From NCBI GenBank assembly GCA_039545335.1, contig BCIN01000007.1:1294530-1358529 (forward strand): a stretch of DNA of 64,000 nt, in the 5' to 3' direction. The notes under the pieces were generated by a model. It made no database searches. It saw nothing but the letters and a program-made list of their open reading frames with translations, and was not told the origin of the DNA. Shown piece after piece: positions 1 through 64,000 of this stretch. The position numbers were made by a program, and so were the translations under genes. Position 1 is the first letter of the stretch. Every line of letters starts with the position of its first letter. The DNA is from Kondoa subrosea. Lineage: Eukaryota.

Positions 1-1498
1 TGGCTGGTAAAGCAGGTTGAACGAGAACTGGACAAGTCCGCTTTAAGAAAGTATACAAAGATGAGAAATGAGAGAAGCGGCGTTGAACTTGGTACGTTTC
101 TTGTTCATCTGGATTGTCAGTTGAAGTCCAAGTGGAGGTGACAGTAAAAGAGATATACTCAGATGAACGAGATAGTGGATCGGTGCTTGCTTTAGTCGGT
201 TTATGCACTGATACGCTACGGATCTCGGCAGGAAAAGACCAGGAAGGTTCGTTCTGGCAACAATGATTCAGGGCAAAATCATAGCAGTAAAACTTCACTC
301 ACATCAATCTCGTACATCTTTGTATGAAATTTTTCACTGTACTCTGATGATGGGTTTCGACCCAGTACGAACTCTTCGGCTCCTGAAGCCATCCATCCAT
401 TTAAGGCTCTAGATTTCCCTTTTAGACTTCCCTTGATCTGATCTGACAAGTTCTTCTTGGCCAATTGCCTTTTCTCTTCTGCTGATAATATATTCTCCAG
501 TGAAGGCGATCTCGATAATGGCCGAGGAAAAGAAGGTGGAACAGGTTGTAAATTTGGTAGGTGTTCACCAGCAAGAGGTGGTTCTTCTTGTGCTTCTGCT
601 CGAGTGAGAACGGGATGACCGGAAGACGAAGATGAGGAAATAGGCAAGCCTGAATCTGCCGCTGCTGCGATTCTGCCAAAGTAGGATTTGAAGCGCGATG
701 CATCGGATTGAACCTTTTCTACTGCTTCTTCTTCTTGCTGATGATCAGCTATGGGCTGAAATGTTGTTACTCTGGGAGGAGAGGCTGAAGCTGAAGAATT
801 CTGACGAGTAAGAAGGACAGGAATGGATGCTTCTTTGCTGAGCGACGTTGTCCTGCTGTCTATTCGTGCTGGATCTTGTTTCTGAAGTGGGGAGAGTTGT
901 GGGGACGATGTTATGCTATTATCTTCTGGTACCGTATCGGAAGATATCCTCTTCCTAGAGCTCGTTGATTCTCCAGCTTGCGAAGTTGATCCTGCTCCAG
1001 CAGTGGACGTGTTCGACGCAACATCGGCATTTGACTGGTCTGATTTCTCTTCGGTGTTGAGAGAAGCAGAAATGCCAGACTCGCTTGTGGTATTCAAAGG
1101 CATAGGTGAAATTGCGCGAAGACCGTCTTCTGCCGGTTGTTCAAGAGGTAACAGCATAGGTGTACTAGTAGATGGAGTCAATAGAGAAGAAATAGGCCGA
1201 TGTTCTTCTTCTTCTGGCTCTACATATGGCATCCAAAAGCGCCGTGGGATCAACCCTTCTTTGGCATCTTCACCATGAGCGAGCACTATCCCAATGGACC
1301 AACCGCTTGAGGCATCTTCTACCCAAATCTCGAGCAAGTCGCCTATTCAAATTAGTTCGAGAACCAGTACATCGCCAAGTGAGATTCACCTTTGCTGAAA
1401 GTCAGCTCTTCTCCCTCGCCTTGAAAAGAGTGAATAGCTATAGCTGGTTGTGGGTCAATCGTTTGCTCGTACAGAGATGCTTCTGCGCTGTGTGCCAT
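1..1498 (-). CDS. SH3-PX sorting nexin (SNX9/18/33-like), multi-exon, runs off left edge
   Basis: ATG at 1498 gives MAHSAEASLYEQTIDPQPAIAIHSFQGEGEELTFSKG|intron|DLLEIWVEDASSGWSIG...EGLIP (SH3). A long S/P-rich linker follows, then a PX-like segment near 1-160 (YISFTVTS...VQRRFSHFSSLYTFL...PALP). Confidence 0.8.
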
Positions 1499-2621
1499 GT
1501 CGTAGTCTGATACAGATCCGCTAGTACTAGGTCCTCTTCGCGGTAGGAAGAGACGAATCTGCTAAGAATACAACGAGAGATGATGATGAGGCAGAGAGTG
1601 ATGCAGGTATAGGCTTCGAAAGAAGGAAGGAAAGGAGACCAGCTAATGTCAACAATTAAATGGGTGCGAACGGACAAGTTATCGTCCCAGGCTGTGGTAT
1701 ACCAATGTAAAGTTCCTCGTATGGTATCAATGCTCAAATGCAACAGCTAGGAAGGGTATCGCTCATGGTTCATGGTCAAACCCTTACGATGACCTGCAAC
1801 ATTCGCCTCTCTGCTCGATCTGCAAAGTTCGGAGACTGGTTGCTTGCTACGCGCTTGCCATGAACTGGACTACGATTTGAGCCAATGTCTCGAATCCCCA
1901 GACTGCAGATGTTTCAGATAATCAGCTTCAATAAGCCTCTCGGTGTGTCTATGGCAGCTAGAGGCGAAATGTGCGGCACCTCATCAAGTATGGCCACTGT
2001 TTGGCAACCATGCCTTGCTGAATATGACCGTTATCGCACAATCGGGGCTTATCTGGGCATTCAACCTTTTGGCTATTCTGGCATGCTGCACCTTCGCTAC
2101 CACGGAGCTCTTACTGTCGCTGATCCTATCACAAGTGTTTGCTTATTCCCAAGCCAAATCGCTTTAATCTGCACGGCACCCAATTTGCTCCAGTGGGATT
2201 GATCAAACTGCTTTACCTCTGGCTGAGCGACAGCCTTCACGTATCCTAAAGTCATCTCCAATGGCTCTCGCGCCCTAATAGCCTACTTCTTTCTTGCCTT
2301 TCCGCTGTCCGAATCTTCTCCGAGATTTTGCCTCTCCGTAGTCATGCTGTCATTACACTTGTGCTCTAGCTGCTTTATCTCACTGACCATGCAAAAAGTG
2401 CTCCCGCCAAATACCGAGCTTTACCCAAGCGGAAATAAGCGATCTGCATGTCTAAAAAGCCCTTATTCGTCGGCAGCTGATCAATCTTTTGATCGGATGT
2501 GCCTTGGCAAAAAAATTCCTTTACAAAGTGATGACGAGTATTGCTAGCGGCCGGTGCTTACACGCCGACTACCACCTTCCTTAAACCGTTCATTCTTTCA
2601 GAGCTGCGAATAACCCTCAAG

Positions 2622-3718
2622 ATGCGCTCTCGGTCAATCGTCGGACTGGTCGCTTTGGCCGTCATAGCACTTCCGTTACTATTATGCTATCACATTCGCG
2701 ACCTTTCGGAGATGGCAGTCACCTATAGTTCCTTCTATCCTTTCCTTAAATCTCACCCGCAAACATTATTCCGAATTCAAGCATCATCGAATCAAGAGGA
2801 GCAACCGCGGCAGTATACCAAAAATTCTCGTCTAGTTCCTCAAATAATACATCAAATCTTCCTTACTGAAGGTCGACCAAGCAAACTCGCCAAGTATGAA
2901 CCAGCAATCGAGAGCTGCCGGGCAATGCACAGCAATTGGACTCACATCTTATGGACCGATGAAGCTGCCAATGCCTTCATAAGCGAACATTATCCGCACA
3001 TCTTCCCACATTATCAAAGTTACCGCCAAAGCATTCAACGAGCAAACGTTCTCCGCTACGCTTTATTAGAGCATTATGGAGGAGTTTACTTGGATGTGGA
3101 CATCACTTGCGAAAGACCATTGGATGAATATCGTCATCTGCCTTTCCTCTCTCCTGCAGCTTACCCCGCTGGTGTCAACAACGCTTTCATTCTCGCAAAA
3201 CCTCATCATGGTTTCTTACAACATCTTCTGGCTGCGGTACCTAGCAGGGACCTATTCTGGGGAGCTCCTTACATAGAAAATATGCTCAGCACAGGTTTGT
3301 CATTCACGGGCCGAATGAATTCCGTTTCCTTACTAATCATATGACTTGATTAGGATGCATGTTTTTCTCGAATAGATGGATGAGCTATGTACGAAGAGAT
3401 ACTTCAGTAGGACCCGACGCAGTCTACGTTCTCTCCGACGAGCAAGGGTCACTGGATTCGCATATGTTAAGAGGAGAAGTAACGACTCCGCTCTTTCATC
3501 ATGGCGGAGCAAGCAGTTGGCACGGGTGGGATGCAGCAGCTATTGTTCTAATCGGCAAACATTACATCATCTTCTTGCTTCTGCTCTCAACTTCCTTCTT
3601 GCTGAGCGCCTACGGGATATGGAGGTTGGTGCAAAGGAGTAGAAGTGGACAAATATGGATCGAAACGCCAGACAAGGAGAAGGATGAAGAGTCATTGATG
3701 AGTGAGAAATATGTCTGA
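2622..3718 (+). CDS. Glycosyltransferase family 32 (Sur1/Csg1-like mannosyltransferase), 2 exons
   Basis: N-terminal TM; VPQIIHQIF, IQRANVLRYALLEHYGGVYLDVD (DxD), NAFILAKPHHGF, STG|CMFFS, GASSWH motifs; C-terminal TM; intron about 3295-3353. Confidence 0.9.
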
Positions 3719-4049
3719 ACGACGCAAAGGCAACTAGAAGTGTGTTCTATACTTTCAATTTCACACCGAATTTCGCTGACCTTTTCTAGTCAACAGTCTT
3801 GTTGCGACACGGCTCTATTCACCTACAACTTCCATACACCTTTATTTGTACAGTAATATCACTACCCTTATTCAGTAGAATCACCGTAATCAAATGATGT
3901 CTAACAAGAGTGTAAATATTTGTAAATCGTCGTTCAGCAAATTAGACTTAGAAAATGTAATGAATATGCAAATCGAACAGCTCATTGAGCTAATTAGTCA
4001 TACTAGCTGTACAAAGCTTCCTCTCCGCAAAATTACTTGTCTAACATCA

Positions 4050-5811
4050 TTAAAAGGTAAAACCCGCAAACTGCTTCGCATGATCTTCAGTCTGCTCAAT
4101 CCTAGGTGTTCGATCATCTTCCTCAAACCCTCTTCTCCCTTGTCTCTCTTCACCCTCCGAGTGGTAGGCCGATCTGGACCTTGTAGGCGATTCACTACTG
4201 CTGAAAGAATCATCTGTTGCTTTCCGCTGTCGACGGGGAGAAGGTTGCCATGCATATGCAGAAAGATTAGAAGCCACACTGTCTCTTGTCTTCCTCGAAC
4301 TGTCATTGGTCATAATTGAAGGCGGTCTGACTTGAGCTGATCCAGGTAAGGAAAGGAAAGATGTTTCAGGTGAAGCTGTCGCCGATCTGGGTTTAGTTGA
4401 TCGAGAAGCGAAAGAACTGTGCGAGACTGGTCGTCGTAATGTATTGCTGAAGGCATCCTTTTTAGGTGCAGCCGGCGTCATAAACATTGATTCGATCAAT
4501 TGTTCGGAAGTCTGACTGGAGTGATGACCTCCCAGACTACCGTAAGCGTGGGCAGGAGAGGCAGAAAGTGTACCGCGCTGTCAATTATCACTTCAATAAG
4601 CGAACTAATATCGCAATTGGACCAAATCACTGACCTCTCGCAAACGAGGAGCTCTTGCTTGCAAAGAATGCATAGATGATGCCGAGCTTGAGACTGGCGA
4701 GCCATTACTAGACCCGCGCTTGCCGTCTATTACACCGGTCAATCTCGAACAATTCCAGTGCCATCAGAGACGGCTCACTATTCTTTTCAGGAGAAACACC
4801 TTCCTCGCCAGGTCTGTCGAGTACCAGATCAGCATACTTCTCATCCAAATAGGAGCATCGAACTGACAATCGGTAATTGCTTTCTCCACCAATCCATTCC
4901 AACTCAATACCCATTCTAAGCAACGCATTCGTCTTTCCATCCCTCAATAGAAATCGTTTCGGTTTCTTTTCTTTTTCCTTTCCTTTCCCGTTCGTATTCC
5001 CATTGATTGTAGTTGTACCAGTAACTTTAGGTGCATAAGAACTTAAATCCAATAAAACGTAACCTAATCTTTTCTCTGCTTTTTGTTCAGTATCTGTGTT
5101 ATGAGATTGTCTGATTGAAATTTTCAAATCCGATTGTTCTAGATTGTTGGTGTGAGATAAAGGAATAGAAATGGAGCAAGTAATAGTTTGATTGAATTTG
5201 ACTGTGAAATCTTTAATGTGTTTAGGTGAAGTTCGACCTGATGGTTGTGGATGATTAGGTGGTGGTTCTAATGGCGTGTGAGGAGGTGGTTGACTCGGTT
5301 TTGTGCTGTCGCTGGAACTTTGGGAATGAACTGTTTGAGGTGGACGAGTGAGAGTAAATTCTCTCGAATGATGAGGTCGAGTAGGCGATGGTTGTTGTTG
5401 TTGTGGGCGTTGAAAATCAAATGATTGTTGAATCGAACCTGAAACGACAGAATCTGAATCGTTTGAAGGGGCTTCTGAAGAAAAAGTCGAAGATTGGGAG
5501 GATTTGTGGGAATGTAATTTGGCGTAATTTGTGATAGCTTGCATTGGATGATGTAAGATATCAGAACGTGAATCCGAGGAAAGCAAACTGGATCCTTCAC
5601 TCTCGCTACTCAGGAGAGTTGGTGTTGCAGATTTGGATGCTTGAGCTCTGGTTACTTCAGCATGATGAGCTGAGATAGAGTTTGAAAAACGCCATTTGAG
5701 TGAAAAGACGCCAGAGACGAAGGGAACATTAACGACATCATGAATTGTCAAGCGAACATCGAAGCTGGCATGCTTCTTTCGGGGTTGCAGAGCGCGCTTC
5801 AAGTCGTCCAT
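4050..5811 (-). CDS. NT-C2 (EEIG1/EHBP1 N-terminal C2) domain protein, multi-exon
   Basis: FDVRLTIHDVVNVPFVSGVFSLKWRF ... LGYVLLDLSSYA ... RFLLRDGKTNALLRMGIEL, with a low-complexity insert; C-terminal exon contains IESMF. Confidence 0.8.
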
Positions 5812-6351
5812 CTTTCGTCTCTTCTATGGTAGTCACGAATTGACAGGCATTCCTGATAGCTGAGCTGTGTAATAGCAAGGCCGAACGGGAGAATCAGCAA
5901 TGTTTCCATGGCGGCCGACGAGCGAGCGATGTTGACATCAACGCAACGCGTTATGAGCAAAGCAGCTCAACGTAGCAATGATCGTAAGAAACAAACAAAG
6001 CTTCGAAGAGCGGAGTGCATCGAGTAATTAAAATTCACCTTATTGAGCTTTTGTTCGGTGAACAGGAGATCCAAGGCGGGAACTGGCAGTGTAGGGGCAG
6101 GATGATATACCGACGTGTAATGGTAACAGAACTGGCCAGTGCTGACCGAGAACACACCGCAAAGTGACAAATCAGTGAATCATCCAGTGAGGCGTCGTCA
6201 TATTCATCACCGAGTCGTCGTCAACCTCCTCATTTCGATCACGGGCGACGAAAGCATTGTTTGGTGTTCTCCTCGTTCAACAGCAGCGCTTTCATATATA
6301 CCTGACTCGGTACACACTTGCCCTCTGGTTGCTGTGCATGATATCCTCGCA

Positions 6352-8891
6352 ATGTCTATAAGCCTGGATCCTACCTCACGCGCTTCCTTTGACCGAGACT
6401 TGCCTTCCGCTCCAAGCAATGGCTACTATTCACCAGACTCCGCACCAATAGCTCCACCTCCTTTCAACCCATCCTACTCATTTGGGAAAGCTAGCACCCA
6501 TAACAATAACAATAACGTCGAACATTTGGATGAACAGATGGAAGAGCCTGTGCCCGTTGGATTTGATGAAGCTGTACTAAGGCATTTGTGTGATATAGAT
6601 GTGCGTTCATCTCCGCAAGTACACATTCACATTTGAACGAAACGAAACAGTGTGGATTACCTCTCTTGCTCGAAAGGCTGAAACAAAGCACAACATCATG
6701 TAGAGTTAGTCTCTCTGTTGAACATATAAGCAGCTACTAATGAACGGAATAGGAAGCAAGCAACTTCTTTAGGAAACGAGCTCAAATAGAAGAAGATTAC
6801 GCTCGAGCCAACATCAAACTTGCACGAACGAGTTTAGACAATTACAGAGAATCAGATGGTCGAGCAGGGTTAGTGCTATATTGACTAAATGACCTTCCGC
6901 AATGAATCGATCGTATGACCTAACAGGACTTTCGTTACTTCTTATTCTGCGCTACTTCGAACTCATGAATTAGTCGGCGACAATCATCTACGCTTCGCTA
7001 ACCAACTGATAGAAACAGCTGATCAATTATCAGACCTTTGCAAAGAGACTGAGCGGACTCGAAAGAATGGAAAAGATGTTGGTACAAGGTTAGAGAAAGC
7101 TTTAGGTGAAGCGGAAAGCAATATGGATAAATCTCGACAACGTTATGAATCAGCAGCTGAAGAATTGGAAAGATGTGTTTTGCAAAAAGCGGGAGAGAAA
7201 GATCCTACTTTGTATCATCAAGCAACAACCAATTCTTTCAATCCTTCTGTTTCTTCTGCTTCTTCAGCTGGCAGTAAACGAACATTCGGAAAAGCTATGT
7301 CTAAACTAAAGAGCACTTCAAAAGGTTTCGGAGGAAGCAATAAACCTGAAGATGAACTACGAGCCAAAGTAGCCTACACGAGCGAAGCCTATAGGAAAGA
7401 AGTTTCAGCTTGTCAAGCTGTTAGAAGAGAACATTGGGTTGTCGGTCTACCTCGAGTGCTCCGCGGGTTGAAAGAAGGAACAGATGAAGTGGACCTTGGT
7501 ACTCAATATCACTTAAGGCGATATGCCTATCTCTTCGAAAATGTACTCGTCAGCAATGGAGTAACAGTCTCTCCGCCAACAAACTCGTCATCTGGAGGAT
7601 TGGAAGAAAGTCCAGGGTTGAAATTGATAGTTGAAGCGATTGACAATCGAGAAGATTTCAAAGACTTTATGCAGAACTATTCTGTTGCTTGGCTGCAATC
7701 TCCACAAGCTCAAGCAAGAGGCCCATCTATTCGAGGTGAAGGTATGCTCAACGAAGAAGGTTATGTAGCAGTTCAATCACCTAAAGTGGAATCACCAAGA
7801 ATGTCTACTTCTTCTACTATTGGCAACCTACATCAACTCTCCTCTCAATCTTCTACTTATTTCCCTACGCAACAATCCAATTCTCAAGCTCAGGGCGCTT
7901 CACCGGATTCGAGAGCTTCCCTCAGCTTACCCGTCGCCTCAACATCGAAAGCTATATTTGGTGTAGATCTGGGAGAGCAGGTCGCCAGAGATGACGTTGA
8001 TGTGCCGTTGGTGGTTGAAAAGTGCACAGCGGTAATAGAAGAGCATGGTCCGTTAAATTAGGAGAGGTTCAGTATCGTGCTGATGATCTCTTCCACATCG
8101 CGGACAGGTCTCGATGTGACCGGCATATATCGTCTATCTGGGACAACGTCAAAAGTACAGAAACTCAAAGCAAGACTGGATCAAGGTGAGTCAATTTACC
8201 TTAGCCAAATTTACGCCTGCCAAAGAACTCTGTTACAGACGTCGAGAACATTGATCTGAATACAGAAGAATTCCTTTCGGATATCAACGATATATCAAGC
8301 GTTCTCAAACTATATTTCCGAGAACTACCAATACCGCTAATGACCTTCGATCTCTATTCTGGCTTTCTCGCTGCAGCGCGTATGTCTACTGTTTCCATCA
8401 GCAAAGAGCTTCCGCTAAAATGGATATAGGCATCGAGAATGATAGGCTGCGGCATATAAGGCTACACGAGCGCGTCAATGAGTTACCAGATGCGAATTAT
8501 GCTACTCTAAAACTTCTTATGGGTCACTTACACAAGTCTGTTGCATGCTCTGTTTGTGTGAGACGTCTGCTCAGATGTTCAATTGCTTGCAGGGTACAAG
8601 ATAAGAGCTCAATCAATTCTATGTCAGCCTCAAATATAGGTACGTTCATCTGATTTAACGCTCTTCCGTGTTTGACCGTTCAACGTTTTAGCGATCGTTT
8701 TCGGTCCAACACTATTCAGAGTACCGCCTGGCGCTGAAGGATCTGCGTTGCAAGACATGCAATGGCAATGCAAAGCGATAGAAACGATTTTACTGCATTA
8801 TGAAGCGTGAGTATAATTTTGCTGTTCGTTTCCGTTCGGAGTTGATTGGTTGCTCTGCAGTATCTTTGTCTCTTCTGAAGATGAAGGGTAG
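6352..8891 (+). CDS. RGD1: F-BAR + RhoGAP protein (Rgd1/Rga7-like), multi-exon
   Basis: [33 protein letters not shown] (FCH/F-BAR); [62 protein letters not shown] (RhoGAP). Confidence 0.9.
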
Positions 8892-9084
8892 AGTTGTATT
8901 CAGTGAAAGAAGAGGGCTTGGCACGAGTGAGAGATGCAGTCGAGGAAGGGTATCTGTGTAAAGACTTTGTACCATCAGACAGGCGCTGAGACGAAGGAGT
9001 TGTATTGGCATGCATTCACGTTGAGACATATCATAATGCTATATTTACGGAGACTGATGTACAAACATGACCCGACCCATCTCA

Positions 9085-10131
9085 TCAATACTTGATAACA
9101 GTACCATCTGGAAGTCGAGTTGGACTGATACGAGAAGGTTCTCCGATGGAGGTTCTGACTTCACTTGAGGGAGCTTTCGCAGATGTCGAGTTGCACGGAG
9201 TAGAATGAGTGCGAAATGTAAAGCTGGGTGCTTTGTAGCGTACTTCATTCTCCTTGAGTGAACTAACAGGTCCTCGGACAATAGTGGTGGAAGAAGATTT
9301 GCGATAACCGGAAAGGTAGGCATTCACATCGTTAACGCCTGTACAACATAACGATCAGATTATATATTAAGGTAGCGTGCAAAACAAAGAGAACCTACTG
9401 AGCTCGTAGAAGTTGGTGCCTTCACAATCTTCAATCTCCAATCTCTTCAAAGCAGCCCAATTTCCAACTTTGCCCCCCTCGAAAATTACGCGAAAGATTC
9501 CACCCATCGAGTCCCACTCCTGAACATTTCCACAATTCCCTATTTGGTCCGCGACCTTCTCCTTGTCCGTATCTAATTCGACCATTCCATCTGGGCCAGG
9601 TTTGGTTACGAAAGGTGTTCGGTTTGGGACCGACAGGTGAAGAGAGTTGTGCTTAGAGCTAGAGCTGAGGAAGAAGACGTAAATATGAGCTAACTCATGT
9701 GCGAGAGTAGTGAGAATGAGGACAGCCAGCAATGGACAGAGCGGTGTGGCGTTTTCAGATGAGCGTTGAAAAGCTTGTAATAGAGATTCAGAAATGTGAA
9801 TAATAGCTAGTACGTCGCCGGAGTTAGGCCAAGATGTCCATGCATAGTCTCCCTTTCCCATATACTGAGCCTGAATCGTTGGTAAATGACCAGCTAGAAA
9901 GCGATCGAAATTGGAATTGAAGGATTGAAGAGTTACAGGGGTAATCGTTTCCTTAGAGGGGGTTGCAGCAGTAGCGAGAAATACGCGCAAGAAGGACCGA
10001 CGAAGATGTTCATCCCTGTCCAGTGCTTGACGGAACAGTAGGGTCAGGTTATTGACATAATCAGGTTGGCCGGTAAGAGGACTGCAGACGAAGGATTCAA
10101 GATACGTGAATTTAGATGTACTAGTAGTCAT
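9085..10131 (-). CDS. Hypothetical protein with HEXXH motif (putative zincin-like)
   Basis: ORF from MTTSTSKF with ILTTLAHELAH..TP..GNCG..E...GG; probable intron about 9340-9395 joins it to the 9085-9327 exon. Confidence 0.6.
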
Positions 10132-10508
10132 TGTCGGTGTAAAAGGATTGCGAAAGTTTGCACCTCGCTTGCGGAGATGGCGGTTGGAACGAATGTTAGC
10201 AAGAGGCACAGGGATTAATCGATGTTGGTCAGAACGGAAACGAAAACAAAGGGAAGTCAAGAAATAGATCATATGCCTGAAGAGTCATCAGAAAGGCAGA
10301 GTAAGTCCCTTGCACGGAAAGAATATGGCGGCGACAAGGTAAGAATCGACACAATTCAATCGCATGCTGTGCTTGTCGACAAACGGCGGATAATATCCTC
10401 ACGAAAGCTGCCCTGGCGCATACCACAGCTTGAGGCATACCTCTGCAAAGATATCCGTAGACTTGAGACGAGACGGCAGAGTTAAGGCTTCCAAGAAAGA
10501 GATAAATC

Positions 10509-13500
10509 ATGTCTTTTGGCGGTTTCGGTAGTTTCGGTACCAAACCTGCTGCACCTGCTTTCGGGGCCAGTACATCAGGCGGCCTCTTTGGAGCATCAAC
10601 GTCAAGTTAGTCTCAGGATTCGGAGGAGTAGAATAAGTTAACGTTCGAAACAGCACCTGCTTTTGGCCAGCCTCAACAGCAGCCTACAGCCTTTGGGCAA
10701 CCTCAGCAACAGTCTGCCTTTGGATCTACGCGTGAGCTCACAAGTAAAGCAAGACTACAAGTACTGTACTGATATGTAATGCGACGAACAGCTGCATTTG
10801 GAGGTGGAGGTGCTTTCGGTTCTTCCTTTGGCTCATCTGCTGCTACTCCTGCATTTGGCGCACAACCAGCAGCGCCATCAGCTTTCGGTCAACCAGCCAC
10901 AAACGCCTTTGGTTCTTCATCAGGCACATTTTCTTTCGGTTGTCAGTTGTATCGTCGAACGGCTTCCTGCGTCTACTAACGTGCATGTCTGCAATGACAG
11001 CTAAGCCAGCGTTTGGCGCATCCAACACAAGCTTCGGGTCAACTTCTGGAGGATTGTTTGGCAGCACACCGAAAGCCTTCGAAGATCGTAAGTGAATTCA
11101 AAATATCGAATACTAGCTATTTATCGTGTTTTGTAGCACCAACGGACAGCAATGAGAGTATTCCGATACCCACGAATGGTACAACTGTGCCGTTCAAGCC
11201 GCAACAACGGAAAGAGGGTCTCAAAGATGATAAAGCATTAGAACCTCGCAAGGACAATATACACACATGGCAAAATATCGTTTCGCAAAGAGATTACTGG
11301 AATGTATCGCCAGAGGTGACTATCATTACTTCTTATTCCAGACCTACACTAAGAATCCGTGATAGGAACTCCGCTGGCAAGACTATCAACAGAATCGCAA
11401 GACTCCATCTGCAACTCCCGCTCCAGCTGCATCTGGAGGCTTTTCTTTCGGGGCTCAACCTCAGCAACCAGCTGCAAATGCTTTCGGCGCACCAGCTACA
11501 CCAGCATTCGGACAGCAACCGACTACATCTCTTTTCGGATCCTCTACTACCCCTGCTTCGACTGGATTGTTTGGAGCTCCCAAACCTGCTTCACCCTTTG
11601 GCGCGACAAGCACGCCTGCTTTTGGTGCTCAAACATCAACTCCTGCTTTCAGTTTCGGTCAACCTGCTGCAGCTCCGACAAACGCATTTGGAAGCACTCC
11701 AGCATTTGGTCAACAGACATCTCAACCTTCGACGGGGTTGTTTGGCCAAACTAGCGCTCCAGCACCCACAACGAGTTTGTTTGGACAGCCTGCTCAACCT
11801 GCTACTTCTACACCTGCTTTTGGCGGATTCGGCACAACTCCTGCTGCTCCTAAGCCGGGTGGCTTTAGTTTTGGTGCAACACCTACTTCAACTCCTGCTT
11901 CCACTTTTGGCGCGCCTGCTAGTACTGGTTTTTCATTCGGTAGTGAGCAATCAATCGCAAGCTTTTAGATAATAGCTTATACTGTATACCAGCTCCCGCT
12001 AGTACCTCACAACCCACAACCGGTCTATTTGGCGCTCAACCAGCTACATCCACACCTTTCGGTCAAGCGGCACCTGCAGCACAACCAGCGCCATTCGGAT
12101 CAACAGGCAGTATCTTTGGATCAGGAGGTGCAAGTAAACCACTCTTTGGAGCTGCACCAACCAGTACACCGGCATTCGGTTCTTCTGCTCCCGCACCTGC
12201 AGCACCTTTCAGCTTCGGCGCCAAACCCGCAACAACTGCTCCCACAACTAGTTTGTTCGGCGGTTTCGGTCAATCTCAACCTGCTCAACCTGCAAACAAT
12301 GCTCTGGGAGGGTCGACTTTCTCTTTTGGTGGAAGTACAACTGGAGGAACTGGCTTATTCGGTTCACTGGGCCAGTCACAACAACAACAGCAACCTGGTT
12401 TAGGTCAATCTATGCCTCCTCCTCCTCCTACAACCGATACACCATACGGAAACAACCCACTTTTCGCTTCCGCCCCTGCACCTAAAGCACCTTTTGCTAC
12501 TACAGCAGATTATGTAGCTCAAGGCAAGATCAAACCTGCTATGCATTTGCCAGGTCGGACTGGAGCTGATTCACCACGGAATCGTGGCGGACCAAAAATC
12601 ACTCATCTGAGATTCGCTCCTGGATCCAGTTTGAACGCTTCAAGTCTCAATAGACCTAGTAGTCCTTCTTCTCTGTTTGGTAGTGGAAGACAATCACCCG
12701 CCTTCAATGGTATAGGCGAAAGTGTTGCTCTGAGCCCGAATGCTTTCGCATCGAGAACAAGTGTCAAGAAACTGGTCATTGATCGAAAAGTTCACGCTTC
12801 GGATCTAAGAGATCGATCAGCTACACCAGGAGCGATCAATGGTTCTAAAGTCAGTTTCAACCCTGAATTGGAATCTGCTACTCCTTCGAGAAAAGGAGGA
12901 GCTTTCTCTTTCCCTACTCCACAATCTCGAGCTTCTTCTGTTCAACCCAATGGCTCATCAACTAGAACTTCTCCTCAAGTGCTTCAACCGATCAAGACGG
13001 ATTATATTTGTGAACCTTCGATTGAGCAATTGGGCAATTATCCACCTAATGAATTGGCTGCGGTGGAGAACTTTACAATTACTAGACCTGGTCATGGAAG
13101 TGTTCGATTCACTAAACCAGTGTATGTATTCACTTGTTGGATTTCCGCGGATCTTGGGCGCTGATTCGCTTGTTTTGTTCAGCGACCTTACGACCGTGGC
13201 TTCTTTACGGTCAATAGCTGGCGGTCTGATTGTTATTGATAATCAGCGGCTGTTCTTCTTCGAGAAAGATGAGGATGAATTACCTCCCGCAGGCGAAGGT
13301 GTAAGTCTTTTTCTGTCGCTTCTCTCGCATCTACTCCAGCTTAATGCCTTCCCTATAGCTGAACACAGAAGCAATCGTCAAACTAGAAGGAGTATGGCCA
13401 ACAGACAAATCCACTGGCAAATCAGGCAAAACGGACGACCCGAACACTTTGGACAAGTTCGCTGCTAAGCTCAAGAAGAGGACTGCTAAGATGCCTGGAG

Positions 13501-13672
13501 GCAAGTTCGTCGAGTACAGCAGGGATGGAGGAGTTTGGGTATTTAAGGTTGACCATTTCGTGAGTTCCCTTTGTCCTGCGTGTTCCGTTTCATGAGCTAA
13601 ATTGGGCTCGAGTGAGGGATCTAATGAGTACGCTACAAGTCAAGGGATGCAGCAAGCGAATCTACAGGGTAG
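10509..13672 (+). CDS. NUP98: FG/GLFG nucleoporin Nup98 (GLEBS + autopeptidase domain), no Nup96 moiety
   Basis: Many FG repeats; GLEBS-like NGTTVPF...WQNIVSQRDYWNVSPE|ELRWQDY; PYGNNPLF; SVKKLVI; autopeptidase domain YICEPSIEQL..VENFTITRPGHGSVRF..GVWVFKVDHF. The last exon is inferred. Confidence 0.9.
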
Positions 13673-13775
13673 CAAGGGATAGCATCATATTGTATTCGTA
13701 GTTAAAGCATAGTCGCATAAATCTTGAACAAATGGAAAAGTTCTCCGTAAGATACATAATATACTTCTGGATCCA

Positions 13776-14029
13776 TCATCCTTGAACCGCTGCTACTGCT
13801 GCTCTTTCTCTCCTGAGCTTCCGCCATAGATACCAGGTAAAAACACCGAGAAGTAGGAACGCAATAATTCTGAAGCAATGGTCAGACTCGCAGGAACGCT
13901 CTGCTTTGATTGGACCTACGGAATGGCAGCGGCAAGCGCAACTTGCGTCGTAGTATAATGATGGATGTTGCCATCTGAAGTTCTAACAGCATAATCTCTT
14001 TGTTGAAGGGAGGTATAGAGGGGAGCCAT
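13776..14029 (-). CDS. Small single-pass membrane protein (about 67 aa), 2 exons
   Basis: MAPLYTSLQQRDYAVRTSDGNIHHYTTTQVALAAAIP|GTAGGT..CTGAC..CAG|IIAFLLLGVFTWYLWRKLRRERAAVAAVQG*. Canonical intron; TM helix followed by a basic stop-transfer. Confidence 0.7.
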
Positions 14030-14606
14030 TGAAGAAGAATAGATGAGAGAAAAAAGAGTAGGTCAATCAGAGCCAGCTGAACGGAAACAGTGAATTGCTT
14101 TGGGATAAGAGAGCGACAATTTGGCGAAGAATGCCATGGAGAAATTGTATCGCCTTAGCATTGCCTTCTCCTGAGATGATACAAAAAGAGAAGACGGAAG
14201 GAAGCAGTGTACAGTGTTCTGAAGGAGTATGGCAGTCATAGCACAGGCTATAGAACATAAGACGAATCTCAAGTTGATGATTCCAGATTCGATGATGAAT
14301 TCGGAGCCGAATAGCGGAAATGAAGAGCTGGAGAAACAGCAGGACAAGACGCTTACGGGCTCTAAAAGCTGTACCACTTTGACAGCCTATTGAGTTGCGT
14401 TCTAGACTTGTCTTCTGATTACTTTGCTCGCGAGCTCAGGTATAAATGATGGGTGAGAGGTTCTTCCTAGATTGCCCAAAGACTCGTAGACTCATGACAC
14501 GAGCATCTCCAAGATCTATTTAGGCAGGTCAGTCATTTACAACCGACGCTTAGCTCTGTAACTTGAAACATACGACTGCACTTGAGCTTCCTTCAGTAAA
14601 GCCAAA

Positions 14607-15703
14607 TCACTTTTCTTTTCCTGGCTCCGACGCTTTCTCCTTCGCCTGTCTCTTTCGTCTTTCGCCTGAACAACGCTCTTTGTGACCCGCTTTCCAATCT
14701 AAAGCCTGACAGGTTTTTGAGCAATATAGAACGCATTTGCAGCTATAGAAAGCGAGTATCAAAACCCGAAAGGATAGTTGGATCAAAGAAGTACATACCT
14801 GCTGCAAAGCTTGAAAATCTTGTGGAATTCCCGCTGCGGATACTGTCCAGGAACTGGACTGGTATCATGATAATGACGGAAGCAGTGATTGCAAGAAGAG
14901 AGCGTCACATCCGCGCCTTAAAGAGGTATGGTTGAAAGTGCTCGCACCCTTTCTTCCGCTGTTGAGGGCTTCCCTCTGTAAGGGAAAGATCCGCCGAAGA
15001 ACAGGTCCGGCCATGATTGACCAAAGGCGAATAGGGTCAATTTAATGAAGCTGTCCATGGCTTCAATTGTTGCCGGCATCGTCTGCTTGTCTTTCTCTTG
15101 TTTTAGCTTGTCCAGCAGTGATTTAGCCAGATTTAAACTGTGCAACCACTGCGCCTTTTCCGCCTGTTCAGCTTCTTCCAGCATTTTCTCATACAGTTCC
15201 GGTTGTTTCTTAAGCGTTGTGACGAATATCATCATTACACTCGAGGTTGCCTGTGCAGTTGAGGACATCTGCAGGATCCAAGTCGGACCTTGCAGCATAA
15301 ATTTGAGATACTCTATGTAGCAAATTGTTGACAATTTGAGGCAGAGTTTACCATCTTTTGCTGGGAAAGTTTGTAGGAAGTTGGAACACTCCAGTACATC
15401 ACGGAAGAAATGACTGATTGGGAATAAGGAATTGGTAAGATAGGTCGAATCTTTATTCGTATTCTTATTCATCATATGGCAAGCAACCAAATAGAGCTTG
15501 GGTTCTTCGGCGCACAGTCGACGCGAGAGACCATGCGCCAAAGGACCTGCGTCTAGTCCTTCCGCCTTCATTCTGTTGTGAAGTGGTAGACTGAGGTGTT
15601 GCAAAGATGCCCAATCCAGCGTCCGAAGTGCTTGCGTGAACCTTGCTGTCTCTTCTGGTATTGCTTTCATAACCCATTCAGGGTAGGTCGAGAGTTGATC
15701 CAT
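14607..15703 (-). CDS. MYND zinc-finger protein
   Basis: C-terminal CNHC...KLCS(R)CKCVLYCSKTCQALDWKAGHKERC assembled across introns; start taken at MDQLSTYPEW. Confidence 0.75.
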
Positions 15704-15985
15704 GTCTTTGCGAAAAATGAGAAGAAAGAGTCGCCAAGAGGTATTGAGGTTGGAGAATAGGAAAAGGGAGGTATTATAGCGATACTTTATATTCTGCGAT
15801 GCGCTGGCACCAGGCAAGCCAGCTATAAGAATAGCACAAGTTACGTCAAGCTCAGTTAAGCTGTATAGCTTTGCAGCTTTGCGTAGATCTGTCGCCCTCT
15901 GCAAGCCACGAATGGACGTCAAAAGGAAGAATGAAGGGAATCTTGAAACAACGAGGTTTGGGTTGGTCGCGGATTGCAATGCTGC

Positions 15986-18900
15986 ATGAGATATCTAAGA
16001 TGTGCCCATCGATATCTCCATCGAAAATCTGGTGCTATACCAACTGGAGCGAGATGTCAATCGAGTCAAGCGTCGCAAATAGGAGACAAGCATGAAAAGT
16101 CGAATAGTGAGCCAAGTCAAGTGGCTAAGGGCGATCGAAGGGCTGAAGTAGATCGGACACAGTCGTTCGCAACCAAGCTGGAGTACAACTACTCACAAGA
16201 AGCCTGCATGAGCAAATCTTCAAGAATAATCCATTCGCGCCTGCCTTGGACAAAGCTCTGATTATCTCGCAAGAACACCTAAAGGCTCATGGGCTTTACG
16301 GTCAAGCCAATACGGAGCAGCCTGAGACTGCCTTTACTTTACCGCCTTTGCTGGGCAAGACAATTGATGAACACTTTTGGTCTATGGGCATGCTCGATGC
16401 GAAGCCTTACTTGGATCTAGGAAACGCTTTCGCAGCTACAGATCTGCCTCCTGTACCAGAACATTGGGCTAGAAGTAGCGGTTGGACGAAGTACAACCCA
16501 GATGGAAGCTTCGAGTCAGTCGACAATCTGCCAGAAGGGGAACCAGTCTGTTTCGATGTGGAAACAATGTACAAGATCACTCAATATCCATGTATGGCAA
16601 TTGCAGCGACACCTTCAGCTTGGTATGCTTGGATTTCACCTTGGTTGTTGGACGAGTCCGGTAGTACAGATCATCTTATCCCTATTTCAGCTTCGACTAA
16701 ACCACGTATTGTCATCGGTCATAACGTAGGCTATGATCGAGCACGAATAGCTGAAGAATATCATTTGCAAAGATCCCAATCTCGGTTTCTAGACACAATG
16801 TCTTTGCATGCAGCAGTCAATGGTCTTTCAAGTCCTCAGCGTCCAGCTTGGATGGCACACAAGAAGAACAAGCTTGCAAAATTAGCTCGAGAAGCGCCTG
16901 ATGAAGCTGATGAGTTCGTTGACGCTTCTTCTGCCTGGCAAGACAATTCTTCCATGAATTCTTTAGCTGAAGTAGCAAATTTTCATTGTGGTATTACTAT
17001 GGACAAAACAATTCGCAATAGTTTCAGCACAACAGAGAAAGAAGAAATCGCAGGCGAAATTGAACTGCAAGATCTTCTTTCTTATTGCGCTAATGACGTT
17101 TATGTCACGCATCGAGTGTTTCAGAAAGTTTGGCCTGCCTATCTAGAAGCTTGTCCGAATCCAGTATCTCTTTCCGGTATCATGCATATGTCAATACCTT
17201 TCTTACCAATTGATGAATCTTGGGAGCAATTTGTTCACACAGCCGAAGCAAAATATCAAGAACTCAACAACAAAGTCTTGGAACAATTGCATGCTCTAGC
17301 TGAAGAAGCGAGACATAAAGTACTGCAAGAAGATGAAGATGGAAGACCGATCTATGAAAATGATCCTTGGTTAAGTCAGCTGGATTGGACACCTAAAACA
17401 GCTAGGAGAAAGATTGATCCTGAAACGGTTTCAAAGGTATTGACCAAAGATCAGGAAGAAAGAGCGTTGGCCAACACGAAAGCTGAACATGCTTTGCCGG
17501 TTGAAGAGGTTCAAGAGGAGACAGTACCGCAAGAAGAGATCGTGGTCGAAGAGGTCGGGAGAGTAGAAGATATACAAGCAGAAACAAGTCAATCGCGAAC
17601 AGAAGCGCCAAGAAGTGCTCCAAGAGATTTGTCGAACCAACATACTATTCAACTGTTGAACCCAATATGGCGAGGCTTTCCCGCAACTTACAGCGTTCGA
17701 CATGGCTGGTACTTCTCTGTGCCCAAAGGCAAGCGCTACGAGCGTGATGAAGAGCTTGAACCGCTTCTACAGCCTGACGACCCCAAGTGCCGTGATATTC
17801 TAATCATGAATCGGAAACGTCCAGTCAAGACCAATCTTCTAGGTCCTGCGATGCATCCGCAAATTGAAGCTGGCATTCTTGAGATCAATGGCTTGACAAT
17901 AGGCGAAGATGGTCTCGAGCTTTGCGGCTTCCCTCTTTCATCTACCTCGACGGAGGCCTATATCGCTTGGAATGCGCGTTTAAAGACGACGAACAGTCCA
18001 GCTCAAACAGTATCAGCACCTTCGCCAAAGAAAGCAAGCGTGGGTAAATCGAAAAAGACAGTATCTGCTCCAGTACCAGACGAGACCTCAAATGAAGTAT
18101 GGCCGAAGTGGTTCTGGGATCTGGATCGCCGGCCATCTCAAGGTCCAGAAGGTTTGGAATTGTCTACTCGAACGAAAATTGCACCTCTCTTGCTTCGGAT
18201 CACTTGGTATGATAAACCCATCTTCCACTCTAAAGAACATGGTTGGGTATTTCAAGTGCCTATAGATGAAGATTTAACCAAGTTTGGTTTGATGCAAAAC
18301 ACCAAGAAGCTCAAGTTCGATCTGGTGGCCGATATTAGCTTGCATGAGGATCCGGATAACAATTACTTTCGCCTACCGCATCATTCGGGTGGTGATGCAA
18401 ATGTTGGATCGCCATTGTCGAAGAATTTTGTTAAAGCTGCGGAAGATGGTAGACTCGGCTCTGAATACAACGCAACCAAAATCGCTTTACAATTGAATGC
18501 ACAATGCTCATACTGGGTATCTTCTCGCGATCGAATCATCAATCAATATGTCGTCTATCAAGATAAAGATAAAGATATGGGTTTGCCTTCAAAATCTTCT
18601 GCCGATAAGAAGGAACACAAAAATGGTTTTATCCTGCCACAAGTCGTTACCATGGGTACTATCACTCGAAGAGCTGTAGAAAAGACTTGGCTCACCGCTT
18701 CCAATGCAAAGAAAAACCGAGTTGGCTCGGAGCTGAAATCTTTAGTCAGAGCACCAGAGGGTTACGCTATTGTTGGAGCTGATGTAGACTCAGAAGAGCT
18801 TTGGATCTGTAGTGTGATGGGCGATGCATACTTCGGTATGCACGGCGCAACAGCAATAGGGTGGATGACGCTTGAAGGTTCGAAATCAGCTGGAACCGAT

Positions 18901-19973
18901 ATGCATTCCGCTACAGCCAAGATCTTGGGTATCAGTCGAGATGAAGCTAAAGTATTCAACTATTCTCGACTTTACGGAGCAGGAGTCAAGCATGCTGTAG
19001 AGCTGTTAAGAAAAGCCAACCCTTCTCTGACTGTGGAACAAGCTACTGCTTTGGCCAAAGAACTTTATGCAAAGACCAAGGGCTCAAAAATCCATACTAA
19101 GGACCCAAGGAAGAACCCATTCGAGCGCAAGTTCTGGTACGGGGGTTCGGAAAGTTATGTTTTCAACAAGCTGGAGTCAATTGCAATGAGCGATCACCCT
19201 GCTACTCCTGCCCTGCGATGTGGAGTTACTCAAGCATTGAACAAGAAACATCTTCAGGCAGAAGGTCTTTCAGCTGCTGGAGAAGGTTATCTCCCTTCGC
19301 GAATCAATTGGGTCGTTCAATCAAGCGGTGTGGACTACTTGCATATGCTCATCACTGCTATGGAATATTTGATGCAACGCTACGACATTGCTGGTCGATA
19401 CATGATTTCGGTTCATGATGAAATCCGATATTTGGTTAAGGAAGAAGACAAGTATCGTCTATCTTTGGCTTTACAAATTGCAAATCTGTGGACTCGATCA
19501 ATGTTTGCGTATTCGTTACAGATGTCTGATTTGCCTCAGGTGAGTATCGGCCGGGTAGATCAGGTTTGATGCCAGAGCTCATTCGCTTTTTGCAGTCTTG
19601 TGCTTGGTTTTCAGCAGTAGATGTGGATCATGTCCTACGAAAAGAGGTCAACATGCCCTGTCTCACTCCTTCGAATGATGTACCAATACCATCAGGAAAG
19701 ACTCTTGATATTGTCGAAACTCTACAACATACGAACAACGGCTCACTACTCAGAAGCGGCGCAGCAAACGATACACTTCCCCCACCTACGCTTTTCTCGA
19801 CTGATTCGGCTGTATCTGGGATGCGATATATACCTCATCAACCAGGTTTCACTGGAAGTCATCAGCAAGACAAGCTACTCGCATTCTTGAATGCTCAAGC
19901 AAGCGCGAACAAGACAGATCTTACACAAGTCTTTAGGGAATACGAAAATCATAGAGATACCTTCGAGTACTAG
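15986..19973 (+). CDS. MIP1: Mitochondrial DNA polymerase gamma
   Basis: Basic presequence MRYLRCAHRYLHRK; RNQAGVQLLTRSLHEQIF; Exo I CFDVET, Exo II IVIGHNVGYDRARI, Exo III YCANDV; Pol A IVGADVDSEELW, Pol B SRDEAKVFNYSRLYGAG, Pol C ISVHDEIRY. Confidence 0.97.
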
Positions 19974-20059
19974 TAGCATTAGACACAAATGTAAGGCTGA
20001 AATATAGTGTCACTCTGTTTATTTAATCTAGCACATCTCGCTTTGACTAACAGCCAATC

Positions 20060-21601
20060 ATGGGCTTGTTCAGCTTCTTCCGGCGCAAGGTCAGCAGAGC
20101 TACATTGCTGACCATTTGTCAGACCGGTCTAATTGCTCCTGTGACACAGGATGATGATTTGTCAATATCCAAAATATTGGACAACTTGCAATCAGCTATT
20201 CAACAGCGAGAACAACACTTGGCTGCCATCAAATTACGCGAGAAGAGGGCTGTAGTGTATTTCACTACTTATTCTCTCATCCTTTGGGTTGTCTACTCTG
20301 CGCTTTGGTGGTTCTCGCTTCTACCGATTCATGTCAACGATGAGGGATATCAGGATCCTTATTTCAGGATACTCAAAGTCGTTCCTGTTGCTTTGCTTCC
20401 ATTCGTGTCAGTTGCATTCGTACCATGGTTACCAGAGCTTGTGCTGAAATGCAACTTGCAGAATCATCTTTACTCGCCGGAGCTTTAGATGGTTCTACAG
20501 GCGGCAGCAGCAAAGAGAAGGTCCGTCTAATGCAGTAGGAATGCATGACTTCTTACGACTTTCATCGCGGACAGAGAAAGCGCTAAAAGAGCTGCGAACG
20601 AAACAGAAAGCTGAAGTGACGAAGCTGAAGAAAAGGGTCAATTACGATGAAATGAAGGCTCTAATCGAAAAATATGATGATGGACCACGCAGACCAATAG
20701 TAAGCGGATTTCGAGGTGTAGACTGCTTCAAGTCTTCATCTAGGACCGCATACAGGCTATACCTCCTGGTACACCTCGGTCAGGTCAATCGACGCCTGCT
20801 GGATCACCTGCAGCTAAAGGCGCAGCAGCTCGTGGAGCCTATCTGAATTCTCCTCAATCTACACCAGCTCGAGGTCATCTTTCGCAGAAAAGCATGCCAC
20901 CAAGTATGTCGGCTGCTCATTCGCAATGTAAGCACAAACGGATACCAGACGCATGCTGTCTCACGACGAACGACACAGCTCCACCGTCAATGCCGCAATC
21001 GAGAGGTTGGGCAGATCGCTTGGCGGAAACATTGTTGGGCGAGAACGAGCAAGCGGCAGCTTCTAAATACGCTCTGATATGCAAGAATTGTCGCAATCAC
21101 AACGGTTTAGTCCTGAAAGAAGAGCTTTCATCAACTTGTACGTTTTCTTTCTTGTCGTCCCGCTTTTGACTAGATCTCAAGTTGGTTCGAACAGCCTATA
21201 TCTGTCCCAAATGTGGTACTTTCAACGAACCCAAAGTCTCAGGACCATCTCCCAAAACACTCCTGGAAAATCCATCCGCTAACGGAACAACTACTTTACG
21301 GAATTCCAAAAGCTCTCCACATCTCAAAGAAGACTCTCGTAGCAAATCACACGAGCCCAATTCATCTTCTTCTGCGCGTACTCGGACTTTCCCTGCAGAA
21401 CCGAATCAAGCTTCAAGATTGGTTCCTCAAGATATGCCTGTTCGGAAACATAGTCCTTTGACGCGAGCTGAATCTGAAGAACCTTCAACGAGCGAAGAGG
21501 AGGAGGAAGAAGAGCCAGAAGTGAAACCTGCAGGTGATGTGCACAGAAATGATAGTACAGTACAACAACGCAGAAGTAGAGCAATGGATACAGACGAGTA
21601 A
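20060..21601 (+). CDS. LNP1: Lunapark ER junction protein
   Basis: MG start (myristoylation-type), two TM helices, coiled coil, WADRLAETLLG, zinc ribbon YALICKNCRNHNGL...YICPKCGTFN. Confidence 0.9.
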
Positions 21602-21743
21602 TTCTGTTATGAACAATGCCCAAAAAAAATTTAAACAAGGGGAACTAATGTAATGACTCAAGACTGCGTGTTATTTGACCCTTTCTGTGAAACTGGGAAG
21701 TATAAAAAAGGTATATGAAATTATGGTACATCTGAAAATGACT

Positions 21744-24522
21744 TTATGAAGTGCTTGATGCTTTCGATTTCTCTTTTCTGCGCGCAGATAGACCTCTGAT
21801 GAGATCACAGTCAGCGAGAGCAAAGCAGATGAGACTACGCATGACTGACTTGACTACTTCAAGACAGAACGAAAGCTTCTGCAAAATGAAAGATATTGTT
21901 TCTTGCTTCTTTACTCTCTTGGGATCAGGGTGAGGTCCTTCATCCGGTACTTGTCCAAAGTTAGGATCAGAAGGCGATAATCCGAGTAAACCAAGTTTCG
22001 CTGCTTCTCTCATCAATGTCGCTAAAGCATAAGTCTTCAGCTTGTAGTCTGGTCCGATGAAAGTAAGAACCGATCCAGATTGTGTGAGTAAAACTTTGTG
22101 ATGGTCGAAGAAATTGATCTATTCACCGACATTAGATCATCTCTGTCTCAATCATAATAGACGCGAACCTGAAGAACATCATTGCTCAACTTAAATACGA
22201 TAGCATTCTTCATTCGATAGTACTTGACCAAGAAATCCAGGTTCTTTGTTCGAGTAGTATCGGTGAAAGTCCACTCTGCATCCCGTTCCAAAGTTTTCGA
22301 CATGTACTCCTGGAAATACTTGAGCAAGTAGACTTTCCGCTCGACTTCAGGCGTGTATTCTTCGTCTAGGCGATAATTCTTGCGAGTATAGACGCTGCCT
22401 TTTCTGCCCAAGTAATCGAGATGTCTGCAACGGCAGATTAGGATTATACAATCGTCTGAGATAAGACAACATACGTCTTATTTGGAGCAAGGACCATTGT
22501 GGTCGAATCATTAAAGTAGACACCAGATGTACCATCGGTAAGCTGGTATGCAGTGCCATACTTGTGCGTATAATCGATCCAAGAAGTGATGAAGACTTTT
22601 GGAGTTTCAAGTTCCGCCGGTGCTGTGTTGCTGCCATCAGTTGGATTACACAAAGGCTAGCAAGAAGACTTACCAGGTATAGCGTTCAGTGCATTCATGT
22701 TTTGAGCACTGAGAGCTGCTTCCAACACTTTACTAGTCGAAGCATACATTTCCTTTGATTTTTCTTCGGTCGCTTGTGGTCCCGCAGCAGTAGTGGGAGG
22801 AGCGACTCTAGATCTAGCTGGACTTGTCCTTTGAGGTGGAGGTGGTTGAGGTGCTGAAACGCTCTTCTTTTCTCTAGCAGAAGGTGCAGGATCTTGATCA
22901 CCTCGCAATTGTTCCACTCTCGTACCCATCATTTTCATACTGCTTGATCGTTTGACAATATTCTCTTTCCCTCCTCCACCAAGACCTAATCGTTCTGGTC
23001 TTACTCTCGCAGGCGAAACAACCAAAGGTTTTCTGGCTGAAGACAATAGTTCGGAAATAGGTGATTCAGGAGCCAAAGCATGTCGAACTTCAGTTTCTTG
23101 TGCTTGCGCAACTTGTTTGACTGCTGCTGCAGGTACTTGCTGCACTTGATTCGATTGCTTTTGGACGGCTGAAGGTCGTTTAGGTGAATCCACTTGCATC
23201 GCTTCCGTATCTGATTCTTCTTCTCCTTCTGAAGTCGATTCCTCATCTTCCGCGGTTTGCGAATCTGCTGCAGCTTTGTAGTAATGCGAGGTCGCGCGAC
23301 GGAAATTAGCAGAAGATTGTGTTGCAGTCAAGCGAGAGAAGTCGGGTGCCCGAGTAGCTGCAGAAGGAGGAATCCTTTCTGGGAAAGGGAAACGAGGATG
23401 GAAAAACGGATGGGCGAGGATCTCAGCGAGAGATGGACGATCCAGAGGATTCGTACTGAGGATCGCAGATACCAAGCTGACAGCTTCGTTGGATACTGGA
23501 ACATTGGGTGGGAAAGCATAAGCGTTGTCTTTAATCTTCTTGTAGATAGTCTTGACATCTTTAGTTTGGAAAGGTGGTTTGCCAACAAGGAAGGTGTATC
23601 TAGGATGCTTTCAGTTGAAGCAAAGGAAGAGAAGAGGGAAGGCTCACAATATCACTCCAATTGACCAAACATCAACCTCGAAGCTGTGACCGTTATCTCG
23701 ATCGAAAAGGATTTCAGGTGCGATATAATTTGGAGTGCCGCAGATGGTCTTCTTTCGTTCTCCGGCAAATCGGACTAGAGCAGCTAAACCGAAGTCACCG
23801 ACCTTGAGATCCATATTATGGTCGAGGAAAAGATTGCCAAGTTTGAGATCCCGATGAATGATAGACCGAGAGTGCATGTATTGACAGGCGTTGATCAACT
23901 GCACTAAATAGAAGCGAGCTTCAGGTTCTGTATAACGCTTCCTCTTCTTCAGTACGTCCAATAATGACTACAGGAAAGATTAGGCCTCGACGACAATGCA
24001 GAGTTTCGAGCTTACACCATTAGGACAGACTTCCATGAGCATGTATACATTATCTGCATCTTCAAAACATTCCTCAAAATGTACGATATTGCGGTGAGCC
24101 ATTGCTTGATGCAGCTTGATCTCGGCAAAGAGTTTGGATCGATTTTTGGAAGTCTTTAGCTGGTCTTTGGAGATGACTTTGATAGCTTTAGCTTGACCTG
24201 TTGCTTCTTCTGTTGCTGTGTATACTCTGGCAAATCCACCTTCTCCCAATAATTCACCACGATGCAAAGCGTTGCCTTCAGCAGCTGCTTTGTCTCTTCT
24301 AATGATCTCTGGCGGTTGTCCATATTGAGCTGTCAGCTTCCCAGCTTTACTAGGTACTGTCTCTTCTTCTTTGGCTGGTTCAGGGACAGCAGAAGAAACG
24401 GGCACATCAACCGTTTCGCGAGCTACTTTTTTTGATGGGTAAGCTGGTTTATTGCTCATGGATGAGGTCGTCCGCGCGAAATCTTGCCTTGCAGGTGCTT
24501 GTTGTCGCAATACGGCGGCCAT
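21744..24522 (-). CDS. CDC5: Polo-like kinase
   Basis: [51 protein letters not shown]; polo boxes [29 protein letters not shown] and [20 protein letters not shown]. Confidence 0.97.
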
Positions 24523-24818
24523 TACTCAAGGAAAGAGATTTAAAAAAATCAACAAAGAGGCCAAAGTAAGCGAGCGGAAGGAGCGTGATGCAGCCAAGGA
24601 GAGTATGAGGAGAGTGCTGCAAAGGGTATAGACGAGTTAGTAGTCTTGAATTGCGAAGGTGATCGTGAAAGAAAGACAACGAAAGGGAGAACCTTTGCGA
24701 AAAGTAAGTAGATCATCCTCCAACCCGAAATCAACAAAGGGCGAAAACTTCATTTATGCAGTGAATGCAGTGAATGCTATGCAACGGAACTGATCTGAAC
24801 AAGCTACTATACATCTCT

Positions 24819-27800
24819 CTAATCGAATGAAATGAATGCTGGAATACCGAAAACCACAGGAGCCGCTCCGTTGAGGTACCGCATAGTACAAGTTGATCTG
24901 GATTGAGAGATAGCGGCAGGTATCGAAGTACTAGAGTTGACCATTGTGTCCAGACCGAGTTTGGCGAAAGTAGATTTAGTGAAGCGATCAATGTCTTTGT
25001 CCGTTACGTCCCAGAGATTAGCAACCAGAGTGGGACTGTTGTACCTGATCAGCTATCAGGCAGTGAACATATATACGGACATACCATCCACCAATCATGT
25101 AATTCCATGGTGTTCCAATTGGATCAAAATCGCCCATGTCTCGCAAAGTACCGGATGAGCAACCAAAGAGAAAAGTAACAGCACATTGATCGAGTTGTCT
25201 GATTGTTTGAGATCTGATATACTGTTCTGCTCCTCCATGACCAAAGTAGCTGTATTATGAAGTCACCTTCTGCGAAACATTTGCGACAAAACACTCACAA
25301 GAAGAGATCATTCTCGTTCAAGGCTTTCTGCATCTCCAGCTCCATCGGTACTCTGCCGATGATTCCCTTCCACTCTTTTCCCTTCAACCAACCTTCGAAC
25401 TCTTTTTGCGTCCTGATCAGATCTCCGCCAGGATTAAGCAAAAAGGAAGCTCTCTTTGCATTGACCGTGAAATGTTCTGCTTTACAATTTCGTTGAGCAG
25501 TTAAGTCGATTCGATCTTGCAAGAAAGCGAGGGAAGGAATTCGGCTGATTGATCGACCTTCTAAACAGCGGAGTGACTCCCATGGGAAAGCTTGGGTTTG
25601 CTTGTCTAGAACCAGGAAGAGATGATTGGAATCAGATTTTGTTGTGGGCGGATCGTTATGAAGTTGTTCTAAAGCTGTTCGAAGATCGCAGACCACTTGA
25701 TCGTAATCGGTTTCATCTGACATGACTTGAATACCAGCGAATTGACATGATTCAATGACGAAATGCAACCAGTCTTCTAGTTCCTCCGCTTCGCAAGTAG
25801 GAGAGACGTTGGCAAAGAGCTGAAGCAGACTGTCATCGAACTTCATGCGATTGGATTTCCGGTCTTTAGCAGAAATCAGATGCCGCTTTAGAGTGTCGGC
25901 AACTTCGCCCTTGAACGCTGCCAGAGCTTTCTCAGGCCAAGTAATCTGATCAGTAAGAAGGATCTTGAAAACGCCTAACCATCTCTTTTCAACATTCTCC
26001 AGCAGAGCGCCTAATCGGCCGTCTAGCTCTCTGCGCTCAGTCCACCAAGCTGTCCTTGCTTCAGCTCCATCTACGTGCTTGGCGCGCTGAGAAGAATCGT
26101 TGCTTGAACTGATAACATCGAATAATTCTTGTTTAGCTGCTTGGAAAGTAAAGAGCTCTTCCTCTTCTTCCCTTTTGCCTAGTCGATCGAAGGGTAATCG
26201 AACGACCATCGGGTTCTGTTTGTGCCCGAAGCGAGTTAAGAAAATGCAATCCACAGCTTGACTGATACTGATTTGCACGACAGTCCAAGTCGGCGGAAGT
26301 TCTGGTGAGTCAGAGATTGGAGGTGACGGTCCAGTAGAAGAGTGACGCGCAAGAACCGAAGACCAGGGTTTTTCGACTGGTTGAGATGAATCGCTAATCC
26401 AGCGAGGTTCTGTCTTGACCTTGCGTGCTGAGCGTTCGTATATGCTTTCAACCAGTTCACGTTGCAAAGTAATATTGGCGGACCAGTCTGTGAAGCGATG
26501 AGATTTGACATGAATGGATAAAGGCAGACTCACCAAGCAAAGAAGCTACTTTCTGGTTGACCTCGCTTGATTGTTGCCCGAAAGTCGTTCTCAGATAGAT
26601 GCAGGTTGCTAGCAGTGACGCGTAATCTTGTAAGCGATAAGCTATCACTCTACCTGACGCCAAATCCAGAGCAGACTGCGCATGGCTGCAGCATTCTTCC
26701 AGCTTTGAAATGGAACTTTGATGCTTGACTCCCGACTTGCCATTCGCTGAAACAATAGCTGGTATGGAGATGGCTAGGAGTAATTTAGAGATCAACAAAG
26801 ACCTCAGCGGCTTGATTGGCTTACAGGCGTCGTGCAATAATGACAGGACAGGGTCTTTAGTCCAGCTCGCATACAATGCATCGAGAGCGATTTTCGCCGC
26901 AAGGAAGTGTCGCTCTGCCTGATCCTCTTCTGTAAGCTTCAAGGACGCCATCGACGCTAGCATGAGTGAGGCATTCTGTGTTTGTTCAGCTTGCAAAAGA
27001 ATAGATACTGTCTTCAGGTGAGCCCGCATTCGACAGCGGAAGCTGACGAGACTTACAACGCTGCATGATGATCTGGGCTTGTAACTGTGGTAAAATGCCA
27101 TGCGGCGATGTTGATCTGAATGAAGTCAATATTGGATTCGCGCGGACATCAGCGATTGCGTACAATGTTGTAGTATTTATGGTGGATATGTAGTGATTTG
27201 ATAGCCGTTGTTGATTTGATGCAGTATGGGAGAAGGCAGCATCAGCTTCGCTGAGCATATTAGCCTTGACTTGTATTTCAGCGCCAATTTTTCCCACATA
27301 GAGCAATTCGGTTGCCAGAGTAAAGCCATTGATATGTTGAGTTGCGGTCAGGGAAGCTAGACTATCATCCAGTAAGCCATTTATCGACTGAATCTCGGCC
27401 TGCCAGCACAGAGCTCGCGCCAGCATTGGATGTTGCTGATGCTCTTGACTGATAGCTATAGCTTGCGATATGAAGTATAAGGCTGGCTTAGGGGATCCGC
27501 GGATAGTATAGAGCGAAGAGAGTCGCAAATGAGCCATTATAAGGTACTTCAAGAAGTGTCAGCCAATATGATGAAATGACCACAGCTACGCACATATATA
27601 AGTGAAAGAGCAAGTTTCCTAGTCTGCTGATGATTAGCCAGATGCAGGGCTGCTTGTGCCGCAGCTGGCAGAGGTGGAAATTCTGCGATAGTCATCGTGG
27701 TGCCTATAAGTATGTCTTCCGCCGTTGAAGAGTTCTGATTAATATGAAGTGGTGACAGACGTGACAAGTTGTGTATAGCTCGATTATACAGCTTGATGGA

Positions 27801-30800
27801 ATGTAAGCTATTTTGTATAGCTGATTGTAGATTGCCCTAGATCTCGAGTAAGCCAATACCAGACTGAATCGCGACACATCTGACCTGCCGCTGCTGTGCG
27901 ATTGAATTCACATGACAAGCAGTAGCGAACAGCGCTGTGTTAGCTACCCGTTGAGCGATTTTGTCTCGAGGCCGACTGCTTTCGCCAGCTTCGCAAACTT
28001 CGTACGTCGATTTCGCCTGATCAAGCAATGACGAGCTGTATGATTGCGTCAGCTGCTTGTGCTATGAGGGCGACGGCGACTTCACCTACAGTTGAGTGAT
28101 GTTGCCCGACGATGCAGCATGTTCCGCTATGGCCAAGAACATGCGAGTCTCTAATGCTGCAGGCAAGGTGAAAGTAATACTTGCTCTCGATGCATAAGCT
28201 GATGTAGATGTCAAGAGACTGCCGGCCTTGTGCAGAAGCCCGAGCTGGAGATATTCTTGCGCGAGATCTACCGACGTGGACACGAACACTGAGAGCAACG
28301 TATGAGTATGTTAACGAGCATTGTTTCCTTCAATCGTCACCTTCGAACTTGTTTTGCTGCTGATCGTGATCGGCTGAAAGTTTGCGTAAGCAGCGAAGAT
28401 AATCAACTCGCAGAGCCGTATGTCCCAAAGTCCGGAGTAGATCAGCCATGAGTACTGCACGCAAGGATCAAGTGTTTGTCTGATGATCTAAAGTCGACTT
28501 ACTCAGCTGTTCCAAAAATTTGCTCGAGCTGCAATCTGGCGGCAAGGGTTTTGCATGTGCCGCTGCATTCCCAGCCGCCAAGTGAGAAGTCTTTTGAGGA
28601 GGAGTGTTGAGTTCTATCCGTCCAGTCGGTGTGAGGACGGTGACTGTGCGCCGAAGATGCGACATACCTTGTAAAAGGCGTTTAGTTGCTCTTTTGGGCT
28701 TTGGCGTCTTCGGAGGCGCAGACGATGCAGCCAGAATTGGTAGCTCGACCTCAATGACCACTGCTGGCTCGCTTATGACCTTGCTGGGAGATCCAGTTGG
28801 TAGAGTCGCGTCCAATGCTTGAATAGCAGCCTGCGCAGCCGCGACTACTCGAGATCCGAGTATGGATGGTTGCTGATGCAGATAGAAAGCAAACTGAATC
28901 TGAGCTGATGCCAACAGATGAGGTATGTTCTCCGCCAATAAACCGTCCCTGCCAAAAGTCTGCACGTGCATGAGAAAGGGAAGCAGCTTCATAGAGCGGA
29001 TTTACCTCTAGAGCAGTTAATCTAGCAATCTCTTGTGCAATTGATTCTGGATCTGCACCAGTTGAGCATGTTGTCGCTTGTTCTAGTTGCATCAGTAGTG
29101 TCCTAACAGAGGGTGAGTCGTCCTCCGAGACGTCATATCAATAAGGCACACCTGACTCGACGAAGCGGAAATATTGAAGCATCGTAGAGCTTTAGCAATC
29201 CTTCGAGCAATTGAGAAACTGCTTCAACTGCTTCCTTTTTGTGCAAGCTGAGATGTAAAGCGGCAATTTGTTCTTCTAGTACCAAGCCAATCGCACCTGG
29301 ATCCAGCTGCTGCTCGATGAGTATACTTGCTAAGTTGTATTCGTTAGCCGACTTCAATAGATCAAGCACACCAATCCTCGTAAATCGCTGTATAGTTTTA
29401 GAAAGTGCAGGCAGCTTTTCCACTATTTGTGGTTGATTCGTAAATGCTTCAAGTTGTGCATAGAATGACTTCTGGCGAGATTGGATGGCTTTGAGATAAG
29501 TTCGATATGCGTCCTACATGTCGAGAATCAGCTGTTGCACGTGAATCGATTCTGCCACAACCCACCTCTTTTTCGCCAATAGCGTATAAGGAGCTAGCCA
29601 GGAATTCTAGCCTGGTAGTTAAAGATGTCTGCAACGCTTCAACATCTTTGTGATCGGGGAAAGTGCGCAATGCTTCTGCCGCTATCAAACACGCACGCCG
29701 AACGAATCTCACTGCGGTAGAATCACCTGTTGAGCCTTCTAAAGTTTGTCGAGCCAGACCACCCATATTGTAGAAGGCAGTCGATACACAGCGCGCGAAA
29801 TGAAAGGAATGCATTGTTCCCGTAGCAGTGGTGATCAGAGGTGTGGTACGATCGAGATAGTTGTAGGCTTTGTTGGCAGAAGAGGGCAAAGCGAGTCGAG
29901 CGAGGTGAAGTAGCGAGTCGATGGCACCACCTTGAAATGCTTCCAAGTCTTCATTCACCTCATCCGTTGTCTATAACCTGTCAGTAGAAGCTCGAGACGG
30001 AAGCGAAACGATCTACCTCCGATATCCGCTCAACGCAGCTGGCTAAAAGATCCAGCAGGTTTTCAAGACTCGTCTTCTCGTCTTGTGTGACTTTCTCGAC
30101 CTCCTTTATACCCTTGAAACAGCTACTTCGAAGCCTCTCCAGATTTTCGCTTCCTTTACAATTGAATTCTGTTATCCACTCAGCAACAGAATTCAGGTTG
30201 TCGGCAGGGAACAGCGCAGAAGATTTCCTCCATCGATCCAGAAGCATGCTTGCTGACAAGAGATCTGCTTCTGCTGTTTCTGGTATACCTTCTGATGATG
30301 AAGTGGTGCTGCTTTTGGGCGATAAACGGGAAACGAATTCAACTAGCGATAGATTATCTAGTCTTTTGGCGATTTGGAGAAGCGCATCAAGAACCGATTT
30401 GAATGCTTTGTGGTCCTTCTTCGGTGACAAAAGATCGCAGAAAGGAGTGAAGAGATTCAGAAAGGCTGTTGCATCGAATGGCTTTATCGGACCTGAATGG
30501 ACAGAAATTCAGCTAAGAACCGATTTTTGTAGTGGCAGGGACTGGCCATTGAGTAATCCTTCCGATCGAAAGAATAGCAAGACGACTTTTTTTACTTGAT
30601 CCCAAAAGGCTTCAACTCGTTTCTTTTCTAGTTCCTCCAAATCTTCTGCGGCTTTCGCAAATGTTGCAGTCTTTGTAAAACATGCACATGCATACAAGCG
30701 CAATTGGAGTACTTCAAGCGACGCGGGTCTGTCTTCGGTCAGAGCTTCCAAAGTAGCGGTTGATTTGAGGATCAGCGAATAAATGGAAAACATGATGGAC

Positions 30801-31667
30801 TCGGATTTCTTCTTGTCTTGACATATCTCATTCCAGTGCAGACAAGAGCCGGATGATTGAGAAGATAAAACCGAGGCGAGACTCGTTACGAGTGGTTTCC
30901 AATTACTTGACGTATCTTGAGCAGGCCGAAGGAGGGAAGCTAAAAGCTGAAATTGTGTTGCGAGGATAAGATGTGCTATATCTACAGGCAGCTCTGGTTC
31001 CGCAAGAGGAAACAGCAAAGCTTCATGAGGTTTCTTCATGATCGATATTTGATTCTTCGGAAGATAGAGTTGCAGTAGGGCTACAGATATAGCCAAGAGC
31101 TCTTTGAGAGCCAGATCGTACTGTAAGAAGTATTGGCAATCTATTCCTACATTGTCTTCTATGACATACCATTTTCAGTTCGACAAGCAATCCACAGAGT
31201 GTACTGGCCGCCTTCTCCACATTGAATTGATCCTTTTGACTTGTAGCATCATTGCTTGCTTGCCTTTCTCTTAGATTAGTCAATGCAGCAGACGCTTTAG
31301 CTACATGGACTTTCGCTTGACTGATCGCTTTGCTTCTATCACTTCCTCCGGGCACTGGAGATCCATGAGTTTCAATCGATGATGTAGAAGAAGCCTTCAA
31401 CGCGTTCGTAAGGAAGGAAAGCGTTGTATTGATCGTTCGCATATGCAGAGCTGGATTCGTAACAGGCTGCACAGCTTGAGCCAGGGATCCATCTGATTGA
31501 CTCGACCTGACAACTTTGGCTTTGGCCACAGCTGTACGTCTAGCAGGTTTGGCATCGGCTACAGCCAAAGTAGAGATTTGTGAAGTCAAGGAATCAACAA
31601 CATTTCTAGTCGACCGGGTTCGCGTAGGAGCAGGTGGAATCGGGGCTTTGCGCGTCCTTGTGCTCAT
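24819..31667 (-). CDS. ESP1: Separase (peptidase C50), multi-exon
   Basis: WWTERRELD, LVLDKQTQAFPWES, SRIPS, LLNPGGDL, YFGHGGAEQY (catalytic His), LFGCSSG (catalytic Cys), VANLWDVTDKDIDRF, YLNGAAPVVFGIP; long helical N-terminus. Confidence 0.95.
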
Positions 31668-32142
31668 AGGGTATCAGCCAGAGCGGCTTCCAAGCTGGTA
31701 TACTTCGCCGAGTGAGTAGAAAACAACTTTACGATAAACAGCGAAGTGCTTCCTTGTTCCTTTGGCGCTCTCACTGACTCTACCGTGCCCAATGTGGTCG
31801 CTTGCCGTATAGCGCGAACCACATACTTTGTCATCATTTCAATCAGTACTACAAGTTGAGCTCTGCGCAATGGAGGTTATTAAGCTTTCTCATCTGACTG
31901 GCTCTTTTTGCAAAGAATCCTGGCGCAGATCGCGCTGATTCGAGACCTATGCTTTCGCGCTGCAGAGAACTCCTGTTATAACTCCTATTGTGCCTTTTTC
32001 ACTTTCCCTCAGGCGTGTATTTAGTGATAGATGAAGTTTGCATCGAGTCTGCCTAGACTCCCAGATCGTGGATGACGTAGGGTCAGTGTCTCCTAGGCCA
32101 AAACGCGTCTCTTCTTTCTCTTTCAACCGTACACACTCTACC

Positions 32143-32621
32143 ATGGCAACCAACAACAATGCATCTACATCCTTCGTGACTGAAGCAGTCAGCAGTGTGC
32201 ATACTAGAGGAGCGTCTGAGCAGTCAGTCTTGACATCTACGTGTCGTTGCTCCGCTGACTGACATATTCGCGCACAGTTCATTGGACTCTCCCTTGGGAT
32301 CTCCCTTTCCAGAAAATGCTGCTACTTTAGCTGCAACTCCCATGTGTTCGTTTGCTCTTTAAGGTTCTTCTGTTCAGAAACTGACTCCTGTGTTTCAGTT
32401 GACGATTATTCGGAAGTCAATGCAGAGCTCAATGCTCATTACAAGAATATGCTATACCGCGTGGATGAAATGAACATCAGATCGCGATTGATCGCGTAAG
32501 CTTCTCTTGTTCTCATTTGGCTAGTATTTTGCTTATCCTGCATACTGCATACCACAGAGAGAACTACAAGTCTATCCTGTCAAACATCAAGTCCATCTAT
32601 GGCAATCAGAAAGATCACTAG
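32143..32621 (+). CDS. Small hypothetical coiled-coil-like protein, multi-exon
   Basis: ATG in good context; clear last intron GTAAGC..CAG joining DDYSEVNAELNAHYKNMLYRVDEMNIRSRLIA|ENYKSILSNIKSIYGNQKDH*. The 5' exon structure is uncertain. Confidence 0.5.
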
Positions 32622-32894
32622 TCGCGCTACTACTTCGCTACTGTACATAATGTTGAGGTTTAGCCTATGCAATAAGACCTCCTTGTAAATATGCGTCTAA
32701 GCAATCTTGAGCAAAAACTTTCGGAATTCCCTGATCTGCGACTGTCAAATTCTGCTATTTGAGCACAGTGCAGTACTAAGCGCTGCTATCTGTCTGGCTT
32801 GCACGTTTCTTCCCAGTCAGGTCTCATACGATTTCTTGAGGTCCGATTGAAGGACTGTCCCGTTATTCTCTCCTGCATTCTACATTTTTGCGTG

Positions 32895-33925
32895 ATGTCT
32901 TCCGCGTCTTCAAAGAGCAATCAAAAATCCGAATATCTGACTCGGAAGGAGCCAAGTACTCCCAATGACTATTGCATTTTCATGGCCTATATATATGGCT
33001 AGTGGGCATTTGCAAATTCCGTCGGACAGCTCTCGTAAAGCTGACCTGGTGTACGTTAGCAACAAAACTCACGAATGGGTGCAAATTGACGCGAGAAGGC
33101 CTATTGAAAAAGATCTTCACAAGAAGGGTCCAGCAGCTATAGCAAATACAAGAGTGAAGTTATCAGCTCAATTCAATTCGAAATGAAGCATTGTGTTTCT
33201 TGGGATTGTGCTGCGGGATGTGGCAGACCAGCGCACGAATTACTGTAGGTATTCGTCTCAGTACTTGTTGAAATACTAATGATGCACTTGGACCATAGTC
33301 AGCGAAGCGGCCATCATATCGACGGTCGCAACGATCCATCTATCTTGGACTATGTGCATGCCATCTGCCGTACAAGCAGCAGAAGTTGCATGATGGCTTT
33401 GAAGGAGCAGGAGAATATGCTTCAAGGGAACGGTCTGCTGAAAAAGATGGAAGCTCCTGAATGGGTATACAACAATGAACCTTCACCTTGGCCAGCTACT
33501 GCTTCGTGTGGTCATTGTCACGATCATAAAGCCAACCTACAAGATGGTTTAAGGCGTTGCAGTCGGTATGGTTCATCTGCTCTCTAAGCTGCGCCAATAA
33601 GGCCAAACCTCCCATTCTGAACAGATGTCGCACTATTAGATATTGTGACGGAGAATGTCAGCGACTGGATTGGCCAAGGCATAAATCACAATGCAAGCGA
33701 GTGAGTGCCCTTGGACTGCACTGAGCTGAACCTGACAGCCAAATACAGATTGACAAGGTCATCTTTGAGCCAAGATGGTCAGAGGAACGATTGGCACATC
33801 AACGGGAGACTGCTGTAGATGAGCTTGCTCGGACAGCCCAAAGACTACGGGAAGGCGGCTTCCTGGAAAAGCGTGGTGGGTGGGCTGAAGAGGAAAAGGC
33901 TGAGAGAGCTGTGAAGGGGTTGTAG
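32895..33925 (+). CDS. MYND zinc-finger protein
   Basis: CGHC...LRRCSR|CRTIRYCDGECQRLDWPRHKSQC assembled across introns. Confidence 0.8.
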
Positions 33926-34224
33926 GCATTGAAGCTTGAAGTATCAGTCAAAGTTCTTGCAGTATTACGATAACAAATTGAAATTACAAAGACCAGGATC
34001 CGTGCCGTGGCATTTATCAGGCTCAACGGTCAGAGCTGCAGACTGTGTGATGGCAGTGTATAAAAGTAGAATCGTTGAAATGGAATTCACCATTAAGTTG
34101 ATGTAGGCTGCCGGGATTTTCAAGATACTAGCGTTACTTGAGCAAACGGAAAGGAAGACGTATACAGAGAAAGAAGCACAGAGCAAAATTCGAAGGATGG
34201 TATACCAGCATTTGATGATTTTGT

Positions 34225-35024
34225 TCATTTCAAGCTGACTATCGCCTCGATCTATTCGCAGCCGATGTTTGAGTCAAGAGTCTGGTCAATTACTTCATGA
34301 AGATTTACCTCGAACAAGCAACCTTTCGGTAAACCAGCGACCTGCGATGCTTGCTGATCAGATACATTACTGTTGATAGAGGAATAGTATACCTCAACGC
34401 AGCTTCTAGCAGGTTTGTGACCTTCGAACCTTGTTTCATAGATTTTGTTAATGGCAGCAAAGTCGCTCATCTATTCATCATTGCTTCAACATCTGCCTAA
34501 TTGAAGGGGAAAAGAAAGGAACGCACGTTCTTGAGGAAAACAGTCGTCTTGACTACTTTTGACATACTAGAACCAGCAGCTTCCACTACTTCTTTCAAGT
34601 TGGTCAGCGCTTGTTCAGCTTCCGCTTCTACTCCGCCTTTAACTAGTTCCTACTCTTTCGATCATCAGCTGAGAGTAATCAGTAGAGAGGGAGCTTACGC
34701 CTGTTTTGGGGTCCAACGCTATGCATCCAGAAGTATAGAGCACATCGCCAAGTTTCATAGCTTGGACATAAGGCTATAAATTACCAATCAGACGAAGAAA
34801 GAAATGAGACCAGAGAGTATGCCATACGCCGACTGCTCCTGGAGCTTTATCGGTGTCTTATTGTGCACAAATGAATGGAAAGTCGAATCGAACGAGAGTA
34901 AGCCGTACGGACTACTTGCATGCTCTGAACTACGCGTCAGAACGCATTCGATGCACACAGAAGCGGAGTGACAGACCATAGTCCTACTTGTATGAGAGAA
35001 AGCTCGACTGGCTGATCGAAACAT
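34225..35024 (-). CDS. MMF1: RidA/YjgF/YER057c enamine deaminase, probable mitochondrial presequence
   Basis: DKAPGAVG..YVQAMK..LYTSGCIALDP..EQALTNLKEVVEAAGS..VVKTTVFLKN|MSDFAAINKIY..KPARSCVE|VAGLPKGCLFE|IEAIV. Confidence 0.92.
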
Positions 35025-35072
35025 ACATGTCTTTTCCTACATCAGCGACTTGCTTGCTGCTTGCTGGCTCGT

Positions 35073-35433
35073 ATGACAAGTAAAGAAGACTATGTCACAC
35101 CTCCTAGTCTATCACCTTTGCAGCAAGAAGTCTTAAGTGAATACAAACGATTGAACACAAATCTCGAAACTGTCCGCTTTCATCTCTACCTGTTACTTGG
35201 TTCTTATGCTTAATGATATATTCCATTAGTTGACCAACCTCACTCATGATCTCTCACAAACTCAACCTGAAATCCTCGAGCAATTACGACCATTGGAACA
35301 GAGATTGGGCTTGGTCTTGACCCTGTTCAAAGCGAGCGTTTATGCTTATCTGAGTCAGGAGGAAGCTAGAGCTGAAGAGAAAGCGGAGGAAGAGAGTAGG
35401 AAGGCAAAGTCGGGAGCTGCTGGAAGGAGGTGA
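35073..35433 (+). CDS. DAD3: DASH/Dam1 complex subunit Dad3, 2 exons
   Basis: LSPLQQEVLSEYKRLNTNLET|LTNL...EILEQLRPLEQRLGLVLTLFKASVY matches the Dad3 pattern. Confidence 0.88.
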
Positions 35434-35655
35434 TATTTGAGATTGCTAGGTAGGAAATCGACGTAAAAGAAATCGACTGGGCTGCTGTAGGGAAGGGACA
35501 ATTTGTACGAGGATAGAGTGTAGAGTGCATTGTATAGATCGAAGTGTACAATTATATAATCTAGTCATAATGATAAGCCTACTCCGCAATTGAAACTGCA
35601 AGTCGAACTCACAGTATGCGTTAACAACTGAGCAACCTGTATCCCTAGATCTCTT

Positions 35656-36485
35656 CTACTTATTATCTGATTCACAGCATTAGTCGGCACGCGCAATCTC
35701 GAACGGCATTACTCACACCACAGAAGTGTCTTCAAGTTGGACCATTTCTCGCCTGGCCACAACCATCAGCATGACGCCATCACAACAAGGAAGAAAGACT
35801 AACTATCAAGATACAGATAGTTCATACTGCTGACCATTCCACCTGCCAGTCTTTCCTTCTCATTCGCAAACTGATACATGACCATTCCCCAAACCAGTGC
35901 AGCCAATCCCTCGAAAATCCTCTTATCCATCGGTTGACTCTTTCCTTTACCCATTCCTGTTGCAGTGGACGTTTGACTTGAAAGAGGAACAGAAGATTGT
36001 TGTCTGGGTAAGAAAGAAGTGATTACTCTTGATAAAACATAAAGCACAATTTGTTCGTTGATAGCTGTCCTTTCACCGAAGACTAACCAACCACCAATAA
36101 GACCAGCGAAAAAGGTATCCAATGGTCTTTCCCTTTTAGAAGTTGTAGTACTTGACATTGTTCTTTGTAAAAGTAACATTGCTTTATAGATGGAAACGAA
36201 TTTTGCTAGATTCAAAGCATGCGTTTTGGTAGCTTGATAGATAAAGACCAATCTGCTTAGCCATCTGAATCAAATTGTAACGCAACATAGCATAAAATCT
36301 GAGCATGTGAATGAAGTCAATGAAAGGAGAACAGCTTACGGTCCTCGGCCAAACAATAAAGACATGAGAAGAGCATGCGGAGCCCGAACTTTGGCCCCAT
36401 ACACAGCTCCATTCCTTGCTCCCTTCAAAATCGCAAAGATGTCATGATAACGAGGATCCAAAGCTATTGAGCGGAGAGCGTCCAT
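35656..36485 (-). CDS. PXMP4: Peroxisomal membrane protein 4 (PXMP4/PMP24, Tim17 family)
   Basis: DPRYHDIFAILKGARNGAVYGAKVRAPHAL; ATKTHALNLAKFV; DTFFAGLIGGWLVFG; INEQIVLYVLSRV; SSMNYLYLDS. Confidence 0.92.
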
Positions 36486-36965
36486 TCTGTGCTTGCTGTA
36501 CGCTTGAAGTAATACTGCTACGCTGTATAACTCTGAGAAGGTGGCCGTAGCGGATAGAGAAGAGAGTCAAGGTGCAAGCCTCGCTTGTCCGCATCGGTCA
36601 ACGCCTTACTAATGACTTGGAATCCTTAGGAATACTTCTTGTTGCGGATAGAAGTCTGCTGGAAGGTCACGGTACCGGTAGTTGTCTCGAGATTCCGCAA
36701 CAATTCATTGACACAGGCTGCAAGATTGATTCCGCAAGCTTCGTCACGAAAGCTATTTCTCTTCTGATTGTCCCACTCAAGCCTGTCTTTGAGCGTTCAA
36801 CGAATCCTGTGTTCTTTGTCTGCTCCCTCTGCCCTCTCTCTTTATGTACGTGTGAACTCTTCCATCATATCTGATAGAGCCGGCTCTTGAAGACATGTAC
36901 TACCTGCGGACGTGTACCTGATAGGGACTTGGTCAATCGAATCAGCTGAAGCCTGACTCGTCAAC

Positions 36966-38236
36966 TCACCACTGGTACCCTGTCATACTGGAGCTAGATG
37001 ACCAAAAGGATCTTCCAGTTTCTATGAGAGTTGTGGTCCAATCCAACGCATCAAGTCCAGAATCTTTTTCAATCTCCTCTTTCGTTGCAGACTCTTGTAG
37101 CGTGGATCGTACGCATTTCTTCTTATGACCGTTTTTCCAGCTATTGACCGCGCATTGCTGACTGCAATCTGAACACATATAATCAAGAATAGTCAGGTTT
37201 TTCTTTTCTGGTTCACGGAAAGGTGAGATTGCGGACTTACAGCTCATTATTTTGCATTGGGAACATAATTTGAACTTCGATCTATTCTCATCCGTTGCTT
37301 GTCTTCCGCAATTGCAACAGCCATGTAGAACCTCATCACGCTTTAGGAGCTGAAACTCAGCAGATGATTCAGAGGAACCCACCATCGTCGGCACTGTCCC
37401 TTTGAAATCCTTGTCCTTGAAATAACGCTTGACGAAAGGAACCATCAATAACTTCCTAGTTTCAAACGACTCAAATTTATCGTATTCGAGTTTCAAAGAA
37501 TTGAGCAATCGGAGAATCTTTTTTGAAGTGATAGGATATTCTAGTAGAGCTTGAATGCACCCCAATCTAGCAGGAACCAATTCATCTATATCAGGATTTA
37601 TTTGTAATATCATATCGATTGCTTGATTGAAAGACATAGGTTTATCGTAATAAGATGTGAATGTTGTCTTTTCTAGCAAGGCTCGACATTCTAAAGGTGC
37701 GAATCGACATAGATCTAGGACAAGGTTGGAATGTTCTTTGACCAGAAAATCAAATGCGTAGCCTCGATTAATGCACTCTTCTCTTTTACCAGTAGCCAAG
37801 AAGAGGAAACGATGAAGAATGGTGACGAAGAGGATTGGGATATATTTGCGTGGAGCTACTCGAGAACTACCTGCATCGTGTAGGAGGAATTTCGTCAATA
37901 GGCAGGCCTATAGCATATCGAATCAGCCTCGCAATTTAGTGGACGGACAAAAAGAGTGCACACAGAATGATGTCGTTGATTTCTAGGTTCCTTCAAGGCT
38001 TCACAAAGCACTACTAACTCCTCAGCTGAGAAAATCCTCCCTGCGATTTGAGCTCTTGAGAATTCTTCTAAATCTGGTACACCACTCCGGATAACGGCTT
38101 TGGTTCCATGTAAAGCAGTGAAAGTGACTTCCCACATTTCCATTTTGATTAATGAAAGCAGACGTTCGACTCGAGCACGGCATTCCTTTATTCGCGCTTG
38201 AGAAGCTAGGTCTTCAGCAGGGCCGGAAAACGACAT
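36966..38236 (-). CDS. MYND zinc-finger protein
   Basis: CCNCG...FKLCSQCKIMS|.CSQQCAVNSWKNGHKKKC; unrecognised helical N-terminal region. Confidence 0.78.
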
Positions 38237-38604
38237 AGAACAGCAGCCAGAAGAGATGATTATACACCAAGATGAGCGTCGCACTTCCCAGCAAGAGAGC
38301 TGGCTGCTGGACTGTCAATCCCCGGACCTGTCGCACTGTGTGTCGGGACGGGGGCAGACAGAGCTCAACAACGCGCAGAGCATACATTGATTGGTATAGT
38401 GTTTCGAGCAGACTGAGCACGTCCAATGTCTCGCATAGTGTTATTTGATCCCGGAGGCCGTTACCTGCTTCGTTCTACATATTTTGTTTCCCGTTTGCAC
38501 CTGCGCGAGTAATACCATCATCTTCCGCTGACCGGAAATTCTGCTCTTCTTGGTTCACATTTTCCAACAGAATTGCAGCCTCTTCGTCCATCTGCTTGAC
38601 CTGT

Positions 38605-40420
38605 TCATAGGGCTTGTTTATTCCTCTTTTGAGCTCTGATGACCTCTAAGTTCCAATCTGTACGTAAAACATGTCTCGCAAGGAGCACTCCGTTGAGCAG
38701 CAGACTTGTCGCTACTCCAGTCCATAATCCTATCAAGCCCATTTGAGGAGGACCGAAAGTCAGATAGAGCGCAAAGGGTATAGCAATAAGCCAGTAAGAG
38801 ATGAGCAGATCTAGAAATATAGAGATCACGGTGTTAAAGGCCAGCTTTGATACTGGAGATGCGGAAACGAACAGATTGCACCACCTTTCGTTCTTCCGCA
38901 TCCAAACAAGCATCCCATGCTGACGGCTTCGAACGCGTCGACTATTTGATAAGCACAAACCTGTCATACAAGCATATCAGCCAATGCCGACCAATAACTT
39001 ACGACATAATGTCTTACCATAAAAATCTATTGAGAGCATCGTCTAAGGTATGGAGTAGTTGCAAGATATAATGACCGACTGACCGTTTTATTGAGCAGTG
39101 CAAGTACAGCTTCATCGGTGCTAAGTAGTTTTGCGACCATGTTTCGAGTGAAGAACAATGCGACAGAACCAATACAGCCCAGGCCTGCAGCAGCACAGAG
39201 AGCTACACGGGCGCACATTTCACCATTGATAGCATCTAAATTCTGGTCATGAAGCAGAGTAATATCGGCAGAAGAGACTTGAGCGAACCTCCTGCTCCCA
39301 GTAGATTACCAATTCTGATAGCAGCAGCGAAGCCGCAACCTGTATAAGGGCGATAAAACATTTGGGCGATCTGAACCAATATGGCATGTGCTGCTAGCGG
39401 TGTAGCACCTAACCAACCTGAGGCGAAAGCGACAAATTCGTCAGCCATCCTATTGCATACTTCTTTTCAGTCCCTTGCAAAAATATAGAGTAGATAAAAC
39501 AGACCATTCTCCCGATTCCAAAGCTAAACCTGCTGCACCTAATGTCCACACGGATGACCATCCTCTGAAGACAGACCATTGAAATCCACCCCAACCAGTC
39601 CTTGGAGCCAGGTAATAGCAATCGAGCAGATAGAGAATGGCCATAAGATTGTATGACATGGAAGTAGCTAATGGTGAGCCTAAGAAGCCGATACCGATTG
39701 ACGAAGACCATACGAGCAGGTAGTTGCTCAGAGCGTTGAAAGGTGCAATGACGAGTAAAACCTTTGAGAGTGATCAGAAAACGATAATGCTTTCAGGTGT
39801 GTAAGAGGAGATGACGCACGTAAATTGGAGTTCTTACTCGTCCCTGATGTTGCAACCTGCCAGGAAGTCAGTTTGATGATGCAAGGGGAGAGAGAGAGAC
39901 ATGTCACCACTTCCTCTACACACTGCGCTAATGATATAACCCGGAATGCTCAACATGCTCACCCGCAGATATTGACCTGCTAAAGTAGACAATGCCGCCT
40001 CTTGACCCAAAGCGAGGAACATCATCTCTCCATTCCAAATTCCAACCATAGGTAAGATCAAAGCAGTGCAAATGACCAAAACGCATCTCAGACGTGCAAA
40101 CTCATCATTTCAGGGTTGGGAGAAGTCCACGCTTGAGAACAAAGCGTATCGAGGCTTGAAGCGAATCCGCCAATGACGGAATAGCAAACAATGTTCATCA
40201 TGATTACCGCCATTGATGCGCTTGACAATTCTATAGTGCCTAGGTGACCGACGGAAACGACTGTGGTTATCGTAAGAGTTGATTGTAAGAGTTGAGTGAT
40301 CACTATAGGAGAAGCATAACGGATGATAATGCGCAATTCTTGCTGTGGAGTACTTGTCGGATGCAAGATTGGTTTGACAGGCGGATAGGAAGAAAGCTCA
40401 AAATGATCTGCTTTACTCAT
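38605..40420 (-). CDS. MATE family efflux transporter, multi-exon
   Basis: YASPIVITQLLQ..SVGHLGTIELS..SSLDTLCSQAW; GIGFLGSPLA; LGATPLAAHAI..IRIGNLLGAG; SYWLIAIP..MGLIGLWTG..TDWNLEV. Confidence 0.92.
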
Positions 40421-40958
40421 AGTGAAATACGATGGGAGATGAAGAGAGGAGAGAAGGAGGATTAGGCAGGCCTCATAGACAGTCCTGTACGTATAAAGCC
40501 GCAAGGAAACAGAAAGACAAGAAGGGCTATGAAGTACAACATTGCGGCGCATTGCAATGCTATTGTATTACGAGCATAGAAATCCCCACGCTCGAAGCTC
40601 GCTAGCCACCAAGACAGAAGACACGAACAGAAGAAAAGACAAAGACAAAGGAGGACACATCCAGAAGATGTACATCGAAGTTCTCTGGCGAGTCAGCATC
40701 TGAGTCCTTCGCTTCTCTCCTCTCTCAAGGATCAACTACTCCTTTTCTGAGCTCTCAACCTAAGAGACTCTAGTGGTGTGTCCGGGTCTGCCCGCAATCA
40801 CTTGTCTTTGAGCTGTTGGTGGAGTCGAGGTCTTTCTGCAACCATTAGCTAGACTCGCCTTCAAAGCCAGTTCTACGCCCTTACAACTACATCACTCTCA
40901 CCAGTCTCCAGCAAATCAAGAGACGTTCCCTTCCCACTCTTTGTCTTTTACGAAAAAA

Positions 40959-42705
40959 ATGGCAGCTACCCTTCGCCAGCGCAACGTTGAGCGTTCTGCC
41001 TCGCCTGTCTCGTTCTCTAGCGATTCAGAGACTGAAGATATTCCTAGCTTCACACCTCCATCTTTCACTGTAAGCCTTTCGTTTGTGTTGGGCCCGCGTC
41101 ATTAAGATTGATTTTCGTATTCCCCTGTACAGATCAAAGAATTGCTCGATGCTATTCCAAAACACTGCTTCGAACGAAGCGCCATCAGATCTTTTGGCTA
41201 TGTAGCCATGGATTTCGCTTTCATCGCCGCACTGGGCACGTGTGCCTATCACATTTCAACTTTCTTTGGCTCAAATGGTTCTATCCTGAGCGGCAATGCT
41301 GGCGTTGCTGCTAGTTGGGCTGCCTGGGCTGCCTACTGTAGGGTTCTTGTTTCGAGCGGGTTACATCAGCTGAAATTCTCGCTTCAGGGTGGTATCAAGG
41401 TCTTGTCATGACTGGCGTTTGGGTCATCGCACACGAATGTAAGCTCTTTGAGCCTGGTGCGGTATCTGCCTCATATCTTCTCTCAGGCGGTCATCAATCC
41501 TTCTCGACCTCCAAACAGCTCAACAATGCAGTTGGTTGGGTTCTTCACTCGGCTCTTTTGGTTCCTTACCACTCGTGGAGAATCTCTCACGCTAGACATC
41601 ATGCTGCTACCGGTCATTGCACAAGGGATGAAGTTTTTGTTCCCAAAACCGCTTCTGATCTTGGCATCACCAAGCCTGAAAACGGTTTCGACAAGCACGC
41701 AGAATCTTGGGCTTCCAGAGCTGATGATCTTCTTGAAGACTCACCTGCCTACATCTTCACCCGAGTTATTGCTCAACAGCTTCGTAAGTCCTCCTGGTGC
41801 TATAGCCAATGTTGGCTAAAGTCTTCTCGGTTGACTACAGTCGGCTTCCCAATGTACTTGATCCGCAACGCATCTGGACAGAAGCACTACCCAAAACACA
41901 CCAACCGTGAGCTCACGCATTGTACAAAATTCGCTTATACTGATTCTATTGTCACTTGGTGCAGATTTCAACCCTGAATCACACATCTTTGACGAACGTC
42001 ACTATGGCCAGATTATCTGGTCCGACTTTGGACTCGCTTTGGTCATTTCTGCCATCGTCTACGCTAGCAAGCAAACTTCATTCGCTACCGTTATGGCCTA
42101 CTATGGCATTCCTTACCTTTTGGTCAACCACTGGTTGGTACTCATCACTTTCTTGCAACACACCGATCCTATGCTCCCTCATTACCGAGCTGGTGAATGG
42201 AACTTCCAACGTGGAGGTGAGTTACGATGTATTGCTTGCATGATCCTCAGCTCATTAAGGAACGATTGTAAATCACAGCTCTTTGCACTCAAGATCGCAA
42301 CAGTAAGCATGTCTCGAGATCACGACTTTTCAAATTTAATTTCTGTCGAGCAGTTCACAACTTCTTGACCCACTCTATCGCAAACACCCATGTTTTGCAC
42401 CACTTGAAATCCTCAATTCCTCACTACCACGCCCACGATGCGACTGAAGCGCTCAAGAAAGTTTTGGGCGACCACTACTTGTTTACTGAAGAGCACTGGG
42501 CCGTATCTTTATGGAAGTGCTACTCTCAGTGCCGTGTATGTCCCGCGTCCGCTATCATTCAGAATTTCACTGATGATACCGTATTCACATACAGTTCATT
42601 GACGACGATTCAGAAGTCGTCTTCTACCGCAACGCCAAGGGAGAAGTCAAACGCAGATGGGCTGTCGAAGGCAGCGACTCTGGTGTTGAGTTGAACGACA
42701 AGTAA
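40959..42705 (+). CDS. FAD2: Delta-12 (omega-6) fatty acid desaturase, copy 1
   Basis: FT|IKELLDAIPKHCFERS; His boxes HECGH, HARHH, HVLHH; NHWLVLITFLQHTDP; IPHYHA. Confidence 0.93.
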
Positions 42706-43276
42706 ACGAACGAGATCAAGGGGTTGATGGAATTAATCAAGTGTTGAACGATTTTCTTCAAAACCACTACACACCCACACACACTTATGCTAGACGGTTT
42801 TCTTTATCTTATTTAGATTGAAATCATATGCTCAGCTACTTATTTGATATCTGCACGTTCTGCATCGCAATATGTTGACACGTATTCGGATCATTATGTG
42901 ATAGGACACGTCTTACGTAAGCTAATTTGATAGATCGGGATTGCCTATCAGTGCCAAGCTGGGCGCTTCCTTTGCGTGGGTCTAGCTACATTGCTACAGC
43001 AGATTTAGCCCAAGCGCGTCATGGACATTGAACATTAATCGTCTCACCCGGTAAGTCTCGCAAGCCAAGACCTTAGTCTCGAGCGTTTTTTGAGGCTCTC
43101 TTTCCCTTTTGCACATCGACACAGCTTTCCAACAAGCTATTACACCAGACTGCTCGCGCTACACAAGCAGTCCTCCTATTTATTCGACGACAAGATCTTC
43201 AATCGACTGACTCCACCAGACTCGACTTTTCAGAGCATATACTACTTTCCCATTCTTTACTTTCTGCCAATAAGTT

Positions 43277-44966
43277 ATGGCTTCCACACTTCGTCAGCGG
43301 AACGTTGAACGTTCTGCTTCACCTGTCTCTTTCACGAGCAGCGATTCAGAGGATGAGTCTCTAGCTACTTTCACTCCTCCATCATTCACCGTGCGTTTTC
43401 TTGAAATCGCTGATCGATCTTCATTGTAATTCTATGGGTGTTAATATACAGATCAAAGAATTGCTAGATGCTATTCCAAAACATTGTTTCGAGAAGAGTG
43501 CGCTCAGAAGTTTAAGCTACGTCGCTATGGATGCAGCTTTCATCTTCGCTTTGGGTACTTGCGCCTATAATATTTCGTCACTCTTTGGTCCTAATGGATC
43601 ATTGTTGAGCGGTCATGCTGGCATAATTGCTAAATGGGCAGCTTGGACTACATATTGTGAGTCGAATTAGACACATATTGACAAGAGAAGATCGCTAAAT
43701 ACTTGACATAGGGTGGTTTCAAGGATTGGTTATGACTGGTGTCTGGATTATCGCACATGAATGTAGGTCTAGACTTCTCCGATGTCAAGTCTGTCTGAAG
43801 AAAGTGTCAAGGCGGTCATCAATCATTCTCCAACTCAAAGAACCTCAATAACGCAGTTGGTTGGGTCCTTCACTCTATCGTCTTGGTCCCGTACCACTCT
43901 TGGCGTATCTCTCACGCAAAACACCATGCAGCAACAGGTCATTGCAACAGAGATGAAGTCTTTGTTCCTCGCACTGCATCCGATTTGGGCATTAACAAGC
44001 CTGATGGTGGATTTGAGAAGCATGCTCAGTCATGGGCCTCAAGAGCAGATGATCTACTTGAAGATTCGCCGCTGTACATTCTTGGTGCTGTTCTAGTACA
44101 GCAATTATGTACGTTGGTACTCGTTGCTCAGGCAGGTAATTATCTAAGAAGCACCACACGCAAACAGTCGGATTCCCTGCTTACCTTATCCGCAATGCCT
44201 CTGGCCAAAAATGGTACAAGAAGCAGACCAATCGTTAGTTTATTTCTCTCGGGTCAAATTTGTAGCTAACCTGGCAACACAGACTTCAACCCAAACTCTG
44301 AGATCTTCAGCGCTCGTCACTGGGGTCAAGTGCTTTGGTCTGATTTTGGTCTCGCTCTCGTCGTCGGAGCCGCAGTCTACGCCGCCAAACAAACCTCTTT
44401 CTCTACCGTCATGGCCTACTATGGTATTCCATACTTGGCAGTCAACCACTGGCTTGTGTTGATCACTTTCCTTCAACATACTGATCCTATTTTACCTCAT
44501 TACCGTGCTGGCGAATATACATGGGTCAGAGGGGCTCTTTGCACGCAGGATCGTAACAGTGAGTCCCTAATATCGTGCCTGCGAATCAATCTTGACATTT
44601 TGACTTCAAGTTTATAACTTCCTCACTCATTCAATCTCAAATACCCACGTTCTACATCACATCAACTCTTCTATCCCTCATTACCACGCTCACGAAGCTA
44701 CTGAAGCACTGAAGAAAGTTTTGGGTGATCATTACCTCTACACTGATGAACATTGGCTTGTGTCTCTATGGAAATGCTTCAACCACTGTCGTGTGAGTAT
44801 GCCGATGGAGTTTCCAGAATTAGTCTGACGATCTCCTCGTGTGCTCTCACAGTTCGTGGACAACGAAGGCGAAGTGGTCTTCTACCGCAATGCAAAAGGA
44901 GAAGCGAAACGCAAAGTCGTTTACGAAGCATCATCCGATTCTGGCATTGAAGTAGCGGACAAGTAA
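43277..44966 (+). CDS. FAD2: Delta-12 (omega-6) fatty acid desaturase, copy 2 (tandem paralog)
   Basis: IKELLDAIPKHCFEKS; His boxes HECGH, HAKHH, HVLHH; exon layout largely as in copy 1. Confidence 0.93.
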
Positions 44967-45266
44967 ATCTACGATCATGTTCGTCTACTTTCATTCTTTC
45001 TCACTACTCAAGGGGTTCTTCTTCGATTCAAGGGTTGCATTTCTTCCATCGTTCAAGCATACAAAGTAGACATAAAAAGAAACAAGGGTTGCATTAACTT
45101 AGAAAGGGGCATTATCTAGAGACTTATTTATCTATTTATTAGCATAGAGTAGCACATTGCATTGTCAAGCTCCTGCACCTTCACCCTTATTCGCCACCCT
45201 TATGCAATTCGGCTATCACATGAAAGCGGTTTTTCTCATAGCGGTGTCCTATCACCAACACAACAA

Positions 45267-46680
45267 ATGGTTCCTGCACCACCTAAACCGTGAGCCTAAC
45301 CCTGCTACTAATGGTTCATCATCTAAATCGCTTCCTCTCTAAAAGCTGGGAGACCAATAATAATACTTGTCCGGTCATGGAAGCCTCAACTTCAACTGTT
45401 GCTGCTGCTGCTCCGGAATTGCCTGCTAGACCTATTGGCATGTCTTCTATGGCTACTGGTGTGTTTTATATGCTGTTGTATGATGATGCATTGAGCTAAT
45501 CTTACTTAGAAGGAGCGTATGGCGCTTCTCCTGTTTGTCGCATCTCCTTTCCCTGGAGTGAAAAATATGCTGACCTGTTGGTATGACAGTACGGAGCAAG
45601 TCGATATGGAGCGGGAATGAGTTCATACGGAGCTGGAGCTTATGGAAACGCCTATTCTTCACCTTACTCTCGATTTGGTCAAACTTCAATGTATGGTTCT
45701 GCATTTGGAGGAGGATACGGAGGGATGGGTGGTTATGGAGGAATTGGAGCTAATCCTTATGGTCAACCTGGTTTTGGAATGCCTGGAATGGGTGGTGTCG
45801 TACCTGGACAATTTGGACCGGATGGTCTATCTTTATCGCAAAGAATGGAAAGTGGAACAGCAGCAACGTTTCAAATACTTGAATCGATAGTAGGAGCTTT
45901 TGGTGGGTTTGCTCAAATGCTGGAATCGACATTTATGGCTACCCATTCAAGTTTCTTTGCTATGATTGGAGTTGCGGAACAGTTTGGTCATCTAAGAAAT
46001 TACTTGGGTCAAGTGTTGAGCATCTTTGCGTTGATAAGATGGGTCAAGAGCTTGATTGCGAGAATAACGGGTCAAGAACTACCACCTGATCCTTCAACAA
46101 CAGCTGGAATCACAGCAGATTCTTTCAAACAATTTTCGCAGGGTGCTTCATCACCTCAAGTTCCACCCAAACCTAAACTATCAAAGAAACCTCTCTTCAT
46201 CTTCTTCCTCACCGTTGTCGGTCTACCTTACTTAATGAACAAACTTGTTCGACTTATAACAGCAAGGCAAGAAGAAGAATTACGTCAAAGAGGTGGTTTA
46301 CCTCTACAACAAGGCATGTTGGGTCCTGGTGTCGGACCAGCTGAAGTTCTGGATCCCAAGAACATCACTTTCGTAAGCGCGACTCACGCTTTCACGCCTA
46401 CGGATCCATCAGAACTACCTTTGGATGTGAACGATATCGTTGCTGTACTTTCACCACCGAGCGAGAGAGTTAGTCCAGGTTGGTGGAGAGGCAGGAAAAG
46501 GGATGGTAAAGTTGGTTGGTTCCCAACAACGTTAGTCTTTTCAATATCATGGAAGAGCGCTTGATGCTAATATTCTTGAACAGACATGTTGCTGAATTAC
46601 CTACCCAAAAGAAGACTGTCGTCGAACCGAAGATTATTGATAACGTCAAGTCTTTCCCTGTTGGTTCTGTTGGTCCGTAG
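45267..46680 (+). CDS. PEX13: Peroxin 13
   Basis: PPKP|WE start, YG-rich region, TAATFQILESIVGAFGGFAQMLESTFMATHSSFFAMIGVAEQF, GLPYLMNKL, C-terminal SH3 (WWRGRKRDGKVGWFP). Confidence 0.96.
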
Positions 46681-46795
46681 TTGTGACGAGGGATATTGTG
46701 TACATGTGGTCTGTCCAATAGTAATACATATATTGATGCTTGCTCTACATGCCCTTTGCCCCTTCCGCATTCACGTTTCGCTGACCCTAATGATT

Positions 46796-47157
46796 TCATG
46801 TTGACCTTCTTGGCACTCTCGGTTCTCTCTCAAAGAATCTTGAATGTAAGCTCATGCTAGTGACCAAATCAAAGACCGTTTCTCCAACTCCCAAATCTTT
46901 TGGATTTACTTTGACGTCAAATGTTGTCCTCTCGTAGCGCTGGGCATTGGACTCACATTGTTTCGCTATCGAATGCCCAGTCCCTTCTGGTATTCCTATA
47001 GCATCCGGCGAGATCCTGTTCAAGTGCCATTTGAGGTTCTTATTTCTGATATTTGGGTGAATGGAACAAACGCTTGACCCGAAGCGCGTTTTACTCCTGC
47101 TAATACTGTACTGATCATGATGGCATCGAAAGTGAAATGGAATAGTCTGCCGAACAT
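46796..47157 (-). CDS. DUF1748 family small fungal protein
   Basis: MFGRLFHFTFDAIMISTVLAGVKRASG|...LGVGETVFD...SRFFER pattern. Confidence 0.8.
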
Positions 47158-48151
47158 TTGGGTTGTCGCGCTTTGCGAAAAGAGTTTAGGATCTAGTAAG
47201 ACAGTTTGTTCTGGTTCAGCGATGTTTGAGATTGACTACTGGCTATGTTCCGCTGTGTCTGTTATCGGTCTTGATACAGGCTCTTTTCTTCTGCTTCTAC
47301 TGTGTTCTTGTCCGAATCCCTTCGACTTTCGACTTGGCAGAGGATGCTTCATGGCTTCACGTACTGTGAATGTTTCCTTTGTCGGCTGCTAAGCTAGTGT
47401 ACCGACCGGCGCAGCGATGACTCAGGTCGTCAGCGAGAGACACTGGAGCGCTGGCTTGCCAGTCGAATCTCGTCTCAGTCATATCCTCTAATATTCTCGC
47501 TCCTTGGATTTCTGTCCCATCTGCTATTTCTGACCATCAGACTGCCACAGTCAGAGTATCGTCAAAATATAGAGATTCTGTTGTCTGCGTACCTGGATGA
47601 TTGAGGCGGAATGAAATTACATTGCACTCGCTCGAAATCTTTCCGGTCGAGTACTTGCCTCTTCTCCTACAACAGCTAGAGGGGTTGCTCTTGTGTATGC
47701 TCTATCGATCGGCTACCTCAGATCTCCCAGTAGTTTCCCTTGTCATCTCGATTGCGCACAGAGAATCTCAGTCTCATTTTACTTAGAAGAGATCGAGACG
47801 ACGGATCTCCACCAATTTATCTCGTCGGTCTCAGTCGCGTGAATATTGCCTGGAGCTCGTCCAAGAATCGGACCTGCAATCTATGTGTACATGCATAGGC
47901 CGATGGTCACAGCTGGAGGGTTAAGTGTCGTACGACTGCTTGCTGAAGCAGGGTCGGCAGATATTTGGCCTGCTCAGCGTACATGTATAGGCGGTTGAAG
48001 TACGATTATGTCCGAACAATCCAAAGTATACCATTGTGACAAAATAAAGGGACGGGAATTCATTAGGATTCGTTGATACATTGCGCGAGCAAGACGCGTA
48101 TTATTTCTGATGCGCGATAACAACATGCAAGGTTAGTGCACATGATGAAGC

Positions 48152-48877
48152 TCATCGTTTCCGTTTGCGATTTCCCCCCTCGGTGCCTGTTCCTGCAGCT
48201 TGTGACAATCGTCTCTGCTCATCTATACGAAGGACAAGGAGATGAGCCTGGCACCACGACGACGACAACCCATCTTATGATGGTAAACAAGCATACCTTC
48301 TCTAGCACGTTCGATTCGACGCAACTCTGCAACCTGATCGTACACCTCTATTGCAATCGATCCGATGACTTGGTCGACCCACTGCACAATCGCGCTAAAA
48401 CGTCCTTCAAGCCGCAAAGCACCAATGCGTATCTCGAACAAGTCTGCCATCGCCTTCGCTCGTCGTTTCCCATGTGGAACGCTTGGAACAGTTCGATCCA
48501 GATGATAGACAGTCGCTATGTAAGAGAGAGTTTCATTGCTGGTAAGGTGTTTTCTCAGTTGCTTGAAATTTGCAGGAATCAGTTACTTTAGGAAGACAAT
48601 AAACGATGACACCGACCGTGAGCATGTCAGGTGTTGCTCTCGAGAATCTTCTGTAACATATCATCGTCACTTCACCTCTGAGGATTGCGTCGCCAACAGT
48701 TTCTATCCGGTCTGCCTCCAGCTCCTGTCCAGTTAATCGACTCGGACCATCTTTGCGCAACTTGGCACAAGCTGCAATAGCGATTAGATCAGGATTGTTG
48801 ATCTTAGGAAGCTTGTGATTTAGCGCTTCTTGCTTTCCTATAATAGTAGTGACCAGTTCTTGCGTAATTGGACCCAT
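48152..48877 (-). CDS. Stand-alone RNase III-domain protein (about 200 aa, no dsRBD), 3 exons
   Basis: Signature DRIETVGDAIL (cf. ERLEFLGDA); DMLT|QLRKHLTSNETLSYIA; ADLFEIRIGAL (cf. ADxxEAxxGA); ends GGNRKRKR*. Confidence 0.82.
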
Positions 48878-49447
48878 TCTGACAAAGATTGTAATGGCAC
48901 CGTGCTTTTGAGACTACGTGATATCCTAAGTCTAGCAGAGTGTAGTAAGGAAACGCTGCGCTGTTTGAGAAATGAGCTCTTGCGAACTTGCTGCTTAATG
49001 CCGTAATTGGACCAAGAAAGGTATGAACAGCTTCACGAGCTGGATGCTGAGCTTGAAAGTACAAAGCAGACTCGGCTGGGCCACGCAAAGTTGCAGAGAG
49101 CCAGCGCTGAACATATGTCGGAAACTTGGAAGACTTTCACGCGCTTTGCGAAATTGTCGAGCGCTTTGACCTTGTTCGGCGAAGAGATTTCATCCTGTCA
49201 TAGGTGCTTGGCTCCACATAACTGCCTCTCCGTCCGGCAACGAGTAAACAGTGCATTGCGAGTTCTCCCTTCGAATTCTCTTGCGCGCGGGGCAAGATGA
49301 TGGTCCATGACATTGCATTGTGCTCGTGTTTCTTTTGATCCGTGTACAGGATGATGCTACAGCGGCTTGACTCTCTGAAGCAGTGAAGTACTCCATGGCC
49401 GTTATGGTACATCTTTTCCAAATTTGATATTCGACCTTGAATCATTA

Positions 49448-49500
49448 CATGTCTCTGCCATGTCTCTGCTGCAAGTCTAACGGCACTGCAAGTCTACGGC
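49448..49500. repeat. Two adjacent short tandem duplications at the left edge of the retroelement fragment
   Basis: CATGTCTCTGC x2 (49448-49469), then TGCAAGTCTA(A)CGGC x2 (49470-49500). Confidence 0.8.
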
Positions 49501-49519
49501 CTCGGCTTGGTATCCCTAA

Positions 49520-51170
49520 GGAAAAGAAAAGCTCGGCAAGAGGTCCATAAAGCAAAAAAATTAGGCATTGTCATGGAGACCTGGGACAAATCGTATGAGC
49601 TGGGCGTGGTCAAGAGAGAGTTCCCTGCTCACATTGGGGATTGAACCCAAGACATCTCGCAAGTGCTTAGGCATGCGAAGCGAGCTGAGGCAGAGTTTTA
49701 ACGATTTGTTCAAAATTTCTAATGTACAACCGTACCTATCTACCACTGATCTGCATGGCTCATGAGAGGAAATCGCGGCAACGGGCTTTTAATCACTAAC
49801 ATATATCCCCATTGTTGGCGAAAAACGGCAAAATTTACGCCAGTACTCAAAAGTATATAACAATGTTTGTAAGACGCAATCGATTGGTCAATGCAGTTGC
49901 AAAACAGCCAAGAACTTCTTCCGATGATCCTGGATACTTCTGGAACTGGAGAGCTATCTTTTGCAACGCACCAGATGACAAGCGGGTCGCATGGGCAGTC
50001 GCAAGATCAAAGATGCGCAAACTCTTGTCGCCAATATGGCAAGACTACCTAGAAGCCTGGGAGCTCGCAACATACCTCCCAAAAGACCTCAACTGGAGCG
50101 AAACCTTCTTATCCAAGCAAGTAGAAAGGAAGCAACACAACGCGTGGGGTTTTCTTACAATGGTGGACTCCAGCAATTTCCAACAAATAGGCGGAGATAT
50201 CATTGCAGTAGCACAAGACGTAGTGAACCAGCGAAGGCAACATCAGCTCTTCAGGAAAACAATTCAACCGGAAGGCTGGAAGTCTCGTTTCCCAAATCTT
50301 ATCCATGAACGATGGCAGAAAGCATGGACAACAACAGCTTTACTCGATCGAATTCTACCAGAAGAGGTCGACACAGCCCATCGCATATCTCTCGGCTCTC
50401 TACAACCACAATCCCGCAAGATTGAATGGAAGAATCATCGTCCAGTTGGCAATGATTCGCAGTGTTCTTTGTGCGGAGATATGGTCAGAGAAGATTTCGC
50501 TCACATCTTCTCGCATTGCACCACCTCAAAGGAAATATGGGCACTTGCTGGCCCACNTGCTCATCTGAAGGAACCACCTGATATAACGCAGTTCGTATGT
50601 CCAGCGTACGATCCGATTACAGTAGCGTTTATGATGGTGTACCAACACCAAATCCACAAACTTGCAACTCATCAACGCTTCTCAATGATGGCATCTAAGC
50701 ATCTGACAAGAGAACAGATGTTGCGAGTCGCTAAGAAGATCTTCGATTCAGCAAAATCAGCAGAAATGAAGATTCGAGCGAAAATGGCCAAGAAAGCAGC
50801 AGCACAGAAGAAGAGGAAGAGCAACCAGAAGAAGAAGCCAGCTCCTCGTTCTACTACATCATCAAAGACTGNGGTTTTATCCAAACCAAAGTCGGATCCC
50901 AAACGCTGAGGCAGGAGTTCTAGGCCTCTGTGCAGGCGAAATGCGGCCTAAGACCACAGAGGGGCGTCGCATCTAATGCGAGGTCGGGTTGGAATCCCTC
51001 ACAACGTCTATACCCACTTTCATTCGTTTCGGCGGTGAATTTGGCGTTCCAGGAACTTCGGTGACTGGGGCTGAAGATTCTCCTGCCTTTTCTCACAATA
51101 GCACTCTACTGTGCGAGTCCTCCTAGAGGGCGCGTGCTGAATTTCGTTTGCAATGGTCGTTCTATGAATA
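49520..51170 (+). mobile_element. 5'-truncated non-LTR retrotransposon fragment (L1/Tx1-like ORF2 C-terminus with zf-RVT) plus putative 3' UTR
   Basis: Intronless W-rich ORF 49812-50909 with CSLC..E.FAHIFSHC...IW zinc knuckle; upstream frames disrupted; ambiguous N bases. Boundaries approximate. Confidence 0.75.
50909..51088 (+). ncRNA. Putative structured RNA element in retroelement 3' UTR
   Basis: 9-bp closing stem AGGCAGGAG/CTCCTGCCT; pseudoknot TAGGCC/GGCCTA + TCTGTG/CACAGA; CGCA-TCTAA-TGCG hairpin; GGG-TTGGAAT-CCC T-arm-like hairpin; two UUCG-capped hairpins. Confidence 0.55.
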
Positions 51171-52660
51171 AGCTAGCTTACAAGTTCTGTACTACCTACA
51201 AGCAAATTGTCTATCTCAGCGTTCCCTTTCTACTTCAGAGAACAAAACAGCGAGACCGAGCGCGTAACAGATTGATAGAGAGATCGAGAATTAAAGATTT
51301 GTAGACATACGGATCCATGAGATCTTGCCAATGAGCAAGAACTTCTTTTGAGGTAGGTGAAGGAGTTCCAGATGAGGTGAATATGATAGGGTGGAAAGGA
51401 TTCTTAACGAGACTGCAGTAGTGACGATTCTTCTCCGCTTCAATTCCAGACAAGTAATGTGAAATACGTTTTTCAGTTGAAGCAAAGAGGTCAGGATCTT
51501 GAGTGGTCGGAGCAGGAGGAAAGCGTTGCGAATGAACAGAAGTGAACTTGATATCATAGTCTCCAACTTCTTGACGGAACGAGCCAGGTCCAGCTATGCG
51601 AATGCGTAGATCAGTTCTATCTCTTCGACCAGGTATAGAAGGTTCAGGTTTGACTGTTGTGCCCTCTATCGTTTCGACGTGGTACTTGATCGTAATCTTT
51701 GCCTTCTCATGGCGGAAGATTCGCATATTCTGTCGTTGAGCACAGACTTCATCATGTCCAATGACGTTTGGACGGCAGCAGTACTTGCAGACGTCGTTGT
51801 GACCTCGTATGAGCGTTCGGTGTGTCAAACCAANTGCAATTTCTCTCTTCGACAGCGTTTTGTAGGAGTTGTTTGGGATGGCATGAAGCCACTGTGAAGA
51901 GATTGAGGAGTGGTTGTCGACGTATTGAACGAGTTCAGATGAGCTGAGTTGAGGTAAGAGCTTGATCCGATTCTCTTTGTGCATTTCATGACATCGCTCT
52001 CTTTGACTCTTGAATTCTGATGGTTCTGAATAATTGACATCTGGAGCAAAGTCATTGATCAAGTAATCCATCTTCTCAATCATTGCTGCTCTTCCATGTC
52101 CAGCACATTCCTTAAGAGACAAGAAGCCAAGTCCACCATAACTGATCGGAAAGGAGAGGAGTCGAGCATCATGCGGTTGAATTCGTATCTGTTCACCTCG
52201 CAATTTGGCGACAGCTCGTAAGATGTTCATGTCCATTTCAGCCCAAACTTCAAGTACTGCAGGAGTAGGTGGAAGAGTGCGAAGAAGATAACGCAGGCGG
52301 TGTTGAAGACTAAGGCGAAGGAGAAGCAGAGCATGATGGGCTTCAAGTTGATCTAGCTTGAAGAGGTGTAGAGCTTCACCGATGACTTTCTCGCGAAGAA
52401 AGCGTTCAGGATAAGGTCCAATGTAGCTACCAAGTGTTTCAATCTCAGCTTGAGGAGAAAGACCATTTTCACGAGTCTTGTGAGGTTTGAGGTTGAGAAT
52501 GATGCCTCGATGACGGTGATCCTCAAAGATAGCTTTGACTTCCTCAAGACGTGAGCGGTCTACAAAGGCTTTTGTATCATCGAGATAAGCCAAAACTTGA
52601 GCAAGATTGAACTGATTCGTTTCTCCTTCGTTGAGCCTTCGAGCAAGGTCTTCCAGGAAG
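51170..52660 (-). mobile_element. 5'-truncated CRE-clade (Cnl1/MoTeR-like) non-LTR retrotransposon with REL endonuclease
   Basis: Intronless ORF 51235-52593: AYLDD RT motif, LGSYIG, LLLLRLS..RLRYLLRT, P.S.GGLG, CCHC finger CKYC..GHDEVC, RHE, RTDL..DIK..EAEKNRHY, FHPIIFTSSG (restriction-like endonuclease). Confidence 0.88.
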
Positions 52661-52861
52661 AAAGGAAAGATTCACAGGAAGAAGAAGAAGCGTGGCTTAT
52701 GCCATCAGAAGGAAACAATGAAGATTGTCATGCTTGATAACGAAATACAACCCTCTTTTCAGTCCTTTATAGAAAGAGAAATCAACCAACGAACCAGCGT
52801 CTGTTTTCTCTTTCTTCTTCTTCCTTCTTCTCCTTTCTCTTCCCTATGTGCATAGAGAAAA

Positions 52862-53546
52862 TTAGAACTCCATCTCGCTCGACCCATTTGATCCGGTAGT
52901 TGGTGTAGTGGCATGATCCAACGAAGGAGAATTAGCAGGCGTCGCACCAATTTGATTTGCGTTCACATCCGCTTGAGTGAAAGAAGAAGGACGTAAAGCG
53001 AGTTGAGCGAAAGGGTTCAAAGTTTCTGATGGTCTGTACGGGTCAGCTTCTTCTATCAGCTCGAAAACGAGCAGATGATAGAAGAAGAGAACGTACGATG
53101 GTTCGGGAGAACCTAATTGAATAGAATCTTGCTGCTGCTGCTGCGGGGGAGGTTGATATCTCACAGGTAACCCAGAAACAACCTGTCATATCAAGCCTCA
53201 CTATTAAGCTCCTAACATGCAGCTAAGTACGAGGCGGACTGACCCTTTGACGTTTCTCAGGTGAAAGTCTTTGTTCAACTTGTTCTACTAAATCCTCATA
53301 CCCATCCCTTAACCTCTTCTTACCCAATAACCCGCAATCCCAACCACCATCATCATCCTCATCATCGTAAGCACCCAAAACAAAAGAATCATGATCATGC
53401 AACATTGAACTGCTTGAACATGAAGTTGGAGCGTAATAAATTATTCCAGCACTTGAGGAAGGGGTAGCTAAAGATGTAGAAGGTGAAGGGATAGGTTCAC
53501 CCCAGGGTGCAGAGATTTGTTGAGCATGAGATTGGTCGAAATCCAT
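52862..53546 (-). CDS. Hypothetical low-complexity protein, multi-exon
   Basis: MDFDQSHAQQ...GKKRLRD...PEKRQR|...SEMEF*, joined by plausible GT-AG introns. Confidence 0.55.
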
Positions 53547-54169
53547 TACTATTTGGTTCGAGAACAAGAGAGTTGCATGAATTTGTCCAGAAAACAACAA
53601 AGTCATGCTGAGGTGGAGACATAGCTATGTAATGCACTTATATATAATTGAGAGTACAATGATCTATTCCTTTCTTCCAGCTATACTTTGATGACCGAAA
53701 ACAAGAATGAGGGAGGGATGAAAATGAAGGGAAGGGTAGATCAAGATGTATGTTTTTTGCGGGTGCAGAATTGATGATAGGATCGCTTGATGCTGTGAAG
53801 AAGCTTGATAATGGTTCAGGCTTCAATAACATCGCAGCTGTTTTTGTTATGAAATGCTTTGACGAGCGAAAAGGTGTAGAAGCCGAATGGAAGCGAGCAG
53901 CTGAGCAGAATGGTGCCGAGCCGGACGGAGGTAGGCGAGGGAGATACAGAGGCGGAAAAGAGATTGACGAGGTAAATATCTTGCAGTTAGGCGAACGTGG
54001 AAGGGTGTAATTCTTGCAGAATCAATTTCAAGCTTCTTGGCGAAACAAAACGCAGTAGATTGTAGTAAAGGAGTTGGTCGAGACGCCAGGAGGTAGACAG
54101 GCGAGCGAACAGATGGCGAATGAAGGGCGAATTGTCGAAGTTACGAGGTGTTGTCCATACTTGCTGCGG

Positions 54170-55173
54170 TTATCGAAATTTGAGAGTAATTTTGCTGTTT
54201 TCGTTTTCAGTATCATAATCTTGAATCTTGGCAGGTATGAGGAGAGAGATGGAGGCGAGTTCTTGTCTTGATTTGGTCGGAAGTTTTGCTTGGAAGGGAA
54301 AGAGAGATAGTCGAGACGTTTTGTAGAATGGTACAGGATCGTAAAGTATAAGTTGTGATACAGAGAGTAGATAATGGAGTGGGGAATACAGGTAATGAAC
54401 GAATTGATGTAACAATGGGAGTAATGAATGTCTTGAAGTTGGATGTAGATGTTTTGGAAAGAGATCGCAAGGAGGCCAGCTCCGCCGAATCTTGAGTTTT
54501 GTTCGATTTAGAAATGACCACCTGCAGAATTAAGAAGATTGATGGTATTAGTACGTGACTAATAAGACGCATTCTTCAACCTGCCTTGAGCTTGCCAACG
54601 ACCTGTCAATTTGTTTCAGCCCTATGCTGGAGAAGCAAAGTGCGGGCAAGAACTGACCATAATAGCAACCCATAGCAGTTAAATCATCTTCAGAAGGTGT
54701 CGATTGATTTGCCGGAGGATAGATGACCGCAGGATAATTGATTTGCTCCTGCTTCTTTTGCTGTTGAGATGGTTGAGGTGTGGCATCGTGATCCATGTCG
54801 TGATCCATGTCGACGTCGTCTTTTGGTGTAGATGGGAACTGCCGAAGAATTGTAAGATGTGAAATAACAAGGCAAGAGAGTGAAACATACGGAATCGTTT
54901 GTGGAAACTGGTGAATTGCTTTGCTCAGCTTGATAATTGTAAGGTGGGATTTGTATCGAATGAGGGCTACTCCAATCGTCAGTCACTTGCCCTCAGAATC
55001 CCGGGAATCGCGGTTCGAAACTCACAAAGTAGCTGATTGACCTGTATGCTCGCACTATTTATCAGCTCTCTAGTAATGTCTCTATATGATGATGAGGACT
55101 AACGAGTAGGAGGTCGAACGACGCAGCAGGAATCTTGGTCTGAATCTTCCAGGTCTGAATCTGAAATAGCCAT
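54170..55173 (-). CDS. Hypothetical protein, multi-exon
   Basis: Chain of short exons from MAISDSDLEDSDQDSCCVV through DMDHDMDH..QINYPAVIYPP..LCFSSIGL to LYDPVPFYK. Both ends uncertain. Confidence 0.45.
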
Positions 55174-55557
55174 TTCCACTTCACCAGAATTGATGGGTGC
55201 ATGTTGACCAGTGTAGTCATTGGCTTCAAAGAAACTAGCAACCTGTGGAGATCAGAAGTTTTTTAGAATCACGTCCAAGTTTGGCAACTTCATGTCACGA
55301 GAAAAAACTACTGACTCTGCATTTCTTAGAGCTCGATTCGCGTCCTTCAGAGTGTTCGTCGAATGTGCGCTTCATGTGTGTGTAGGTAGGAATAGAGGAA
55401 TATGAGGAAAGATGTTGTTCAAGAGCAACAAGCATTTTTTGAAAAATCGGAAATCTGTTTATGCGCGAACGGGAAATCCGGGGATGACAAGGGAAGGCAC
55501 CTTCTTAGACCGTGTTATTCCTCTCACGCGCATGACATTGACTACTGCATGAGCTAT

Positions 55558-56893
55558 CTAACCAGGTGGTAACATTGTAGAATCCATAACTTCCACTTCC
55601 GCTTCCACATCATCTTCTTCATTCCCATCAGCAATTGAACTCCATCCTCTAGGCATGACCATTACACCTGAGACGAATGACATCTCAGTAACAAAACCCA
55701 AACGCGTAATAGAGGCCCGACTCACCAGTTCTAGCAGCTTCCAAAATTCCATAAGGTCTAACCAATCTCAAGAAACTGTCAATCTTTGCAGTCTTGCCAG
55801 TCAATTCCACCACAACGCAATCGTTGGACACATCACTGATTTTCCCATGAAATTGTCTAGCTAAAGTTTCAATGCTTGCTAAATGTAAATGTTTTTGTCT
55901 TAATGCTTGAGAAGCGGTAATATGACCACTTGTGGAAGAATGAGAAGTTGAAGAACCTTCCCATAAACCAGTTGAATCTTCATTGGATGAAGAAGAAGAT
56001 AGGTTGGCGTAAGGGTTAGATTGAGCTGCTGCATTAGCTGCTCTTTCAGCTAATCGAATCGCTGGTGAACTCGAATCCAGTCCTTCTGATTCCCCGCCTT
56101 CTTCTTCTTTTCCTTCTTCTATCGCTTCACGTTGTTGTTGCTGCGAAGAAGATTGAGGTAAAGGTTGATTCCATCTTCTAGCTAACTGATCTTCGAAATA
56201 ATCGGGACCCAGAATAGATATTTTCACCAATAACAATTCTCTTTGAACGGATTTGGTTTGAGTGAAGTTGAGAACAGCCCAAACAGGTACTAAATCTTCC
56301 AATTGTCGACGAGCTTGTTCGATGACTGTATCTTGACCTCGTAGAACAATTGACATTCTACTCAAATCTTTCACTTCCGTTGCGCATACTACTAAACTCT
56401 CAATACTATCATGCACATAACAGCATCAGCTTTTTCTTGTCCCTTGTATTAAGCGTAGAGAAAAGGAGAACTAACTTGAAACCTCTTGCAGCTAAACAAC
56501 CCGATACTCTACTAAGTACACCAGGTTCGTTCTGTACCAAGCAATTCAAAGTATGTTTCACAAAAGGTTGACTAGAAGGAGGTGGTGTGTTGTACAAAAT
56601 ATTGGAAACTGCTTCTTGAGCTGACCATTTAGGTGGATCAATTGTTGGTAAGGGAGGCGGTCTTCGATGAGGATGAGCAAGTTTATAATCTAAAGCTGAA
56701 GCTGCATCGTCGAAATGTCGTTCAGCTCGTTTCTGTTCACAGATCCAATGCATGAGTCAGAATGATAACAATTTCCAGAAGCGAGAGAGAGAGAACGCAC
56801 TGGATCTTTTGGTGCTGCTGTACAAGAGGAAGTACTGAAATTGGCTGATTTAGGTAGATGCCGGAGCACTCTGACAGCTTTGTTGGAAACCAT
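55558..56893 (-). CDS. ILV6: Acetolactate synthase small (regulatory) subunit
   Basis: SALDYK, EAVSNILYNTP, HTLNCLVQNEPGVLSRVSGCLAARGF, LSRMSIVLRGQD.VIEQARRQLEDLVPVWAV, RPYGILEAARTG, ends LPPG*. Confidence 0.97.
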
Positions 56894-57109
56894 AACCAAA
56901 AGAAATGGTTTGAATCTAACAATTTTTTTATAGGCTGGGCTTTGTCGGAGTCGCGTCAAGAAACAATGAAGCCCCGGACTTGATTGAATCACGGAAGTGG
57001 GAGAAAGCTTTGCAATACAATAATCTTGTATGAACAGACAGTACAACAGAATGAAACCCAAGAAATAAATCAAGCAAGAAAACTTTCAGTACACCTTCAT
57101 CACATTACT

Positions 57110-57164
57110 CTAACTAACAGGTGGGGCAAGCGGTTTTAGCTTGACAGAGAAGCTACTGCTGCTT

Positions 57165-57196
<32 letters not shown>

Positions 57197-60100
57197 TTGT
57201 TGTTGTGGTTCTCCTGCTCCATTGACACTTGATGGCTGTTGCGCCGTCGATGAATTCGGCTTATGATATATATCTCCATGCGCTGATCTAGCAGTATTGG
57301 CATCCAGAGGTTGAGCTACTTCTTCAGGTCGAGGAGTAGATAAGAAAGAAGCCAAAGGTGGTGAAACTCGACGTACTTGCTGGCCAAACATTCCTGTCGT
57401 TGCTTTTCTGTTAGCGTCAAAGGTAGAGGCAGTGGAAGAAGGTGTAGGTGCAGCAGTGCTAGTTGAAGCAGTAGGATGATGTTGAATAGAATGTAAGTAA
57501 GGATTGGCACTGTTTGGATAGTGATTTCTAGGCGGTGATGGTGGTCGATTGATGATCGGGGCTTGTCTAGGTAGCGCGACAGGAGATGGACCAGTCAAAG
57601 GTACCGATCTAGGAGGTGGTGGAATATTTTGTTGCATGAAAGCTGGAGGTGCAGCCTGTTGTGGAGTAGGGAAAGCTGGATGATGGGGTTGGAAGTGAGG
57701 CGGTGCAAATTCAGCAGGCAAAGGAGGCGGAGGACCAACTCCCATGCCTAAGGGTGGTATTTGAGGTGGATAGAGATTAGAATATAGACTTCGAGGCGGA
57801 AGCTATATAACTTTGTCAGAAACAGCAAATATACTACGCATAGCTGAACTTACACCCATCTGCTCTAGATCGGCATGTACGATATCTTTGTCCAATCCGA
57901 CCAGGCCGCGTTCGGTCTCTGGCGGCACGGTCTGTCTTCGGAAGGCACATGCAAGTCCTTCTTCTGTATATGGACGTCCTTGTATAGCGAGATGTTGCTG
58001 GAAAGTCCTTCGATCTGAATGACAAGCCAAAAGGATCGCTATGCGTTCTGTGAGGCAGCCAAATTTGTTAACTGTGAATCATAGTGATGCTAATGGTCGC
58101 GCTCACCATCTTTCGGCCTTTCCATCATTCGGCGTTCTCGTTCGACTTGCCGTCTTCGTCTATTGATATCTTGTAGCTCGCTAGCCCGAAGCTCGGCCTT
58201 CTCTTTCTATATGCAGTCAAGCATTAGCAACTGGCTTCTTGATTTGATGGAACACTGACAGCCCAATGCGTCCAAATCGTTCTCTCTTCGCATGCAAATT
58301 CTCGATCATATTCCTTCTCCAAGTGAGCCAAAGTTTTACTGGCCAGTTCCAGCTTGGACGTCCTCCTCTTTTCTATCAACTCATTGAGGAGAACCAATTC
58401 AGGATGATTGCCTAAGTTCTGAAGCATCAGCAATATCCCATACAAGGCAAGAGGTGAAAACTGACCTGCTTCTACGGCTTCTCTATCGCGAACGACTTCT
58501 TCCATTCGCTCGATATAAAGACGATCTCTGAGCTTAGCGAACTCGATTTCGATCTTGAAAAGTGCTTCTAAGGCTTTCATGCGATGTTTAAGAGCTGCAT
58601 CTGTTCGGTCCCTGCACAGTCAGCTGCTATACAGCTATCATGTGCGAACAACGAACCGTCCTCGTTGACTTCTGGTTCACTTTCGGCAGATCGCTCTTCA
58701 AAATCAGGATCCATCAAATCCCTCTCGCTCTCCATTTCTTCGATCTCTTCCTTTTCAGCAAGCAATTGCGATTTCGACTTCTTTTTCCCGAAAAGACCAG
58801 ACATATTTGGTTTCTTCTTTTTGGAGGAATACCCTTTCTTTTTTGCTGGTGATTTCCTGACGATCACTGGAGCTGCAACCATTTCTTCTTCTTCCTCCTC
58901 TTCCTCTTCTTCTTCCGCTTCCATCATATCCACATCTTCCTCTTCAGAATGGTTCCTGGTAGTAGCAATTTCAGGTTGAGTAGCTTCTTCTCCTTCTTCC
59001 ATGACTTCATCTTCTACTATAGGTTTCGGGTCCAACTGTTCTACTTTAGCAGTTGTTGTCGTTGTAGTAGTCGTGTCTTCAACAGGCAATTCAGGTAAAT
59101 TGTCCAATTCCATTTCTCTTCTAATAGATGGATCAGGTAAGAGTGAAGTAGATCTTGTCAATCGAGGGGATTTTCTAGGCTCGTTATTGTTATTGCTATT
59201 AGAAAGAGATTGGTTGGAGTGATTGGATCCAGAGTCCATGGCTACACCTCCTTGCAATTGCGTCAAAGGAGATTCATCATCATCTTCACCTATAGACGAT
59301 TTCCTCTTCTTTCTGGAACTCCTCATTTTCTCTGTTCAGAAACAACGATATGTAAGCTATTCGATTGCCATCTAGCTCAATGAACAAACGAACCTGATAA
59401 AGAAGCGATTGCAGCTCTTCTCTTTGCTCGAGCTTGTCTGGCAACCATTGTCCTACTGTCACTCCCACCTTCGCCCGAACCGCGAGAAGAAGAATGTTGA
59501 TCGTCTGAATTGTATTCACCTGAAGTTCGTTCAGATTGGGTTGAAGAAGATTTAGCCATACTTGGTGCAGTCATGATGAAATCATGTTGATCTCGTCCAT
59601 CTTCTGGTTCCGGATGGTGTTCTGGTTCAGCCTGAATGATAGAGTTGGGTAGGATTGTTTGAGTAGAAGAAAGAGGAGCAGCAAGAGGTGGTGAGCGTTG
59701 AGGTAAAGGTAATTCGGATTCAGGTTCTGGAGTTAAACTTGAAGTCTTTCCATTCTGACGCGATTTGACAGGTGTTTGAGCTGGTAAGGTGTTGGAAGTT
59801 GCCGTTATAGGTGCTTCAGCTCCTGGAGCTTCTGTGATCGTGGTAGGCTGAATTGGAGCCTGCGTGCGTTTGTAAATATGTGTACTTTCATCGTCCGAAT
59901 TCTCCAATTGAGAAAGCTCTGATTCAGCGGCCTCATCTGCTGCTGCCCCTGTCTTGTCTGTCTGAGCATTGATAGTGTTGTTAGCATGTAAAGATGGCGA
60001 TAAAGGCGGAGTAGTAGCTAAATCTGTTAAGGCTTCGCTTTCTTCTGAATTAGCGCGGGTTGACTTTTGTGCTGAAGAGCCTGTGTTAGGCTTGCTGCTA

Positions 60101-60333
60101 GATCCAAGGGGTGCTGCGTAAAACTTTGCAGCTTGAGCAAGTTCGCCGGCTTCTGTTTCGCTCAAAGGTTCCGTTTCAGCGTCAGAGTCCATGTTGGTGA
60201 GAGGTGAGTCTGCTTGAGCTGCTGCTGCTGCCATCAGAGCTTGCTCAGCTGGAGTAGGCAAGGTTGAAAGTTGTGCTTCTAAGCTAGTTATCGCGTTGAT
60301 ATCAGCTGTGGTCAAGCTGGAAGCCTCTTCCAT
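57110..60333 (-). CDS. DEP1: Sds3-like family Rpd3L HDAC complex subunit (Dep1-like), multi-exon
   Basis: Acidic/disordered N-terminus, then ALEALFKIEIEFAKLRDRLYIERMEEV..G.HPEL (Sds3 domain); P/Q-rich tail. Confidence 0.72.
57163..57207. repeat. CAG/CAA microsatellite encoding polyQ
   Basis: Mixed TGC/TGT array on the + strand encoding a run of about 15 Gln in the Dep1-like tail. Confidence 0.85.
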
Positions 60334-60844
60334 GGCTACAGGTAGGCTTGGACTGCAATGCTAGGACGGTGCGCTGAGCAGAAAGTGTGGTTGATGTTTC
60401 GCTGTTCCAAGTCGAGCCCGCTTTCATGCGTTTTGTTCTCATCGGTGATCCGGATTCAGCCTGGCTCAGAGCATTCACACACATGCACTGTGTCCTACTT
60501 GCATCCTCCTTGCATGCGCCAGTTGTCCTTTGAAGCTTCTCGGACCTGATTCTACTGTCATTGGTGCAAACCTTCTTTTACTGCTATTAATCTGCTCAGT
60601 CCCTATTGCCATGCTCTTGCTCGTCGTAATGTTCTGCACTCTATCAATCACCAGGGATCTCGAAGTTAATGAGCTGGACGCGAACGAGAAGGCCATAGCC
60701 TGCTGCCTGATCTTTCCGCATTCTCTGAGCTGGCTGCTGTCAATCACACAGAGGTATCGTCCAGCTCTTACGCACTACTGCGTACCGTGTGTCTCGCATC
60801 ATGAGTTATCTCATGCATTGTGCGCTAAAGACTTTTGCGATTTG

Positions 60845-61438
60845 CTACTCTACTGCCCTTAAATGCACCTGAGCATTACTGAAATCTACAGTCAGAATCT
60901 GATTTTTCTCTTCCTTGGCTGGTCGAGCAGCCATGGCAAAGACTTGTACATGCCAATCTTGCTCATCCGCAAACACCCAACACATTTCTCTAAGCGGTAC
61001 TCTTTCAATCACTTTCTCTCCCTTCAACACCAATTGGTAAAGCCACAAACTACTACCTAACTCATCTGACTCTCTTCGAAACTCAATCGTTGTCTTCCCT
61101 TCTTCTTCTTGTTCTTGATGGGAATTGGGTGAAAGTTGCCAATCACTCCAAGATTGAGTAGAAACAGAAGCGAGGTAAGGTTTATCTTGATAGTATTCTA
61201 TACCAGCTTTAATCCATGGATCCGGTTTTGATGTTGATGAGGAAGATTGGAAACGCAAGAGGAGCCCTGCTTGATCGTAACGAAATTTCCAGGGAGCGGA
61301 AAAGGTAATTCGAGCGCTTTGAAAAGTACTTAGAGGAAGGAGATTGGATAGAGCATGAGTGGGAGCGTTAGAGGCATTTGTATTAGGTGGTTTTCTCCAG
61401 AGGTCAGTTCCGCATTGGGCGGAGATCTGAAAGGTCAT
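60845..61438 (-). CDS. DUF1349 (Ree1-like, concanavalin-fold) protein
   Basis: TDLWRKPP, WKFRYDQAGLL, WIKAGIEYY, WSDW, PLREMCWVF, AMAARP. Confidence 0.88.
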   Translation of the reverse strand: MTFQISAQCGTDLWRKPPNTNASNAPTHALSNLLPLSTFQSARITFSAPWKFRYDQAGLLLRFQSSSSTSKPDPWIKAGIEYYQDKPYLASVSTQSWSDWQLSPNSHQEQEEEGKTTIEFRRESDELGSSLWLYQLVLKGEKVIERVPLREMCWVFADEQDWHVQVFAMAARPAKEEKNQILTVDFSNAQVHLRAVE

Positions 61439-61941
61439 TGCGAAGAGATATCGCGGCAATGTTCAACCTGCGAATGAGATCGAAATAGTGCAAAGAGATT
61501 TGGCAGTTCGGGCGGAAAGAAGCAAGCTGACAGAACTGGCTTATTGTCAAGGTTGCCCATAAACGGTTCTTTTGAGCTATCATTTAGAGCCATATCCAAA
61601 GTGGATGGCAATCAAACTCGCGAATATACACCGGCCTTCCTATGTTACGGTTTCGCCTGGAATGTCGATCACTTTCAAGACTTGTTACAACTTACGACAT
61701 CATGCTGTATTTCTCTTGCTGTTCTGCCTTTGCGATCCCTCTCGTCAGCGTTGCACGCCTGGTGCGCTTAAAACAAGGCGAAAGCTTCGTGGAGTATGCG
61801 ATGAACGTCGCGCTAGGCTATGCAAGTTTTCTGTTTTCGATATACGGATGTACTACAGTGCAATGTTCGGGCAGTTCGTTAGCGTTCAAGCTTTTCCCTT
61901 CTATATGCGCGTCTTTTTCAGATCTACTTCTGATGCTTCGG

Positions 61942-62822
61942 ATGCGTTTGCTAGCTGGACTGTTGGTCTGTCTGTGTCATGTCTCAGCTATGGTTCTTCT
62001 ACCGACTTCACGCTCTTCACTCAGAAATACATCAAGTAGTGTTGAGGCCAAGATAAACCCAACAGCAACAAACCTCTCGTCAAGGGAAGTTTGGGATATT
62101 GTCAAGTTTCTGCCTTGGTGGAATCCTTGTACGTGAGCTTAACGTGGACGGAGGCTTCATGTTCTGATCTTCCCTAAGACGAAACAACGCAAGGTTTGTC
62201 CTTTGACTATGAAGTCGTCCCGATCCGTTGACTGGAAGCAGGACAAGACAACCCCCAATTAACGATCTATGAACCAGTACCAACAGTCCACCAGCCTGCT
62301 CCTCAGCCTGTTCAGCCAGCGACTGCCTACCAAACTCCAGCTCAGCCCACTCCGGTTCCTTATAGCCCTCCATCTACCTGTTCTTACAGCAATACATGCA
62401 CAATTTGCGTCTCTTCCTTGAATCTGATCAAATTGGATAGTTGTTCTTCTTGGACTGCATTGGAATCTGTTCGTTCATCTTTTATCCTTTTGCTATCCAA
62501 ACTAATCTAAGCTGAACGATCGATGGCAGTGTTGGACTCAATGTCCTGGTCAGATGAACACTTATATAGCACAACAAAGATTGCAGTCCTGTACTGGTCA
62601 GAGAGGTGCTGTGGTAGCCTGTCAATATCCTGTAAGTCCCATTGCCAAGCCAGAAATTGCAGACTGAGCTTCATTGGGTTATAGTATGGATGCTCAACTT
62701 GTTCGTCTTCATGCGGTGGCGGTATCTACTACAGTTCGGCAACGAATACCAAGCATAATACAGTACTGCTGGTTGGGTCTAGCATCCTTTTCGCTTGGAT
62801 CTTTCAGTCTTCGCGCGTCTGA
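61942..62822 (+). CDS. Secreted Pro/Gln-rich, Cys-rich protein with hydrophobic C-terminus (putative GPI anchor), multi-exon
   Basis: Signal-like MRLLAGLLVCLCHVSA; P/Q/T-rich stalk; CSYSNTCTIC..WTQCPGQ..SCTGQ..ACQYP|YGCSTCSSSC; tail VLLVGSSILFAWIF. Confidence 0.62.
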
Positions 62823-62967
62823 GGTGATGAAGAGCAAATATTCCATTAAGCAGTATGACGAGGCAGAGGAAGAGAGATCCAGGCTGGGAACGAGAATTAC
62901 ACTTTGCATTGAACTTGTGATTATTACATTATACCAAGATAACCCAAAATTGCAGAACCTGAGGGAA

Positions 62968-63723
62968 CTAGAGACCAGAGGTGAATGGCCCTCGTATCCG
63001 TCTTGCCAATCTACGGGGCAAAATGTCAGTGCCAGGCTTTGGATGAGCAAGAGGTCAATCCAACTGAATATCTCTGTCCATTACTAGAAAGCTTTTCAGT
63101 ATATATTCGGCCTAGACAACAAGAGAGACTCACTCGTAACTCTCTTGGCATGTATTGCACAGAGATTTGCATCCTCGAACAGATGCACGAGAAACCTATC
63201 TCTTGATTTGTAAGCCAAATTTGAGCACAATGTGCAAGCTGACTTACGCTTCCGTAGCTTCTTGCAATGCCAGCAAAGCAGAAGACTGCCATCTCAACCC
63301 AACACCCTCGTCGCTCAACGGTGCAAACTCCATAGCGATTTCCCTAACCAATCTAGCAAACGGTAATTTCCTCAAGAGCAGATCTGTAGATTTCTGAAAC
63401 TTGCGAATCTCCCTTAAAGCTTTCGTTCCAGGTCTGTACCGATGTGGTTTCTTGACTGGGTTCCTTTCTTGCTGACTAGCTTCACCTTGAGCTTGAATGA
63501 TTGGATCTCCAGCTTCCATCCAATTGTAAGATTATTCGGTCTATAGTCCCATCGAATAGATGCTCACGTCTGACACCGCCTAAGAGACCACGCTTCACTT
63601 TGCCCTTGCCTTTCCCTTTACCCTTGGTTTGCAATGGCTTGACTGGACTTTGAGTCAATCTGGCCTGTATTGGAGAGTGATCGGTACGAGCATATCAACT
63701 GGGCAGCAATAGGTGTATACCAT
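62968..63723 (-). CDS. CSE4: Centromeric histone H3 variant CENP-A
   Basis: ATG|intron|[10 protein letters not shown].. divergent tail with [41 protein letters not shown]; extended loop 1 and LRWQS (W in place of the H3 F); LARRIRG. Confidence 0.92.
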
Positions 63724-64000
63724 GATCCAGTCAGTGGGCCTTCTCTAAGCAGCCAAGCTCAACTCAGCAGATGGTCGAGACAGATCAAAAGCCACCTTTT
63801 TCGCAAACGCTGATTTATCTACTCCCTTGATACTTCGGATAGCATGAGAGCACCTACAGAAGAAGAACAGATTACCTTGTTTGAGAAAGCTTTGAAAGGT
63901 TTCTTCGTTCTTCGAGATACGCGAAGACTGTGGATTTGCTTATCACTATTATTCAATTTAGCTAGAGAGCGGGCCTATTGTCCTTATTCCAGTCAATACT

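Follow-up and report, generated by a model that had tools for sequence, protein, structure and literature searches.

Known RNase III enzymes differ in how they manage with or without a dsRBD. Rnt1 recognises a tetraloop through its dsRBD (PMC3867540), and Mini-III works without one, maturing rRNA by means of its alpha5b-alpha6 loop and the protein L3 (PMC5141509, PMC3867540). E. coli RNase III deprived of its dsRBD gives 2 +/- 2% cleavage compared with 69% (PMC10037077), and EhRNaseIII, which is also dsRBD-less, cleaves poorly in vitro (PMC4521922). Within the E. coli enzyme, E41, D45 and E117 tolerate no change, and E65P is neutral, the one such substitution (PMC10037077). Engineered E. coli RNase III heterodimers nick one strand, as the KREN/KREPB pairs of the editosome are proposed to do (PMC3867540). 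The Mucor enzyme R3B2 cuts ssRNA only; RBM4 is absent from it, its catalytic residues are atypical, and it carries one or two dsRBDs (PMC8136814).

Basidiomycete RNase IIIs outside the Dicer group have hardly been studied, and Rde3 of Cryptococcus neoformans is the only characterised one that we found. Rde3 (CNAG_06643), an Rnt1-related RNase III that is not a Dicer, is required for siRNA production and transposon suppression (PMC6643885) and is conserved in Cryptococcus and Kwoniella (PMC11185503). It co-purifies with Rrp6 and Rnh1, and the pull-downs are largely without rRNA-processing proteins (PMC6643885; PMC7763443). A nuclear C. neoformans RNase III, Q5KEY8, appears in a tree of proteins with a RIIID and a dsRBD (PMC8136814), a listing that hints at a dsRBD in Rde3. 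A survey of fungal Dicers contains neither 'Rnt1' nor 'single RNase III' (PMC12663654), and no description of a dsRBD-less basidiomycete family was found in a literature search whose scope stopped short of subscription journals, figures and bioRxiv supplements. Catalytic-domain-only RNase IIIs are already known (Mini-III, EhRNaseIII); we found none described from fungi that is nuclear and has its residues intact. The gene described here, from Kondoa subrosea, belongs to an unstudied and apparently widespread basidiomycete family, so that its architecture is unstudied and not unique.

Gene model and extent

The window is the whole stretch of 64,000 nucleotides that was analysed (C7:1294530-1358529, from an 18.9-Mb genome in 27 contigs). 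On its minus strand lies an RNase III gene with its ATG at 48877 and its stop codon at 48154-48152. A preliminary description had proposed a three-exon gene of about 200 aa ending in RKRKR, and this model held up: the product has 198 aa, and the layout is backed by a paralogue and by a spliced relative, P0024. The features of the locus, in positions of the window, are as follows.

48617..48877, minus strand: exon 1, 87 codons, with a conserved N-terminal helix, the start of the RNase III domain, the signature motif and the dimer helix; 49% to the paralogue
48689..48712, minus strand: signature motif DRIETVGD, residues 56-63, with D56 in the E38 column, E59 in the E41 column and D63 in the D45 column
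48562..48616, minus strand: intron 1, 55 nt, phase 0, with a GT donor and an uncommon AAG acceptor
48297..48561, minus strand: exon 2, with N96, the basic alpha5-alpha6 (RBM4) loop, K123, D127, E130 and a long last helix
48454..48477, minus strand: basic loop PHGKRRAK, a conserved element and candidate RNA contact
48433..48456, minus strand: second catalytic motif KAMADLFE, with K123, D127 (D114 column) and E130 (E117 column); ADLFE is residues 126-130
48223..48296, minus strand: intron 2, 74 nt, phase 1, with a GTATGC donor, a TAG acceptor and, some 20 nt ahead of the latter, a branch-like GCTCAT
48152..48222, minus strand: exon 3, 23 codons, with RKRKR-stop at 48169-48152, a likely nuclear localisation signal
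46800..47157 (approximate ends), minus strand: mitofissin gene (PF08520, E 5.7e-11), starting near 47157 and bounding the downstream extent of the RNase III gene
49874..52658, both strands: multi-copy retroelement block, with a zf-RVT-bearing LINE-like 3' piece on the plus strand and a second element on the minus strand, RLE/CRE-like by eye only

Both ends of intron 1 are fixed by homology, and its length is not divisible by three. Its position is common to the paralogue and to L021, a 4-kb genomic contig, and an insertion is retained there in P0001, P0003, P0004, P0019 and P0021; P0007 and P0021 are two models of one gene, the former without the insertion and the latter with it. Because several gene calls retain an insertion exactly at this point, intron 1 predates the split from those fungi. 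In the paralogue and L021, too, the region of intron 2 holds an intron of phase 1. Other acceptors, at 48248 and 48107, could alter the last exon. A 49-nt intron 2 ending at 48248 was considered less likely; its product would be without the basic tail, and it has no branch motif.

Further splice-like signals flank the coding region. Just past the stop codon, on the minus strand at 48139-48107, a perfect branch motif GCACTAAC is followed by a CAG acceptor, and these could belong to a 3' UTR intron or to an alternative last exon that drops the basic tail. A pyrimidine run and CAG abutting the start codon (48887-48879, minus strand) resemble a 3' splice site and may mark a 5' UTR intron.

P0024, a metagenomic relative of 220 aa, comes from a 949-nt JGI contig that maps at 98-100% to L021, where the gene has three exons and two 50-nt GT-AG introns. 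Both introns are absent from the 949-nt contig, which we infer to be transcript-like. The window gene, the paralogue and the L021 gene are thus three 3-exon genes of the same layout, the last with a spliced form on record. P0024 ends in KRTRLD and has no dsRBD. A basic tail is kept in all three complete gene models, as RKRKR in the window protein, KRRKKRK in the paralogue and KRTR in L021. From its sequence and its relatives, the locus is predicted to be a host chromosomal gene with the three-exon structure given above.

The lack of a dsRBD, PAZ domain or helicase, also part of the preliminary description, was borne out. None of these families was matched in Pfam searches of the 10 downstream minus-strand frames, and mitofissin follows closely. 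Exon 3 stops after 23 codons with the next gene within 1 kb, which leaves no C-terminal dsRBD; the spliced relative is likewise without one. A genome-wide dsrm search gave three weak matches below threshold, none near the gene: one next to mL44, one within the C1 Dicer and one elsewhere; this search missed the dsRBD of the C5 Dicer and is therefore not fully sensitive. The blank result of a home-made dsRBD profile was discarded, its own positive control (the C5 Dicer) being unmatched. A profile cannot wholly exclude a very diverged dsRBD, yet there is little room for one. On the N-terminal side about 20 residues precede the domain, and the N-terminal dimer domain of Rnt1 (PF18497) was not found in exon 1, P0001 or P0024; it is present in P0012 and P0013.

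Catalytic domain and predicted fold

Searched as single exons against Pfam, exon 1 has no match and exon 2 matches PF00636 at 16 bits (cut-off 27). The spliced product matches its relatives clearly (phmmer, Z=1e6), with E 1e-21 against P0024 and 7e-11 against a yeast Rnt1-like protein, and P0024 itself passes the PF00636 cut-off at 34.9 bits; the assignment to RNase III is thus upheld, with the exon 2 match below the cut-off. When the protein is aligned to bacterial and yeast Rnt1-like enzymes, its residues E59, D63, D127 and E130 occupy the E41, D45, D114 and E117 columns, confirming the four intact metal-binding acidic positions that had been read from the sequence, and N96 and K123 stand in the eukaryotic Asn and Lys columns in addition. 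All six catalytic side chains are present in three of the four full clade members. The signature motif has diverged in the window protein, with Asp in the E38 column and TV in place of FL, and its E65 column (RBM3) holds Pro. The protein looks catalytically competent, since the equivalents of E41, D45 and E117 are kept and Pro in the E65 column is neutral in E. coli. Activity is not to be assumed, because the dsRBD-less E. coli enzyme and EhRNaseIII cleave poorly.

The loop pattern P-x-G-x-R-R-x-K is kept in all four full clade members aligned. Relative to the counterpart loop of dsRBD-bearing proteins in the family, the gain in basic character is only modest.

These observations bear on the proposal that the protein has an RNase III fold and binds dsRNA or cuts single strands without ordinary dsRNA cleavage, as R3B2 does. 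The crippling effect of dsRBD loss on the E. coli enzyme, the diverged signature and the precedent of Mucor R3B2, which cuts ssRNA only (PMC8136814), would favour it. It is made quite improbable by the retention of the six catalytic side chains in three of four full clade members and by the presence of RBM4, which R3B2 lacks.

Models of two relatives gave all-helical RNase III folds (pLDDT 86.6 and 87.9). The P0024 model matches 7dey at Z 16.2 (rmsd 2.0, 133 residues aligned) and Rnt1, 5t16, at Z 16.0 (rmsd 5.8, 163 aligned), so that Pichia Dcr1 and Rnt1 stand first in the fold ranking; bacterial matches reach at most Z 14.0 and mitoribosomal ones at most 12.6. At the site of alpha5b in Mini-III the model has a four-residue turn and a loop, with no alpha5b helix, and Mini-III is absent from the 50 best fold matches.

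The homodimer suggested in the preliminary description is plausible. For P0024 one is predicted through residues 54-90, with a score of 0.81 against 0.00 for the best control, contacts agreeing in at least 94% and pLDDT of at least 89. In comparison sets, 21 of 30 solved microbial pairs and 17 of 29 eukaryotic ones come up to this mark; no single chain out of 23 does, and among seven pairs without an older solved relative only one does. The P0024 prediction may owe its pass to solved RNase III dimers that the model already knew.

Relatives and phylogenetic position

A HMMER search over 1.84 billion representatives returned 20 matches at E up to 0.001. These comprise a close clade (P0001, P0002, P0008 and P0015, all small or partial), single-domain proteins of Sporidiobolales, agaricomycete-type proteins such as Postia P0017, and two yeast Rnt1-like proteins. 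P0016, an RBR ligase also among the 20, was taken as a false match. The closest named relatives of the window protein are from Sporidiobolales, and its best sequence matches in the PDB are 7dey, 4oog and 5t16. An RNase III cluster in the ESM Atlas (185 aa, 190 members, commonest phylum Basidiomycota) scores 0.91-0.92 to both queries; as a lead, and not an alignment, it hints that dsRBD-less forms are common. Word-index homologue searches recovered none of 606 candidates with the paralogue ORF, none of 594 with P0020 against longer proteins, and four matches among 7999 with alignment A2; Rde3 was not reached by any of these searches.

Some features of the Sporidiobolales-type proteins are recorded for their own sake. 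Among P0003, P0005, P0006, P0007, P0009 and P0029 the catalytic Lys is absent in five of six, and P0009 is also without the E117 equivalent. Several have a Cys-containing tail that is dsRBD-like by eye only (hhalign E 0.11), and Rhodosporidiobolus nylandii has at least two genes of this type.

The tree (21 rows, none of them a Mini-III, and 151 columns, with P0016 and short fragments excluded) is thinly sampled. It places the clade with the single-domain enzymes of basidiomycetes and yeasts and sets it apart from the Dicers and from the bacterial row (96.7/91); support within the Rnt1-class part is weak (41-85 bootstrap). In AU tests, a grouping with Dicer RIIIa (p 0.028), with Dicer RIIIb (0.032) or with the bacterial row (0.0002) is rejected, and one with Sporidiobolales (0.54) or the Rnt1-like rows (0.11) is not. 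An origin from Dicer RIIIa, suggested by the ETLGD-like signature, was rejected on this basis (p about 0.03). Grouping with mL57 is borderline (AU p 0.052, and 0.037 in a quicker run), and the tree alone leaves sisterhood with mL57 possible.

The genome inventory adds to this picture. Reverse searches with P0021 (two matches), P0012 (one, weak) and P0020 (two) reached no gene besides the window gene and its twin, so that these two are the only Rnt1-class genes found in the genome and, judged by residues, the window gene is the sole catalytically intact one. Separate loci encode two-domain Dicers, on C1 and C5, and there are four RdRP loci and two Piwi-domain loci. The mL57 gene (C9:70390, PF14622 above cut-off) and an mL44-like gene (C2:835206, PF22935 below cut-off, with a dsrm match beside it) are also separate, and both are degenerate. 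With respect to the C1 Dicer (L013, C1:3275000-3284900), no helicase-like frame of at least 100 aa lies upstream of the core in that stretch, and the second RNase III signature has either diverged or been interrupted by an intron.

The distinctions drawn in the preliminary description can be read against these results. The gene is not a Dicer: it has one domain only, the Dicers are separate loci, and grouping with their domains is rejected at p about 0.03. Nor is it mitoribosomal mL57 or mL44, which are the separate degenerate genes just described, with the tree only borderline against mL57. The contrast with Rnt1 and Pac1 was sound for architecture, which differs, and overstated otherwise, as the best domain matches are to the Rnt1 class and dsRBD-less relatives occur in other basidiomycetes.

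Being the sole catalytically intact Rnt1-class gene found raises the main rival explanation, that the protein is the housekeeping equivalent of Rnt1/Pac1 and processes precursors of rRNA, snRNA and snoRNA, with a partner in place of the dsRBD, the part that L3 plays for Mini-III. That job is done by Rnt1 and Pac1, and Mini-III needs no dsRBD to mature rRNA (PMC3867540). However, Rnt1 reads its tetraloop with the dsRBD that is missing here, divergence in the family is rapid (the nearest complete relative is 34% identical), and Rde3 pull-downs are largely without rRNA-processing proteins. A housekeeping role is possible on this evidence, and doubtful.

A paralogue with lysine in the E41 column

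The paralogue lies at C3:228550-229297 (L002:1171-1918). It has three exons, with intron 1 at the same codon and a phase-1 second intron, and ends in KRRKKRKWQ. The twins are 51% identical in amino acids over 196 codons, with a third-position identity of 0.31, which is saturated, and pS of 0.81 against pN of 0.36. Because amino acids are 51% identical while third positions are at 0.31, the duplication is old, with both copies constrained by purifying selection. The paralogue has Lys in the essential E41 column; by this residue it is probably catalytically inactive, and probably a binder that does not cut. About 6 kb from it is one of the four RdRP loci (C3:234986-237028), with a MutS-family gene between.

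The two proteins could form a dsRBD-free nuclear pair with one active and one dead subunit. Its single working site would nick one strand, or the dead twin would act as a brake that tunes the enzyme, and the pair would hand its substrates to RdRP as a nuclear counterpart, in genome defence, of the trypanosome editosome design. Purifying selection on both copies since the old duplication and the basic tails of both are consistent with such a pair, as are the intolerance of E. coli E41 to substitution (PMC10037077), the capacity of RNase III heterodimers for nicking dsRNA, which is also proposed for KREN/KREPB (PMC3867540), and the nearby RdRP locus. Identity at the predicted interface is 17/26 compared with 93/173 overall, an excess in the direction of pairing that is too small to count. 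No matching pair occurs in any other relative fetched, and the MutS-family gene separates the twin from RdRP in a setting where fungal neighbours are often unrelated; we regard the pair as improbable.

Genomic neighbourhood

The retroelement block lies 997 nt from the ATG of the RNase III gene, and the preliminary description had implied a tie between the two. Searching the genome with the DNA of 46800-55600 gave 18 other matches, all inside 49874-52658 and several 96-100% identical, and none covers the gene. Neither the 18 kb surrounding the twin nor the 4-kb L021 contig contains a match to the element. A link to the retroelement is not supported, because the gene is single-copy and absent from the element's other copies, and neither of these two relatives has the element nearby. 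We take the adjacency to reflect the recent insertion of the element next to a gene already in place, which would make the element a chance neighbour.

The same results bear on whether the gene is retroelement cargo, or a gene of viral origin that suppresses RNAi. Its distance of 997 nt from the element and the common fold of viral RNase IIIs would speak for this. Against it are the failure of all 18 other genomic matches to cover the gene, the spliceosomal introns, at a position that is shared and old, and the lack of an element match near the twin (18 kb) or in L021 (4 kb). In addition, 44 candidate stretches of viral contigs contained no RNase III relative, and the viral fold matches, at 14-20% identity, are weaker than Rnt1. 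This explanation is largely refuted, and we give it hardly any credence.

The block itself consists of two different non-LTR retroelement pieces lying tail to tail. Its copies elsewhere are 96-100% identical, which points to recent activity, and some are at contig ends (C5:1517, C9:1-1458). The other genes of the window are fungal with short introns, and include Pex13, fatty acid desaturases, a mitochondrial polymerase and separase. The mitofissin gene is tail to tail with Pex13, and at 41342-45000 stand two fatty acid desaturase genes, arranged in tandem and very similar in sequence. On the plus strand at 48880-49297, in head-to-head orientation to the RNase III gene, is a single-copy, protein-like frame of about 140 codons, helical-looking, with one internal stop and no convincing Pfam family. 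Rfam on 44000-57000 and ARAGORN on the whole window gave no matches, the gene is surrounded by no meaningful repeats, and none of the seven frames neighbouring the L021 gene has a Pfam family.

Possible role in the cell

We favour the explanation that the gene encodes a nuclear, Rnt1-class RNase III reduced to its catalytic domain, with an Rde3-like role in surveillance or siRNA production; taken as a whole, this stands at about even. Its structural part is highly probable, and for the Rde3-like role in RNA surveillance or siRNA supply, which is argued by analogy, the chances appear evenly balanced.

According to this explanation, the basic tail would carry the protein to the nucleus, where two copies would pair through the long signature helix and their two metal sites would cut a duplex or hairpin on both strands. 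Without a dsRBD the protein alone would hold RNA weakly, and the basic alpha5-alpha6 loop, a partner protein or both would assist it, in the manner of Mini-III. Its job would be nuclear RNA surveillance feeding an endo-siRNA pathway, as for Rde3, and not tetraloop-guided housekeeping of the Rnt1 kind. The old duplication would have left the twin, with Lys at the E41 position, as a probable non-cutting binder.

A natural protein of 198 aa with intact residues and no dsRBD makes the simplest case for testing how RNA is found by a eukaryotic RNase III that lacks this domain; a built-in control is provided by the active/E41K pair. If the basic loop were to give sequence-preferring cleavage, the protein might serve as a small RNA tool like Mini-III. 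The window gene is no pointer to a new retroelement system.

Comparison with known RNase III enzymes

Rde3 is likened to the window gene by analogy. The closest solved enzymes are Rnt1 and budding-yeast Dcr1 (5t16, 4oog, 7dey, 3rv0), which give the best sequence and fold matches and have the same four acids, Asn and Lys, and the same predicted dimer helix. The window protein differs from them in having one short helix in place of the N-terminal dimer domain, no dsRBD, and Pro for Glu in RBM3; its 198 aa compare with 522-590 aa in the yeast proteins P0012 and P0013. With R3B2 the differences are that the window protein has the RBM4 loop, canonical residues and no dsRBD. Mini-III and Entamoeba EhRNaseIII resemble it in consisting of a catalytic domain only, and they are homodimers, as is predicted for its relative P0024; Mini-III is probably of separate origin, and the resemblance would be one of design only.

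The single-domain RNase IIIs of other basidiomycetes, of 276-369 aa in Rhodotorula and Rhodosporidiobolus and 219-227 aa in Postia placenta, share with the window protein reciprocal matches in the genome, the position of intron 1 and the lack of the RBM3 Glu. The Postia protein also has the N-terminal helix in common with it and no dsRBD match. In contrast, the Sporidiobolales proteins have a C-terminal extension that is dsRBD-like by eye and are mostly without the catalytic Lys, whereas the clade of the window protein is marked by its ET-x-GD signature and short basic loop.
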